DNA of 64,000 nt from Phallusia mammillata. Its lineage: Eukaryota. Positions 1 to 64,000 of this stretch are shown one piece after another. Where the stretch lies: positions 28,954,001-29,018,000 of the forward strand of contig OZ281495.1 of the NCBI GenBank assembly GCA_965637545.1, read 5' to 3'. The first letter of the stretch is position 1; each line of letters begins with the position of its first letter. Below the pieces are notes generated by a model. The model made no database searches, was not told where the DNA came from, and saw only the letters and a program-made list of their open reading frames with translations. The position numbers and the translations under genes were made by a program.

Positions 1-8
1 TTACTTAC

Positions 9-863
9 TCGGTAGCTTCCCGCTTGTGACGTAGATGTTTTCTCCAAGTGCTCCGTACGTGGGATGATAAACTTTCACTCCATGAGAATAAACACATTTA
101 TCAGCTTTGCTTTGAGCGAGAAAAGCGATGCTAACGTCCCAAGTCATCAGTCTCATGTCAGAGGCTGATGGAGAAACCTAAAAAACAAATTCTTGCACAA
201 TTTGTTTTAAGTCGTTTTTCGTATGCAGTATGGACAATTTTAATGTACTGCATAGCACCACCTATAACCAATTGCTGTGAGATATGAACTATAACATGAT
301 GTTGCATAAAATAACTGAAGGGTCGTAAGGCAGGCTGACCATTTTGGTTTAGGTTCGGGCTTAGTTCCAGCAAAACGGGATTGCTTCGGGCCTTATTTTC
401 ACACTTAGCACCAATTGTGTAGCAATTTCATCAACTTTGTTGCCTAATTTAAGCTTTTTTGGAAAAAAAACAACGGTTTCGAGCCACAATTTCGCGTCCG
501 CAAGCAATTTAAAGATACGTATCAAGTTATATTACATTTTACTGTTTGGTGTGACTATTTTAAAATCTTTGCCTATTTTTGTGACTACTTTAAAACAACA
601 AATTTATTTTTGAACAAAGTAATTTTTTTTACAAAGAACAGCATTAAATACCTACTAGATTGGTCTATCTTTTTAAACCAGCGCTTTTAAAACTTCTTTT
701 TCCTAACTTTTGCAGCCTGTTTTTCATGTGATAAACCCACCTGTCTTCTATATAGGTTGTGAGCGTCGAGAAGCTTCTTGTTTTCGTTTACTGTCAGTTT
801 TGCTGACGTCACAGTGACGAAATAGGCAATGACCACGTAGAAACAAGCGTAAACAACAGACAT
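9..863 (-). CDS. Secreted CAP/SCP-domain protein (CRISP/PI16/GLIPR-like), 5' partial: exons 863-741 and 177-9; gene continues off the left edge
   Basis: Spliced translation MSVVYACFYVVIAYFVTVTSAKLTVNENKKLLDAHNLYRRQ|VSPSASDMRLMTWDVSIAFLAQSKADKCVYSHGVKVYHPTYGALGENIYVTSGKLP. It shows a signal-peptide-like N-terminus and the CAP motifs HN-x-YR, P-A-x-x-M-x-x-M-x-WD, C-x-x-x-H and GENIY. GT-AG junctions with matching phase 0. Confidence 0.9.
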
Positions 864-1972
864 GGTCTTTGGTGTACAAAAACATAAACTGCTACAAACC
901 GCAAACTGTAAACAAAATACGAGAGCTGATTAGGTCCGGGTTATAAATCAACTTATTGGTTCCACAATGCTCATCAGTCACAACCTAATAACAAAAGATT
1001 AACCAATGTTTTAAACTGTTCGGATATAAAGTGGTAAACGCAACCCAATTAATGTTTTTCCTCCGTTCCACTTTATTTGATACCTAAAAACGACATTTAG
1101 GTTTAATCTACCAAGAGTTGTAAGTCGGGTCGTAATTTCTGCTTTGGGGTCAAGCCATTTTGGCTTTGGAAAAAAGGTAGTCAATTTTTAACTTCGTCAC
1201 ATTTTAGTTCACTTATTACACGAATATTCTTTAAGCAGGGTGTATATTGATTTATTTTATACCACCGTACATTCCGAAGTTCTTTTAGTAGGTCCATCTG
1301 CTGAAATGGTACATTCGGCACACTAAGCTTCCAGGCCTAATGTTTAGTTTAATTTAACATTCGAATTTAAAGTATATGCATGGTTACAATTCTGTTGTTA
1401 ATATTTTGTCAAAGTTGTCACTCAGAATTCGACAGCTACAGTATCGCTCATTTAACCGAATGTTCAATAACTTGTAAGTTGCGTATCGACGAACTGCGCT
1501 ATTTAATACACCGAGACCGGAATTGCAATTAAGTTCCTCCTCGCAACGCATTTCGCCAATAGCCAAGTTATTTTCATTCCAATAGCTGTTTCAGGGTCAT
1601 ATGCATCCCACGGGACTTTGCACTATCGGTCGAAATCCCATAGCTACTGAACGGAGCTATAAGATTATCAACGTGTAAATTTGTTTGCCGCACTGTTAAT
1701 GCATTGGCGGTTATGAAAAGGTGTCAAAACAATGATATACTTCCTCTTGCGCTCCTAACGTTCGACAGGAAACGAACAGATGATGGAGACCGCAACGATA
1801 GCTCTAGATCTAGTTAAATGTGCAACGTGTTCTAAAATAAAATAAGACCTCTAGCTACATGTCTCAAAGCAGACTGAATTACAGTTTTTAGCGTTGTTTT
1901 AAATGATTTTTTAACATGTGCAAATATAAAATACTGAGCAGACATTTCGTCCACCAGGTTGCATATTTAAGA

Positions 1973-2360
1973 AAATTTGTCGTTCAACTGGTGTAATGCT
2001 GAACAAAATACTAATTGTTGTTTTTAAGAACTTGTATTTCGCTAACGTTTCACCAAACAGAACGGTAGGGCTTCATCAGAGCAATGAACGATATAATGCG
2101 AGCACAACAGGCGAAAATGCACAAGAGCAGCGGGATATAACGTAAAGTAATTATAAGAGAACAAAGGCTTATCGTGACAATTGTCACATTATAGCACACT
2201 CAACCCATCACGATAAGCCTTTGTTCTCTTATAATTACTTTACGTTATATCCTGCTGCGCTTGTGCATTTTCGCCTGTTCTTAAAAAAAAAAAAAATACA
2301 AGTTCTTAAAAACAACAATTAGTATTTTGTTCAGCATTACACCAGTTAAACGACAAATTT
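1973..2360. repeat. Large interrupted inverted repeat (arms 1973-2039/2294-2360 and 2106-2177/2208-2279)
   Basis: Outer arms (67 bp) have 1 mismatch and inner arms (72 bp) have 2 mismatches as reverse complements; 30-nt spacer. The right arm lacks the segment corresponding to 2040-2105. Confidence 0.9.
2039..2084 (-). ncRNA. Minimal type I hammerhead ribozyme-like motif (degenerate stem II)
   Basis: Minus strand reads UUGCU CUGAUGA A GCC..GGU GAAA C GUU AGCGA: intact core, ACGU palindromic stem III, 5-bp stem I (UUGCU/AGCGA). Stem II is only 3 bp in this copy. Confidence 0.55.
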
Positions 2361-3859
2361 TGTTGAAAAAAAGGTGCAAATAACTTAACTTTCATCTTAA
2401 AATGTTTACGCGTAATCAATGTGGGTTTAATAAGGGTCACCGCAAGTCAAAACCTATTTTCGACAAGTTAAAAACCTAACACCCTTGACATTTACCTCAA
2501 TCAAATTAGCAATCGGTTTCAGGTCGCTCTGCCGGTAAACCATCGGTCACAAACTTTACAAAATTAATGCTTCCCATTACCAAACACGCTATCCGGCTTT
2601 CTAGGTTACAGTGTTGCCTTTGGGGGTCATTAATTGTCCATCAACAACTTCCTAAACCCGACAGTTTTCATGAATTGATGCCAGACAACCCATTGCTATT
2701 GCTGCTGAAATCTATATTTAGCTGTACTTGCACAAATGAGGCCAAAATCTTTGACCGCTCGGCTGATCTAGGCCAAAATTATCGCTTCGTTTGGTTGGTT
2801 CGTTGGTAATGCACCAGACAAAAGGCCAGTTGTGATTGAATTATTTCAGCAAAGCTCCAAATTGCAGAGCATTTTCTTTCAGATTACCTGCATAAGGACT
2901 TTTAGGTTGAAGTAAAAACCTATAAACTTGGTACTTTCGGTTAAAAAGACATTGGTCTAGTACAGCCTTTTATATGTTATCCGAGTAATGTAGTTATAAC
3001 TACCATATTGAGGTCTGCAAAATGAATCTAAACTACCAAAATATGCAATAACTTTCGTATGTAAGCAATACTATTTGACCGCTACGTAAAAAATACAAAT
3101 ATATTACAATGCACAACTAAGCCAAAAGCCAAACCGTATACTGTCTTAAACCACAGTTTAATAAAATCTTTCAATATTTTTTAAACAAAAGGCACAACCA
3201 ATATTTTACGCTCAAAATTTAGACAGTGGCCTAGAAAAGATTTTTAGTTGATTGGGCAGCCTGCGGGCAGATCACCGTTTCCTCTTATCGTGTTTATAAT
3301 TTTATCGTGTTTAGTCTAAACAACATTTCTGACTAGCGACCTAAACCACACTAAACCTGCTTTACATTACAACCGACGCCCTAAACTTTTGGCATTGTGA
3401 CATAGGACTGTCCGTGCCGAAATCATATCACTGAAAGCAATCAATGCTAACTGCATTAGGAAAGCTAAGTAATTCGATACCAGGTAGTGTGGCTGTACCG
3501 CAGTCCTGTTTCCCTCGCAAATCAAGTACAGTTACAAAAAACATATATAAATGACTTTATCCTATATTTTGCTCTTTTAAAGCTTGATATCAAGTTACTT
3601 TTTTCTTTTGTTTTGAAACCATTAACAATGTATATGACACTGAGTGCTATGTGTGGCGAGAACAATTCAACATGCGGTCTCGCGCAAAATGAATTGTTTT
3701 TACATATGCGCTGAGCACTTGAAACAAAGTTTCAAGACAACTTTTAAAAACTACACTTGTTATGCTTGTCTTTCGTTAAAAACCTGCGTAATAAAGCGAA
3801 CAACCTGCATTTAGCAAAAATGTCTTCGTACCTGCTTTTGCCTTCTAGACCTCTTAAAG

Positions 3860-4462
3860 CAGTGGTTCTCAAACTTTTTTGACCGCGACCCAAATCTGAG
3901 TATTATGAACATCTCACGACCCAAGCCTCAAACGTCAAATAATGTATTAACAAGACGAACGGCAATTTCGAGGCCATGTCGTCGTCGCCGCATAGGAGTT
4001 TGCCCATGTGAAAATAGCTGCAGGCTTAACGAGCTCGATTCGATAACACTACTAAACACAACACATTGAGGCTTTGCAGCACCATAATCATTGATAGAAG
4101 TGAATCCCAAATCTAAAAATGTTTCCTGTACGAATACTTACTCATCTTTAAACGCTAACTGTTACATCTCCAGGTTCAGTTTCGCTTGATTAACTTTTAT
4201 TCCCCGTTCTATGACGTTACAATCTCCATGTGCGTAACAGTAAAGTTGGAAGGCTATTGTCTGTATGTTGCAATGTTTAGTTCATTTTACTGTACAAGGT
4301 GGTCGAGTGAGGTGACTTTACTACTACATTAAGTAAATTCGTTTGTGTTTACTTAATGCACTAATAGTTCGTTTGGGCAGAATTGAATCACCATAGCGCG
4401 AACCATTTTTTGACCCTGCGCGACCCATGTTTGGGTCGCGACCCATACTTTGAGAACCACTG
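3860..4462. mobile_element. hAT-type MITE
   Basis: TIR CAGTGGTTCTCAAA / TTTGAGAACCACTG; perfect 8-bp TSD TCTTAAAG at 3852-3859 and 4463-4470. Confidence 0.9.
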
Positions 4463-5456
4463 TCTTAAAGCGTTTTACTAAACCTAATTTCAGCTATTGC
4501 AAACTGTTTGCAGGCAGCATGCTGTTTTAACTGGACACAAGCGCCTTTTTTTCTTTTTTAAAACTGGACATGGCCTGCGTGCGGCAAAAAGGTTTACAAA
4601 AACACCTCGCTTACAAACTCGCTTTATTCTTTTAAACTGGAAAAGAACATACTACGCATGCGACATCCATCTACTACAACTGATACTCTAGTTGTATCAA
4701 CTTAACAGTAAAGTTTGTTGTCGTTTTTGCAGCCGGCACACAAAGCACTTAGTAGTTTACTTGTACTTAACTTCCGTGAGACTGTCGGTGCCTGTGTCGT
4801 CACCTCCTTCTCTATTTTCCCCCTACTTACAAACTATAACTTCCACCCCTTATAAAGAGGCTGATCACATGTTTACAATAAACACCGAGAAACAGGGATA
4901 TCCACATCATTGTCGGAGAATTGCGTTAGTTAATGGGGGAAGTCTTAATAAATATTGCGCAGCGGTATACAACAACACGCGGAAAATCAGTATGCATTTT
5001 GTCTTTAAGAGCAATCCAATATGCCGTGTGCCCAACTTGGTACTTCTTAATCGTAAATCGTTTATGTTTACCAGTGGTAAAAGTCAAAGGCAATAATTTT
5101 TATCACACTAATTCTACCAAACTAAAAGTCTAGCTTACTTTTATTTACCTCCAACGCATATTCAAATCAACCATGTAGACTAATTTAGTACCAGGTAAAA
5201 CCCTTTGCTTTCGTTTGACAAAACATTTAACCGATTTATATGCACAAACACAGTGAAAACTAACCCAGATTATATCTACCAAGCCTTGTAATTTTTTTGA
5301 ATCAAACTGCTAAATTCACAATGTTTTTAGGCCTTTATGAGACAGGACGCATAAATGAGAAACGGATTTCATTTTTCCGCTTCCTAATGGAAATCCTTAA
5401 ACGCCGAATGAAAAGAGTAAAAACTCGTTTAATATTTTTGACATCAACAAATAGAT

Positions 5457-5880
5457 CAGTGGTTCCCAAACTTTTTCATATTTTCATATTTTTTTCAAAA
5501 CGGTCCCTTTGCCATTTTTTCGAGGGCTCGCGGTCCTTAAACCTAAATGTGTATTACATAAAAACGAAAGTTGATTGCATGATTTTAGCTAGTTATGCAA
5601 AATTGCGCATAACAATCATCCAAAGACAGCATGTGACATCACAAACAGGACAAAAACCATTACGATTGTGCGCGAACAATTGCATTTTTGATAGTTTTTA
5701 ATAAAGGCCATTGTTTAGCAATGAAGACAGTCGATTCTCAATTCTACTTTGATTTAAACTTATTTAGTGGCACAAACTGACGCCAAATAAGATTATAGAA
5801 TTACTTCAACCGCTTCGCGGTCCCCCAAAATTGCCTCACGGACCCCTAAAGGACCGCGGACCCCAGTTTGGGAACCGCTG
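5457..5880. mobile_element. hAT-type MITE
   Basis: TIR CAGTGGTTCCCAAAC / GTTTGGGAACCGCTG; perfect 8-bp TSD AAATAGAT. Confidence 0.9.
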
Positions 5881-6914
5881 AAATAGATAATCGGAATTTT
5901 TCTTGTTGTTTGTAAGGTTTTACGAAAGCTCATTTTCTTGCATTAAAAACTAAACCAGACGTTTTAGAACGCAACTTAGAATTCCTGGCTTAAAAAAAAC
6001 AACTTTTTGCTGTTTAATAAATAATAAATTTGACACCTTTGTTCACTGACTTAAACTTGAATAAAATCATTGTAGATTTTTTCAATTTATATTCCTAACT
6101 CTGTTCAAGTGTTTTTAAATACATTTGCTTTCTTTATACCCCTCTTGCCTTTTTCTCAAGCTTTTGTGCCACGCCTTAGCTGACGCCACAACGGCCGTCA
6201 TTTTTTTCAGGCGCCCCAGTTACGTAAGTTCCCATGCCGAACAAAATTACTTCGAGATATGATTTTCTATGTCGCTCTTTTACCAACAGAAGAATTCGAT
6301 TTGATACGTCAAAAATTGACGCCCTTTTTTGTGAAACTTTGCTGATGTAAGCGTCTCAAATTTTGGCGTCCATTTATATTGTTTCCGCCCTCCAAAGTGG
6401 CTTTTAAATATTTTTGTATCATATTTATCTGGGAGAAGTGTATTGATGTGATTCAATGCGGTTTTTGGCAAAGTAACAAGTCCATGTTGAATCGAAAGTC
6501 TATGGAAAGTTGCATTGTTGTTTATAATATCTTTTTTTCACGTGCACAAATCAGTTTAAAGAACTATTAGTGAAAATTTGTTTGACTTATTTACCATTAG
6601 AAACCTTAGTATTTTTTGAAATATTGATTCGAAATGGAAAGAATTATCGGTAATAATTGGGACACGGCATTTAACATTTTTTCCTGACATGGTCAAAAAG
6701 ACAATTGTCCATGGCAAAAAAAGTAAAAAAATACTTCGATCTTTGGTACACGTCGTGTTAAAAGGCATTAACACAAGCCCAACGCACATCGCCAATCAAA
6801 TACCGGTTCTAAAAGGTGCTTTGCGATTATCATTGACCTGATGGTACGATCCGTCAAGATAAAACTACTTCCTATATCTTAACGTGAAGAAGGTCGCCCG
6901 GTCAGGTTCCTGTC

Positions 6915-7343
6915 TTCCCAAGTACTTCACAACTAAGTTTGGCACCTTAGTTTCTACCATCATGTCTGCTTTTAAAACTATCGCAATTTAATTGTGTTGC
7001 ACAGTTTACTGCACAAATCGTGTTACTGACAAGCCGTAGGTCTAAACTTGCTGAAAGCACATTTGTCGTCTTACGCATTATTAAATAGCAAAATTCCAAT
7101 TGAAAAAATATGCCACTGAAACGATTACATGTTTCTAACGGATTTAAAATGTCCATGACTTTAATAATTTTGTGCAAAATGTAGTGCAGCATAATCAATA
7201 CACTATATTCCAACCTTTGCGTTCAGCCTAAGAAGACAAAACGCTGATTTCAAATAAACATATTCCCGAGTTGTAAAGACAATGACCTTAAAGTCGCCTC
7301 TTTTATACTTCGCAACTTTTGAAGCGACACAGTCAATACCCTG
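6915..7343 (+). pseudogene. Possible decayed hAT transposase C-terminus followed by an element end
   Basis: Frame from 6915 reads FPSTSQLSLAP*FLPS...LLTSRRSKLAESTFVVLRIIK*QN, loosely like the hAT dimerisation motif (FP..L...LP.S..ERLFS...T.RR..L...FE.LL.LK.N). A CAGGGTATTGACT-type terminus (reverse complement) ends at 7343. Similarity judged by eye only. Confidence 0.3.
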
Positions 7344-8647
7344 TATTTTACCCTGCATTTAGCCAACAGAAGACAACAATGAATCGATTCAACCAAAGGT
7401 TTTCCTCTATGTTAATCAGTCTATGGTGTGTTGTACACATACAGGACGTGTAAAGAATACAACGTTAAGCGTCAATGGCGATTATCAGTGGCCTGGTGCT
7501 ATATTGAACGGCATAAAGCTTCTAATAGCGTCCATTTCCTTCACTTTAACATTGAAAAATAATTAACTGTCTGCAATCAATGTACATTGATAAATGGCTA
7601 AATGCATCTCGATGAAACATATATAATTAACCGTCTGGCTATAGTTAAGTCATTATTTTATCTTTTTTAGGGCGAAAGGGATGATAACATTTGCATTTAG
7701 ATGTCTGGTTGAAGGCATTTTGTGTGGATGACCTCAAACAACTTTACAGATCAAAACGGTTTCTCGAAAATTTTGTTGCTTTGGAGTTTGAAGACGTGTG
7801 CTTCGAACCAAAAGGCTATATGGTTTCTTGCAGGTACATGAGTTTGACCTTCCTATGCCCTTGTCACTTAAACAGCCATTGAAAGGTTCACACCAATTGC
7901 TATGCGTCATATTTGACCCTTGTCGCAAGCAAACATGTCTTGTAACATTTTGGCCACCCTGTTATTTTAAGGAAAAACCACCTTTATCCGGCAATTATAA
8001 ACTTACAAGGTATTTTGAGACCTATTTTCGAAAATCGTGTATATTGTGTTCTACTTTTACCAAAACGATATATTGGAAATTGATTACAAAGAACACGAGA
8101 AATGGTTTACTACATGTGTCTTCCAAGAAGAGAAAAGTTCAGTGCATGTTCAAAAGTTGTAAAAAGCTTCAAATCAGTTTTATTTACAAATCTTGCCAGA
8201 AAAACGTGCTGAACTTGCGGTCACACGCGCCAACCTTGCAATACAAGGCCACGAATGGCGGAACCAAAATGTCTGAACAACCCTTACTCACTTATGACAA
8301 GGTCAAGGTTGTGACTGGTATGCTGTTGCTGTTGCTTTCACAGGAAGGCATCGAGCATTGAAATTGGCTGAAGAATGCCCCACACATGCACTTTGTGACA
8401 TCACAGTGCGTATTGTGTCTTCGAACGAGTTGAATATTCACTAGTGAAGGTCGTTGCGCCAAATGATTGGGAACCATATAAAATGCAATTTCCTTTTTGG
8501 CAAAGGCTTCGATTACGTAATGCTTGGTTTGTGACGTAGTATACGGGTTTTGTGACGTAACATTGTTGGAAATCATTTTTCTACGAATACAGTAGTTTTT
8601 GTTCAGTTTTGCGGCATGACTGGAGATATTTTTAGAGTAACTATAAC

Positions 8648-8857
8648 CAGTGGTGGGATTCCGGGTGTTCTCACCAGTTCTACAGTAAACCGTCCCACGA
8701 AAATTTATGAGATCAGCGAACCGGTTAGCATTACTGGTTACTGTCAATGGACATTTGGTAACAGAACCGGCTGAAAAATATAACTTTGTCATGGAACTGG
8801 CTGTAAAATATAACTTTGTCATAGAACCGGCCGAAAAAATTTTGAATTGCACCACTG
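8648..8857. mobile_element. hAT-type MITE with internal 30-bp tandem repeats
   Basis: TIR CAGTGGTGGGATTC / GAATTGCACCACTG; TSD ACTATAAC/ACTATAAG (7/8); about 2.5 copies of AGAACCGGCTGAAAAATATAACTTTGTCAT. A second family member lies at 62441-62627. Confidence 0.8.
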
Positions 8858-9980
8858 ACTATAAGCTTTCTTTTCGTTTAATTGGCGCCATAAACTTTTG
8901 CATCCTTAAAGCCGAACAGCACGAATACAGGTAAGGGGACATGAAAACTAATTTGTTGTGTGAAATGCACTTTGCAAACATGTCATGTCAAATCAATGCT
9001 TGTTATGCAGCTGTGTTATATCCTGCTGTTGTATTCCAGATTAAAGGTTGTCGCTTTCACATGGCGGTACTTGTGTGTGAACGCTGTTTGAAGTAGCATT
9101 TGGCAACATGGGCGCCAATTTATTGATGTTCGTTTTCCTGGGCATGTTCGAGCGATGATGTCACATTGATTGAAATATCCTACTGCTGATCAACCGCATT
9201 TCCTTGAAAAGTTCTTTAGATACGATGTCTGATGTGGAACTCTTTACTTTGCTGACTGATCCTGATTGTAATTATTAAGTTAATTTGTTTTGAATTCCGA
9301 TTTTACTTTGCCTTTTTTTTAGTCTTCACAAAACAATTACCAAATCTGTTTTTACATGTGCTCAGCAGCCTGTTTGCTATCGTTTTCAATTAAATCAAGC
9401 TAACAATAAAAATACCAATTTAAAATAAAACTGACCGATGTGTTATGGCAGAATAATAACACATTTGAGTGAAGTCATTGTTGAGTATAAAGATTTGCAA
9501 AATCTTGCGATTAAAATTTGTCATTGTTGAGTATAAAGACTGTTTTTAGCAGATAAGTACATGCGACCGTTCATTTTAATAGAACATAGAAATCATAAAT
9601 AGAAATTGCAAAATCTTGCGATTAAAAATTTGCTGAGTAATTAAAAAGTCATGAGTCATACAATACGTCATTGGTGTTGACGTTTACAATAATCCTTCGT
9701 GGCAATATAATAACTGAAATTAAACATGTATTTAGGTTCAATTTGGACGACCCCAATAATTGATTTTAATCAGAAAAATATTTTAGTATATTTTAAAGTT
9801 ATTTTTTAGGAATAAAATGTTGCTTGAATGATATTGTGTTTGGCGATGACAAGTTATAAGAGTGCTGTGTAGCATCGGATTACATATTTCATCTTGTTGG
9901 CAACTTCGACAAATATTTTTTGGTTTCGAAGTTTGTTAATATTCTAGACTTTTTGGAATATATTTTAATTGCAATTAACA

Positions 9981-12900
9981 ATGGCACAGACCGAAATTGA
10001 CGAGCTTTTTGATGTGAAAAATGCCTTTTACTTGGGCCTTTATCAACAGTGCATCAACGAGGCGCAAAAGGCGAAGGTAAATTAATTTAGGTTTTTCTAA
10101 CTTTTACTTCATATTTTTTTGCATTTGTTTATGTTTATGCCAACATCAAAATGCTGGTCTGAAACGTTTTGCACGTTTGCAAGCAAATTTTGTTACAATT
10201 CAAATTGCAACCTTACTTTCATCAAAAGTACTCAATGAAAAGATTTTAATTTCTGAATTTTGTCACCAAAACCGAATTACTGTTCTGCGGCAATTATAAC
10301 CAGGTCCTAACATTATTTTGTTGTATGCAAACGTGTGTGTGGAAAAAAAGCAATTCTTTGACCAGCTGATTTTGTACAAACAAGTTGTCTACTTAATGAG
10401 GTTTAAATTAAACAGTTATGATTTTTAAATTGTATATATGTGTGCAGGCACTATATGACTATGCTGAAATTTGCAACATTATTGTTTACATGTTTTAATT
10501 ATTTTAGCAATTGTAGTACTATTTAAAGCCTATCATAATATTTTTTTTCCAGGTTAGCTCACAATTGAAAAAGACTGAGCGAGATGTTTTTATGTATCGT
10601 GCCTACATTGCCCAACGCAAATATGGAGTTGTTTTGGATGAAATCAAATCTTCTGCTTCATCGGAACTTCAAGCTGTAAGGCTGCTCGCAGACTATTTGT
10701 CCAATCCATCTCGCAAAGACAATGTTTTAAAGGTAAGTCGTTGCTGCAAATAATGTACTGCGAAACGTCTTTTACCTAAAAATATTAAATTAGTGCTTCT
10801 TGAATCTCTATTCATACAACAACATAACCCAGAATTAAACAAACACCAGGCATCAACACTGCCCTACTTGTTTAATATCTAGCGGTCGTGCTTTGCCTCG
10901 GGTACACCCGTTTGCACCCTTTCCGCGTGCATTTCATTTTATCTCTGTTTAATTGTTTTTACATGTTAACTTCGTGTCTCATTTTTTTACCTTTGTGCGT
11001 CACCTAGTTGCATGCCTTCTGTCACTTTTCTTTCTTATAACCTGACGATGACAATAGCACTTGTCGAAACGTAGTTATGTTCTACACAAATATACTGGCT
11101 CTGGCTCTGATTTTTTTGCTCATATACTGTTGTGCTTTTAAAGATTTTAAGTAGTCGTACATTTTACTACATCATAGGCTTAATATTTTGTTTTTTTTAT
11201 TCTTTCAGGCAAACAAAGTTTTTGTACACCTCTTGTGTTAGTTTGTTTATGTTTCGTTTAATGCATTTTATCCTTTTTTATTGTTTATGTAGATCGTTTG
11301 GATTATTTAACAGTAAAACAGTACATTTTCTTCGTTTGGTTAAAGCCAAGTCCCTAAAACATGTTGAGTTTGTATATTACAGAAAGTGGAGGAGAGTCTT
11401 TCGGGGAATGTTGACATTGAAAACAAAACACTGCCACTGATGGCTGCTAGTATTTATTACCATGAACTTAATTATGATTCGGCTTTGAGGATTTTGCATA
11501 GCACAGAATCTCTAGAAGCGTAAGTCTTTAGGTTACCTTGTTCAAATTTTTTTTACTTTTGTACTGAACCCACACTATTTCACCCTAAAACAGTTTTGAT
11601 ATTTAATATTATTCATCCTCTAATTACTAATTACAGTGTTTTGTTTTTGATTGCGTTGGTAACAGTGTTTTTTATGTTTTACACATGATGTTGTTTTGGT
11701 AATTACATAAAATTTGTTTTCTCTGTACTACATCATTACCTGATGCATTTTTAAAGAGACTATTGGTTTTATACCTATTTTGCTAAAATGTTTTTGTGCC
11801 ATACAGCAGGGGTGTCAAACTCGTGGGGTTCGGGGGCCACATTGCAGTTTGGAAATTGTGCCGAGGGCCGCATGTGCTTTTCGCTACTACGGCCGCATCG
11901 CAGATTCTTATTTCACCAACAGCCGCCAATTACCTGCTGTTTTTTTGTAATTACAGATGTAAAGAAATCGGTTTATATCACATATATACCAACTATTGAT
12001 GCCCAAGAGCCCAGATTAATTTCCAACTTGACGCACATAGTGAGCTGCACAGTATGAAGATCAGTGTTAATTGTTTATTACGTCATAATTTATATTGTGA
12101 CGCTTGTGATTCCCGTTTTTCCGTATTGTTTGCACACAATAGGCGAACAAGAGTCTGACGCATATGGCTGCTGGTAGCCTAATACTTTTTTCAGTAACAC
12201 GAATCTGTTTAGAGCAGTTTAAAAATCAAAATTTTTGGCAAAAGAGTTTTAATTGCGTCATGGCCGCCAGTGCATATATTTTAATGAACATGTTTACGGC
12301 CGCACAAATATCTGACAAAATAATGTAATTGTTGTTGAGTGTTCGTGGGCCGCATTGGAGGGCTTTGTGGGCCGCGAGTTTGACACCCCTGCCATACAGT
12401 ATATATACATGATCAGTTTTTTTCTTACTGCAGATCTGCACTCACAATCCAAGTCTTGCTTACTATCAATCGTGTTGATCTTGCAAGGTAACTATAAAAA
12501 AATTTGTTGCTTTTGGGACTAAAAAATTAATTGCAAGGCCTCATGCATACCATCACCTATACCAGTGGTTCCCAACCTTTTTTTTGTCGCTACCCAAATA
12601 CTTCCCAAAATTTCGTTTTGTGGTTTCTCGCGACCCATAGACACACATTCTTACTATTTGGGTTGTATTTTTGTTTGCAAATCAGGAAAGCTTTTCGAAA
12701 ATTACTGCGCCAGTTTGAAAAATCAAACAATATTCGTTTTTTTTCGACCAACTTAGAGCTGGTTCAAAGCATTATCAACCAGACAACGCTTAACAGTGAT
12801 CTCACACAAACATTATGAGGTTACAAACAGAATTACCCACTGTCAAGGCAAATTGTTATTGGGCAACAGTTTACACCCTTATAATAAAATAACGCTACGA

Positions 12901-14411
12901 AACAAAGTTAAAGAGCAGATGCTTTTATTGTAACAAAAACAGGCGACCAAACTTTGGGTTGCGACCCATAGGTTGGGAAACACTGACCTATACTGCAGCC
13001 TTGTTGTTTTAAATTGTATATTATATCATTTGTCCAAGCAAGTGTGCGGCCCACTTGATTTTTAAATAGTCGGACCATGCTGAAAATGTAGGTGCTTGAA
13101 TAGTAATAAAGGTTTGAATAATTTGAACCACAGAAAAGAGGTGAAAGCAATGCAAGAAGCAGATGAAGATGCGACGCTCACACAACTTGCACAGGCGTGG
13201 TTTAATATTTCGGTTGGTGGGGAGAAGTTGCAAGATGCTTACTACATTTTTCAGGTGCATTAAATAATAAAAATATATTCAACTGTCAAAGGTAAATACC
13301 ATATGATTTGTTACAAAAACAGGCACCCTAGAAGAATTGTTAGGTGACCTAAGTTTAGAAAACACTGGCTGAAAGCATTTGTTCTTCATTGCTTGTGTTT
13401 TAACGATAACTCAAGTTGTCACCAGTGATGAAAGAGTTTTTTTAGTTGGTGTGTTGGACATTAAACTTATACACAAAACCAGTAAGATCCTATCGACCAG
13501 TAAAGTCATATCAGTGCAGTTGATAAAACTACATTTTAGTTCAACTTTCAATGGTATATTTTGATTTTAGGAAATGGCTGACAAAAATCAATCCAGCAGT
13601 TTGTTATTAAATGGACAAGCAGCTTGTTACATGGCGCAGGGAAAATGGGACGAGGCTGAAGGAGTGTTGCAGGAAGCAATGGACAAGGTAAATTAATAGA
13701 ATACAAAACCTCCACCAAAAACGATCTAAAAGTCAAGCGTTCATCTGGGTTTTAATGATAGTTTATCAGGGCTATTCTTTCCAAAACATTTTTATTTCCA
13801 AGCTTACATATCACATCAAAATCAGTTTTTAGCAAATTACTCTCTGTCTAGTTTCAAAACTCTTTGCAAATGTAAAATCACAAGATATCAAGACCGCTTA
13901 TTTAATCACTTTTTATTACAAGTAAAATAGCTGTGTTGGCCAAGGATTGCCACAGCCGACAGTTTAGAAACCATAGGCTCTGCATTGACACTGAGGTGGA
14001 TTTTAAAAATTAAAAAAGGTATATTTCTTTATTATACCTGGTACCAAGTTTTGTCACAAAGTACCTAACAATTTTAATTCTGTGATATATTGCAATGATT
14101 TTTTAAAGACCTAAAACAGATTGTGTCATTTGCTAACGTTACTCATATTGTGTTTACTATATTACAGGACAGCAACTGTGCCGAAACATTGATCAATATG
14201 ATTCTATTATCCCAACATCAAGGCAAGGCCCCTGAAGTGACAAACCGCTATATTTCACAGCTTAAGGATTCACACAACAGTCATCCCTTTGTGCGGGAAC
14301 TCGCCATCAAGGTACAGTGCTTTAAAATAAAGCTCCCTGACTAACCTTAACGCTTGTGCTTTACAGGAAAACGATTTTGACAGGCTTACGATGCAGTACG
14401 CCCCATCATAA
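9981..14411 (+). CDS. COPE: Coatomer subunit epsilon (297 aa); exons 9981-10076, 10553-10732, 11383-11519, 12434-12487, 13134-13254, 13571-13687, 14168-14311, 14367-14411
   Basis: Spliced 894-nt ORF, all GT-AG. Peptide blocks [95 protein letters not shown] and ENDFDRL.MQYAPS match epsilon-COP. Confidence 0.97.
11037..11078 (+). ncRNA. Minimal type I hammerhead ribozyme in COPE intron 2 (sense to COPE pre-mRNA)
   Basis: AUAAC CUGACGA U GACAA-uagcac-UUGUC GAAA C GUA GUUAU. Core CUGACGA 11042-48 and GAAA 11066-69; perfect 5-bp stem II and 5-bp stem I; ACGU stem III; predicted cleavage after GUA at 11073. Confidence 0.8.
11807..12391. mobile_element. hAT-type MITE in COPE intron 3
   Basis: TIR CAGGGGTGTCAAACTC / GAGTTTGACACCCCTG; perfect 8-bp TSD CCATACAG. 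Confidence 0.9.
12563..12985. mobile_element. hAT-type MITE in COPE intron 4
   Basis: TIR CAGTGGTTCCCAACC / GGTTGGGAAACACTG; perfect 8-bp TSD ACCTATAC. Confidence 0.9.
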
Positions 14412-14457
14412 AGTGCAATAGTGCTGTTGTTTGTGCAAAATGTATTTGTTGTATGTA

Positions 14458-14463
14458 AATAAA
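14458..14463 (+). terminator. Putative COPE polyadenylation signal AATAAA
   Basis: AATAAA 47 nt after the COPE stop codon; position only, no transcript evidence. Confidence 0.45.
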
Positions 14464-14800
14464 GTACCACATCGGGATTGTTGCAGTCATCTTTGAAAAG
14501 ATTCCACTTAAAATACGCCTGTTTGGGAGTCGGCATCAATTGATGATGTCATCTTAAGGTTCTACAGTTTTACAGTAAGTTGGGCTCGATTGAACTTTGG
14601 GCTTTTCGAATCCGTTTGGCGGAGTCGTATGTTGTTTGTGTGATCTGAAAGAGCAGGTGTCGAACATTTATTGGTTCTTGCTACATTTTTTGGATGTATA
14701 CCGGCTGTGGGTGAGTAAATCTGCATCAGCTACTTCTCAAGATCTTTGGATCGTTTTCCCGCGAATCGCGTGGATAAATTTGTGAATTATTGGCTTAACA

Positions 14801-15231
14801 CAGGGTTACACAACATTTTCGACATGACGGCCGCATCACAGACACGCCATTTGGTAACGGCCGCCAAGTGTCCCCATTTTTTGTTTATATTTTACTGATG
14901 TAAAGAAATAGGATCATCTTTTAACGTCCCGTCTGTTCAACTGAACGATTTTGCAATCATTCTAAAACTGTTTATGGGTCCACCTTTTATAGTTATACGT
15001 TGTTTGTTAGCCCGTTTATAACAATGGGCATACAAAAAGTCTAACGTACATAGCTACTGGGTTTGGTATATCATACGTTTTAATCCCAGTCCGTTTTGAG
15101 CAGTTTTTCAAAGCCACATGTCTAAGAAAAAAGTCTAGTACATGTGTTTTAATACACGCAGGTTCACGGCCGCATAAATTATTTTCCGCAGCCGCATGTG
15201 GCCTTATGGCCGCAGTTTGTGCAACCCTCTG
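14801..15231. mobile_element. Degenerate hAT-type MITE between COPE and GPCR copy 1
   Basis: Starts CAGGGTTACACAAC and ends TTGTGCAACCCTCTG; TSD degraded; GGCCGC-rich subtermini as in the 11807 element. Confidence 0.6.
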
Positions 15232-15270
15232 GCTTGAGTGATATACTGACTATACTATATGATTGTTGAG

Positions 15271-18200
15271 TTACTTATATTTACCGGTTACGCATGTTGA
15301 CTTACTTCTGCTGTTGTCACTTTCGCTCTTTCTACACATTCTGTAGAAAACTTTACGAACTGTTTGACGAAAAGTTCGGTCGAAAGCACTGTAGATCAGC
15401 ACGTTAAGAATCCTGCAACAAAAAAGTCATTTTTTTATTTCCCACTTTTTTGCGTATTCAGAAAAAAGGCTTAGCCTACATACGTTAATACTTACCCGTT
15501 GAGCGTGGATGTATGTACGGTGGCAAAAAACGGGGCGGATAAGTTGTCACATTTGAGATACTGAGCCATTAGAAGGAAATTGCCGATGACTATTGGAACT
15601 AAAATGACAAATAAGTTTGGCTGCTTTTCACCGTCCGTGAGTTTATAGTGCCATGTTTACGGCTAGTTGCTGTAACTACCGACAATGTTTTATTTTAGTG
15701 TTTAACCTAGTACAGTGGTTCCCAAACCGTGGGCCATGGCCCAGTACTAGCCCCCCAAGACATTTGTAATGGGCCACAGAGCCATTTGAACAGATTCTAC
15801 TGTTTTGTTATACTGTAGATCAGGGGTGTCCAAACTTTTTTTTAATGGTGGCCAATTTTTACCAAGTGAAGACGCCCGCGGGCCAACGTGTTTTTAGAAT
15901 TAGAACACAAATATACGGGATTTAAGAAATTGTGGAATTTTGTTGCGTCAGCACGATGTACACTTCCTTTTTACCGGGAAATACAGTTCCATGGAAGGCT
16001 TTTGCCTTATCCGGACGATGGCGGGCCATACGCAACACAATTTGAAAAAAAAAACAGCTGCGGGCCACTTGAAATGCCGCCGCGGGCCGCACTTTGGCCC
16101 GCGGGCCGCACTTTGGACACCCCTGCTGTAGATATTATGCGCTTTGTTTTGAAAAACATAATATTTTGCAAAGAATTCCGAATCTTGTAGCCAAATTTCA
16201 AGAGCATGTATCTCATTAAAATAAATTGGTAGAAACCATTTCGCCTGTTTTTGAGTTATTTTTTTGTTTGTCCCCAAATTTACAGCACATGGTGGACCAC
16301 GAATCGCTATTAAATAGACATTTGGGCCACAGACCAAAAAAGTTTGGGAACCCCTGACCTAGTACAAGGCAAAAACAAATGTTGCCTACCTACAGTAATG
16401 GTAAAACCAAGGTACATGGCACATGTCACTTTGATTAGTGAAGTTTCTTGATGTTCTGCTGATTCGACACGGTTAAGTCTTCTGGACTGTCGCAGTCTCT
16501 TTCGAGCGCTATAAGCTGTAGCAAACGTAAGACCGCTCTAAATAAATGTCGGAATTAATTCTACTGTATTGTTTGCTTAGACTTAGACTTTTGTAACAAC
16601 GTTAAACAAAACATCAACTTCGCAAATGACTTAACACAATAGGTACATGATCCCAGTATCATTCTTGGTATATGATTTCAGTACCATAACTGTTACAGCG
16701 GGAATTTGTGTGTCTTTTACGGGCTACTCTAAAATACGCAATCTACGCAATCTACGCAATCTACGCAATCTACGCAATCTACGCAATCTACGCAATCTAC
16801 GCAATCTACGCAATCTACGCAATCTACACAATCTACACGCAATCTACTAAAAAAAACTAACTAAGATGTTCACGGTTAGGGCTATTAAGGTCTGGGTGAG
16901 GGTATATAATAAAAATAACTTTATAATTTAATCTCAGATAAATTTTGGGCCTAATTTTCTTACAAGTGTTAACATGCGGTACCATACGGTGTTTAGTACC
17001 ACTCTCAACACATATGTGAATATTAAGCCCAAACTGGGCATCTAAAACTAAATTATAGTGTTATTTTTATTGCAAACCCTCACCCAGCCCTAAAAGCCCT
17101 AACCGTCAACATTTTTAAAAGTTACATACGTTTTATAAGTAGATTGCGTAGTTTGCGTAGATTGCGTAGATTGCGTATTTTAGAGGAGCCCGTCTTTTAC
17201 TGTTTCTAGTTCACGCCAGTGATCTAAAACTTCATTGACTGTGACGTAACAAAGCGCCTTCCATGATTGGTTAGAAATCCACATACGTAACAATGCGTAT
17301 GATATCATTAGTGGTGCAATCTTGTGCTGACTACGTTTTACCGATTCTTTCTGTGCTGTAAGCAGACTTTTGGCTAGTCGCAGTTTGTCGTTGATCCGAT
17401 TTAGTTTGGGCACATGTCCTAACATTAGTGTTATGTGCAGCCATATAAACATGAAAGTTATAGTCAACTTGAAGTGCTAAAACGTCCGTAAAAGTGTCTG
17501 AAATTAACCTGGATTCCTAACAAGCTGGTACGTAATTGATTGTGTCTAATTGTATTAGTTAACTGTCGTGATAACGTTTGTGTATGAGTTAAGACGTGAT
17601 AATGTTTTGTGTAAGAGAAAACGACTTCTTAAAGTGACATATTTCCTGCATAAGTTTATTGGTCATTTATGTGTATATTACTAGCCGATTGTGAGACCTT
17701 TCTGTTCGCTTTAACAGAGAACCAATGCTGTTGTGAAACCAAGAAGAAATTTGTACCATCAGGTAGGCAGCGTTCCGTTTAAAACAAATTAGGAAACCCC
17801 TAGTGCGGCGGGCGGTACAGTTTCAGGCTGCACAGATTTTTAAATAAATTTCGGTCAATACAATAACAATGCATACCTACCAGAGATAAACTTATTTTTT
17901 AATTGTGCCGTGATAAGTTTTGTTAATGTAATGTGTCATAACGAACCATTCAGTTAATAAAGTCCAGGCTATGGAGAACAAACTGTTTTAGCTGAAAGTT
18001 AAATTGTAAGATATTACCATCAATATGTAGGGAAGAACAACTAAAATGCTCAAAGCAATTGCATCGGACACAGAAAACTCATTTTCTCCAACGGTTGCCA
18101 TGAATTGAAACATCTCCGGTTTATATTGGATTTGAAAATATTCGGGTTTCCACACTAAAACACAGTAAAAATAGTTTAACAAAGTTGTGTCAGGGTTGTT

Positions 18201-20066
18201 TTGTTTTAAATGTCATACAATTATACTCTACGTAGGTCCTAAATATGATTTTAGTGGTCGCTAATATTTCATCAAGTTGTAGCCTAAACAACTTTTAAGA
18301 AAATACATTGTAAAAAGCCAATTTGGTAACTTACGCGCAAATGTTGAACCTACAATTACAACAGCCCAAAGAACTGCAAGATGCCTTAAAATCGTTGCGC
18401 ATGACTGATTTCGGTATCTGAATGGCGCGTAGATGGCACTGAAGCGTTGAGTACTCATGTAAAGCAAATGATAGAGAGATGAAATGTATGTAAACAAAAG
18501 AACGGTGCCCATTGCTTTTGCTACGTCACTCTGACGTAGATCGATGACGAGTTGGTTTAGCTCTTGAAAGGTTAGTTGAGGTGTGAGGACAATATAGGGG
18601 ACACACACTGAGAAGAGATGTAAAGCTGTAATAAAAAATGTCTGGTGAAAATATGGCATTCTGCTTTAACTTCCTTTGTTAAAGGTGTAAGGGCGCAGTA
18701 TACAAGGCCGGTGGCTTAATAGGGACCTTATTTCTTTTTTGAAGGTGTGTTTAGTAACTATTATACCGGTACCATCAAAAGTGTGTAAAAGTGTCTCACA
18801 TTTGATACATTTTCTAGTTCGGAGATTGTTCTTGAACAAACGGTAATTGTTTGGTTGCATACAGGATATTAGAAACAAGTTTTTTTTTAATTTTAGAGGG
18901 CACGGTCATAAACTTAGAAAATGTATAGCGCTGTTTTGTTGTCACAGTTTTTTTTTTTTTGTCAAAGCTTCTCAATTTTTTAAGTCGCAGTCGCACTTTA
19001 GGGTTAATTTAATAATACGTTATGCTAAACTAATGCTGAATTTGCATTAAAGCAAAGGTTGTCGTAACTCCCATTTGATAAGGTGCTTTACAGTTTTTAG
19101 AAGGCAAAAAATAGAGCATAACCTTGGTTTCACTCATTTTTTGTGGCTTGTGCCAGAATTTGGAATATTGCTTTACAAAATACAAGCAAACGTGTACGGG
19201 ACTACAATCAATGCCAAACTTTGCCTTTCGGCCTCTTTTGAGTACTGTAGGTGACCCAAAGCCACAGCGCAATAAATTTGGTAAAGATCAAATTGCTAAG
19301 TGGAATGTCATCATAATTTTTTTACATCTTTACGTTTCGCTATATTCGACGATTTCTTTACCTGTAAACATGTCTGCGATCGCAAGAGAAGTCTTTACAA
19401 GATCTTGTGTTTTCCGACTCCTGCTTTTCATTACGAAAACGGACGCAACCACCAGGATGTTCCCCAAAATAATAAACGTAGCCACAAGCAGGATGTACGT
19501 CAGTACTGCATCCGAACCTGCATTGCTGTGTACCAAATTAACATCATGTTTATGTACACTGACTTGACCCCAGATTTGAGTTTAGAAAAAACAATTGGGG
19601 GATTAATAAATAGATTGGTTAGTTGATTGTAATGTATCCTATGTATTATTACCTTTATTCAGAAAATCAAAAAAATCTTAATGTAAATTAAAAACTTTCA
19701 TTTCCAGATTTACCCCTAAAATCTCCTAATATAGGTCACCATTAAAGTCCATTAAGCAGAGCCACTGAATGTAATCTTATTCAAGAACACATTATAGTAA
19801 ATAAGGAAACTCTATTCTTTATTTATATCAGGTCGAGTTATGTTTCATTTTTCTAGTTTATATGTCTGTGTTCAGCATCCTTAATTACCTGGCATGGTTT
19901 TTACAATGTAGGCTTACTATATAGTTTGCGACGAAAAACCAACTTACCTGCATAGAGGACAATCTCTAATGGTTGTATTCCAACATTCCTCAATCGCCTC
20001 ATAGTCGCAATATGGGGGAATCCCGCAAAACGTGTGGTTAATTCTTGTTACATTTTCAGCTGTCAT
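15271..20066 (-). CDS. Orphan class A (rhodopsin-like) GPCR copy 1, 367 aa; exons 20066-19948, 19525-19362, 18625-18335, 18154-18018, 16537-16390, 15598-15496, 15412-15271
   Basis: 1104-nt spliced ORF with consistent phases and GT-AG junctions. Seven hydrophobic segments: TM1 GNILV, TM2 SLAIAD, TM3 QRF, TM4 VLW, TM5 VLPY, TM6 ITVVP, TM7 NVLIY followed by helix-8-like FDRTFRQTV. Confidence 0.88.
15713..16356. mobile_element. hAT-type MITE in GPCR1 intron 5 (host of a nested element)
   Basis: TIR CAGTGGTTCCCAAAC / GTTTGGGAACCCCTG; perfect TSD ACCTAGTA. The paralogous intron in copy 2 shows the empty site (ACCTACTA, ~22673). Confidence 0.9.
15821..16125. mobile_element. Nested hAT-type MITE
   Basis: TIR CAGGGGTGTCCAAA / TTTGGACACCCCTG; perfect 8-bp TSD CTGTAGAT; lies inside the 15713-16356 element. 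Confidence 0.9.
16721..17191. mobile_element. Foldback/Mutator-like non-autonomous element with 9-mer arrays in its TIRs
   Basis: Termini GGGCTACTCTAAAATACGCAATCTAC / GTAGATTGCGTATTTTAGAGGAGCCC; perfect 9-bp TSD GTCTTTTAC; inner inverted segments at about 16866-16905 and 17076-17112. Confidence 0.85.
16738..16847. repeat. (GCAATCTAC)n tandem repeat: 10 perfect units plus 2 variant units
   Basis: Direct reading of the sequence; about 4 inverted units at 17140-17177. Confidence 0.95.
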
Positions 20067-21834
20067 TATTTTGCAAATAATTTTATCTGTTTTTAAATTA
20101 TCATTTTGTTACACTCATACTACCCATGCCTATACGCATGATGGTGGGTTCTAACATACCTACACTATAATCACAAAGTTTGAGATTATTTTTGGTGAGA
20201 CGGTGTGGCAAATATACTTAGATTACCTAAATTCAGCCTCGTTTTGACAAAATAACTTCAAATAATTTAAAGCCATATTTTAAGATTTATTAAACAATAC
20301 TTTCTTACAATAAGAACAATAAGCAAAAAACACACAAGCTTAACCCTAATAATGTCTAATTTTGCTTGTAATATACCTTTCCTGCCCCTTAAATTCGTTT
20401 AGGCCAGCTTTACAAGCTAAATACTTGCAGTATCCTTTTCGTTGCTCCCCCATTTGTTGTGCCATATCACTTTTACATTCATGGGTTGACCGTGTTGGGT
20501 CGTTTCTTTAAATAATAAGTTTCCGGCCTCCCCTTGCCGTCTTCACGTCTGCATAAGTGATGTAACTCACGTTTTGCTTTGCACAAAAACTCAATAAACA
20601 AAGTATAACAAAGTCGAATACCTATACTTGCTCTATCAATTTTAAAAAGTAATAACCAAGATTTATATTGTTGAACGTTTTTTATTTAAAATCAAAATAT
20701 CGTATGATAGGCACCCACGTCTTAATTAGTTATAATAACCAATGTCATACAAAATCACATTTATACCGTATTTTTGCATGTTTTAAGAACGAATCCATGT
20801 ATAGCCATATACTCTTTTTTCTGTTAAAAATAAACTATAATATATTTGAAACTTCAAATAGAAACACTCAAACTAATACTTGGAAGGTATTGCACTGAAT
20901 TCGTTATTAACTCGTTTAAGCCTGTTCAAAAATTACGCGCACATATACCTAACTCATGCTAGCAGTTTCAGAATGCATGGTTGAAATAATAACAGAAGGC
21001 GATAATCGCCAAGTGAAATGAATTATTAATTCCCTAAAGTCGTGTAAGTGTATCTTTGATTGTAACTCGTCAGTCTCAATTTTGTTGTGTCATCGGTGAT
21101 CATTGTTGTCAGTTTTGATTGTTAACACATCTTTTTGCGGTTTTCTAAACATGACGATAGTGTTTTTAGAATCAAAACAAAGACATTGACATGTTAAATT
21201 TTTTCATACGTATTATCTGTATAGGTACTGTAGTGTTAAAAATACAAAACAGCAACCGACTATGAAAGTCACATGCTGGCCTTGTTCTGCTTCTGACACT
21301 TTTCCTATATAGTGGCTTAGCAAAGGCGCAATGGTATAACATTTATACTTCCTTTAATATGTCAAGCTTATTTTTCAACGGACTGCAACGCAGGTTTTAA
21401 GTGACCCACGTACTTTAGTGGAATTGTAAGCCAAACTCTTTATAAGTTGCATGTACAGCCAACGCTAAAAGGGATAAAATAGTCAGCCAAATAAGAAAGT
21501 TACGAAGACGATTTGAAAAAACTGGTAATTGGCAATCGGTTAGGCCTTATGAAAGAAGTTTGTCAAGAAAATTCAGTAGCTGTACAACAGTGTGGTATTA
21601 ATGTAGTTGGTTACACCACTTTTTTATAGTAGGCTATCCATAACCCCTGCTGCAACTGCCTGATCAAAGAACATTAACTCTGATAAAGTCATTTGCAACA
21701 TAGTCTGTGGAACCTTTTTGCTCACTAAGAAGGCAGGGTTCCAGATCAGGACCAAGTTTAAACACAAACTGTCTTACATCTTTAACATAAACATGTTGCT
21801 ACTCAGGTACACATGTTTGATCAATTGCGGATTA

Positions 21835-22135
21835 TTGAACTTAATTTTAAAAAGACTTCTATGCAGTACGCCTATCGCAGAGTCCAAAATTTCTGATGTT
21901 TGTGCAAAGTGTATTTGTTGTCTAAAAAGTACCACATCGAGATTGTCGCAGTCATCCTTCAAAATTTTCCACTTAAAATACGTTTGTTTGTGTGTCGTCA
22001 TCGATTGATGATGTCATATTAAAGTTCTACAATTTTACTGTAAGTTGGACTCGATTGAACTTTGGGCTTTTCGAACCAGTTTGGCGATGTAGTATGTTGT
22101 TTGTGTGATCTAAAAGAGCAAGATATAAAAAAATC
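21835..22135 (+). pseudogene. Decayed duplicate of COPE terminal exon + 3'UTR (unit 2)
   Basis: Colinear with ~14370-14690 (ATGCAGTACGCC, TTTGTGCAAA.TGTATTTGTTG, AAAGTACCACATCG, CCACTTAAAATACG, CTCGATTGAACTTTGGGCTTTTCGAA). Confidence 0.85.
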
Positions 22136-23044
22136 ATTTTTGTTTTTTAAGAGGTATACCGGGTATGGATTGGTAAATCTGTGTCTGGTCATTTATTTGA
22201 CAAGTTATCACTTTTGGTTGTCGCAGCGATACGAAATGGGAATGCTTGTTTGCTAAATTACATGTTGAATTTACTTCTGCTGTTTTTACTTTCGCCCTTT
22301 CCACACATTCCGTACAAAACTTTGCGAACTGTTTGACGAAAAGTTCGGTCAAAAGCACTGTAGATCAGCACGTTGAGAATCCTGCAACAAAAATTCATTT
22401 ATTATTTCCCACTTTTTATTGCAGAAGAGGAAATTAGATTTAGGTACGTTACTTACCTGTTGAGCGAGGATGTTTGTACGGTGGCAAAAAAGGCGGCGGA
22501 CAAGTTGTCACATTTGAGGTATTGAGCCATTTGAAGCAAATTGGTGATCACTATTGGAACTAAAGGTGAACATATTTGCCTGCTTTACACCATTCGTGCA
22601 AGTTTATCATGCAAGTTACTCGGCTACTAAGTTAGTTGGTATGTTCACCGACTATATGTTATTTTGCTGTTTGACCTACTACCAGACAAAACAAATGTTG
22701 CCTACCTACAGTAATGGTAAAACCAAGGTACATGGCACATGTCACTTTGATTAAAGAAGTTTCTTGGTTTTCTGCTGATTCAACACGTTTAAGTCTTCTG
22801 GACTGTCGTAGTCTCTTTCGAGCACTACATGCTGTAGCAAACGTAAGACCGCTCTAAATAAATGTCGGAATTAATTCTATTGTTTGCTGGGACTTTTGTA
22901 ACAACGTTAAACAAAACATCAAATTCCCAAATGACATATTTTGTGATGTCATGCTATCTATTTTGCCGTGATAAGTTTGGTTGATGAAATGTGCCATAAG
23001 TTTCTTGTATTTGCAACGATCCCGTGATTAATTCAGCTCTCTAC

Positions 23045-23358
23045 CAGTGGTTCTCAAACTGTGGCACGCGTACCGCTAGTATGGTACGTCGGAGCTTTTC
23101 AGGTGGTAGGTGATTAGCCTTCTGCGATACCTAATTTAAGTCCAATCTAAAATTGCAACTCATCTGATCAGCCCTGGCTCGGGTGAAATTCGTATTTTGA
23201 ACATAATTTTGAAATTGCTAAATAAGCTAGTCTGGTTGAGAAAATGGGCCTATTTATTGGACTATCCATTCAAACAGGGTTTAGGTCTTTTAAGTGGTAC
23301 GCAGCGATAGGAAAAGTTGTTAGCTGGTGCGCGACCTGGAAAAGATTAGGAACCGCTC
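23045..23358. mobile_element. Degenerate hAT-type MITE in GPCR2 intron 4
   Basis: Starts CAGTGGTTCTCAAAC and ends TTAGGAACCGCT; TSD only partly retained. Confidence 0.6.
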
Positions 23359-23372
23359 TACATGCTATATAC

Positions 23373-23884
23373 CAGGGATGGCGAACCTTTTTAGTTGAAT
23401 GGGTCAAACATGATATCGAAATTCGGAAAGAAAACGAAGTGGGTCACATATTTTATTACATGTCAATGTCAATGCTAAGATGCTTGTTGCTGCATCTTTT
23501 CTGCAAGTCTTGTAATCCTAGGTAGTTTTCAGTTTAACACACGCAGCACTCATATCTGAGCTGAGACGATTCCTGGCACTTGATTTTATGAAATTCATGT
23601 GTGAAAACAAAGATTCGCAGAAATATGTGGAACCAAACAGCGTCATCAAAGTTACAACAAATCGTTTCAAATTGTACGTGTAAATAAACATATTGTTGCC
23701 TCACAATTGACTCAACAATCTGTATTTTAAGACAATTATCAATCTGGCAAAGGGCCTAAAGTTAACTGTTGCGTTGCTTTTTAATCTTGGAGTCTGGTAA
23801 CCCTACAACTAGTAATCAGTAATCAGTTTTAAAACTACAAGTGGGTCACTTTGTGACCCGCGGGTCAGTGGTTCGCCATCCCTG
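23373..23884. mobile_element. hAT-type MITE in GPCR2 intron 4
   Basis: TIR CAGGGATGGCGAACC / GGTTCGCCATCCCTG; perfect 8-bp TSD CTATATAC. Confidence 0.9.
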
Positions 23885-26800
23885 CTATATACAGTAGCTG
23901 AAAGTGAAATTGTAAGTCATTACCATCAATATGTAAGGAAGAACCACCAAAATGCTCAAAGCAATAGCATCGGACACAGAAAACTCATTTTCTCCAACGG
24001 TCGCCATGAATTGAAACATCTCTGGTTTATATTGGATTTGAAAATATTCGGGTTTCCACACTAAAACACAGTGGAAGTGGTTTAACAATATTGTGTCAGT
24101 GTTGTTTTGTTTGTTACAAATATGCTCTACATAGGTCCTAATTATTAGTCGCAATTTCAGGCCTTCGTGGTGTTGCTTTACTGAATAAGTTAAAAATAAA
24201 TCATTAAAGCTCATTTCGATAACTTACGTGCAAATGTTGAAGCCACAATAACAACAACCCAAAGGACTGCGAGGTGCCTCAAAATCGTTCCGCATGACTG
24301 ATTTCGGTATCTGAATGGCGCGTAAATGGCGATGAAGCGTTGAGCGCTCATGTAGAGCAAATGATAGAGAGATGAAATGTATGTAAACAAAAGAACAGTG
24401 CCCATTGCTTTTGCTACGTCACTCTGACGTAGATCGATTACGAGCTGATTTAGCTCTTCAAAAAGTTAGTTGAGGTGTAAGGACAATATAGGGGACGCAC
24501 ACTGCGAAGAGATGTAGAGCTGGAATAAAAAATATCAAGTAAAGATGTGACTGTAAATCTATCCATTCTGTTTTAACTTGCTTTATTAACGGTGTAGGAA
24601 CGAACAATACAAGGTCGATGGCTTAATTGGGTCCCCATTTCAATTTTTAGTGTGTGTTTAGTACTATACTATACTGGTAGTATCAAAAGTGTGTAAAGTT
24701 AATCTCCTTTGTTTATTGTCTCCCCTATGACGCAATTATCTGTTTGTTCATTGTTCTTGAACAAACGGTAATTGTTTGATTGAATAAACTATAAAGGATG
24801 TTCGAAACAAGTTATGACACGTGTTTTTCTGTCGTCAGTGCTTGTTTTTTTTTATGTCACAGTTGTGCCTTAAGGTTAATAGTACGTTATACTAACCTCA
24901 TGCTAATGAATAATGAATTTGGAGTCTTGTTTCATATAATACAAGAGAACGTGATATACGGGACTATAATCAATGACACACCTGGGCATTTTACGGTCGG
25001 GTCACATCCGGCCTCTTGGCTGTCTTTGTCTGGCCCGCGTGAGGTCAAGGAAATTAAAAATATGGCCGATTTATACTTTGCATGAAATACGACAGTGTTG
25101 CTTTTACTTAAAAAAACTGTCATTTTTTATGTACAATTACGTAGTGACGCCCAGTGTTTTTTTAAGGTGTTTTCAAATTTCTCCAGCGGTTTCCCAAAAT
25201 TTGGACTTGCAACTACAACTACAGTTTTTGGTATTTAAATGAAACACTTGCGGTCTCTTAAAACTACTTAGCGGTCACCCAAACCAAACCTTAAAAAAAA
25301 CCCTTTACTGACGCACATGCGTAAGCGAACAGCTACAAGTGATGCTTGTCAAAGTCTTCATAAAACACAAGTTGTTCTACCCTATGTTACGCGATAAAGC
25401 CTATGGAGTCTTTTGTGTCCAAAATAATACAGTGGATGTAAGAAAGAAAAATACATTAATGCCCTGATTTTTACAAAGTAAAACACTAAAACGGAAATGT
25501 GATTCTCCAAATGGAATTAAAGTTGCGTTACGAGTTTTAACTCTTAGCGTAATATTGCAAACTAAAGTGTTATTTTTCATGCTTGCTACAATGGAGGAAA
25601 TTGATACTGAGCAGATTGAAGTTCAAGTGATTGTTGGTTCGGCCCTTTAGCACTATAGTCACTATAGTATAGTGTTAGTTTTCTTTGTGGCCCCTTTTAA
25701 TTAATTGCCCACTCCTGATCAATTGCAAACTTTGCCAATCGGCCTCTTCGAGTAGTTCACCCAAAGCCACAGCGTAATCAATTTGGTAAAGATCAAATTG
25801 CTTAGTCGAATATCATCATATTTTTTTACATCTTGATGTTTCGCTGTACTGGACAAATCCTTTACCTGTAAACATGTCCGCGATTGCAAGCGAGGTCTTC
25901 ACGAGATCTTGCGTTTTCCGACTCCTACTTTTCATGACGAACACGGACGCGATCACTAGGGAGTTCCCCAAAATAATAAACGTAGCCACAAGCAGGATGT
26001 ACGTCAGTATTGCATCCGAGCCTGCATTGCTGTGAACCCAAATAAGCATCATTTCTATTACACTGACTTGACCCTAGAATTGTGTATAGGAATTTTTTGA
26101 GATACGTCGTATATGTAAATAGGTTGGGGAACTTATGTTTTATTATCTTTAATCGGAAAATCAAAATTATCATTGTAAATTAAAAACTGTCATTTCCAAA
26201 TTAACCCTCCAAATCTCTAAATAGGTTACAAATAAAGTCCATAATGCGGACCCATTGAACGTAATATTATGCAAGAACACAAATCTGAAAAAAGGAAACT
26301 ATATTTTTTTATTCATATCTGGTGTTATTATGTTTCATTTTTCTTGTTTATATGTCAGTGTGCAGCATCCTTAAATAACTGGCATCGGTTTTACAATGTG
26401 GGCTCACTTGTTTGCAACGAAAATCCAGCTTACCTGCATAGCGGACAATCTCTTACGGTTGTGTTCCAACATTTTTCAATCGCCCCATAGTTGCAATATG
26501 AGGGAATCCCACAAAACGTATGATTATTTCTTGTTACGTTTTCAGCTGTCATTATTTTGCAGTTTATTTTATTTTTTTAATTATCATTTTCTTTAATTCA
26601 TACCACACTCATGATAATGAGTTCTAATCCTACCTACACTATGATCAAAAAGTTTGACATTATGTTTGGTGAACCAGTGTGACAAACATATCTTAGACTA
26701 CCTAAATTAGGTATCGTTTTGACAAAATGAGTTTAAATAATTCAAATGTATGTTTCAAGACTTGTTTTCAAGAAAATATTTTTTTACATTATTGCAAAAA

Positions 26801-28039
26801 AGTACAAAAGCTTGGCCCTAATTATGTCTACTTTGCCTGTAATATATCTTTCTAGTCCCTTGAAATTCGTTCAGACCAGGTTTGCAAACTAAATACTACA
26901 AACTCCTTTTTTGTCACAGTACTTTAAACTACCTAAAAAATGAAACAGAACATCCTGTAAGATTCGCTGTTTATCGTTATATAAGGTTTGTCCCTCAAAC
27001 AGAACTAATTGTGCAGACCTGTTTGAATTGGCTGTGCAAGATCACTTTTGCATTCATGTGTTGTCGCGCCTTAAAAATAATACATTTCTGGCCTCTTTGC
27101 CGTCTTTACGTCCGCGCAAATGATGTAACTCACGTTTTGCTTTGCACAAAAAACTCAATAAACAAAACATGACCAAAGCCTACACTTGCTCTAGCTAATT
27201 CAGAAGTACGAATCAAGATTTATAATTTGACAAAAATTCTTAAAATCAAAATATCTTAGTATATCCACACGTCTTAATTAGTTACAACAACTAATGTTAT
27301 AAGTGATGAAATCACATTTATGCCGTGTTTTAGTATGTTTGAGGACCGAATCCATGCATGCCCATAAACTATTTTGTCTTCTCAGAATAAACTATGATAT
27401 ATTTTAAACTTCAAATAGAAGCACTGAAACTTATTCTGGCAAGAAATCGCATTAAATTCTTCCCTAACTTCTTTCAGTCTTTTACTCGCACATATACCTA
27501 ATTCATGCCAGATGTTTCAGAATGATTGAAATAATAGCAGAACGCGATAATCGCCTAGTGAACATGAATTATTAATTTCCTAAGATGTGTAAGTGTATCT
27601 TTGATTCTAACTCGTCAGCCTCAATTGTGTTGTGTCATCGGTGATCATTGTTATCAGTTTTGATTGTTAACACATCTTTTTGCGGTTTACTAGACACATT
27701 TTTTAATTTGGGAATTGCTTTGAAACACAAATTTAGTCATTGGCATGTTAACATTTTCCAAAACATATACAAAATAACATTAAAGTCACATGCTGGCCTT
27801 GTTCTGCTTCTAAAAGTTGTCTTATATAGTGCCTTATCAACGGCGCAGGGATATTACAGTTATACTTCCTTTCCCTTCTGCTTTCGTTTCTAGTTATGCT
27901 TTAATATGCCAAGGTGATTTTGCAACCGAATGCAGCGCAGGTTTCTGATGAGCCACGTACTTTAACAAATTTGGTACTAGCTGTTTTTTTCAAGAACTTG
28001 TACTTTTGCTGACATCAGTTTGCATATTTAACAAACAAA

Positions 28040-28205
28040 ATACTAGTTGTTGTTTTCAAGAACTTGTATTTTGCTGACGTTTCGCCCACCAGAACGGCAG
28101 TGCTTTTTCATTGCAGTGAATAAAATATTGGGAGCACACAAGCGAAAATGCACAAGAGCAGTGAAATATGATACAAAAATTATTCACGAACAAAGGCTTT
28201 CCGCG
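28040..28205 (-). repeat. Dispersed copy of the hammerhead-bearing repeat found at 2013-2175
   Basis: Colinear matches (CAAAATACTA.TTGTTGTTTT.AAGAACTTGTATT, GCGAAAATGCACAAGAGCAG, GAACAAAGGCTT). Minus strand keeps GGUGGGC GAAAC GUC AGC but the CUGAUGA half is mutated. Confidence 0.8.
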
Positions 28206-28479
28206 AAGTGTCGTACCAATGTAGTTCGTTTCTTCACGTTTTTTAGTAGTATCCATAACCCCTGCTAAAACTACTTGATTAAAGTAAATTGACACTAATA
28301 AAGTCATTTGCAACAAAGTCGGTGTAAACTTTTTGCTCGTTAAGGAGGCATCAGGGTTCCCGTTAATTTGACTTGATAAATGATAAAAATTGGGATCAAG
28401 CCTAAACACAAACTGTCTTACAACTTAAAATACATGTTGCTACTGAGGTACACATGGTTGATCAATTGAGAACAGTTAA

Positions 28480-28745
28480 AATGAATTTTAAACAGGCTTT
28501 TATGCAGTACGCCCATTGCTTGTGTAATGTGTATTTGTTTAATAAAAAAGTACCCAACGAGATTGTCGCAGTCATTCTTAAAAATGGTCCACTTAGAATA
28601 AGCTTGTTTGTGTGTCGTCATCGATTCATGATTTCATTTCTTGGTTCTGCAGTTTTACGGGAAGTTGGGCTCGATTAAATTTTGGGTTTTTCGACTCCCT
28701 TTGGCGGAAGTCGTATGTTGTTTGTGTGATCTGGAAAGGGTAGGG
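28480..28745 (+). pseudogene. Decayed duplicate of COPE terminal exon + 3'UTR (unit 3)
   Basis: ACAGTTAAAATGAATTTTAAACAGGCTTTTATGCAGTACGCCC versus COPE ACAGGAAAACGATTTTGACAGGCTTACGATGCAGTACGCCCC; colinear 3'UTR follows. Confidence 0.85.
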
Positions 28746-28829
28746 TGTGAGAATTTATTTATTCTTGGTTCTTCGTACTTTTTTCGGAGGTATACTGGGT
28801 GGGTAAATTTACATCACCTGATGTGCTTT

Positions 28830-31800
28830 TCAGAATTTTGGAATCGTTAAGATACTGACTATGATTGTTGAGTTATATTTGCCGATTACGCATGTTGACT
28901 TACTTCTGCAATTGTCACTATCGCTCTTTCCACACATTCGGTAGAAAACTTTGCGAACTGTTTGACGAAAAGTTCGGTCGAAAGCACTGTAGATCAGCAC
29001 GTTAAGAATCCTGCAACGAAAATTCATTACATATTTCCCACTTGCTGATTAGAAAATAAGGAATTAGTTTCCTTACTTACCCGCTAAGCGTGGATGTATG
29101 TACGGTGGCAAAAAATGCGGCGGACAAGTTGTCGCATTTGAGATATTGAGCCATTAGAAGAAAATTGGTGATCACTATTGGAACTAAAAAAGAAAAATAG
29201 TTTTACTTGCTATATACCGTTTGTGCAAGTTTATAAGATAGGGCTAATTACTTCTAGGCTAGTTGCTATAACGACCGACAATATTTTACTTAAGTGTTTG
29301 TCCTGATACCAGGTAAAAACAAATGTTGCCTACCTACAGTAATGGTAAAACCAAGGTACATGGCACATGTCACTTTGATTAGTGAAGTTTCTTGGCTTTC
29401 AGCTGAGTCAACACGTTTGAGGCTTTTGGACTGTCGTATTCGCTTTCGAGCACTACATGCTGTAGCAAACGTAAGACCGCTCTGAATAAATGTCGGAATT
29501 ATTACTCTTCTTTACCCTGATGAAGACGACCTGTATAGGACGTCGAAACGTCGGAATAAAATTACATTTGCCAGAAGAGCTCTACAAACTTGATATTATG
29601 CCTGGCAGCAATAGCTTATATATTACTCTTCTTTGCTGAGACTTTTGCAACAACGTTAACAAAACATCAACTTCGCAAATGACTTGACACGTTAGGTATA
29701 TGACTCCTTTGTTATTCTTGGTATATGCTTCCAGTACCATCAAAATGTAGGGAAGAACAACTAAAATGCTCCAAGCAATAGCATCGGACACAACGAACTC
29801 TTTTTCGCCAACGGTCGTCATGAATTGAAACATTTCCGGTTTATATCGGATTTGAAACAAGTGTGTTTTCCAATCTAAAACACAGTACACATGGTTTAAC
29901 AAAATTGTGTCAGCGTTGTTTTGTTTTAAATGTCATACAAATAAACTTTACTTAGGTCCTAATTATGATTTTGGTTGTCGTTAATGTTCTATCAAGTTAA
30001 CGACATTCTATTGCTGCCTACGCAAAGTAAACGGAGGACTATAGCTTGGTTTAATGCAATTTCGTGCAAAATGATAACTTACGCGCAAATGTTGAAGCCA
30101 CAATAACAACAACCCAAAGGACTGCAAGGTGCTTTAAAATCGTTGAACATGACTGATTTCGGTATCTGAATGGCGCGTAGATGGCGATGAAGCGTTGAGC
30201 GCTCATGTAGAGCAAATGATAGAGAGATGAAAGGTATGTAAACATAAGAACGGTACTCATTGCTTTTGCCACTACACTCTGACGTAGCTCGATGACTTGA
30301 TGGTTTAACTCTTGAAAGGTTAGTTGAGATGTAAGGACAATGTAAGGGACGCAAACTGCGAAGAGATGTAGAGCTGCAATAAGAAAATAGCAAGTTAACA
30401 TATGTCTGTAAAGTTTGTAGAGCTATTCTGGCAAATGTAATTTTATTCCGACCTTTCGACGTCCTATACAGGTCGTCTTCATCAGGGTAAATAACACTGA
30501 ATGCGACAAGTACAGTGTACGATAAAAACAAAGAAAAAAAGATTGAACGCAAGCACGCCACAATGCAACGAAAACACCGCGCGAGAACGAATGATTGGGC
30601 CTTTAATCTTTAATCCTTTTTAACATTCAGGGGAAGCTTTTACCAGCAGGTTCAAGGCACAGCGATGGGTTCCCCGGTCTCTGTAGTTGTCGCAAACATG
30701 ACAATGGAAGCGCTTGAGGAAAAAGCCTTTTCAACATTTGCAAACCCACCAAGATTCTGGCGGCGATATGTTGACGGCATTTTTTGTGTCATTGCTAAGA
30801 ACAAGGTTGAGGCATTTCTACGGCATCTCAACGAGGCGCAACCAGGCATTCGGTTTACCATGGAACTCCAATCGGTAAACTGTCTTCCATTTTTAGATGT
30901 TCAAGTCACAAGAACCGATGACGGTGTCTTGTACTCGAGAGTGTACCACAAGCCAAAGGTCACTCAACACCCGCCGAAAAGAACATCAACGGGATGTTGC
31001 CAACAGCGACGCGAAGATCACAAGGCCACCGTATTGATCTCAATGCGGCGTCTGTTGTGGCCCGGGAGCCTGACTACAGGAAAAGACTATTTCTTGAGTC
31101 ATGGAATATTCACCAACGGGGCAACACAATGAACATCAAAACAGACGTGATGCTTTCAGCGTGCTACAGACACCTTCTTAAAGATTGGAGGCCCAATCAT
31201 TCGTTATCGCGCGGTGTTTTCGACGAAAACGAAAACTTTTCGTTGCGTTGTGACGTGCTTGCGTTCAATCCTTTTTTCCTTTGTTTTTGTCGTACACTGT
31301 ACTTGTCGCATTCAGTGTTATTTACCCTGATGAACACGACCCGTATAGGACGTCGAAACGTCGGAATAAAATTACATTTGCCAGAAGAGCTCTACAAACT
31401 TGATATTATGCCTGGCACCAATAGCTTATATATGTCTGTAAATCTGTCCATTCATTTCAACTTTGCTTTATTAACGGAGCAGACGCGCACAATACAGGGT
31501 CGATGGCTTAATCGAGTCCTCGTTTCTCTGTTTTAGTTACTATTATTGGCTATTGCTATTAAAAATGTACAAAATTAAGTCTCCAATTAGATGCATTGAT
31601 TTACCTGTTCGTTCATTGTTCTTGAACAAACGATAATTGTTGGGCAAAATGAAGGATATGTGAAAAAAAAACGCTTTTTTGTACTTACAGACGACACCCA
31701 TATAGGTAGTTCGCAATACCGTAAATTTTATGCTACATTTATGCCTAAAGCTTAAAATACGTTAACTTAACTTAAAACTTAATGCTAAATTTGCACTAAA

Positions 31801-32814
31801 GCAAGTGCAACAGGAGAACTTGTCGTAACTCATGATTCGAGTAAGGTGTTTTACATTTGTAGAAGGGAAAATAAATTGGGTTTCACGTAGGATCACGTGG
31901 GTTGTTAAGACTTGCTTTCGTGATTCGCGCAAAGAACATTTACAGAGCTTGGCTTCACATAATACAAGCAGTACTTGTACATAATGTATGGTTCTACTAG
32001 AATTAATTGCTAACTTCGACTGCATTTAGTATTGTTCACCTATAGCCACAGTGTAGGCCTAATCAACTTTGCAAAGATCAAACTGTTATTTTTTTTATCT
32101 GGACGTTTTACTATGTTGGAGAAATCCTTACCTGTAAACATGTCTGCGGTTGCAAGCGAAGCCTTCACCAGATCTTGTGTTTTTCTACTGCTTTTCATAA
32201 CGAACACGGACGCGACCACTAGGGAGTTCCCCAAAATAATAAGCGTTGCCAAAAGCAGGATGTACATCAGTATTGCATCCGAACCCGCATTGCTGTGAAC
32301 CAATTAAGCGTAATGTTTAACCAACTAATTGGAGTTTAATGGGACAGCTTTGCGGTACTTGTAAAAATGGTCAGTTTGAACCTTGCCCTTTAGGCCTATT
32401 GGTTGTAATATGTAGCTTGTGTAAGTTTAATTACCGTTTTAAAAATATCAAAACTACTATTGTAAACTTTTACTATCATTTCTAAATTGACTATAGAATT
32501 CTCCAAATAAACTACCAAGTCCACAAATGGACCAATTTATGGTAATTTTAGAACAAAAATCTAGCTCCGGAAACTCGTGTATTGCAGTAATGTAATGTTT
32601 CATTCTTCTCATACTAATGTACTTGTTTAGGACTTCTTTTAACTGGCTTTGCGTTTGTAAACTAACTTGTTTGTGAACTAAAGGGAACAGCTTACCTGCA
32701 TAGCGGACAATCTCTTATAGTTGTGTTCCAACATTCCACGATTGCCTCATAGTCGCAATATGGGGGAATTCCGCAGAACGTGTGGTTAATTCTTGTCACT
32801 ATTTCAGCTGACAT
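28830..32814 (-). CDS. Orphan class A GPCR copy 3, 379 aa; exons 32814-32696, 32292-32132, 30373-30083, 29874-29738, 29481-29334, 29183-29081, 29010-28830
   Basis: 1140-nt intact spliced ORF; same motifs and intron phases as copy 1. Confidence 0.88.
29514..29621 (+). mobile_element. 108-bp 5'-truncated Penelope pLTR fragment containing a hammerhead motif (GPCR3 intron 4)
   Basis: 13-bp TSD ATTACTCTTCTTT (29501-13 and 29622-34); near-identical to 31324-31429. Core CTGATGA 29517-23, stem II GACGACC/GGACGTC, GAAACGTC 29545-52. Absent from the paralogous introns. Confidence 0.85.
30443..30491 (-). ncRNA. Hammerhead motif in the inverted pLTR (sense to GPCR3 pre-mRNA); stem III mutated
   Basis: Minus strand reads CUGAUGA A GACGACC-uguaua-GGACGUC GAAA G GUC GGAAUAAA; the C-to-G change destroys the ACGU palindrome. 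Confidence 0.6.
31321..31370 (+). ncRNA. Hammerhead motif in the 3' pLTR; stem II closing pair mutated
   Basis: CUGAUGA A CACGACC-cguaua-GGACGUC GAAAC GUC GGAAUAAA; the first stem II G is replaced by C. Confidence 0.6.
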
Positions 32815-34619
32815 TTTTTCAACTTGTTTTATCTCTTTTCCAACTGGTCACATTCATAAACTCTTCCTATACATGCTTGCGCATATGACTATGGGTTCTA
32901 TACATACTTATATTTATAACAATATAACAAGAGATTATTTTTAGTACTTATAGTGTTGTCTTGTACATAACTTCGAATAATTCAAAGTCGAATATATATT
33001 AAACGCAGTTATTTGATTAACTCCCCAAAACGCCCTACGGTCTATGAAGTTACTTATGCACAACAGTTTTGGTATTAAGGGCCGCAATATGTCAGTCGTT
33101 TTGTGTTTACAAAGTACAGCTTAATCTTATTCCAATGACTCGTTTCACGAGTGTTATATTTCGTCTCAGTACTCTAAACTCCTTTCAATCTGAAAACGGA
33201 ACATCATGTATATTTATGACTGCCTTTAAAACAGTCCTGAACGAACAGATCTGATGGAATTGGCTATGCAGTATCACTTTAGCATTCGTGAGTAGTTCGT
33301 GTTGGATCGCGCCTTAAATACCGGAAGTTAATTATAATTAACTTCCGGCCTGCTTTGGCGTCTTCGCACGAGTGATGTAACCCACGTTTTGATCGTCACC
33401 GAAACACAAAACAAACAAAGTATAAAGAAGTCAAAACCTGCCCTTGCTCCACCCTATATTGGCACGATTTAGATCCATGACAATTTGTTCAAAATATCTT
33501 AGTATAGATACTACTTCTTAACTAGTAATAATTTCACTGGCGGTGTGAAAAAATCACTTGTATATCATTTTTGTACGTTAGTGTCATACTAAGTCTAACC
33601 TATTTTAAACATAAAAAGTAAGAACCTTTCAGACTGGTTTAAAACTATCACAGCATGACTTTGTATAAAATACTCTACAAACTGTTTTCATCATGTCTGC
33701 TATACCGTTACCAGACCCGAACCTCATATCAGTGGTATTTGTTATCAAAACCAACAACAACCGCAGATGACACTCAAAAAAGAGGCAATCGGGCTAAAAT
33801 TGCTAGGACGCGGTAATCACCAAGAGAAAATGAATTATTGTTAATCCCCTCAGGCCAAAAAATGTTTGTTTGGTTCCAACTCGTCAGACACATTTTTGTT
33901 GCGTCATCAGCGCCCGTTGTTGTCGGTTTTGATTTTTATTGCGTCTTTTCCGGCACTCTAAAATATCGATAATTTTGTGAGAATGAAGTAGGACATTGGC
34001 ATGACATAATAGCTCAAACCCATTATCTGATACTGCAGTGTTGAAAAAGGATAACCGAACATCAGGACTTGTAAATTTTGTAACATAGTGACCAAGCTAT
34101 GGCGAAGGACAGTCTAGATATCTTTCCGTTTTGCTCTTTTCCGTTGTGCCTACGTTTCGCGTTGTGCTTCTTTATGATTAAGTTTTAGGTTTGTTTTGTA
34201 AAGGACCACATCGCATATTTTCAAATAAACTAAACCCTATAAGTTGCAAGTACAACTTCCGTCAAATGCCTAAAGAAAGTGAATTAGCAACCGGCAGTAT
34301 ACTGCCAAAAGTGTGATAAGAAAACTCTGTAGGTTCTTGTCGTTGTACAACAGTGTTGTTCTGGAGTAGTTGTGGTTGCATCACGTTTTTTATAGGTCAA
34401 TACCCCCGGTACAATTTCCTGATTAAAGTGACTATTAATGCTGTACATTGCCCAAGGCGAAATATGTTGTTTACATGCGAATGTGATAAACTGGCCTTTG
34501 TACAAAAGAAAAATTTGTCGGTTTAGTACTCTTTTAACTTCGTTCGTTAAGTTAAGTCTTTATGTTATTTTTTTACCAAATTAATTTCACCAGATTAATT
34601 TCCCCATAAATTTCCCTAA

Positions 34620-36070
34620 GCATTAAGCGCTATAATTATTGCAATGTCCCTAAAATGGACACGAGATATGACATCACTTGTTTAGCCGTAACGGAATTAA
34701 ATGTAGATCAGTATATGTGATGTCACCGGTTAATATGCCCACTTGTAAACTTATTCCATATCAACATATTATAGCACTACACCTAGTATAAAAACACGGA
34801 TAACTCGTTTTCAACTCACACAAATGAATTCTCCTCTTATCATTTTGCTACTTAACTTATAGTTGGTTTATAGAGAAGGTTGAATGCCAATATTCAACTA
34901 TCAGACTTATCGAGCAAAAAACACAACAATGCATGTTTCAGACTTGTGCCTTTAAATGTCCGATTTCCTGGGCTCCTTACGTCTCTACGTTTGCATAGCT
35001 GACGTAATTCACGTTTCACTTGCAAAAGTTGTAAAACTAGGACTAAAGTTGGATAACAGTTTATCCCAAAATCGACTGGCTAAAGAAACACATATCTCAG
35101 TTTTGTCCTTGATCGGTATTGCTCTTACTTCCAAAATCAACAAAATGAAATATACTTCCTTTGCTTTTCAAGGTAAATGGAAAAAACATTTTAAACCTGT
35201 AGACCCACTTCCGTTTTTTAGTGTACCTTTTGAAACACGTTTTTCCTGGGCTTTACTTTGTGACTTTCAAGAATCTTTACCACCTTTGTTTGCCTGTTGA
35301 AACTTGAAGTGTCCACTTTGAGGTTTTCAAAACGCTTAATACAACAGCAACACCCCATAATCGACAAGTGAATAATTATTAATAACTATTGATTCCCTTA
35401 GGCTATTTCTTTGATCCCAGGCCGTCAGCCTTGTTACAGCATGTTTTTGGCATCGCGCTCTTTGATCATTAACTCATTTTTGCGGTTTGTTCAATCAAAT
35501 TATTTTCTGTTACACCGTAAAACAGCTTGTTGATTCCAAATCGCTCCTCGTTAAGAAAAATGCGATGGCAGTTTAGGTTAGGCTTATATAACGACACTAG
35601 CTTATGTTATGAGAACATTTCATCAAGTTTTATATTTTGGCTGATAGAGATACCAAAAAATTTTCGCGTTGGTGCTTTTTGTTTATCGCTTTGCAATTGA
35701 CCTGTTATTTCCCAGCGCCCTCTTTATTGTAATAAACGCCCGCGAGCGAGCGCTTGACCCACTTTTAGCACTATTGACCTAACATATTGACCATATCGTA
35801 ATCTCTGAGTATAAAACCCTTGGAAAGTAGCTTGTTACAAAACAAAACTGCCAAAAATTTACTTTTCTATCATGGTGTCCACAGCGACTGTTGAAACGTT
35901 TGCATTATATTGTATTTACTATGCAAGCTCACTGAAAGTTTAGGTTTTGATCGAAATAGCTATAAGCATGTAAACACAGACAGTGCTCAGTCACAATTAT
36001 CCTACTACCATAAGCGTATTGTTTTAGATTGCTACATCACTTTGCACCCAGGGCAAAACAATACTTTATA
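34620..36070. repeat. Non-coding segment paralogous to 40460-41950
   Basis: Many colinear blocks, e.g. ACGGAA.TAAATGTAG.TCAGTATAT, CAACTCACACAAAT, TGCCAATATTCAAC, AGACTTGTGCC, CGTCTCTACGTTTGCA, TAATCGACAAGTGAATAATT, CTTGCAATTGACC.GTTATT.CCCAG. Confidence 0.85.
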
Positions 36071-37149
36071 TATTGTCTATTGTTTTATCGTTAATAACTC
36101 TGCTCGAATCATAGATGTTATGTACTCAATGTAAACTTCTAGCCATAACTCGTTCTTTAAAGTCACTGGTTTGAACAGCATTGTTGCAACCAACATTGTG
36201 TGATTTCAACACAGACTCAGACTGATTTGCGTTTTCTTAGAAACGTGATTAGGTTTCAAAAAGCACGCTTGATGATTTGCCAATAAAACGCAGGCTATTA
36301 TGTATTTTTGCACGCAGCTTGGTTTTCTCGGAATGGGATAGTAACTTGACAAGAACAAGCTGTGGAGATACATATTACCGCCTCGCTGCGTCGGGGTAGA
36401 TGTGTTTATATTTAGACTTGGGTTTGATTGCATTGACACTGAAACGTAGACTAACAGTTTGCTAATCCCTATGTTGCCCTGTGTTTGTATAATCAATGAA
36501 GTGTTGTTAATATTTTGGATTTTTGTTTTCGAACTATGTGTGTAATCGGATAATTTGCCATTTTGACGGGTGTGTAAACGGTTGTATGAATTTTCTATTA
36601 CTTCCTGATCAAAGTGACTGTTGATGCTTTACAACGACTTTCAGTAGTTTGCAGCGAAGTAGGTGCAAAGATATGATATAAACGTTTGCTAATGTAAACC
36701 TTGTTGTGGTTTCAATTTATTTGTGGATTGAAGTCCATGCAGCACAATTTTATTATTATTCAACCTTATAGTCTTAATAGCATAGTGAGTAATGAAATAA
36801 ATTCCCTTAATTTTCTGTTTATGGTGTTAGGGAAAAATATAAATACTTCACAACTTTGAGGACGAACGGCTTTTACTTTTATTGCACAAACTTAAACCAA
36901 CAAACAAAATTAGGTTCATTTTAGTCTATCGATCAAAGCAACAACCTGGATGATTCTTTTATTGAGTTTAAAGTGCGAGTATTACGATGTATTGTTAAAA
37001 ACAAAATAATTGTGCTAAAACTTTATCTACATGATTCTCTGATCTTCGAAGATCACCCTTCATTCTGGTACAGTACATAAACATGGAGTCACAGTGAATT
37101 TGTTAATGAATCAACTTTGTAAGAGAACGATTTAGACCTTTTAAGGACG

Positions 37150-37330
37150 TTGGTACAGTGCGATGCAGTTTCTCTGCAAAATGTATTTGTGGCAGGAAAA
37201 AACGAATAGTATAACTCATCGAAATTGGATCGTTCATCTTTCAAGATCAGTCATAAAACGCCTTGTTGTTGCGACGCTTAGGATTTCGATACGTCATTCA
37301 TGACGTCACCTTGCTTGATGACGTCATCAT
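37150..37330 (+). pseudogene. Highly diverged duplicate of the COPE 3'UTR (unit 4)
   Basis: Residual colinear matches GCAAAATGTATTTGT, CATCG..ATTG and CATCTTT.AA at the same position relative to the GPCR stop. Confidence 0.5.
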
Positions 37331-37449
37331 TAGATTTCACTCTTTTTACGGTACTTTGCCCGTGGTTTCGCGCATAAAATTGCCGAAGTCGGACGTTGTT
37401 GGAGTCTAAAGACAAACAACGCATCTTGTAACAATGCCATCAACAATTT

Positions 37450-39811
37450 TTAGATATATTTTTTCATACTTCGGCAGCTGTTACTTTCAGTCTTCCCGCG
37501 TATTCTGTAGGAGACTTTGAGAATGGTTTGCCGGAAGGTTCGGTCAAAAGCGCTGTAAATCAGCACGTTGAGAATCCTGAAATGAAAACGTCCTGTCGTA
37601 TACTAAACTGTGTCATACAGAAAAATTGACAGGGCCTACATTCTTACCCGCTGAGCGTGGATGTGTGCACAGTAGCGAAAATGGCAACAGATACCGTGTC
37701 ACATGTTAAGTATTGACCTATTTGAAGAGCGTTGGTGATAACGACCGGCACTAGAAAAAGTACGTTTTGTTTCCTCATATTAAAAACGTTTCCACAGACT
37801 ATACCTTCCCTGAGTGTTTATTTTCACTTACCTACAGTAACTGTAAAACCGAGGTACATGCAAAATGTGACTTTAAGCAGCGAAGTTTCTCTATTTGCGG
37901 CTGAGTCGACTCTGTAGCTTCTCGACCGTTGAAGTCTTTTTCGAGCATTGCAAGCTGTTGCAAAGGTAAGACCACTCTGAAAAAACGTCAATTTGTCTGT
38001 TAAAATGTAGCTAACAGACTTGTTTTGTTTTGACATCGGTGACCACTTTTTTAGTCTTTATTAGTCTAGTATTTAATATCTACAAACTTAGTCTTAGTAT
38101 TGCATTTCTTGGACACCAAACTATTAATTATATAAACAGAAAAATATGCTTGTTGTACCATCACAAGGTAGGGCAGAACAATACAAATGCCCATTGCCAC
38201 CGGATCGACGGTCGTCATAAACTGAAACATTTCTGGTCTGTAGAAGTTTTGAAAATAATTGCTCTCCCACACTAAAACACAGTAAAAAAGCATTTCACAA
38301 CCTCTATTAATGTAAGGGTTACCGCTTTTGTCAACTTTGCAAATACCAAACTTTAAATTAAAACAATAACAAAAATAGCACCGAATCAACAACCCATCTA
38401 AAAGTAAAAAAAAACTTACATGAAAAAGTTGACCCAACGATTAGAATAACCCAAAGGATTGCAAGGTGCTTGGATACGCTTCTTCTAGATTGATTTCTGT
38501 ATGTAAATGGCGCGTAGATAGCAATAAAGCGTTGGACGCTCATGTAGAATAGGTGATAGAGAGATGAAATATATGTGAACATCAGAACAGGGGCCATTGC
38601 TTTTGCCAAGTCACTCTGCCGTAGCACGATGACGTAATCATTGAGTTCCTTGAAGGTTAGTTTAGGTGTGAGGACAATATATGGGACGCAAACTGCGAAT
38701 AGGTGAAGACCTAAAGTCAAAAAACATCTGTTATTGAAAAATGTGAATCAGTATCAAACTATGCCGTGTAGCTTTGTTACCCAGTGAACCGTAAACGTGG
38801 TTGTTTTCAACTGTCTAGCTTGCAAAACCGACTATTTGACAATTGTGGACTCTTTTACAAAGAAATACATGTTGAAGTATTCGGCTTGTTAGAAACTTAA
38901 AAATGTTTTTTAGTATTTTATTTTGCTGTTACCACTGTATTAATCATGCAATAAACCCCTGGGGAAAGATAGGCCATTGACCAATTATGCCACATTTAAA
39001 CGTTCTAGCCTACTTTTACCTGTAATATTTTATGATAGTGTAAGGGAATAAACATTAATTTTAGACAGTCGTATACTAAATTCTTATTTTGTGCAAATGT
39101 TACATCTAATTGTTACCTGTGAACATATCTGCGATTGCAAGAGAGGTTTTCACAAGATCTTGCGTCTTTCGACTCTTGCTTTCTATTACAAGGACGGACG
39201 CGACAACTAGGGAATTTCCCAGAATGATGAACGTTGCCATAAGCAGGATATACGTCAGTATTGCATCCGAACCTGCATTGCTATAGAGACCAACAGCAAC
39301 GTGTTTGTTTTGATATTGACTTGACCCTTTCTTATTAAACCCCGAAGGCATCGTTCATTGTTTTGCTTTTCGTTAACGCTGGGGTCTATAAATTGTAACT
39401 TATATATTTCTATAGTTTATCCTTGCTGCTAAAGTCATACTTATTGTCTAGCATTCTAGTAAAGTGGAGTTTCCAACGTGAGGTGCTTCAAAATTAGCAA
39501 CAGTATTCTTTCATTCGAATCCAATATACCTAAATTGACCACAAAATTTGCAATGGGCTATCATTGATTCAAACCTCTCAACTCTCTGGTACTTCAAAAA
39601 CAAAAAAGTCCTTTCTTTTTATTTAATTTACTTATTTCAAACCTTTATGCTAACACTACTTCGCGATGTGGTTTAAATGACAAAAAAATTACCTGCATAA
39701 AGAACAATCTCTTATGGTTGTGTTCCAACATTCTCGGATTGCCTCATAGTCGCAATATGGGGGAATTCCACACAACGAGAGGTTGAACATTGTGAGATTC
39801 TCTGGTTTCAT
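37450..39811 (-). CDS. Orphan class A GPCR copy 4 (most divergent), 353 aa; exons 39811-39693, 39280-39117, 38710-38420, 38271-38159, 37976-37832, 37750-37648, 37576-37450
   Basis: 1062-nt intact spliced ORF with identical intron phases; exon 4 is 24 nt and exon 5 is 3 nt shorter than in copy 1. Confidence 0.87.
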
Positions 39812-40459
39812 TCTTTTCTCCTAATGTGTCACTTTTCTACGTCTATATACCCACCATTTCTGTCTATCTATACCTACACATATAAAAACAGTTTGGAGAT
39901 AATTTTCGCTCAAGCGGTGACTTGAACAGGTGTTTATGCTCGAATTTTTAAGGTTCGATTCTCATTAGGTTGGTGGCGCAACTTTAATGAAGAAACCACT
40001 TAAGCCAAACCGTTGCGGTAATATCAAACATATAAATCTACCATTTCTTACAGGTAAGACTCACCGTGACGTACCGGTCCGCGAGGAGTTGGTTACTGGG
40101 CCGTATAACTTTTCCCGTTGAATGGTTTAAAACATTTTGCCCATGTATACCGGGAATGATAAACTAATTTAAGTGTTTTTATTGCTAAATATTTGTAGAT
40201 TTTTAAAGACCGGTCCGCGGTAAAATTTCACTTTCAAAAACGATCCGCGGTGCAAAAAAGGTTGCCGACCCTGTTATAGCTGTTCAGAGCCTCAGGCGAA
40301 ATATGGTATTTACACACGAAATGACTATCCAAAAACTCGGCCATGCACGTAATGTGGATTACGAAAATAATGTGGATTTGGTATTTTAGTAATTTAAGTC
40401 AAGTTAAGCCTGTTGGTGGGTTTAACCAAGTCGATTTCGTTTTGAACATGAAACTCAAA

Positions 40460-41950
40460 CCAAATCAGTGTTCCTAAACATAAAGTCGAGAATGATATCA
40501 CTGCTTAAACAACTACGGAACTAAATGTAGGTCAGTATATATGATGCCGCAGGTATTAACTTAATCCTTGCACGACGGAACTGACAGATCAAAGAACTGC
40601 ACTTTTCATTCACAACGCCATAACCCCTTTCCAACTCACACAAATAAAATCTTCTAAAAAAATTACTACCTTACTGCTCGTGGGTGTGCAGCAGATTACA
40701 TGCCAATATTCAACATGAATGAATCATAATATTGAAGTATCAGCCTTGGGACTATCAACCAACCAAATTCTACAATGCTTGTTTAAGACTTGTGCCCTGA
40801 AATGACCAATTTCCTGGACTCGTTGCGTCTCTACGTTTGCACAGCTTGCGTAATTGCACGTCTTCATTAGTGCAAAAGCTCGTGGAAAAGTTTTAATACC
40901 AGGACATATAATTGGTAAAGAGCTTATCTATGATATAACTAACTAAAGAAACATATATCTTTGTAGTGTTTTCGATCGATATTGTTCTTACTCCCAGAAT
41001 CAATTTAATGAAATACTAATTCGCCTGTCAAGGGTGTGTGGAAAAATGCCTTCCAAAGTCGTACAGTTGCTCCCGTTTATTTTTAATATAGGACTCTCAA
41101 AATGTTATAAGGGCTTTAATTTTTTTCCTTTCAAGAATCCCAAAGAACTTGTTTATCTGCTGCAGCTCGTACTAATGTTGACCAACAAAAAAAGGTTTTC
41201 AAAACGCCTAACCCAATAGCAACTCGCGATAATCGACAAGTGAATAATTGATTCCCTCAGGCTATATGTTAGTGTGTCTGTGATTCTAGGCCATCAGCCT
41301 TGTTTTGTTAGAGCATGTTTTTGGTATGATTTTATGACGGCTTGGTCAATGTTTCTAAAACTTTTTTCTGTACCCTTTACAGCTTGTTGGTTTTAAATTG
41401 CGCCTCGTTATAGAAAAACTCGATGACGGTTTAGGCTTATGCTTGTCAACCATTGATTTCAAGGTAGAGATAGCCAATTATAGAAAACGTTTGACCAAAA
41501 ACTACTTTACCTGATTGAAGAGATAAAACAAAATCGTGTCGTTGCAGTTCTGTTTAACGCCTTGCAATTGACCAGTTATTCCCCAGTGACCCCCTTTATT
41601 GTTATAAACGCTCCCCAGTGGGCGCTGGCACTCACTTTTAGCACTACTGACTTAACAGATAAATCACTTGGTAATCTCGAAATATGCAACACGAGACACG
41701 AACTTTAAACAAGCTTGTACCAAAAAGAAAACTTCAGAGTTTTACTTTTCTTGAATGATGTCAATAGGTCGAAACGTCTGCATTATATTGCATTCACTGT
41801 AGAACAAGCTAACTGCCAGATTCGTGTTTGATCAAAATACAGAGCACATTTTAGTTGCAGTTTGCCATAAATACATCGCCAACTTATTACTCATATACTG
41901 CTTTGTTACGGCTGTCCACCAAAAATGCAGTGCCCTGTGCTACTGTAGAT
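40460..41950. repeat. Non-coding segment paralogous to 34620-36070
   Basis: See the 34620-36070 entry. Confidence 0.85.
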
Positions 41951-43346
41951 TACCTTAACACTTTATACCAACGAATGAACAGTTCTACTTCATACCTGTT
42001 GTTCGAACGATACCTTCGCCAAAACCGCGCCGACACGCCATGCCGCTGTCTGGTGTGAATACCCTACCGTTTCCCGTCGAACGCAAAAAAACGCGTCGTT
42101 ATCCGCCAACCGCATCTGGTGTGAATGTCGCTTTAGAGCTAGTGTTGGTTAATACGCAACGCAGTTTCCTTTAAACAGTGCTTCTCGGCAAACGTCCACC
42201 ATAGGCCTGTGTGAAAACAATGTTAAAAAATGTAATGTGCTTTTATAGACGTGCGTAAATAAAATGTTTGGGAAACATTGGTTTGAGACGCTTGAAAATG
42301 TAACCAATGTCTGCTCGTTTGAGTCATTTCAGACTTATCTAGCAACATCATGCGTACTTACCACTTTAATCTTACGAGATTCTGTTGTACAGCTGCAATT
42401 AAAGCTTTAAAAAAAGTAGCTTGTTGTTTTTACCAAAACCACGATGAAATAATCAAATTCCTGCACTTACGACCCTCATTTGACCACATGGTTTTAAATT
42501 ACACAGCATTCGTCCCGTAGTTGGGCTTTTTGAAGTTTCGGGCTTTGTTTAAAAAAATCGATTTCGGGTGATGTTTCGAGCATGTACTTTTGGGTTAGAG
42601 GTCCAATTTCAGTACAACTTTCCACTGAAGATCAATGCAAACAATATGGTGCTACTTGAATAAATGTCCAATTGGTCCTGGTTTTGTTTTTGTGTATTAT
42701 ACAATTTTTGGGGATTCATAATGTGAACATTGCTAAAGCAAACATCAAGTTATCACTGCATTGGCCACTGCAGGAAATTTTGCATTGCTTTAATTTTAGG
42801 CTACTTGTTCCTCTTTCGCACTGGTTCATGAAGACAGGTATTAAGCGCACTTACATCCTTCCGTGTGCTTGCGTCGGATTATCACAAAGGCTTCATGCAC
42901 TCACTGCATGACTTTCCTGCAAGGTAGGTCGAATTTCAGACGCTTATGGGTTCAGCGGGTCTTTGTCAAGACTTAATTTTTAGCAAGGCTCGCAAACCTT
43001 TATTCCAGCAGCGGTTGGTCGATATTGAAAGCTTAGGCGATTCTTGGATAATCTAGGTTCTGCATTAAGAACAAAGTTATTTATAGATTTTGGTCTAAAT
43101 GAATAATACATGTTTACAATTGTAACAATGTCAGGGATATCAGTTTCTCAGTAATAGAAATCAATATGAAAGCACATTTTTCGTTTTGTTGCGATAAATC
43201 GTTTCCAAAGCAAAAGATGTATAACGTTTATCAACCTCAAACGGATCTAAATTGTTGACTTCGACGATGTTTAACATATTTTATAGTTGTTTTTGTAGCA
43301 AAGACTTGATTGTTAGGCTATGAATAACCAATACTTTGAAAGCAAC

Positions 43347-46300
43347 ATGAACACGACATACGAAGATCCAATACCAGCGATGGCCCAAGGTATTCTTTCG
43401 ACAATTCGGCGACGTTTCCGCCAGAACAACAGCTTTGATTCAGTGGCTTTTTCAAAATGCATGTCCACCCCTAACACTGAAAAAATATCTTAGCTTAAAA
43501 TTGTTACTTACCCAAAACTTGATGTAATGAATGAAGACCATTTTTAGGGTGGCGGCTACAGCAGTGCTGCATGTTATAACTTTAAAAAACTTCTAAGGTT
43601 GGCGCGTCATGCGTTAACGTATTTACCGTGAGCATGGCATCACAAAATTTGCAACGTGTAAATAAGGTTTTTTATAGCATTTAGGGAAAACGACATTTGT
43701 AACGTGTAGATAAGAACTGTTACGTTACCTTTAGGGAAACTTAGGTAAGTCTTTTTTTGTTTTCAGTTTGATAATAATGTAAAAATCGATATCTCTCTGC
43801 ATGCTGACTACCTTCACTTGAGCTATAGTTCTACCTTTGAAACAAATTCATTTCGTCGTGTTTATGTAGGTGCGACACAATCAAAAAATCGGTATGAGAA
43901 TCTGGCAGCTTTAGATGGTGCAAAACAGCAACCACCCTCTGGCTCTTCTCAGCCACAAATACAATGCCGGCAAAAGAGTTCAAGTTCAAGGAAAATGTAT
44001 TTTGGAGTTGTAGTATGTTTTGCATTCTGTGCAGTGGTGGTTCTTCTGTTAATTTTGATCTATTTGGTGAGTAATGTAATGTGTAAAATATTCAAAATGG
44101 GTTAATCAGAAACGCTGTGTGCTAAGATATAAGCCGGCAATATAATGCTTTTTAAGACTTTGTAGTTGTTTATTTAATTTTTATGGTAAGCTGCATACAG
44201 AGTACTTGATACACTCGATCTATAAGGTCGGATTAGTGCAGCTGGTGACCGCATAAGCTAATGTAGCGGCGGTCTAGTTTTTCAAATGCTATGCCTTCAT
44301 ACAGGTATTACTCATATGACAAACTAAGTCCTTTAGGTAAACTACAAACAGTGCACACTGTTTCGACCTATAAGGTCCAATCAGTGCATGTATGACATAA
44401 GCCGTTCTGGCTAATGTATCCATCGAACGGCTATTCATGCAGTTTGTTTTGAGTAACATGCTGTTCTTTATTTTTGGGGGAAATTTTTATTTTTACTTAC
44501 AGGGGCTCACCAACTTGTTAGCAGCCAGCAAAACGGGGCAAATTGCTAGTACTGGTAAGCATTTGCAGACTTTATGCGAAAACATAAATGCTAATTAAAT
44601 AAAATATTTTTTGCAAAGCTGCCACGTCTACCCATACGTCATGTTGGCATTTAAGACAAAATGGATTCACTGGTTCGGGCATCTACACCATTAAACCACG
44701 AAATCACTACCCTGCAATTCAGGTAAAGTGTCCCAGAAAATTGGCATTTTATAAAAATTGGCATATATTACATGGACTTTGTTAAGTTGTATTATTTATT
44801 CTTGTGGTCTGTGTGCTTTAACTGTCTTACAGAAAAATCCCCCTAAAGTGCTCATCAACTTAGTTTACTGTCACATATGCACATACAATAAGATCCTTGT
44901 ACAATTGCAGTTTTTTTTAAGTAAAGTCCCCCGTCCAAGGGGATCAGGTTTAAAATACTCCTGCTTTACAAGTAAATTACAATCGACTTGCCATTTTCTA
45001 TTGACTTAAATGACCAGTATGTTATTGTTGAATGCCAAGCGCAGGTGTTTTGCGACATGACGTCAGCTGAAGGAGGTTGGACTCTTGTGGCGTCAGTTCA
45101 CAAAGATAACAGGATCCAGAAATGCACGGCGCGTGATAAATGGGCAACTCCATCACCCAACGGAACTTCCTATTACACTGCTACTGGTAAAGCATATTGC
45201 GCATGTTTTCATTGAAATGCACACGTAAGGTCGTTTATACATTATAGGTTCTCCGAATTGGTACAATGGCATCACCTTTGGCAGCATCAATACCTGTTTA
45301 GGTGCTGACTACAAAAGTCAGGCCTACTACAGCCTCCCTGTAAGTTTGTTTTACATTGTAGTGAAAGTATCTATTACGGAAGTACCCAGGTCGCGCAGCC
45401 TAACAAAGCACATTTTATACACAACTATAAAAAAGTTCTAAGCCTAGCCTGAAATTTTTCAAGAAAATGTAACCTCGAGCCGGGAGTAGGATAAAGTAAG
45501 GTCACATTATCAAAATGTGGTTGATTGTGAAGATCTTTTATCACTAAAGCATATGGCAGTACCTAAACTCAAAAGCCTTTATTTTAATGATCTTTTTTAA
45601 CAGTTTTATTAAAGCAAAATAGATTTTTTGGCGAGAAGAATCTCATGGCACAAATTCAAGTTTATGGTAATATTATAACAACTTCCTGTTTGCTCTAAAA
45701 CTCTAACTTGCATTTAGGCCACAGACGTTATGGTTTCACATGTCCCAAACAACGTCCCTGTACAAGACATCGTAACTTCATCGTTTCTTACTTACTACAC
45801 GAATAACCAGTTCTTAAAACAAAAAGGTGGAAGCCTAAAAAACTTTTTTAGATACTACAATCCCTTGAACAGCCTTACTATTGTTGGTAAGTTTCATTAG
45901 TTTTTTTTTCGGATTCTAATTTGTAGAATCTCTTTTTCCTTAGTTAAAGATTTCAACTAAGGTATTTCAAAAGCAGTTTTTTTACCACGAGCCAAAACAA
46001 AATAGAACAATTAGGCACTTACCTTAAACGTTATTTATACATGATCGTTTAATTTGGACAAAAAAGCACAATTTAGTTAAGCAACATATTTGTTCACAGG
46101 GCTGAATACCAAAGTGCTTCAAAGCATTGGTGGCTCCCTGTTTCTGGCTGTAAATCCGTGGACGAACTACACATACCTTGCTCTGCCATCAGTAACATTC
46201 GCTCCTGCCCATTACCCCACATATCCTGTATTTGTCAGCAACGGATTTTCGGTACAATACAAAGTCGTAAAACTCTTGTATATTTAGGTTTCGTGCTCTG

Positions 46301-49300
46301 TTTGTATAGACTAGTTTTATTTTGTTAAACCAGAGGTCGGCAACCTGTTTTGTACCGCCGATTGTTTTTGAAACTGAAATTTCCACGCTGCCCGGCCTTT
46401 AAAAGACTACAAATCAAATTTTTGGCAATGAAAACGACTACATTAGTTTGTCATTCCCGGACTACATGTGCAAAATGTTTTAGCATTTAACCTGAAAAAG
46501 TATACGGCCCAGTAACGAACTTCTCGCGGACCACTGTTATAAACAACAAACGACATACCTTTAGGTTTCCTTCAGCTTGAACGATCAGCCTTACAAGCTC
46601 ATTAAACCTGGAATAAATTACACGTAAGTTAAGTAAACGCAATTACACAATGTTGATATTTTGACATACTTTATCATACAGGGATCATTTCAATTACCAC
46701 GTACTGGCCGTGAAAACCCAACCATTTATTATATTGGCGAGCATTGCCAACCAACGCGGTTTCAGTCGTTTTAGGATGAAGGTGAGTATTGCAAGTAACT
46801 TCTAAACTGCAGGACTTTCCTTATACCTGCTCGAATTTATTCACGTGGTTCGACTAGATCCGGTTTGTAATGTCTAAATAAAAACAAGCGCCTTTTAATT
46901 TCGATCAACTACAAACTTAGTCGATCTTTCCCGGGGACAAATCCCAAATATTATGAACTTTTAAAAAACGTCCTAATTATATGAAATTTTGCAAAGTTTA
47001 TTAAACATACTAAGTCCTCAAAGGTTATGTTTTGCCCCGTGGCACCACAACTTAACCAACTAATTCCTAAAATAGGTGACCCTTTTTACAATGTTCGAAT
47101 TGAACGAAAACCGGACAGCTTGTAGAATTTGTTATTTATTTTTTGTTTTACCCCATTATGTCACCACTTACTGCTTCGTTTCTTTGAAAAGGAACGTTAA
47201 ATAGGACATACTTCGAACAATATTTGGGGTAAATCTAGATTTATATAGTTTGTACTCTACATAGTATTATTATTTAAGCCCAGTGCCGATCATTGTGTTT
47301 TTACCTTACAACACGTTCACATGGTTATCTCTTGAAATGCATTATCTACAACTTTGCATGTGTGGGGACCCATGAGTTTCTGCTTGCGGAAACAACTAAG
47401 GTTATAAAAGACAGTGGATGATATGTATATAAATACCCATATATAAATAAGCATAGGAAATATATTAATGTTTTAAAATAGGTTATAGTGTATGTGCAAG
47501 GGCAATATGTGCTAAGCCACCTTTCTAGTTGAATTTACTATTTGTTCTGAAAATTTTCTTACTAATTTAGGTTGTATCAACTGCCAACTTAAACTCGGCA
47601 TATACGTCCACCCCACAAGTGCCTTACATGTACAAGGGCTACAGAATACAAATTGAATATGGACAACGATCTTTTTCCAATCCATTCTTTACCGAAGCTT
47701 TCTTTGTCATTGCAGGGACCCAGGTTAACATGATACGACTTTTGCTGCTAGGATTTTTTGTGATGCTCTGTTTTATAAAACTAGGAAGTGCTTAAAAACT
47801 TAAATTACACTTTTTAGAAGTGGAATGCTGCTACTTTTGATTTTTCGGTTCTTCTGAAACCTGTCGCAAGTAGTTATACCACTAACTTTACTACGGAAAT
47901 TCAACTGGGAAACAGGACACGAAACGTACTGGCCGGATACATGTTTCTTTATAAGTAAGTCCCCCATGTCATAGACTCAAGCAGTCAAATGCTTAAAAAA
48001 ATTGCAAACTTTTTCCGAATACGGACTGGGATATAGTAGGGCCATCTGGAAATATATATTAAAATGAGTAAATTAGATATACTTTTAGGAAATTTTTTTT
48101 TACAAAATTAAGGCCATGAAAAAAATTATAAAAATTAAGGCAGGTTTTGACATTCAAGGAGAGATAATAAAGATTTGCTTTTGGTTCATATAACTTAGTT
48201 CACGATGTCATACACTAACTTTAACAACCTACGGTTAAACAGGTTCACATAAAACAACTAAATTTGTGCACCCAAAGGTGGTAACCTCTTTTTAAAGATT
48301 TTAAGCAAATCTTTTAGGTATAAATTAAGTACAGTATTGCGGATAGCATGAAGTAATACATGCGTAAATACATGTGGATATTAAGAGAAATCTTATTACA
48401 AAGTACTTTCCAGGAACGCAGCTCACTTCACATATCCTCAAATGCAAGCTTTCGTCAACAAGATCGTGGATAATGCTGGTCAGTGTGTTTTTTACAATCT
48501 TTTGTTTTTTCATTTTATACGCAACGAATTGAGAAACCACAAGAGAATCATGCTTGTAATATCAGGTCGCGCTTGATATTTAATAAAACGGGTTTAATTG
48601 GGGCTTGACTTTTACACTCGGTAATATTTTCCCGCATTTTTACACATTTCGGACTTGGTTTGGGTCGTGTTTCGGGCTTGGACTTTCAGTTTCCTGCCTC
48701 TTACAACTCTGATTGTAACTGTAATGTTTTTAGTGGTACAATTAAAGCAAAAACGTTTGAAAATCCAAAAGGTTGCGTCTGGATTCGAACCAGAAATCAT
48801 TTTCACTAATTGAATATATTTTTGTAGTATAAAAACACAGTTTAAATGTTGAGCATCAGTGTATCTTTGATTAGGTCGTTCAAAGTATTTAAAACGAGTG
48901 ATTTAAAAACATCCTTCACGGTCTTTGAAGTTGTTTTCCATTATTTCAGCAATTTTTACCCAGTATCTGTAGTTTTTACACACGTAACCTAAATGTTGTT
49001 TTTCAAAACAGAGCACATTGCATTTTAACCCTGTCGTAACAACTAAGGTCGCCTAATTTAACCTAGTTTTACTGTTTAGAGTGTCCAAGAGTGTGAAAGT
49101 GTGAACGGCTGTATAAATACGAAACATACAATATGACATATTATTTTCTGCAGACAATTTCAATATTTACCAATTCAACCAAGCACCCCAAACCATTGTT
49201 CCTGTCTCATTTGCTAAGGGGAAAATCAATTACACCTCAACCACTATCCAAAGCGGATTTATTCAATTCCAAGCTTATGATAAATATGGATACAGTTATA

Positions 49301-49691
49301 CCATGTGCCCCGGTGTGAGGTACGATTTACCTTAAAGCAAATGGTAAACATCTCAAAATAAGCCGTGACATTTGAGTTTGTTTTAAAGTGTTAACCCATC
49401 AGTTGACCCTGCGCTTTACTGTATTGGATCTGCGAACAGCAAGCAAAACCATATTTCCCGTTGTGGCGACTTACCTGGTAAGTGTATTCAGCCGTCCGTC
49501 GATAAGTTGCCTGTCATTCTGTGTCGTTATTTTCACCTTTTTATATTCTGTGCTTACTTCCAGCTTGGGAGCAGTTAACTGATCACGTGATCACCAATCG
49601 GAGTTCCCGCACTGCCGGGAAATTCGTCAATGACCTTCACTCGACCTTGCTCATTTTCACAAGGGGCAAAAACATCACGGGACCGTTGTGA
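43347..49691 (+). CDS. Membrane-anchored intelectin-like protein A, 615 aa; exons 43347-43389, 43870-44066, 44503-44554, 44619-44722, 45045-45186, 45248-45339, 45718-45886, 46100-46251, 46565-46623, 46682-46781, 47571-47723, 47818-47954, 48414-48478, 49154-49319, 49389-49477, 49564-49691
   Basis: 1848-nt spliced ORF with all phases consistent. Intelectin motifs SCWHL..G..SGIYTI, FCDMTSAEGGWTLVASVH, KC...DKW, TFG....DYK..AYY, DVMVSHVPN, SGFIQFQ, MCPG, YCIG, RCGD, W, LLIFTR. Single TM MYFGVVVCFAFCAVVVLLLILIYL after a cytoplasmic tail. The first small exon is less certain. Confidence 0.85.
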
Positions 49692-52082
49692 GAAAATCCT
49701 GTTTAGCCAATACCTTGAACTCTGTGACTTTTCGTGATTTTTTCGGATAGTAATGGACGTTGTCCATCACACGTACGAAGTTTTATCATAGACAGATAAA
49801 TTACGGCGATCAGTTTTATATTTTCCGGGGCCATTGTAGGTTTATTATGCTATTTATTAGACAAAAGAAATGTTAAAACGTAAACTTTTCCCTACATATT
49901 GGTTTGTTTGCTTATTGTAAAAGTTGCATTGTTAGTTACCTGTGCCTCATAAAAATTAATTGCCCAATTTGTACCTTTCGTATCCCTACACGCATGCACA
50001 AAGCCAGTTAATCGACAAACAATTGCTTTGGCGCAAACACCGACACTTGTATTCTTTTACTATTTCTTTTTGAACTGGGTGTACTCGTAAAACGACAAGT
50101 TGAACAAACAAAGGGCTAGCAAAATATTTGTACATTATAAAATACCGTAAAGTTTTTGACTTTCCCAAAGGCTGGTTGTGCATTACAGCATTTTCATGTT
50201 TAAAACAAAAAATATTAAAATAAACTGATATTGTCCTGCAGTTTGGGACCAACTTCCTAGTGATACGAACGGAATCGAAACTCACATGAAGGTGGAAATT
50301 TGTTAACAACCATTAATCGACTTTGTGACGCCAATTTATTTGATTGTATTTCTCATTTCACGTTTGAAATTTTGTGTGGATGACAACGATTGGACTTCAT
50401 TTAATTTTCATTCGTTACTAAACACCGTAATAACCAACACATTAAAGTTGATAAACCTTTGCTTGTGTGTCTGTGTGCCTCCGAACGAAAACTTAGTATC
50501 TTGTTGTGACGCATGTTTAGAAAGTTTGTAAACCACTGATTTGTAGTAACCGTCGGTCAAAGTGATGCCAATATTAGTTTTTGTGCACGTAAATGCAGTA
50601 ACGAAAATCCAAAGACACTGCTACATTCCAGGCCTGACCTTTTTCGTGCAAAGTGTATCTGTTTTCCACATAATCCAAACGATAATTCGAAGTCTGATTA
50701 AATACGATAATTGCGTGTGACAAAGCAATATTGAATCTCTACAACAAGCAATCGATTCTACATAAATTTGTCAAACATAAAAGCAATGTCGAATAACCGA
50801 CTTTTTAAACATTTTAATTGTAATTACATAACTTGAGATAGATAGGTTATTTTTTCATTCCAGGCTACACCAAAAGTCTGCTAACATTCAAAGCAAAGCC
50901 ACCTAATTTGTTCAATTCACTTCATTAAAATAAAATAGCATTTTGCTTGAAAAGTCTTTGTCATTTTTTGAAGTATTCTTTAAATATTTCTGGGAGAATG
51001 TATGTTGGAAAAACCACCTGCCGTGTTAATGCAAACAAACGGTTGTTTCTCGTTAGATAATACTTATCAGTGTGTGTTTGACATCGCAAAGTCTAGTTGC
51101 TGGTCGGGTTTGTTACATGAAACACCTTTTCTCCAGTTGGTACTCAGTGACGAAGACGATACATCTGTGACTGGTAGTTAATTTAACGTGTGTGGGCTTC
51201 AGTGGTAGATAACGTTGCCAAGCTACTACACAGCAGAAGCTTGCAGAAGCTTGCGTTTTTGTCTGTTAATGTTTTTGTCAGGGCTAGTTAAGTTTGCTTT
51301 TAAATTATTGTTATGTGGTGACTCTGTAACTTGCAACTGAGCATGGAAATACGCTGCTGAGAAACATAGTCAGGACATTGAAAGCTTAATTTCGTTTAAA
51401 TGTCATCGCGCAGCAGATTAGCCAGAGCAAATTTATTGAAATTGGTGTCGAGGGTGAATGTTGCGCCTCTTTAGGGTGAATCGAAAATCCGAATTATGGC
51501 GACGAAAGTGTGAGTTTTATAATATTGGAGAGGATGGGGTCATGACCATGTGCTTTCCCTCCTGGGTGCGAAAATGAGTTCCTGCAAAAGCACAGTGTGA
51601 AACACCAAAACAGCACAACAATATATTGTTTGACACCTCATGTTCTTTAATTAACTGATTTTGCTTGTTTGATTTTTTTATCATTTTTAGGTAACTTGTT
51701 TAAACAAAGTGTGATTATCTTCTAATGGGACAAATATTGATAAGATTGGACGCTCCGAGTCTCGGGAAATGGTTTATCTATTCCAACCAATGCCACAGCA
51801 ATCGCGTTACGAAATGCGGGGTGCACATAAAACCTGCAAATCAATTTACGTCAACTTAATTTTACATTTGACTTGCAAGTATATCGTGAGAAACTATGTC
51901 GTTTGTTCGTGTGCCGCAACTTAAAGGGATTGGAAACACTGTTAAAATCATACACATATTACCCATTTTACAAATCGTATATTGCTTTGTCAACGCCTGT
52001 TTAGTTGCGTATAAAAACCAAAAATTATTTACTTATTCTTATATTTTTGTGTGACTTAAGGAAGGAAAAAGTAACATTCAGA

Positions 52083-55000
52083 ATGAATAACGTTGAAAAT
52101 AAGGAATGTGGAAGAAAAATTTCCTGGTCAAACCGTATGTGGATTTGTATAATATGGATTGCGTTGGTCACTACAGTATCGGCAATATTCTTGATCGTGA
52201 TCTTTGCTGTAAGTATTTATTTTGATAATGTTAAGTTTCTTTCCAATTTTAGATTCAGTAAGACTGCTACTCTGCCTGTGTGTCCATATAGTGTATATGT
52301 ACACACATATATAAGCAACACCAATTAAAAGTAGACTTTGCACGTTCATTGTGGTTTAACTTTAGGCATTCTATGAGGTTTTTAGGCTACGGCTTTTAAT
52401 TAGCTTAATTTGTTTAACTACCTGAGTTTTCAATTGCCTCTAACCTAATTGCCTCAGAGCCTGCAAATAGCGCTGATGGGTGTAAAACGCTCTGCAGTTC
52501 GGGCCTTCGGGTGACTGAAAAAAAGGCCTCATGATTTGGACCTTCTTTGTTAAAGTTTGTTGTATAACAAGTTTGCATTAGATAGCAGCGAGCTTAGTTT
52601 GAAACAGCGAGCTAGTTCGTTTCGTTGGCCAATTTAATTTCGTGACAAAACGATTTGGGGCAACTGATTTCAGTTACTTTACAAATCTGGCAGTCTGATA
52701 CGAACACCTCAATACAAATATATACATCTTGTTGGGGTTTGAAACAACATGGATCCGCAATCTCCGGCATCTACACAATCAAACCACACAAGAAATATCC
52801 AGCAATTATGGTAAGTTGTCCATGCAATTCATTCTTGTTTTTGATTATTTTGACTTGTTTCAATAAACAGAAGTTAAGTTGAGATTAAGTCAAATGGCAT
52901 TTACACACCCTTTTCGTCAACAAGCCTAAAACAAACGCCTAGAAGTCCTAGAAAAACCTAGAAAAAATGCAAAAATTCCATTCGTTGCTCACTTGGAATT
53001 TCGAAACGATGTAAAAATGTTACATTTGAAAAAAAGAAGTTATATTTGAAGGTTTATTGTGATATGACCTCAGCCGACGGAGGCTGGACTCTTGTCGCTT
53101 CAGTTCACAATGACGACAAACTCCAGAAATGCTCTGCACTTGATAAATGGGCAAGCCCAGTAGAAGATGCAACTTCTCTCTATACCGCTGCAGGTAACTT
53201 AAGATTTGCAGCTGATAGTTAAGGGATTTAAAGCTTCATACAACTTGTTAGGTTCATCTCACTGGTACAACGGTAGCAGCTTTGGAAATCTGCACTCATG
53301 CGTGGATAGCGACTACAAGAGCCCTGCCTACTATAGTCTACCGGTAACTTGCAGAAGTATTTTTTTCATTCTTGTGTATGATGTCTAAAGGTATTTGGGT
53401 GAAACAATCTGAAATAGTTGAGCACCGGTCCGAGAACGGCTCCGTTCTTGGATCAAAGTCACATGTTTTGTATTATCGTGAGGTTAATTAAACTGAGTCA
53501 AACAATTCTATTTGTAAGCCCTAAAGCAATATTATCCATGCTTAATGTGTCGTATTCTTGGCCAGCATGAATGCTTTGGGGCTAAGAGATATTTATAACT
53601 AAGAGATATTTATTAAAGAAGTATTTACTTGCGCTACAAATTATTGTTTATGTCGATTTCAAATATGAATGATACCCTAAATCTAAACCCTCTGTTATAT
53701 TTTTACTAGATTTGTTTTTGCATTAAACGTGGTTCCTTACCTGGGGGGTAATGGCATTTTTAGGGGTAAACTACATAGGATTAAATTGGGGTTAGCAAAA
53801 AATAGTATCTTGAAAAGGGTGTAAATAAACCTTATCAGGTTGCATGATGTCAGGGTTAACGATAATAAAAAGGTTTAGAGCCATTGAGTTAGCAGGATGA
53901 TTTTTCGGACAAATATTGTTCAATCTAACAACTTCAACTTGTACGTTCACAGGCTCAAGACATCATGGTATCACACGTTCCGAACTACACACCTGTTGAA
54001 GATATTGATTTGTCATCATTCCTCACTTGTTACACAGACAATCACTTTTTGGAGGCAAATGGAGGAAGTCTTCGAAACTTCTTCAATGATTATGCTTCTT
54101 TGAGAAGTCTTACCGTAGTTGGCAAGTGTTTACACCATGGGTCGGCAATCTTTAACATGCAGCGGGCCAAAACCGAGATCAGTCAAGTCGCAGCGGGCCG
54201 TACTAATTTTTCACTTTAAAATCCGTTTCCTTTACGGTTTAACATGTTGTTAAACCTATCGAATTTGGGTAGTTATTCTTACTTTTTGCCATCATTGCAA
54301 ACAATTGGACACAAAACCAGTCCATTAGCATAAACGTCCATGAACATTTTTACTTTTGCAGACGTGGGGCTGTCAACCACCTTAGTACAATCTTTGCGAA
54401 ACCCGTGATAAAACATTTAAGCTTAGTTTAACCCATCTTATGGTTTTCTAGCCACTTTTCTAAAAGGGCCGCGGGCAGGGTAATTTTGCTTGTCGGGCCG
54501 GATTCAGCCCGCGGGCCTTCGGTTGCCGAGCCTTGTTTTAAACAAAGGTTTCTTGATCCTGGGGATGCGTACCACCTGGTACGAAGCACCGACTAGGTGG
54601 TACGAATTAAGTATGAAGGTTGCGAAAAACAATTTTTTAAAAAGTAAGCTTTATTGTCATCTTTATTGTCATGAAGCTCATTTCATGTAGCTTTAACGGC
54701 AAAGAGATAAAAAATATCCACTCGTGTATCTGCTTGTGAGAATATTTGGTAATCAAAAACAATTCTCTCTAACCTAACTTTAAAAGTGATTAAAAAATAC
54801 ATAAAATTCTCTTACTGTCTGCTAATATAGCTTAACGTTTCAGTAAACTTTTTCGAAGGAATGAGCGAAAAAGTGCTTGAACTTATCGATGGGTCCCTCT
54901 TCACTGCTGTCACTACTTGGAGAAACTACACTTATCTGGATGTCACGACATCAACCTTTTACCCTCAGGATTTACCAACTTATCCGCAATTTGTGGATAA

Positions 55001-57947
55001 CGGCTTTTTGGTAAAAATCAAAAAGTTTGTTTTGCACCATGGTGGTAGTCACATACATACATAAAAATATTTCCGATTTCGTCTACAATAGTCAATCGAA
55101 TTTGCATGTCTGTCTACTTTAACATAGTTTACCATTAATAGTTTACCAGTGCCACGAAGTGCAAGCAGCATGACAAATAACTGAAAATTATTTTATTTTG
55201 GAGCCAGTGTTTTATTTCAACCACTGCCCTCGCAGCGTGCCTTTCGAAACCTTGTAGTCTGATTGGGTCAAATTAATTTAGCTTATTGAGTTTCTTCATT
55301 TATGTTTCTTCATTATACATTTATGCATTAATTGGAATTTGCGTTTTAGCACACCTAGATATGTGGGACATCATGTCTCAAACTTACAAACACAATTCAA
55401 CCAGGTACATTTTATACTTTTAGGTCTACTTCAGTGTAAACAATGAACCGTTTGTCTACATGACGGCAGGAAAATCGTATACGTAAGTGACATCACCAGA
55501 AAGACAAAATGTGAAAATCTAAAGCTTTAAACTTGTCTTTTAACAGGGACAAACGAAATTATCACATACGAGCCGAAAAAACGGAACCTTTTATTGTTTT
55601 GGCAAGTCTTGCAAACCAAGGAGGTTTTATCCGCTTTAGGCTACGAGTAAGTTAGGTTGATTGATCAAAGTTTTTGTGAATATTTTGGGCTTGGTACAGG
55701 AAATACAACCAGGCGTAGTTTTTCAAATGTGAACAAGTAGCAAGTGAGAAATTTCGTATCCCATTCTAAAAGTTTTCTTTCTTGTGGTGTCATTAGCACC
55801 AACGTACATACTTTTGTGTGAAGAATAGTCCAATTAGGAATTTCTAAAATGTAGATAAAAAAATACATTAAAATCGATGCATGTGTCACTTATGGGCACA
55901 AAAAGAGTAATAACGAACAGATAACTATTGTTGGAAAATACTGAACAAACGTTTCGTCCACAATGGTTGCATATCAAACAAATTTGTCGATCAACTCGAC
56001 CATTTATTTTTGTGCTTTTATGTAGGTTGAGTCAACCGTAGCAAAGGCCGCTCAATCGTCATGGCCAACTGTGAGTCCGTACGTGTACAAAGGTTTCACA
56101 ATTCAAATTGACTATGCAGCCAAAACAACCTACTACCCCTATTTTACACAAGTCTTCTTCGTCATTTATAGCACCCAGGTTAGGATTTTTCAAATAGATA
56201 CAAGTTACTTAAGTTGGTTCTTAAGTAGTTAAATATTTGTTTTCAGAAATGGAATGGAGCCCACTCTGACTTTGTAGTAGTTACTAAACCAGTTTATGGA
56301 AAAACGGGACACAATCTCACACTGGAATATCAGTTTACTGGCTCTTCCCGTAATGTAATAACCGGCTACATGCTGCTGTACAAGTTAGTTTATGCAATCT
56401 GCAGCAGTTATTTTCAACGAATAAGTTTCATTGGCTAATTCGTCTTTTAAACTGCTATTTCTAATAAAAACCAAGTTATTTAAACTAGCTTAGAGTCACA
56501 ATGAAAAATGTAAAACCTTCTAGTAATTAAAAGCTTGAATTTAATTCGTTCTCATAACAGAATCTCTGCCTGATTAGTAGTTTTAGGTCTGCGGGCTTTC
56601 TTAATAGGGCTTCCTAAACCTGTCACACTAACACTCCCCCCTAAGTCGTGATTGCCCACAATGCCCCGAACTCACTCCAATTAAAGCCCTAGTGCATTGT
56701 GGGTTTTGTAACGTTAAGACAATGTGGAACTTTTCTCTGTTTAGTTTAAATTTTATTCAGGTGTTTTTCTTCTTGATGTTAAGTAGTTTATTTATAGTAA
56801 CAACCCAAGTTATTCCATTATTTGATTTTGTAAATTTATCACACAATTGTTGACGAGCGTAATGCCAGGCTGCAATTAAATTCGTTTCGTTATAAATCCC
56901 GGCTTGAATCCCTTAAACTATAACTAAAAATGGTTTGACTGAATAATTTTATACAAAGCGACACGATTAAATTCGTTAATGAAGTAATTGTACCTGAAAG
57001 TGTACAACGGGCGAGTGCTTAAAAATTTATTCAGATTACCTACCAGCACAATGTCGACTGCACAAATCAAATCATTCATTGAGCGTATAGTGGACAACAT
57101 TGGTAAGAACATTTTTTTAAGATGTTTTTTTTGCCCTGTTATTTTGTAAAATTAACATCATTTCTCAACAGATACTTTGGACATTGTTCAGTTTAACCAA
57201 CCGCAAAATTTCATAGTCCCCATTACCTATGCAAAGGGTAACATTAGATGGAACTCTACTAATGTTCAAAGCGGTTATATGCAGTTCCAAGCATATGATA
57301 AATATGGCTACAGCTATGCTATGTGTCCAAGTGTGAGGTAGTATTGGGATCAAAGGCAAAAATATGTTAACACAAAGTTTTGATTTAGTTTTGTTATTAG
57401 TGTCAACCCACCTGGCGACCCAGCACTCTATTGCACTGGATCTGCAAACAGCAAACGAAATAATCCGTCTCGTTGTGGTGACTTTGCTGGTAAATCAATT
57501 TTGGCTCAAATACGTCTACTTGTTTCATTTCCGATTTACTATTAGCCCACCTAAGTATTAAAGACGATATAAATAGCAAGGCGGTGTGTAAGATTGGTGA
57601 CCACATGCAACAAAGACAGGATTTCTAAAGTACAAACTACAAACTATGGCAAACAGTGGGCTTCTTTTACCGTTTGGCATTACGTTTTACCATGTTTCCA
57701 ACGCTTTTCTGTGGACCATCTTTTGTGGCCTTTACCAATGGCTTTGTAGTTTCCATAGCATTTCGACAGAGTTTCGATTGCATATTAACAAATTAACACG
57801 TATCGGTTTCATTTTACAGCTTGGGACCAACTTCCTGATCACGTGAACACCAATCGGAACCCACATAAAGGCGGGAAATTTATCAACGACCTTCAGTCGA
57901 CCTTGCTTATATTCACCAGAAGCAAGAACATTGAAACGAACCCATAA
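52083..57947 (+). CDS. Membrane-anchored intelectin-like protein B, ~565 aa; exons 52083-52208, 52694-52810, 53052-53193, 53252-53343, 53953-54121, 54859-55010, 55424-55482, 55547-55646, 56026-56178, 56247-56383, 57035-57102, 57172-57337, 57401-57489, 57820-57947
   Basis: 1698-nt spliced ORF; exon sizes match gene A (142/92/169/152/59/100/153/137/68/166/89/128). TM MWICIIWIALVTTVSAIFLIVIFA; one GC donor at 54122. Start codon and second-exon acceptor are uncertain. Confidence 0.83.
54136..54535. mobile_element. Degenerate hAT-type MITE just downstream of the GC donor in gene B
   Basis: Termini CATGGGTCGGCAATC / GGTTGCCGAGCCTTG; TSD GTTTACAC vs TTTTAAAC (6/8); GCGGGCC subterminal motifs. Confidence 0.6.
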
Positions 57948-58267
57948 AATCATTTACATAGAGCAATTCCAAATCTAATAACTTTAGAATGTAATTTTTT
58001 TTAAAATATTATGCGTGAAATTTAATTTACACTTATGCGTGTCCTTTGCATTTGAAAATTTGATTATTTGAGTATACTGACTCAGTACCATACATGAGTG
58101 AGTGTGAGTACAATATCGGGCGTTCTGACCTAATTGTGATTCGGGAATATACTTTGCTCAACAGCACGTCACGTGGCCCGCAGCAGCCAATTGCAGGACT
58201 TTACCGATGTGACCTTTGCGCAAAAATAACATTCTCTGAGCATAGAGTACATTTCTTCGCAGCATAG

Positions 58268-58560
58268 TTGCGGCCCGGGTTCGGTTTCGGGCTGGGTTTG
58301 AACTTACGTTTCAAGAAACGGGCTTGATTCGAGCCTGAATCTACACTCCTTGTCAGTATTTTTTGAAAAAAAATTAACTTGCTAAGTAGGCAGTTGCCGG
58401 ACCTGACCTAATGCCAAACAGCCTTAAAACGCATTGCTCGTGACCAATTGTCTATATTGTGTGAGTTGTCTTGATCTTTCCTTGGGCTTCCTGTCAATCA
58501 AACTTCAGGTGCTACGGGCTTCCCAAAATCGACTCGGGTTTGGGCCCGGTTTCGGGCCCG
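58268..58560. repeat. TCGGGC/CGGGTT-rich dispersed repeat
   Basis: Clusters of TTCGGGC/CGGGCTT words; similar clusters at about 350-395, 42520-42570 and 48590-48680. Element class not determined. Confidence 0.45.
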
Positions 58561-59170
58561 TTTACAACTTTGCTTCGCAGTGTCGTATGAAAACCATACC
58601 TCCATTTTCGAAATGTTTTGACTCCCGAAGAGCCACCTTCATTTTTTAATTTGCCATATTTACAAAATCCACAACAAAATGGAGTGTAGAAAAACCTTCT
58701 TTCATTCAAAACAAATAAATAATCTGCGTAGCTCTGTGTAATTTATTTTTACAAAGCCAACAACTTTGTGCAAACAACTGTTTCTTATCAGTGCATATTT
58801 AACTGTGATAAGTTTGCTTTCGTTTTAACTTGGCAACAGCTATTGTATCTGTTACTTATTGACCAAGGCAGTATCGCTGTCACAAGCAGTTGTATGTGTG
58901 AGCCGCAGTCCCGACCAGCACTCTAGATTGGAAGGTCAGAAAGAGATAACTCATAAGCGGTTGTTTTAAAACACGTTTTAGTCAAGGCTGGTGCACTTGC
59001 TTTGGAAAAGGGTTGTTTGTTACCATGGTCCCCACAAATGTTGTTTTGTGTGTGACAAGGTGAAAGTATAATCACAACAAAATATTTTTAGTTTTTCTGC
59101 ATACAGGTCGTTAATAACTCACGAGATGTGTTAGTAAGGTTTCTTAGATTTTGTGTAATTTCAACAAGAA

Positions 59171-62100
59171 ATGGATAACTCTGGGAGAAGTAAGCAGTAC
59201 CAACAAATGTTTTCACCGACTAAGCATGTTTGGTTTTATTTTGTATCAGTTTTAATCTTCAGTGTTCTTTCCACAGTGTTCTTGATTCTCATCTACTCGG
59301 TAAGTTAATTGTCACTGCTGTATGGTTAATTACATTTTAAATGTATTTTGGGGCATTTTGTGTTTGAAAAGGCCAAAGACTTGGTTTGTGTGCTTCGTAA
59401 GTTATATTTGTAAAATGTCTTTTCAGTACCATATTTACATACATGCAGTAGGGTTATAATACATACTTAAACAAAACCAACTGTGATTTTTTCCCGTTTT
59501 TTTTTGATATTTTTTAGCATATTAGTTGTTCTCTCTTCAGAATTGGTTTCAGGAGATTAATATTCCGTATTTGTTTGCAATGACGTAACCCAGAATTGTA
59601 CTGATTAGGCTGGGAATTGCACTGTTCCTGGTCTCTACTGTAAAGCATTTTGATCACAACGTAGATATAACATTAAGTTTGCTGGAAAAATGATTTTTTG
59701 ACATGTTTATATTGCGTCTTAATACCCATGTTACGTTTAAGCCAATTGTGAAAGAGATTCATTGACATTGATATCCTTGTTCCGTAACACTATAACCGAC
59801 GTTTATGTTTTTCGATACACAATCGAAACTGCTTGTCTAATAACTAAACAATACATTGCACCGTGTTGTAGGCGACAAAAGACTTGAACATCGGCCAATC
59901 AACACCTATCTATACGTCGTGTTGGCATCTCAAAAAACATGGATTCAAAACTTCTGGCATCTACACAATCAAGCCACGTAAACAACATCCAGCAATTTCG
60001 GTAAGTGATCCATTTATCAATAATGGCATGTTAACCAGTATTTTTGGTACAAAGTGTAAAACTGGAATCTAGTTCGTAGTTTCAACACCTTAAATCCCGC
60101 TTGTAAAAAGCAACGGCTCAAAACTATTCTTTTATTAGCCATGTGATAAGTGCTCTTTGATACAACAACACAACAAACCGCACACCAAGATTTAGTAATC
60201 TCACAATTTCATCTTAAGATTGTGTTTAAATCGCAAAGGAAAGCAGGACAAAGTTAGGTTTGATCTTAAGGTGGACTTGGCTGCCATATCATTTGAGTAC
60301 CATTTTTTTCCTGGCAAAAAAGCCATGACAGTTTTAGCCCGATAAAATACCTGTATTAAAATATTTTTGTTTTAGATTTATTGCGACATGACATCAGCAG
60401 GAGGAGGCTGGACTCTCGTGGCCTCAATTCATAACGATGACCCACTCGAGAAATGTACGACACTTGATAAATGGGCAAGTCCATTTCCGGACGGGGTCTC
60501 CTTCTACACGGCTTCAGGTAACGCCCACAGCAAACAGTATACGGCGGTATACGGCTGTTCAAGTGCTAATTAACTCACTTTTTAGGCTCTTCGCATTGGT
60601 TCAACGGTAGCAGCTTTGGGAAACTTCAATCGTGCTTCAATAGCGACTACAAGAGTCCTGCTTACCACAGTCTACCGGTGAATCTATTACACTAATCCTT
60701 ATGATAAAACTTCGCCCTTCCTGCCTCTAAGCCAATCTAAGATTATAAGAGCGCTATACCCCAATAAGCTGCACACTTGGGCTCCAATCTCACTTTAAGT
60801 CTGTTTCTAACAGCTACACCCTGCAGGAAAACAATGTTAGGACGAACGCTTTGAATTTGTGGTGAAATTTTAAAACCTGTTTTAAAGTGGAGAGGGTTTT
60901 TGACTATTGCGTTGATTTTCTGAACCCTTATGAACAGATGTAAAATTTTATTTGATATATTTTATCTTTATTGTCAATAGTTCAAAGCATTTCAACTAAT
61001 CTGTTGCGTTGGGTTTCGTTTATATTAGTTTCCGCCTTAACCAGTGAGATGTTGTTCAACATTATGTTTTAACACACAAACAAGTTGAGTTGTTGCATAA
61101 AACTTTACAAACTTTTTTTTCAGGCTCAAGACATAATGGTGTCTCACGTCCCAAACTTCACTCCTGTTGAAGATATTGTTGGGTCATCTTTTCTCAGCTA
61201 TTACACCAACAATCAGTTCTTGGACGATTTCGGAGGAAGTCTAAGGAATTTGTTTAATGATTATGTTCCCTTAAGAAGCCTTAGTGTTGTCGGTGGGCAT
61301 TGAATATAGTTGGTTTTGGTACCACGGAAGAGGATAGTATTGCACTAAACTAAAATAATCACCAATCTGAAAATAATAACATACTAGTATAGAAAAAAAG
61401 CTGTGGGCTCAGTACCCTTACTACAAAGTAGAGATGTACCAAATATTCGGTTTGCCAAATTTATTCGGCCGAATCGCTCATTTTTGCAAAGATTCGGTTT
61501 CGGCCGAATAATTTGTTGCGATCCGGCCGAAACCGAATCTTTTAAGAACACAAATTTCAATCGTAAAACGTGTCTTTTTTGCTTATTAAGCTCCACGCAA
61601 TCTTTCAAAAGCCTAACAATAACGAAAATCGCGTCAATTTTTACCTTTTTCAACACATTATCGTTTTTCCCACTGTAGTCAAAAATTTGTAATTCATTGG
61701 CAGGTTGCCAATCATTCTTGAGGCAATTTTAAACCTCACAGAACTGAAATGAGTACGGAACAGAACAATTCTGCACTAATTGCATGGTAGATAAACATGT
61801 TTTCATGTCAAACGCATGGCGTACGGTTTCGCGTGACGTCATAAATGATTCGGTTGATTCGGCCGAATTTATTCTGCAAAACCGCCGAATATTCGGTTTC
61901 GGGCGAATCGAAATTTTGCCGATTCGGTACATCACTACTACAAAGACAGATTTATACCATGAATTGTCAGAAAAATAAATCACGCAACAACGTAATACTC
62001 TTTCAAAATGCTAACGTGTAAGGTTTGGTTGTCTTGGGTTGATGTTTAACTTTAGGTTTTTTTAAAGGAATGAACGCTAAAGTGCAAGAGTTGATCGAAG

Positions 62101-64000
62101 GGTCTCTTTTCACGGCCGCTACTATTTGGACAAACTACACTTATCTGGATGTCACAACTTCAACTTTCTACCCTCAACATCTACCAAGCTATCCTCAATT
62201 TACAGACAACGGCTTTTCGGTATGGTCGTCATTTTCGGGCGAAATGGTTTAACAACGCCAAAAATGCTTCTGGGCAAGGTCAGACAGCAGGCGTTTGCCT
62301 TGTTGCTTGATAGTACTTCTTTTTCCGCTTGAGGGCAGATGTGCGTCGACATAATTTATTATCTATCCAGACAATTAATCCAAGACTCACGACCCATAAC
62401 CATACAATAAGAACAGTTTAATAAGGTCTTATTACCAGGATAGTGGTATAGGGTTTTGTGCTTTATGTGTCAGAAAATTCTGTAGAACCGTCTCACGAAG
62501 TTTTATGAGATCCGCGAACCGGTTAGCATTACTGGTTACTGTTAATGGACTTTTTGTAACAGAACCGACTGAAAAATATGACTTTTTTGATAGAACCTGC
62601 TGACAAAAAATTTGAATCCCACCAATGGTTACAATCTAAACATATCATACACTATTTTATTAGGTCTACTTCAGTGTGAACAATGAACCGTTCGTCTATA
62701 TGACCGCAGGAATATCTTATACGTAAGTGACATTACAAGAAAGGCAAATACTAAACTTTGATAGTTAAACTTTTTTCATCAATAGGGACAACCGTAATTA
62801 TCACATTCGAGCCGAGAAAACTGAACCTTTTATTGTTTTGGCAAGTCTCGCAAACCAAGGGGGATTTAGTCGTTTTAGTCTAAGGGTGAGTGTTGATAGT
62901 TGTACAAGTGTATGTTTAAACGTAAAATTAAATTATACAACTGTATGTATACATTTATATATAAATGTAAAAAAATAAAGAGCATTTTGAACCTATTAAA
63001 ACCTTTACTAGTTGAGACAAAACTACAACTGCTTTTTTTTTATCTAGGTGGAGTCGATGGTGGCAAAGACCGCTCAAGTATCATGGTCCAATGTGAATTC
63101 CTACTTGTACAAAGAATACACCATTCAAATTGACTATGCAAGCAAAACAACATATTACCCCTATTTCACTCAAGTCTTCTTCGTCATTTATAACACCGAG
63201 GTTATATTTTGTTTTTAGTCTGGTTCAACTCAGTTTTATTTTAGTTCAAAAACATAAAAAATGTTTCTTAGTTTAAAGGCTTTTAAAAATGTTTTTAGAA
63301 ATGGAATGCTGCAAGTTCAGACTTTGCAGTAATTACGAAACCACCCAATGGAAAGAAATGGAACCACTTGACAATGGAGTATCAATTTACTGGCACAACC
63401 CGCAATGTCATAACAGGCTACATGTTGCTCTACAAGTAAGTTTTGCCGAAGCATTACTTTATCTGATGTAAAGTTTGAAAGGCAAGAACATTTTCCAAAA
63501 CGGAGTTAAATTAGAGTCTACTTGCTATTAAATAATTTTGGAGGTGTGAAAATTTTGAAAGGTGTGATCAACCTACTTGCTATTAGATGATTTTTTAAAA
63601 GTGTGAATCGTTAAACTGAGCAAGGTTTAGTGGCTTCCTAATAGACAATAGGCCAACAACTGTAAAACACCATTCCAGGCATAATGACAAAAGTGACATG
63701 GTGTGATGCAAAAATAAACGGGCGATTAGATTGTGATTTGAGTTGTTTAATGCATTTTGTGGTTTTAGATCACCTAGCAAGACAATGTCTATTGATGAAA
63801 TGAAGGTGTTTGTTAACCGTATAGTGGACAACATTGGTAGGTAAATTTGCGATCTTTTGTGCAACCCTATTTAGCTTGAAAACTGTTATTCCTGTGTCCC
63901 CAGACACTTTAGATATTGTGGAATTCAATCGGCCTTTGAATTTAACCGTTCCTGTTACCTTTTTGAAAGGAGAAACTACTTATAACTCCACCAATGTTCA
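59171..64000 (+). CDS. Membrane-anchored intelectin-like protein C, 3' partial; exons 59171-59299, 59872-60000, 60376-60517, 60586-60677, 61124-61292, 62068-62219, 62664-62722, 62786-62885, 63048-63200, 63299-63435, 63769-63836, 63904-edge
   Basis: Frame-consistent splicing with exon sizes identical to gene B; TM VWFYFVSVLIFSVLSTVFLILIYS; IYCDMTSAGGGWTLVASIH; same inserted domain. Confidence 0.85.
61429..61937. mobile_element. hAT-type MITE (TAG-terminal family) in a gene C intron
   Basis: TIR TAGAGATGTACCAAAT / ATTCGGTACATCACTA; perfect 8-bp TSD CTACAAAG; repeated ATTCGG/CCGAAT subterminal words. Confidence 0.88.
62441..62627. mobile_element. Second copy of the 8648-8857 MITE family
   Basis: Shares TTTATGAGATC.GCGAACCGGTTAGCATTACTGGTTACTGT.AATGGAC and the AGAACC..CTGAAAAATAT repeats; ends GAATCCCACCAATG. 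Confidence 0.8.

Follow-up and report, generated by a model that had tools for sequence, protein, structure and literature searches.

Intelectins, FIBCD1 and the three-gene locus

The prevailing view of intelectins is that of small lectins that are secreted and recognise the sugars of microbes. The canonical members are secreted, Ca2+-dependent, multimeric proteins of ~313 aa (PMC8324875). FIBCD1 (PMC9994688, PMC3908420), by comparison, belongs to the type II transmembrane receptors; it displays a fibrinogen-related recognition domain on the cell surface and functions as an endocytic pattern receptor. In the window analysed here, a 64,000-nt stretch of Phallusia mammillata DNA whose first letter is position 1, three tandem genes on the + strand can be set against both systems: gene A at ~43.3-49.7 kb, gene B at 52083-57947 and gene C from 59171 to the window end.

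The proteins have in common with intelectins (human ITLN1, Xenopus XEEL and the lamprey-type serum lectin; PDB 4WMQ, 4WMO, 7E1E) the N-part motif C...G.SGIYTIKP...V.CDMTS..GGWTLVAS, an exon (e5) that aligns to the PDB chains and, by eye, a similar order of C-terminal motifs ending in LL.F.R. They differ in carrying a predicted signal anchor where intelectins have a signal peptide, in a 222-aa module, absent from intelectins, that is nested near ITLN1 residues 192-204, in lacking the N-terminal Cys residues that form trimer disulfides in intelectins, and, by eye, in lacking the ITLN1 sugar/Ca2+ residues at 243, 244, 260, 262, 263, 274 and 297. The plan of a secreted single-domain protein of ~300 aa does not describe them, as the spliced models encode 543-565 aa with a hydrophobic anchor and the 222-aa insert.

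FIBCD1 is the nearest functional analogue, since it likewise combines a type II anchor with a fibrinogen-related ectodomain. Its ectodomain combines a coiled-coil stalk with a classical FReD that bears an acetyl-binding S1 site and hosts no nested domain, whereas the proteins described here have an interrupted domain of intelectin type beginning ~12 residues from the membrane. They therefore fall outside a FIBCD1-like class: a predicted signal anchor is present, the domain is not a classical FReD, and the stalk is absent, because only ~12 residues separate the TM segment from the first lectin Cys. The first-pass annotation had contrasted the membrane anchor with canonical intelectins lacking a TM segment; that description of canonical intelectins stands (they are secreted, PMC8324875), but the novelty of anchoring needs qualifying because FIBCD1, a known receptor, already pairs type II membrane anchoring with a related, fibrinogen-like domain.

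Gene models and selection

Genes A, B and C follow one exon plan, namely a TM exon, four N-half intelectin exons (e2-e5), six extra exons (i1-i6; 152+59+100+153+137+65/68 nt) and three C-half exons (c1-c3), with the same phases across the three genes and AG/GT splice sites everywhere save one GC donor in gene B. No intron in these genes allowed open read-through of the multi-exon frame.

The 5' part of gene A (43320-44070, +) was modelled from frames and splice candidates. An uncertain candidate first coding exon lies at 43320-43389, with candidate starts at 43320 or 43347; the open frame of the TM exon extends from 43767 or 43870 to the donor at 44070, its joining to an upstream exon being uncertain, and ~44004-44066 codes for the TM helix (Kyte-Doolittle peak 3.33). 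The GT donor after 44070 is required for frame with e2, whereas the one after 44066 is stronger but out of frame. The N-half exons (44619-45886) are e2 44619-44722, e3 45045-45186, e4 45248-45339 and e5 45718-45886. The insert cassette (46100-48478) comprises i1 46100-46251 (152 nt), i2 46565-46623 (59), i3 46682-46781 (100), i4 47571-47723 (153), i5 47818-47954 (137) and i6 48414-48478 (65), totals 666 nt and is flanked by two phase-1 introns; the C-half exons (49154-49691) are c1 49154-49319, c2 49389-49477 and c3 49564-49691, which ends in a TGA stop. The exon coordinates and lengths that the first-pass annotation gave for gene A proved exact, all being bounded by AG...GT, and the identical exon phases it reported for three paralogs were recovered with the same six insert exons in B and C, where i6 measures 68 nt.

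Gene B begins with an exon at 52083-52208 that contains the ATG and encodes a tail of 18 aa followed by the TM helix, with an in-frame stop 81 nt upstream. Its N-half exons (52694-54121) are e2 52694-52810, e3 53052-53193, e4 53252-53343 and e5 53953-54121, the last carrying the GC donor. The cassette of 669 nt (54859-57102) consists of i1 54859-55010, i2 55424-55482, i3 55547-55646, i4 56026-56178, i5 56247-56383 and i6 57035-57102, followed by c1 57172-57337, c2 57401-57489 and c3 57820-57947 (stop) in the C-half (57172-57947), and the ORF is intact over 565 codons. In gene C, the TM exon at 59171-59299 is followed by e2 59872-60000, e3 60376-60517, e4 60586-60677 and e5 61124-61292, and by a cassette (62068-63836) of i1 62068-62219, i2 62664-62722, i3 62786-62885, i4 63048-63200, i5 63299-63435 and i6 63769-63836; c1 starts at 63904 and contains the window end at 64000. 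No further paralogues were found upstream within the window, where the sole similarity was a common intronic repeat, and no Rfam family was found in the region.

DNA similarity between the three genes is restricted to exons and includes all six insert exons. In the same A/B/C comparison, dN/dS was 0.14-0.15 for the insert exons and 0.10-0.16 for the lectin exons (0.11 for the C-half), with a dS of 0.8 for B-C and saturation for A-B and A-C. The six extra exons are genuinely coding, because their dN/dS is as low as that of the lectin exons and because similarity is confined to exons.

A single strongly hydrophobic stretch, 19-23 residues long and flanked N-terminally by Lys/Arg, lies near the N terminus of each protein, and no other such stretch was found in the A, B and C proteins, in agreement with the N-terminal tail and single TM helix proposed earlier. 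About 10-12 residues lie between the TM segment and the start of the lectin domain, and the predicted cytoplasmic tails of A and C contain Tyr motifs.

Proposed intelectin halves and sugar-binding positions

The N-terminal fibrinogen-related subdomain of intelectin, with its CDM...GGGWT motif, is found in e3 and e5. Exon e3 encodes FCDMTSAEGGWTLVASVH, including the FReD-type motif CDMTS..GGWTLVAS, and gives a weak match to Pfam Fibrinogen_C (E 0.05), while e5 of gene A matches the PDB intelectins 7e1e, 4wmo, 6usc and 4wmq with E-values of 3e-4 to 1.2e-2, with the alignment spanning residues 162-211 of the 333-residue 7e1e chain and 138-183 of the 306-residue 4wmq chain. The 127 residues encoded by c1-c3 fit the remainder of an intelectin because ~120 chain residues are left beyond the e5 match. 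By eye, the C-half contains the motifs IVPV.F.KG, GF.QF, MCP, YCIG, CGD and LLIFTR. Profiles of c1, c2 and c3, each built from a single exon, retrieved no intelectin chain from PDB at E ≤ 10, and a search for homologous proteins with the stop-free stretches around e5 and e3 returned none within a length window of 0.55-1.75 times the query, which excludes full-length proteins. The split-intelectin architecture put forward in the first-pass annotation is supported by the gene models and by selection; the C-half is recognisable by motifs only, its exons having no PDB intelectin match at E ≤ 10.

The carbohydrate and ligand-Ca2+ residues of ITLN1 occupy positions 243, 244, 260, 262, 263, 274, 288 and 297 (PMC8324875). 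These positions were mapped by eye, a low-rigour procedure anchored on GF.QF, C.G, CIG and CGD. The numbering of the human ITLN1 sequence used fits the residues as they are given in PMC8324875 and PMC12800186. On this by-eye mapping the proteins have K at 243, Y at 244, D/V at 260, A/P at 262, L/A at 263, N/Q at 274 and T at 297, so that seven of the eight sugar-binding positions are replaced relative to the human sequence and only W288 is kept. In A and B, the stretch separating the CIG motif from the CGD motif is free of acidic residues. Because seven ITLN1 carbohydrate/Ca2+ positions are replaced, the canonical sugar site has probably been lost or remodelled, as judged from the aligned residues.

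The inserted module

In A the insert is 222 aa long, one residue shorter than in B and C (223 aa). It contains no Cys, and 25-27% of its residues in the three proteins are Y, F or T, in keeping with the Cys-free, Tyr/Phe/Thr-rich composition that the first-pass annotation had described; the motifs noted there (W.NYTYL, YP.F..NGF, PFI.LAS.ANQ.GF.RF, Y.YK, FT..FFVI, KWN and RNV..GYM.LYK) were all found. By a crude propensity method, strand propensity dominates and helix propensity is limited to the two ends. Placement between phase-1 introns is the classic hallmark of extracellular modules that have been shuffled. Self-comparison revealed no internal repeat, which ruled out a repeat structure, and an origin as a duplicated piece of lectin was likewise discarded on finding no similarity to the lectin halves.

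The earlier failure to assign the insert to a family was repeated at the exon level in every collection searched. Insert exons taken one by one had no Pfam match at E ≤ 1 and, as 33-51 aa queries that are too short for distant relatives, no match in PHROGs or NCBIfam; the i4 profile had no match in PDB, and ESM Atlas and exon-level libraries yielded nothing usable. A profile of i1 compared with 1.84 billion representative proteins returned only two leucine-rich-repeat matches, both of which we judged to be chance, the alignment running through ...GSLP..IGQWTNLTYLDVS.... Among viral, metagenome and prokaryote genome contigs, the search for related loci gave pattern matches only, none of which was confirmed. 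On this exon-level evidence, the insert may be a domain family absent from all databases; our guess at its fold is a ConA-like or LamG-like jelly-roll.

Transcripts and alternative explanations

Four small RNA-like contig sets from the same species were checked for transcripts. No splice joints were present in these sets, whose coverage was almost entirely of intronic repeats (in gene A at 44.3, 46.3-46.6 and 46.8-47.6 kb), the exception being a 153-nt contig of low depth and 96% identity on e3. In all three genes the cassette of 666/669 nt lies between two phase-1 introns; its skipping would keep the frame, and therefore an insert-less isoform could be produced.

Alternative splicing of the six exons as a cassette, with an insert-less membrane intelectin as the common product and the insert form minor or tissue-specific, is consistent with the frame-preserving junction of e5 to c1 and with the lack of junction reads in the four RNA-like sets, where coverage is almost entirely intronic repeats. 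We consider it decidedly unlikely, however, in that the insert exons match the lectin exons in constraint, all six are retained in each of the three old duplicates with canonical splice sites throughout, and the skipped form would read ...LTIVG-DNFNIY..., with no counterpart of the ITLN1 loop. A long signal peptide in place of the anchor, or shedding of the ectodomain, would instead yield soluble lectin-like factors resembling canonical intelectins, which are secreted (PMC8324875), and the hydrophobic segment does lie near the N terminus, starting from residue 19-24 in B and C. A hydrophobic core of 19-23 residues is nevertheless long for a cleavable signal peptide, at least 18-21 residues with several K/R precede it, the frame of gene A reaches much further upstream of the TM segment, and Tyr motifs occur in the tails of A and C, all of which make a soluble product unlikely.

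The failure of the c1, c2 and c3 profiles to reach a PDB intelectin, together with the by-eye differences at the ITLN1 carbohydrate positions, could also mean that the intelectin part no longer has a lectin fold and persists as scaffolding remnants around a new domain, or that the C-terminal exons are not intelectin-derived. This we regard as very improbable: motif order and spacing fit the C-terminal third of intelectin by eye (IVPV.F.KG, GF.QF, 12 residues to C.G, CIG, CGD, W, DHV, and LLIF.R at the C terminus), the 127-aa C-half fits the remainder of the PDB chain after the e5 match, and the C-half dN/dS is 0.11. The single GC donor in B, the awkward 5' end of A and the absence of transcripts from the same RNA-like sets might be taken as signs of artefactual models or decaying pseudogenes, the insert exons belonging, for example, to another nested gene. 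Such an account is barely credible given one strand, one order and compatible phases in three copies, a cassette with neither start nor stop of its own, an intact ORF in gene B, dN/dS far below 1 and exon-restricted conservation.

Proposed architecture and significance

We consider it reasonably probable that the locus represents a lineage-specific family of old tandem duplicates encoding type II membrane intelectins with a nested 222/223-residue module, which would act as surface recognition or adhesion receptors. Genes A, B and C would then be three old tandem duplicates from that lineage-specific family, each encoding a single-pass type II protein with a cytoplasmic N terminus and an uncleaved signal anchor. 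The predicted ectodomain would begin ~10-12 residues past the membrane with the intelectin (X-type lectin, fibrinogen-related) domain, and the six-exon cassette would be nested in a loop equivalent to approximately residues 192-204 of human ITLN1, where it would encode a Cys-free, strand-rich module. The helix-prone N- and C-terminal segments of this module probably lie side by side as a connector, and such pairing would therefore allow the lectin core to close around the module base while the module projects outward. A comparable arrangement is the integrin alpha-I domain, which is inserted in a surface loop of the beta-propeller, has adjacent N and C termini and is the main ligand-binding head; in both cases a complete module would occupy a loop of its host, an architectural analogy only that implies no homology.

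As hardly any ITLN1 sugar-binding position is retained, the binding surface of these putative receptors would most likely be supplied by the insert or the remodelled lectin site, not by a canonical Ca2+/exocyclic-diol site. The cytoplasmic tails, which are divergent between paralogs, would link binding to different intracellular responses or sorting.

A membrane-anchored intelectin interrupted by a nested 222-residue module appears to be an undescribed layout. Tunicates form the vertebrates' sister group, and an anchored intelectin fold from which most sugar-binding residues are gone and in which a nested module is conserved would show that the scaffold was re-used for cell-surface receptors in that sister group. 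In its tandem arrays, its old constrained duplicates and its differing cytoplasmic tails the family is reminiscent of other expanded invertebrate recognition families, and this marks it out as a concrete candidate for innate recognition or self/non-self biology in tunicates. A more far-reaching version, which we hold to be doubtful, is that the cassette is an unclassified extracellular fold serving as the head that binds ligand in a large and diversified family of type II surface receptors specific to tunicates, with dozens of genes in the genome, interchangeable cytoplasmic tails and a catalytically/lectin-silent intelectin scaffold; if true, this family would be a candidate non-self, allorecognition or gamete-recognition system. 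Sequons are present in the predicted ectodomains, and the NYT in i1 is kept in all three genes.

Gene models, coding status and selection

Short plus-strand open segments recurred three times in unchanged order across 43.3-64.0 kb (G+C ~37%) of the window, and models of the three tandem paralogues (genes A, B and C) were drawn up manually at first and afterwards with a phase-constrained search. Each comprises an exon for the membrane segment (TM exon), exons e2-e5 for the N-terminal half of an intelectin-like domain, six extra exons (i1-i6, the insert cassette) and exons c1-c3 for the C-terminal half. The observation made in a first-pass annotation, namely three genes with six extra exons, a membrane segment and a split intelectin-like domain, was confirmed, and the six gene A exons proved exact in place and length: i1 at 46100-46251 (152 nt), i2 at 46565-46623 (59 nt), i3 at 46682-46781 (100 nt), i4 at 47571-47723 (153 nt), i5 at 47818-47954 (137 nt) and i6 at 48414-48478 (65 nt), all on the plus strand. 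The same phases recurred in B and C, as that annotation had claimed, with the same lengths except for i6 (68 nt). Gene B (52083-57947) is an uninterrupted reading frame with a 565-residue product, and gene C, beginning at 59171, meets the window end inside c1. Gene A encodes 543 residues from a Met directly ahead of the membrane segment, with the frame open far upstream of that Met. For its candidate first exon (43320 or 43347 to 43389), only the weak acceptors 43870, 43909 and 43915 keep the frame, and its TM exon needs donor 44070 to match e2 although 44066 is stronger; the modelled 5' end is therefore only a candidate. All acceptors were AG and all donors GT except for one GC in gene B after e5 (TTG/gcaagt, 54119-54127), a site that is GT in A and C. 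Although uncommon, GC-AG introns do function, and this donor marks either a working GC-AG intron or else the first sign of decay in B.

The extra exons are real coding sequence, because two independent results agree: dN/dS in the insert was 0.14-0.15 (Nei-Gojobori, 199 aligned codons), and a DNA repeat search among A, B and C found similarity only in blocks coinciding with e2-e5, i1-i6 and c3, the introns having diverged past recognition. The lectin exons gave dN/dS values of 0.10-0.16 (N-terminal half) and 0.11 (C-terminal half) by the same method, and synonymous divergence was 0.8 for the B-C pair and saturated or nearly so for the pairs with A; the three genes are old duplicates under purifying selection. 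No in-frame read-through intron was found among the introns of the gene models, and the cassette lacks start and stop codons of its own. It is bounded by two phase-1 introns and its length is divisible by three, an arrangement that is a hallmark of shuffled extracellular modules and by which skipping it would preserve the reading frame.

The insert module

The insert (222/223 residues) was, as first described, free of Cys and rich in Tyr, Phe and Thr (25-27% together in A, B and C). A crude propensity scan gave ~42% strand in at least 10 short segments, with helix propensity only in the first 10 residues and the last 15. Neither an internal repeat nor likeness to either lectin half was detected with hhalign. 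The first-pass annotation could not assign the insert to a family, and exon-level searches likewise gave no credible match: i1, i3, i4 and i5 of A and B, taken exon by exon, had no match in PHROGs or NCBIfam, with queries too short for distant relatives; the same exons of gene A had none in Pfam, being equally blind to distant relatives at exon length; the i4 profile had none in the PDB, nor gene B i4 in the ESM Atlas; and scans of viral, metagenome and prokaryote genome collections yielded no confirmed match. An exhaustive HMMER search of the i1 profile against 1.84 billion representative proteins returned two leucine-rich-repeat proteins and nothing else. Both matches arose solely because the i1 motif I.GSLF.A...W.NYTYLDV (46126-46200, 54885-54960 and 62094-62170) resembles one plant-type leucine-rich repeat unit (GSLPSQIGQWTNLTYLDVS), and these matches, made through a short repeated motif, were taken as chance, since each insert has just one copy of the stretch. 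These database negatives are weak, with queries of 33-51 residues and the species' proteins apparently missing from protein libraries; the insert may represent a new domain family.

Probable membrane anchor and predicted cytoplasmic tails

The single N-terminal membrane segment proposed for each protein was borne out by one strongly hydrophobic stretch (Kyte-Doolittle 19-residue mean 2.6-3.3) with no second peak, several Lys/Arg ahead of it and an acidic or polar segment after it. Its start falls within residues 19-24 in B and C, and its core, longer than a typical cleavable signal peptide would allow, makes a type II signal anchor the likelier reading, as first proposed. The first lectin Cys follows only ~10-12 residues after it. 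Sequons are spread through the ectodomain, and NYT within the i1 motif W.NYTYL is common to all three proteins. The predicted cytoplasmic tails of A (43320-44070), B (52083-52140) and C (59171-59235) are unrelated in sequence and length: that of B is 18 residues long and lacks Tyr, that of C has 21 residues with YQQM, and that of A is probably longer, with YENL and possibly YEDP.

The lectin halves and the sugar site

The motif FCDMTS..GGWTLVASVH, of fibrinogen-related type, is encoded in e3, which matches Pfam Fibrinogen_C weakly (E 0.05). Exon e5 alone matched solved intelectins, namely 7e1e (serum lectin, E 3e-4), XEEL (4wmo, E 8.5e-4) and human intelectin ITLN1 (6usc and 4wmq, E ~1e-2), and in each PDB chain the match stopped ~120 residues short of the end; the C-terminal half is of fitting length, since c1-c3 encode 127 residues. 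The claim that this half is intelectin stood in part: c1, c2 and c3, singly or as two-sequence profiles, gave no intelectin match in the PDB at E<=10, and the assignment thus leans on motif order and spacing by eye (IVPV.F.KG; GF.QF; 12 residues on, C.G; CIG; CGD; W; DHV; C-terminal LLIF.R), from which the half is probably intelectin-derived.

By e5 alignment and by-eye anchoring, the cassette takes the place of the loop around ITLN1 residues 192-204. The carbohydrate-binding residues of ITLN1 are 243, 244, 260, 262, 263, 274, 288 and 297 (PMC8324875), with W288 and Y297 forming an aromatic box and sugar bound via a Ca2+ ion (PMC12800186). In a low-rigour, by-eye alignment of the C-terminal half to the human ITLN1 C-terminal sequence, Trp at 288 was the sole binding residue kept; 243 was K, 244 Y and 297 T, while 260 (D/V), 262 (A/P) and 263 (L/A) varied with gap placement. 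Because the CIG-to-CGD interval contains no acidic residue, E274 has no counterpart. Cys 199, inside the replaced loop, and Cys 259 of human ITLN1 were both absent by eye from c1-c2 of A (49154-49477) and B (57172-57489), which would fit loss of one disulfide along with the loop. The numbering used is consistent with the residues that PMC8324875 and PMC12800186 name. The canonical sugar site is, on this alignment, probably not conserved, and the comparison, low in rigour, speaks against taking recognition of exocyclic diols, as by ITLN1, for granted.

No papers on split or membrane-anchored intelectins turned up in full-text literature searches. The closest analogue described is the type II membrane receptor FIBCD1, which carries a fibrinogen-related domain (PMC9994688, PMC3908420). 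The three genes are placed among intelectin/FReD lectins as a variant with an apparently undescribed layout. The overall interpretation is supported in part: the architecture, a membrane-anchored intelectin-like protein with a nested insert, is likely in view of the gene models and of dN/dS, while the fold, the inclusion of the insert in mRNA and a receptor function are putative.

RNA-like runs and intronic repeats

The small RNA-like runs of the same species covered intronic repeats only, plus one contig on e3 (153 nt, low depth, ~96% identity), and they showed no splice junction of the gene. This contig maps from 3 nt ahead of the exon onward, its leading 35 nt remaining unplaced, a pattern that could come from a message of this gene, or of a near paralogue, in which e2 is spliced to e3, without proving one. 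Contigs piled up at 46840-47623 (gene A i3-i4 intron) and 44292-44487, with summed depth up to ~4000, many variants and loose ends; they behave as an abundant transcribed repeat family, not as gene expression, and no Rfam family matched. A further repeat in the gene A i1-i2 intron (46332-46535) has an inverted copy upstream at 40072-40273 (~65-75% translated identity) and is a dispersed element rather than a piece of the gene.
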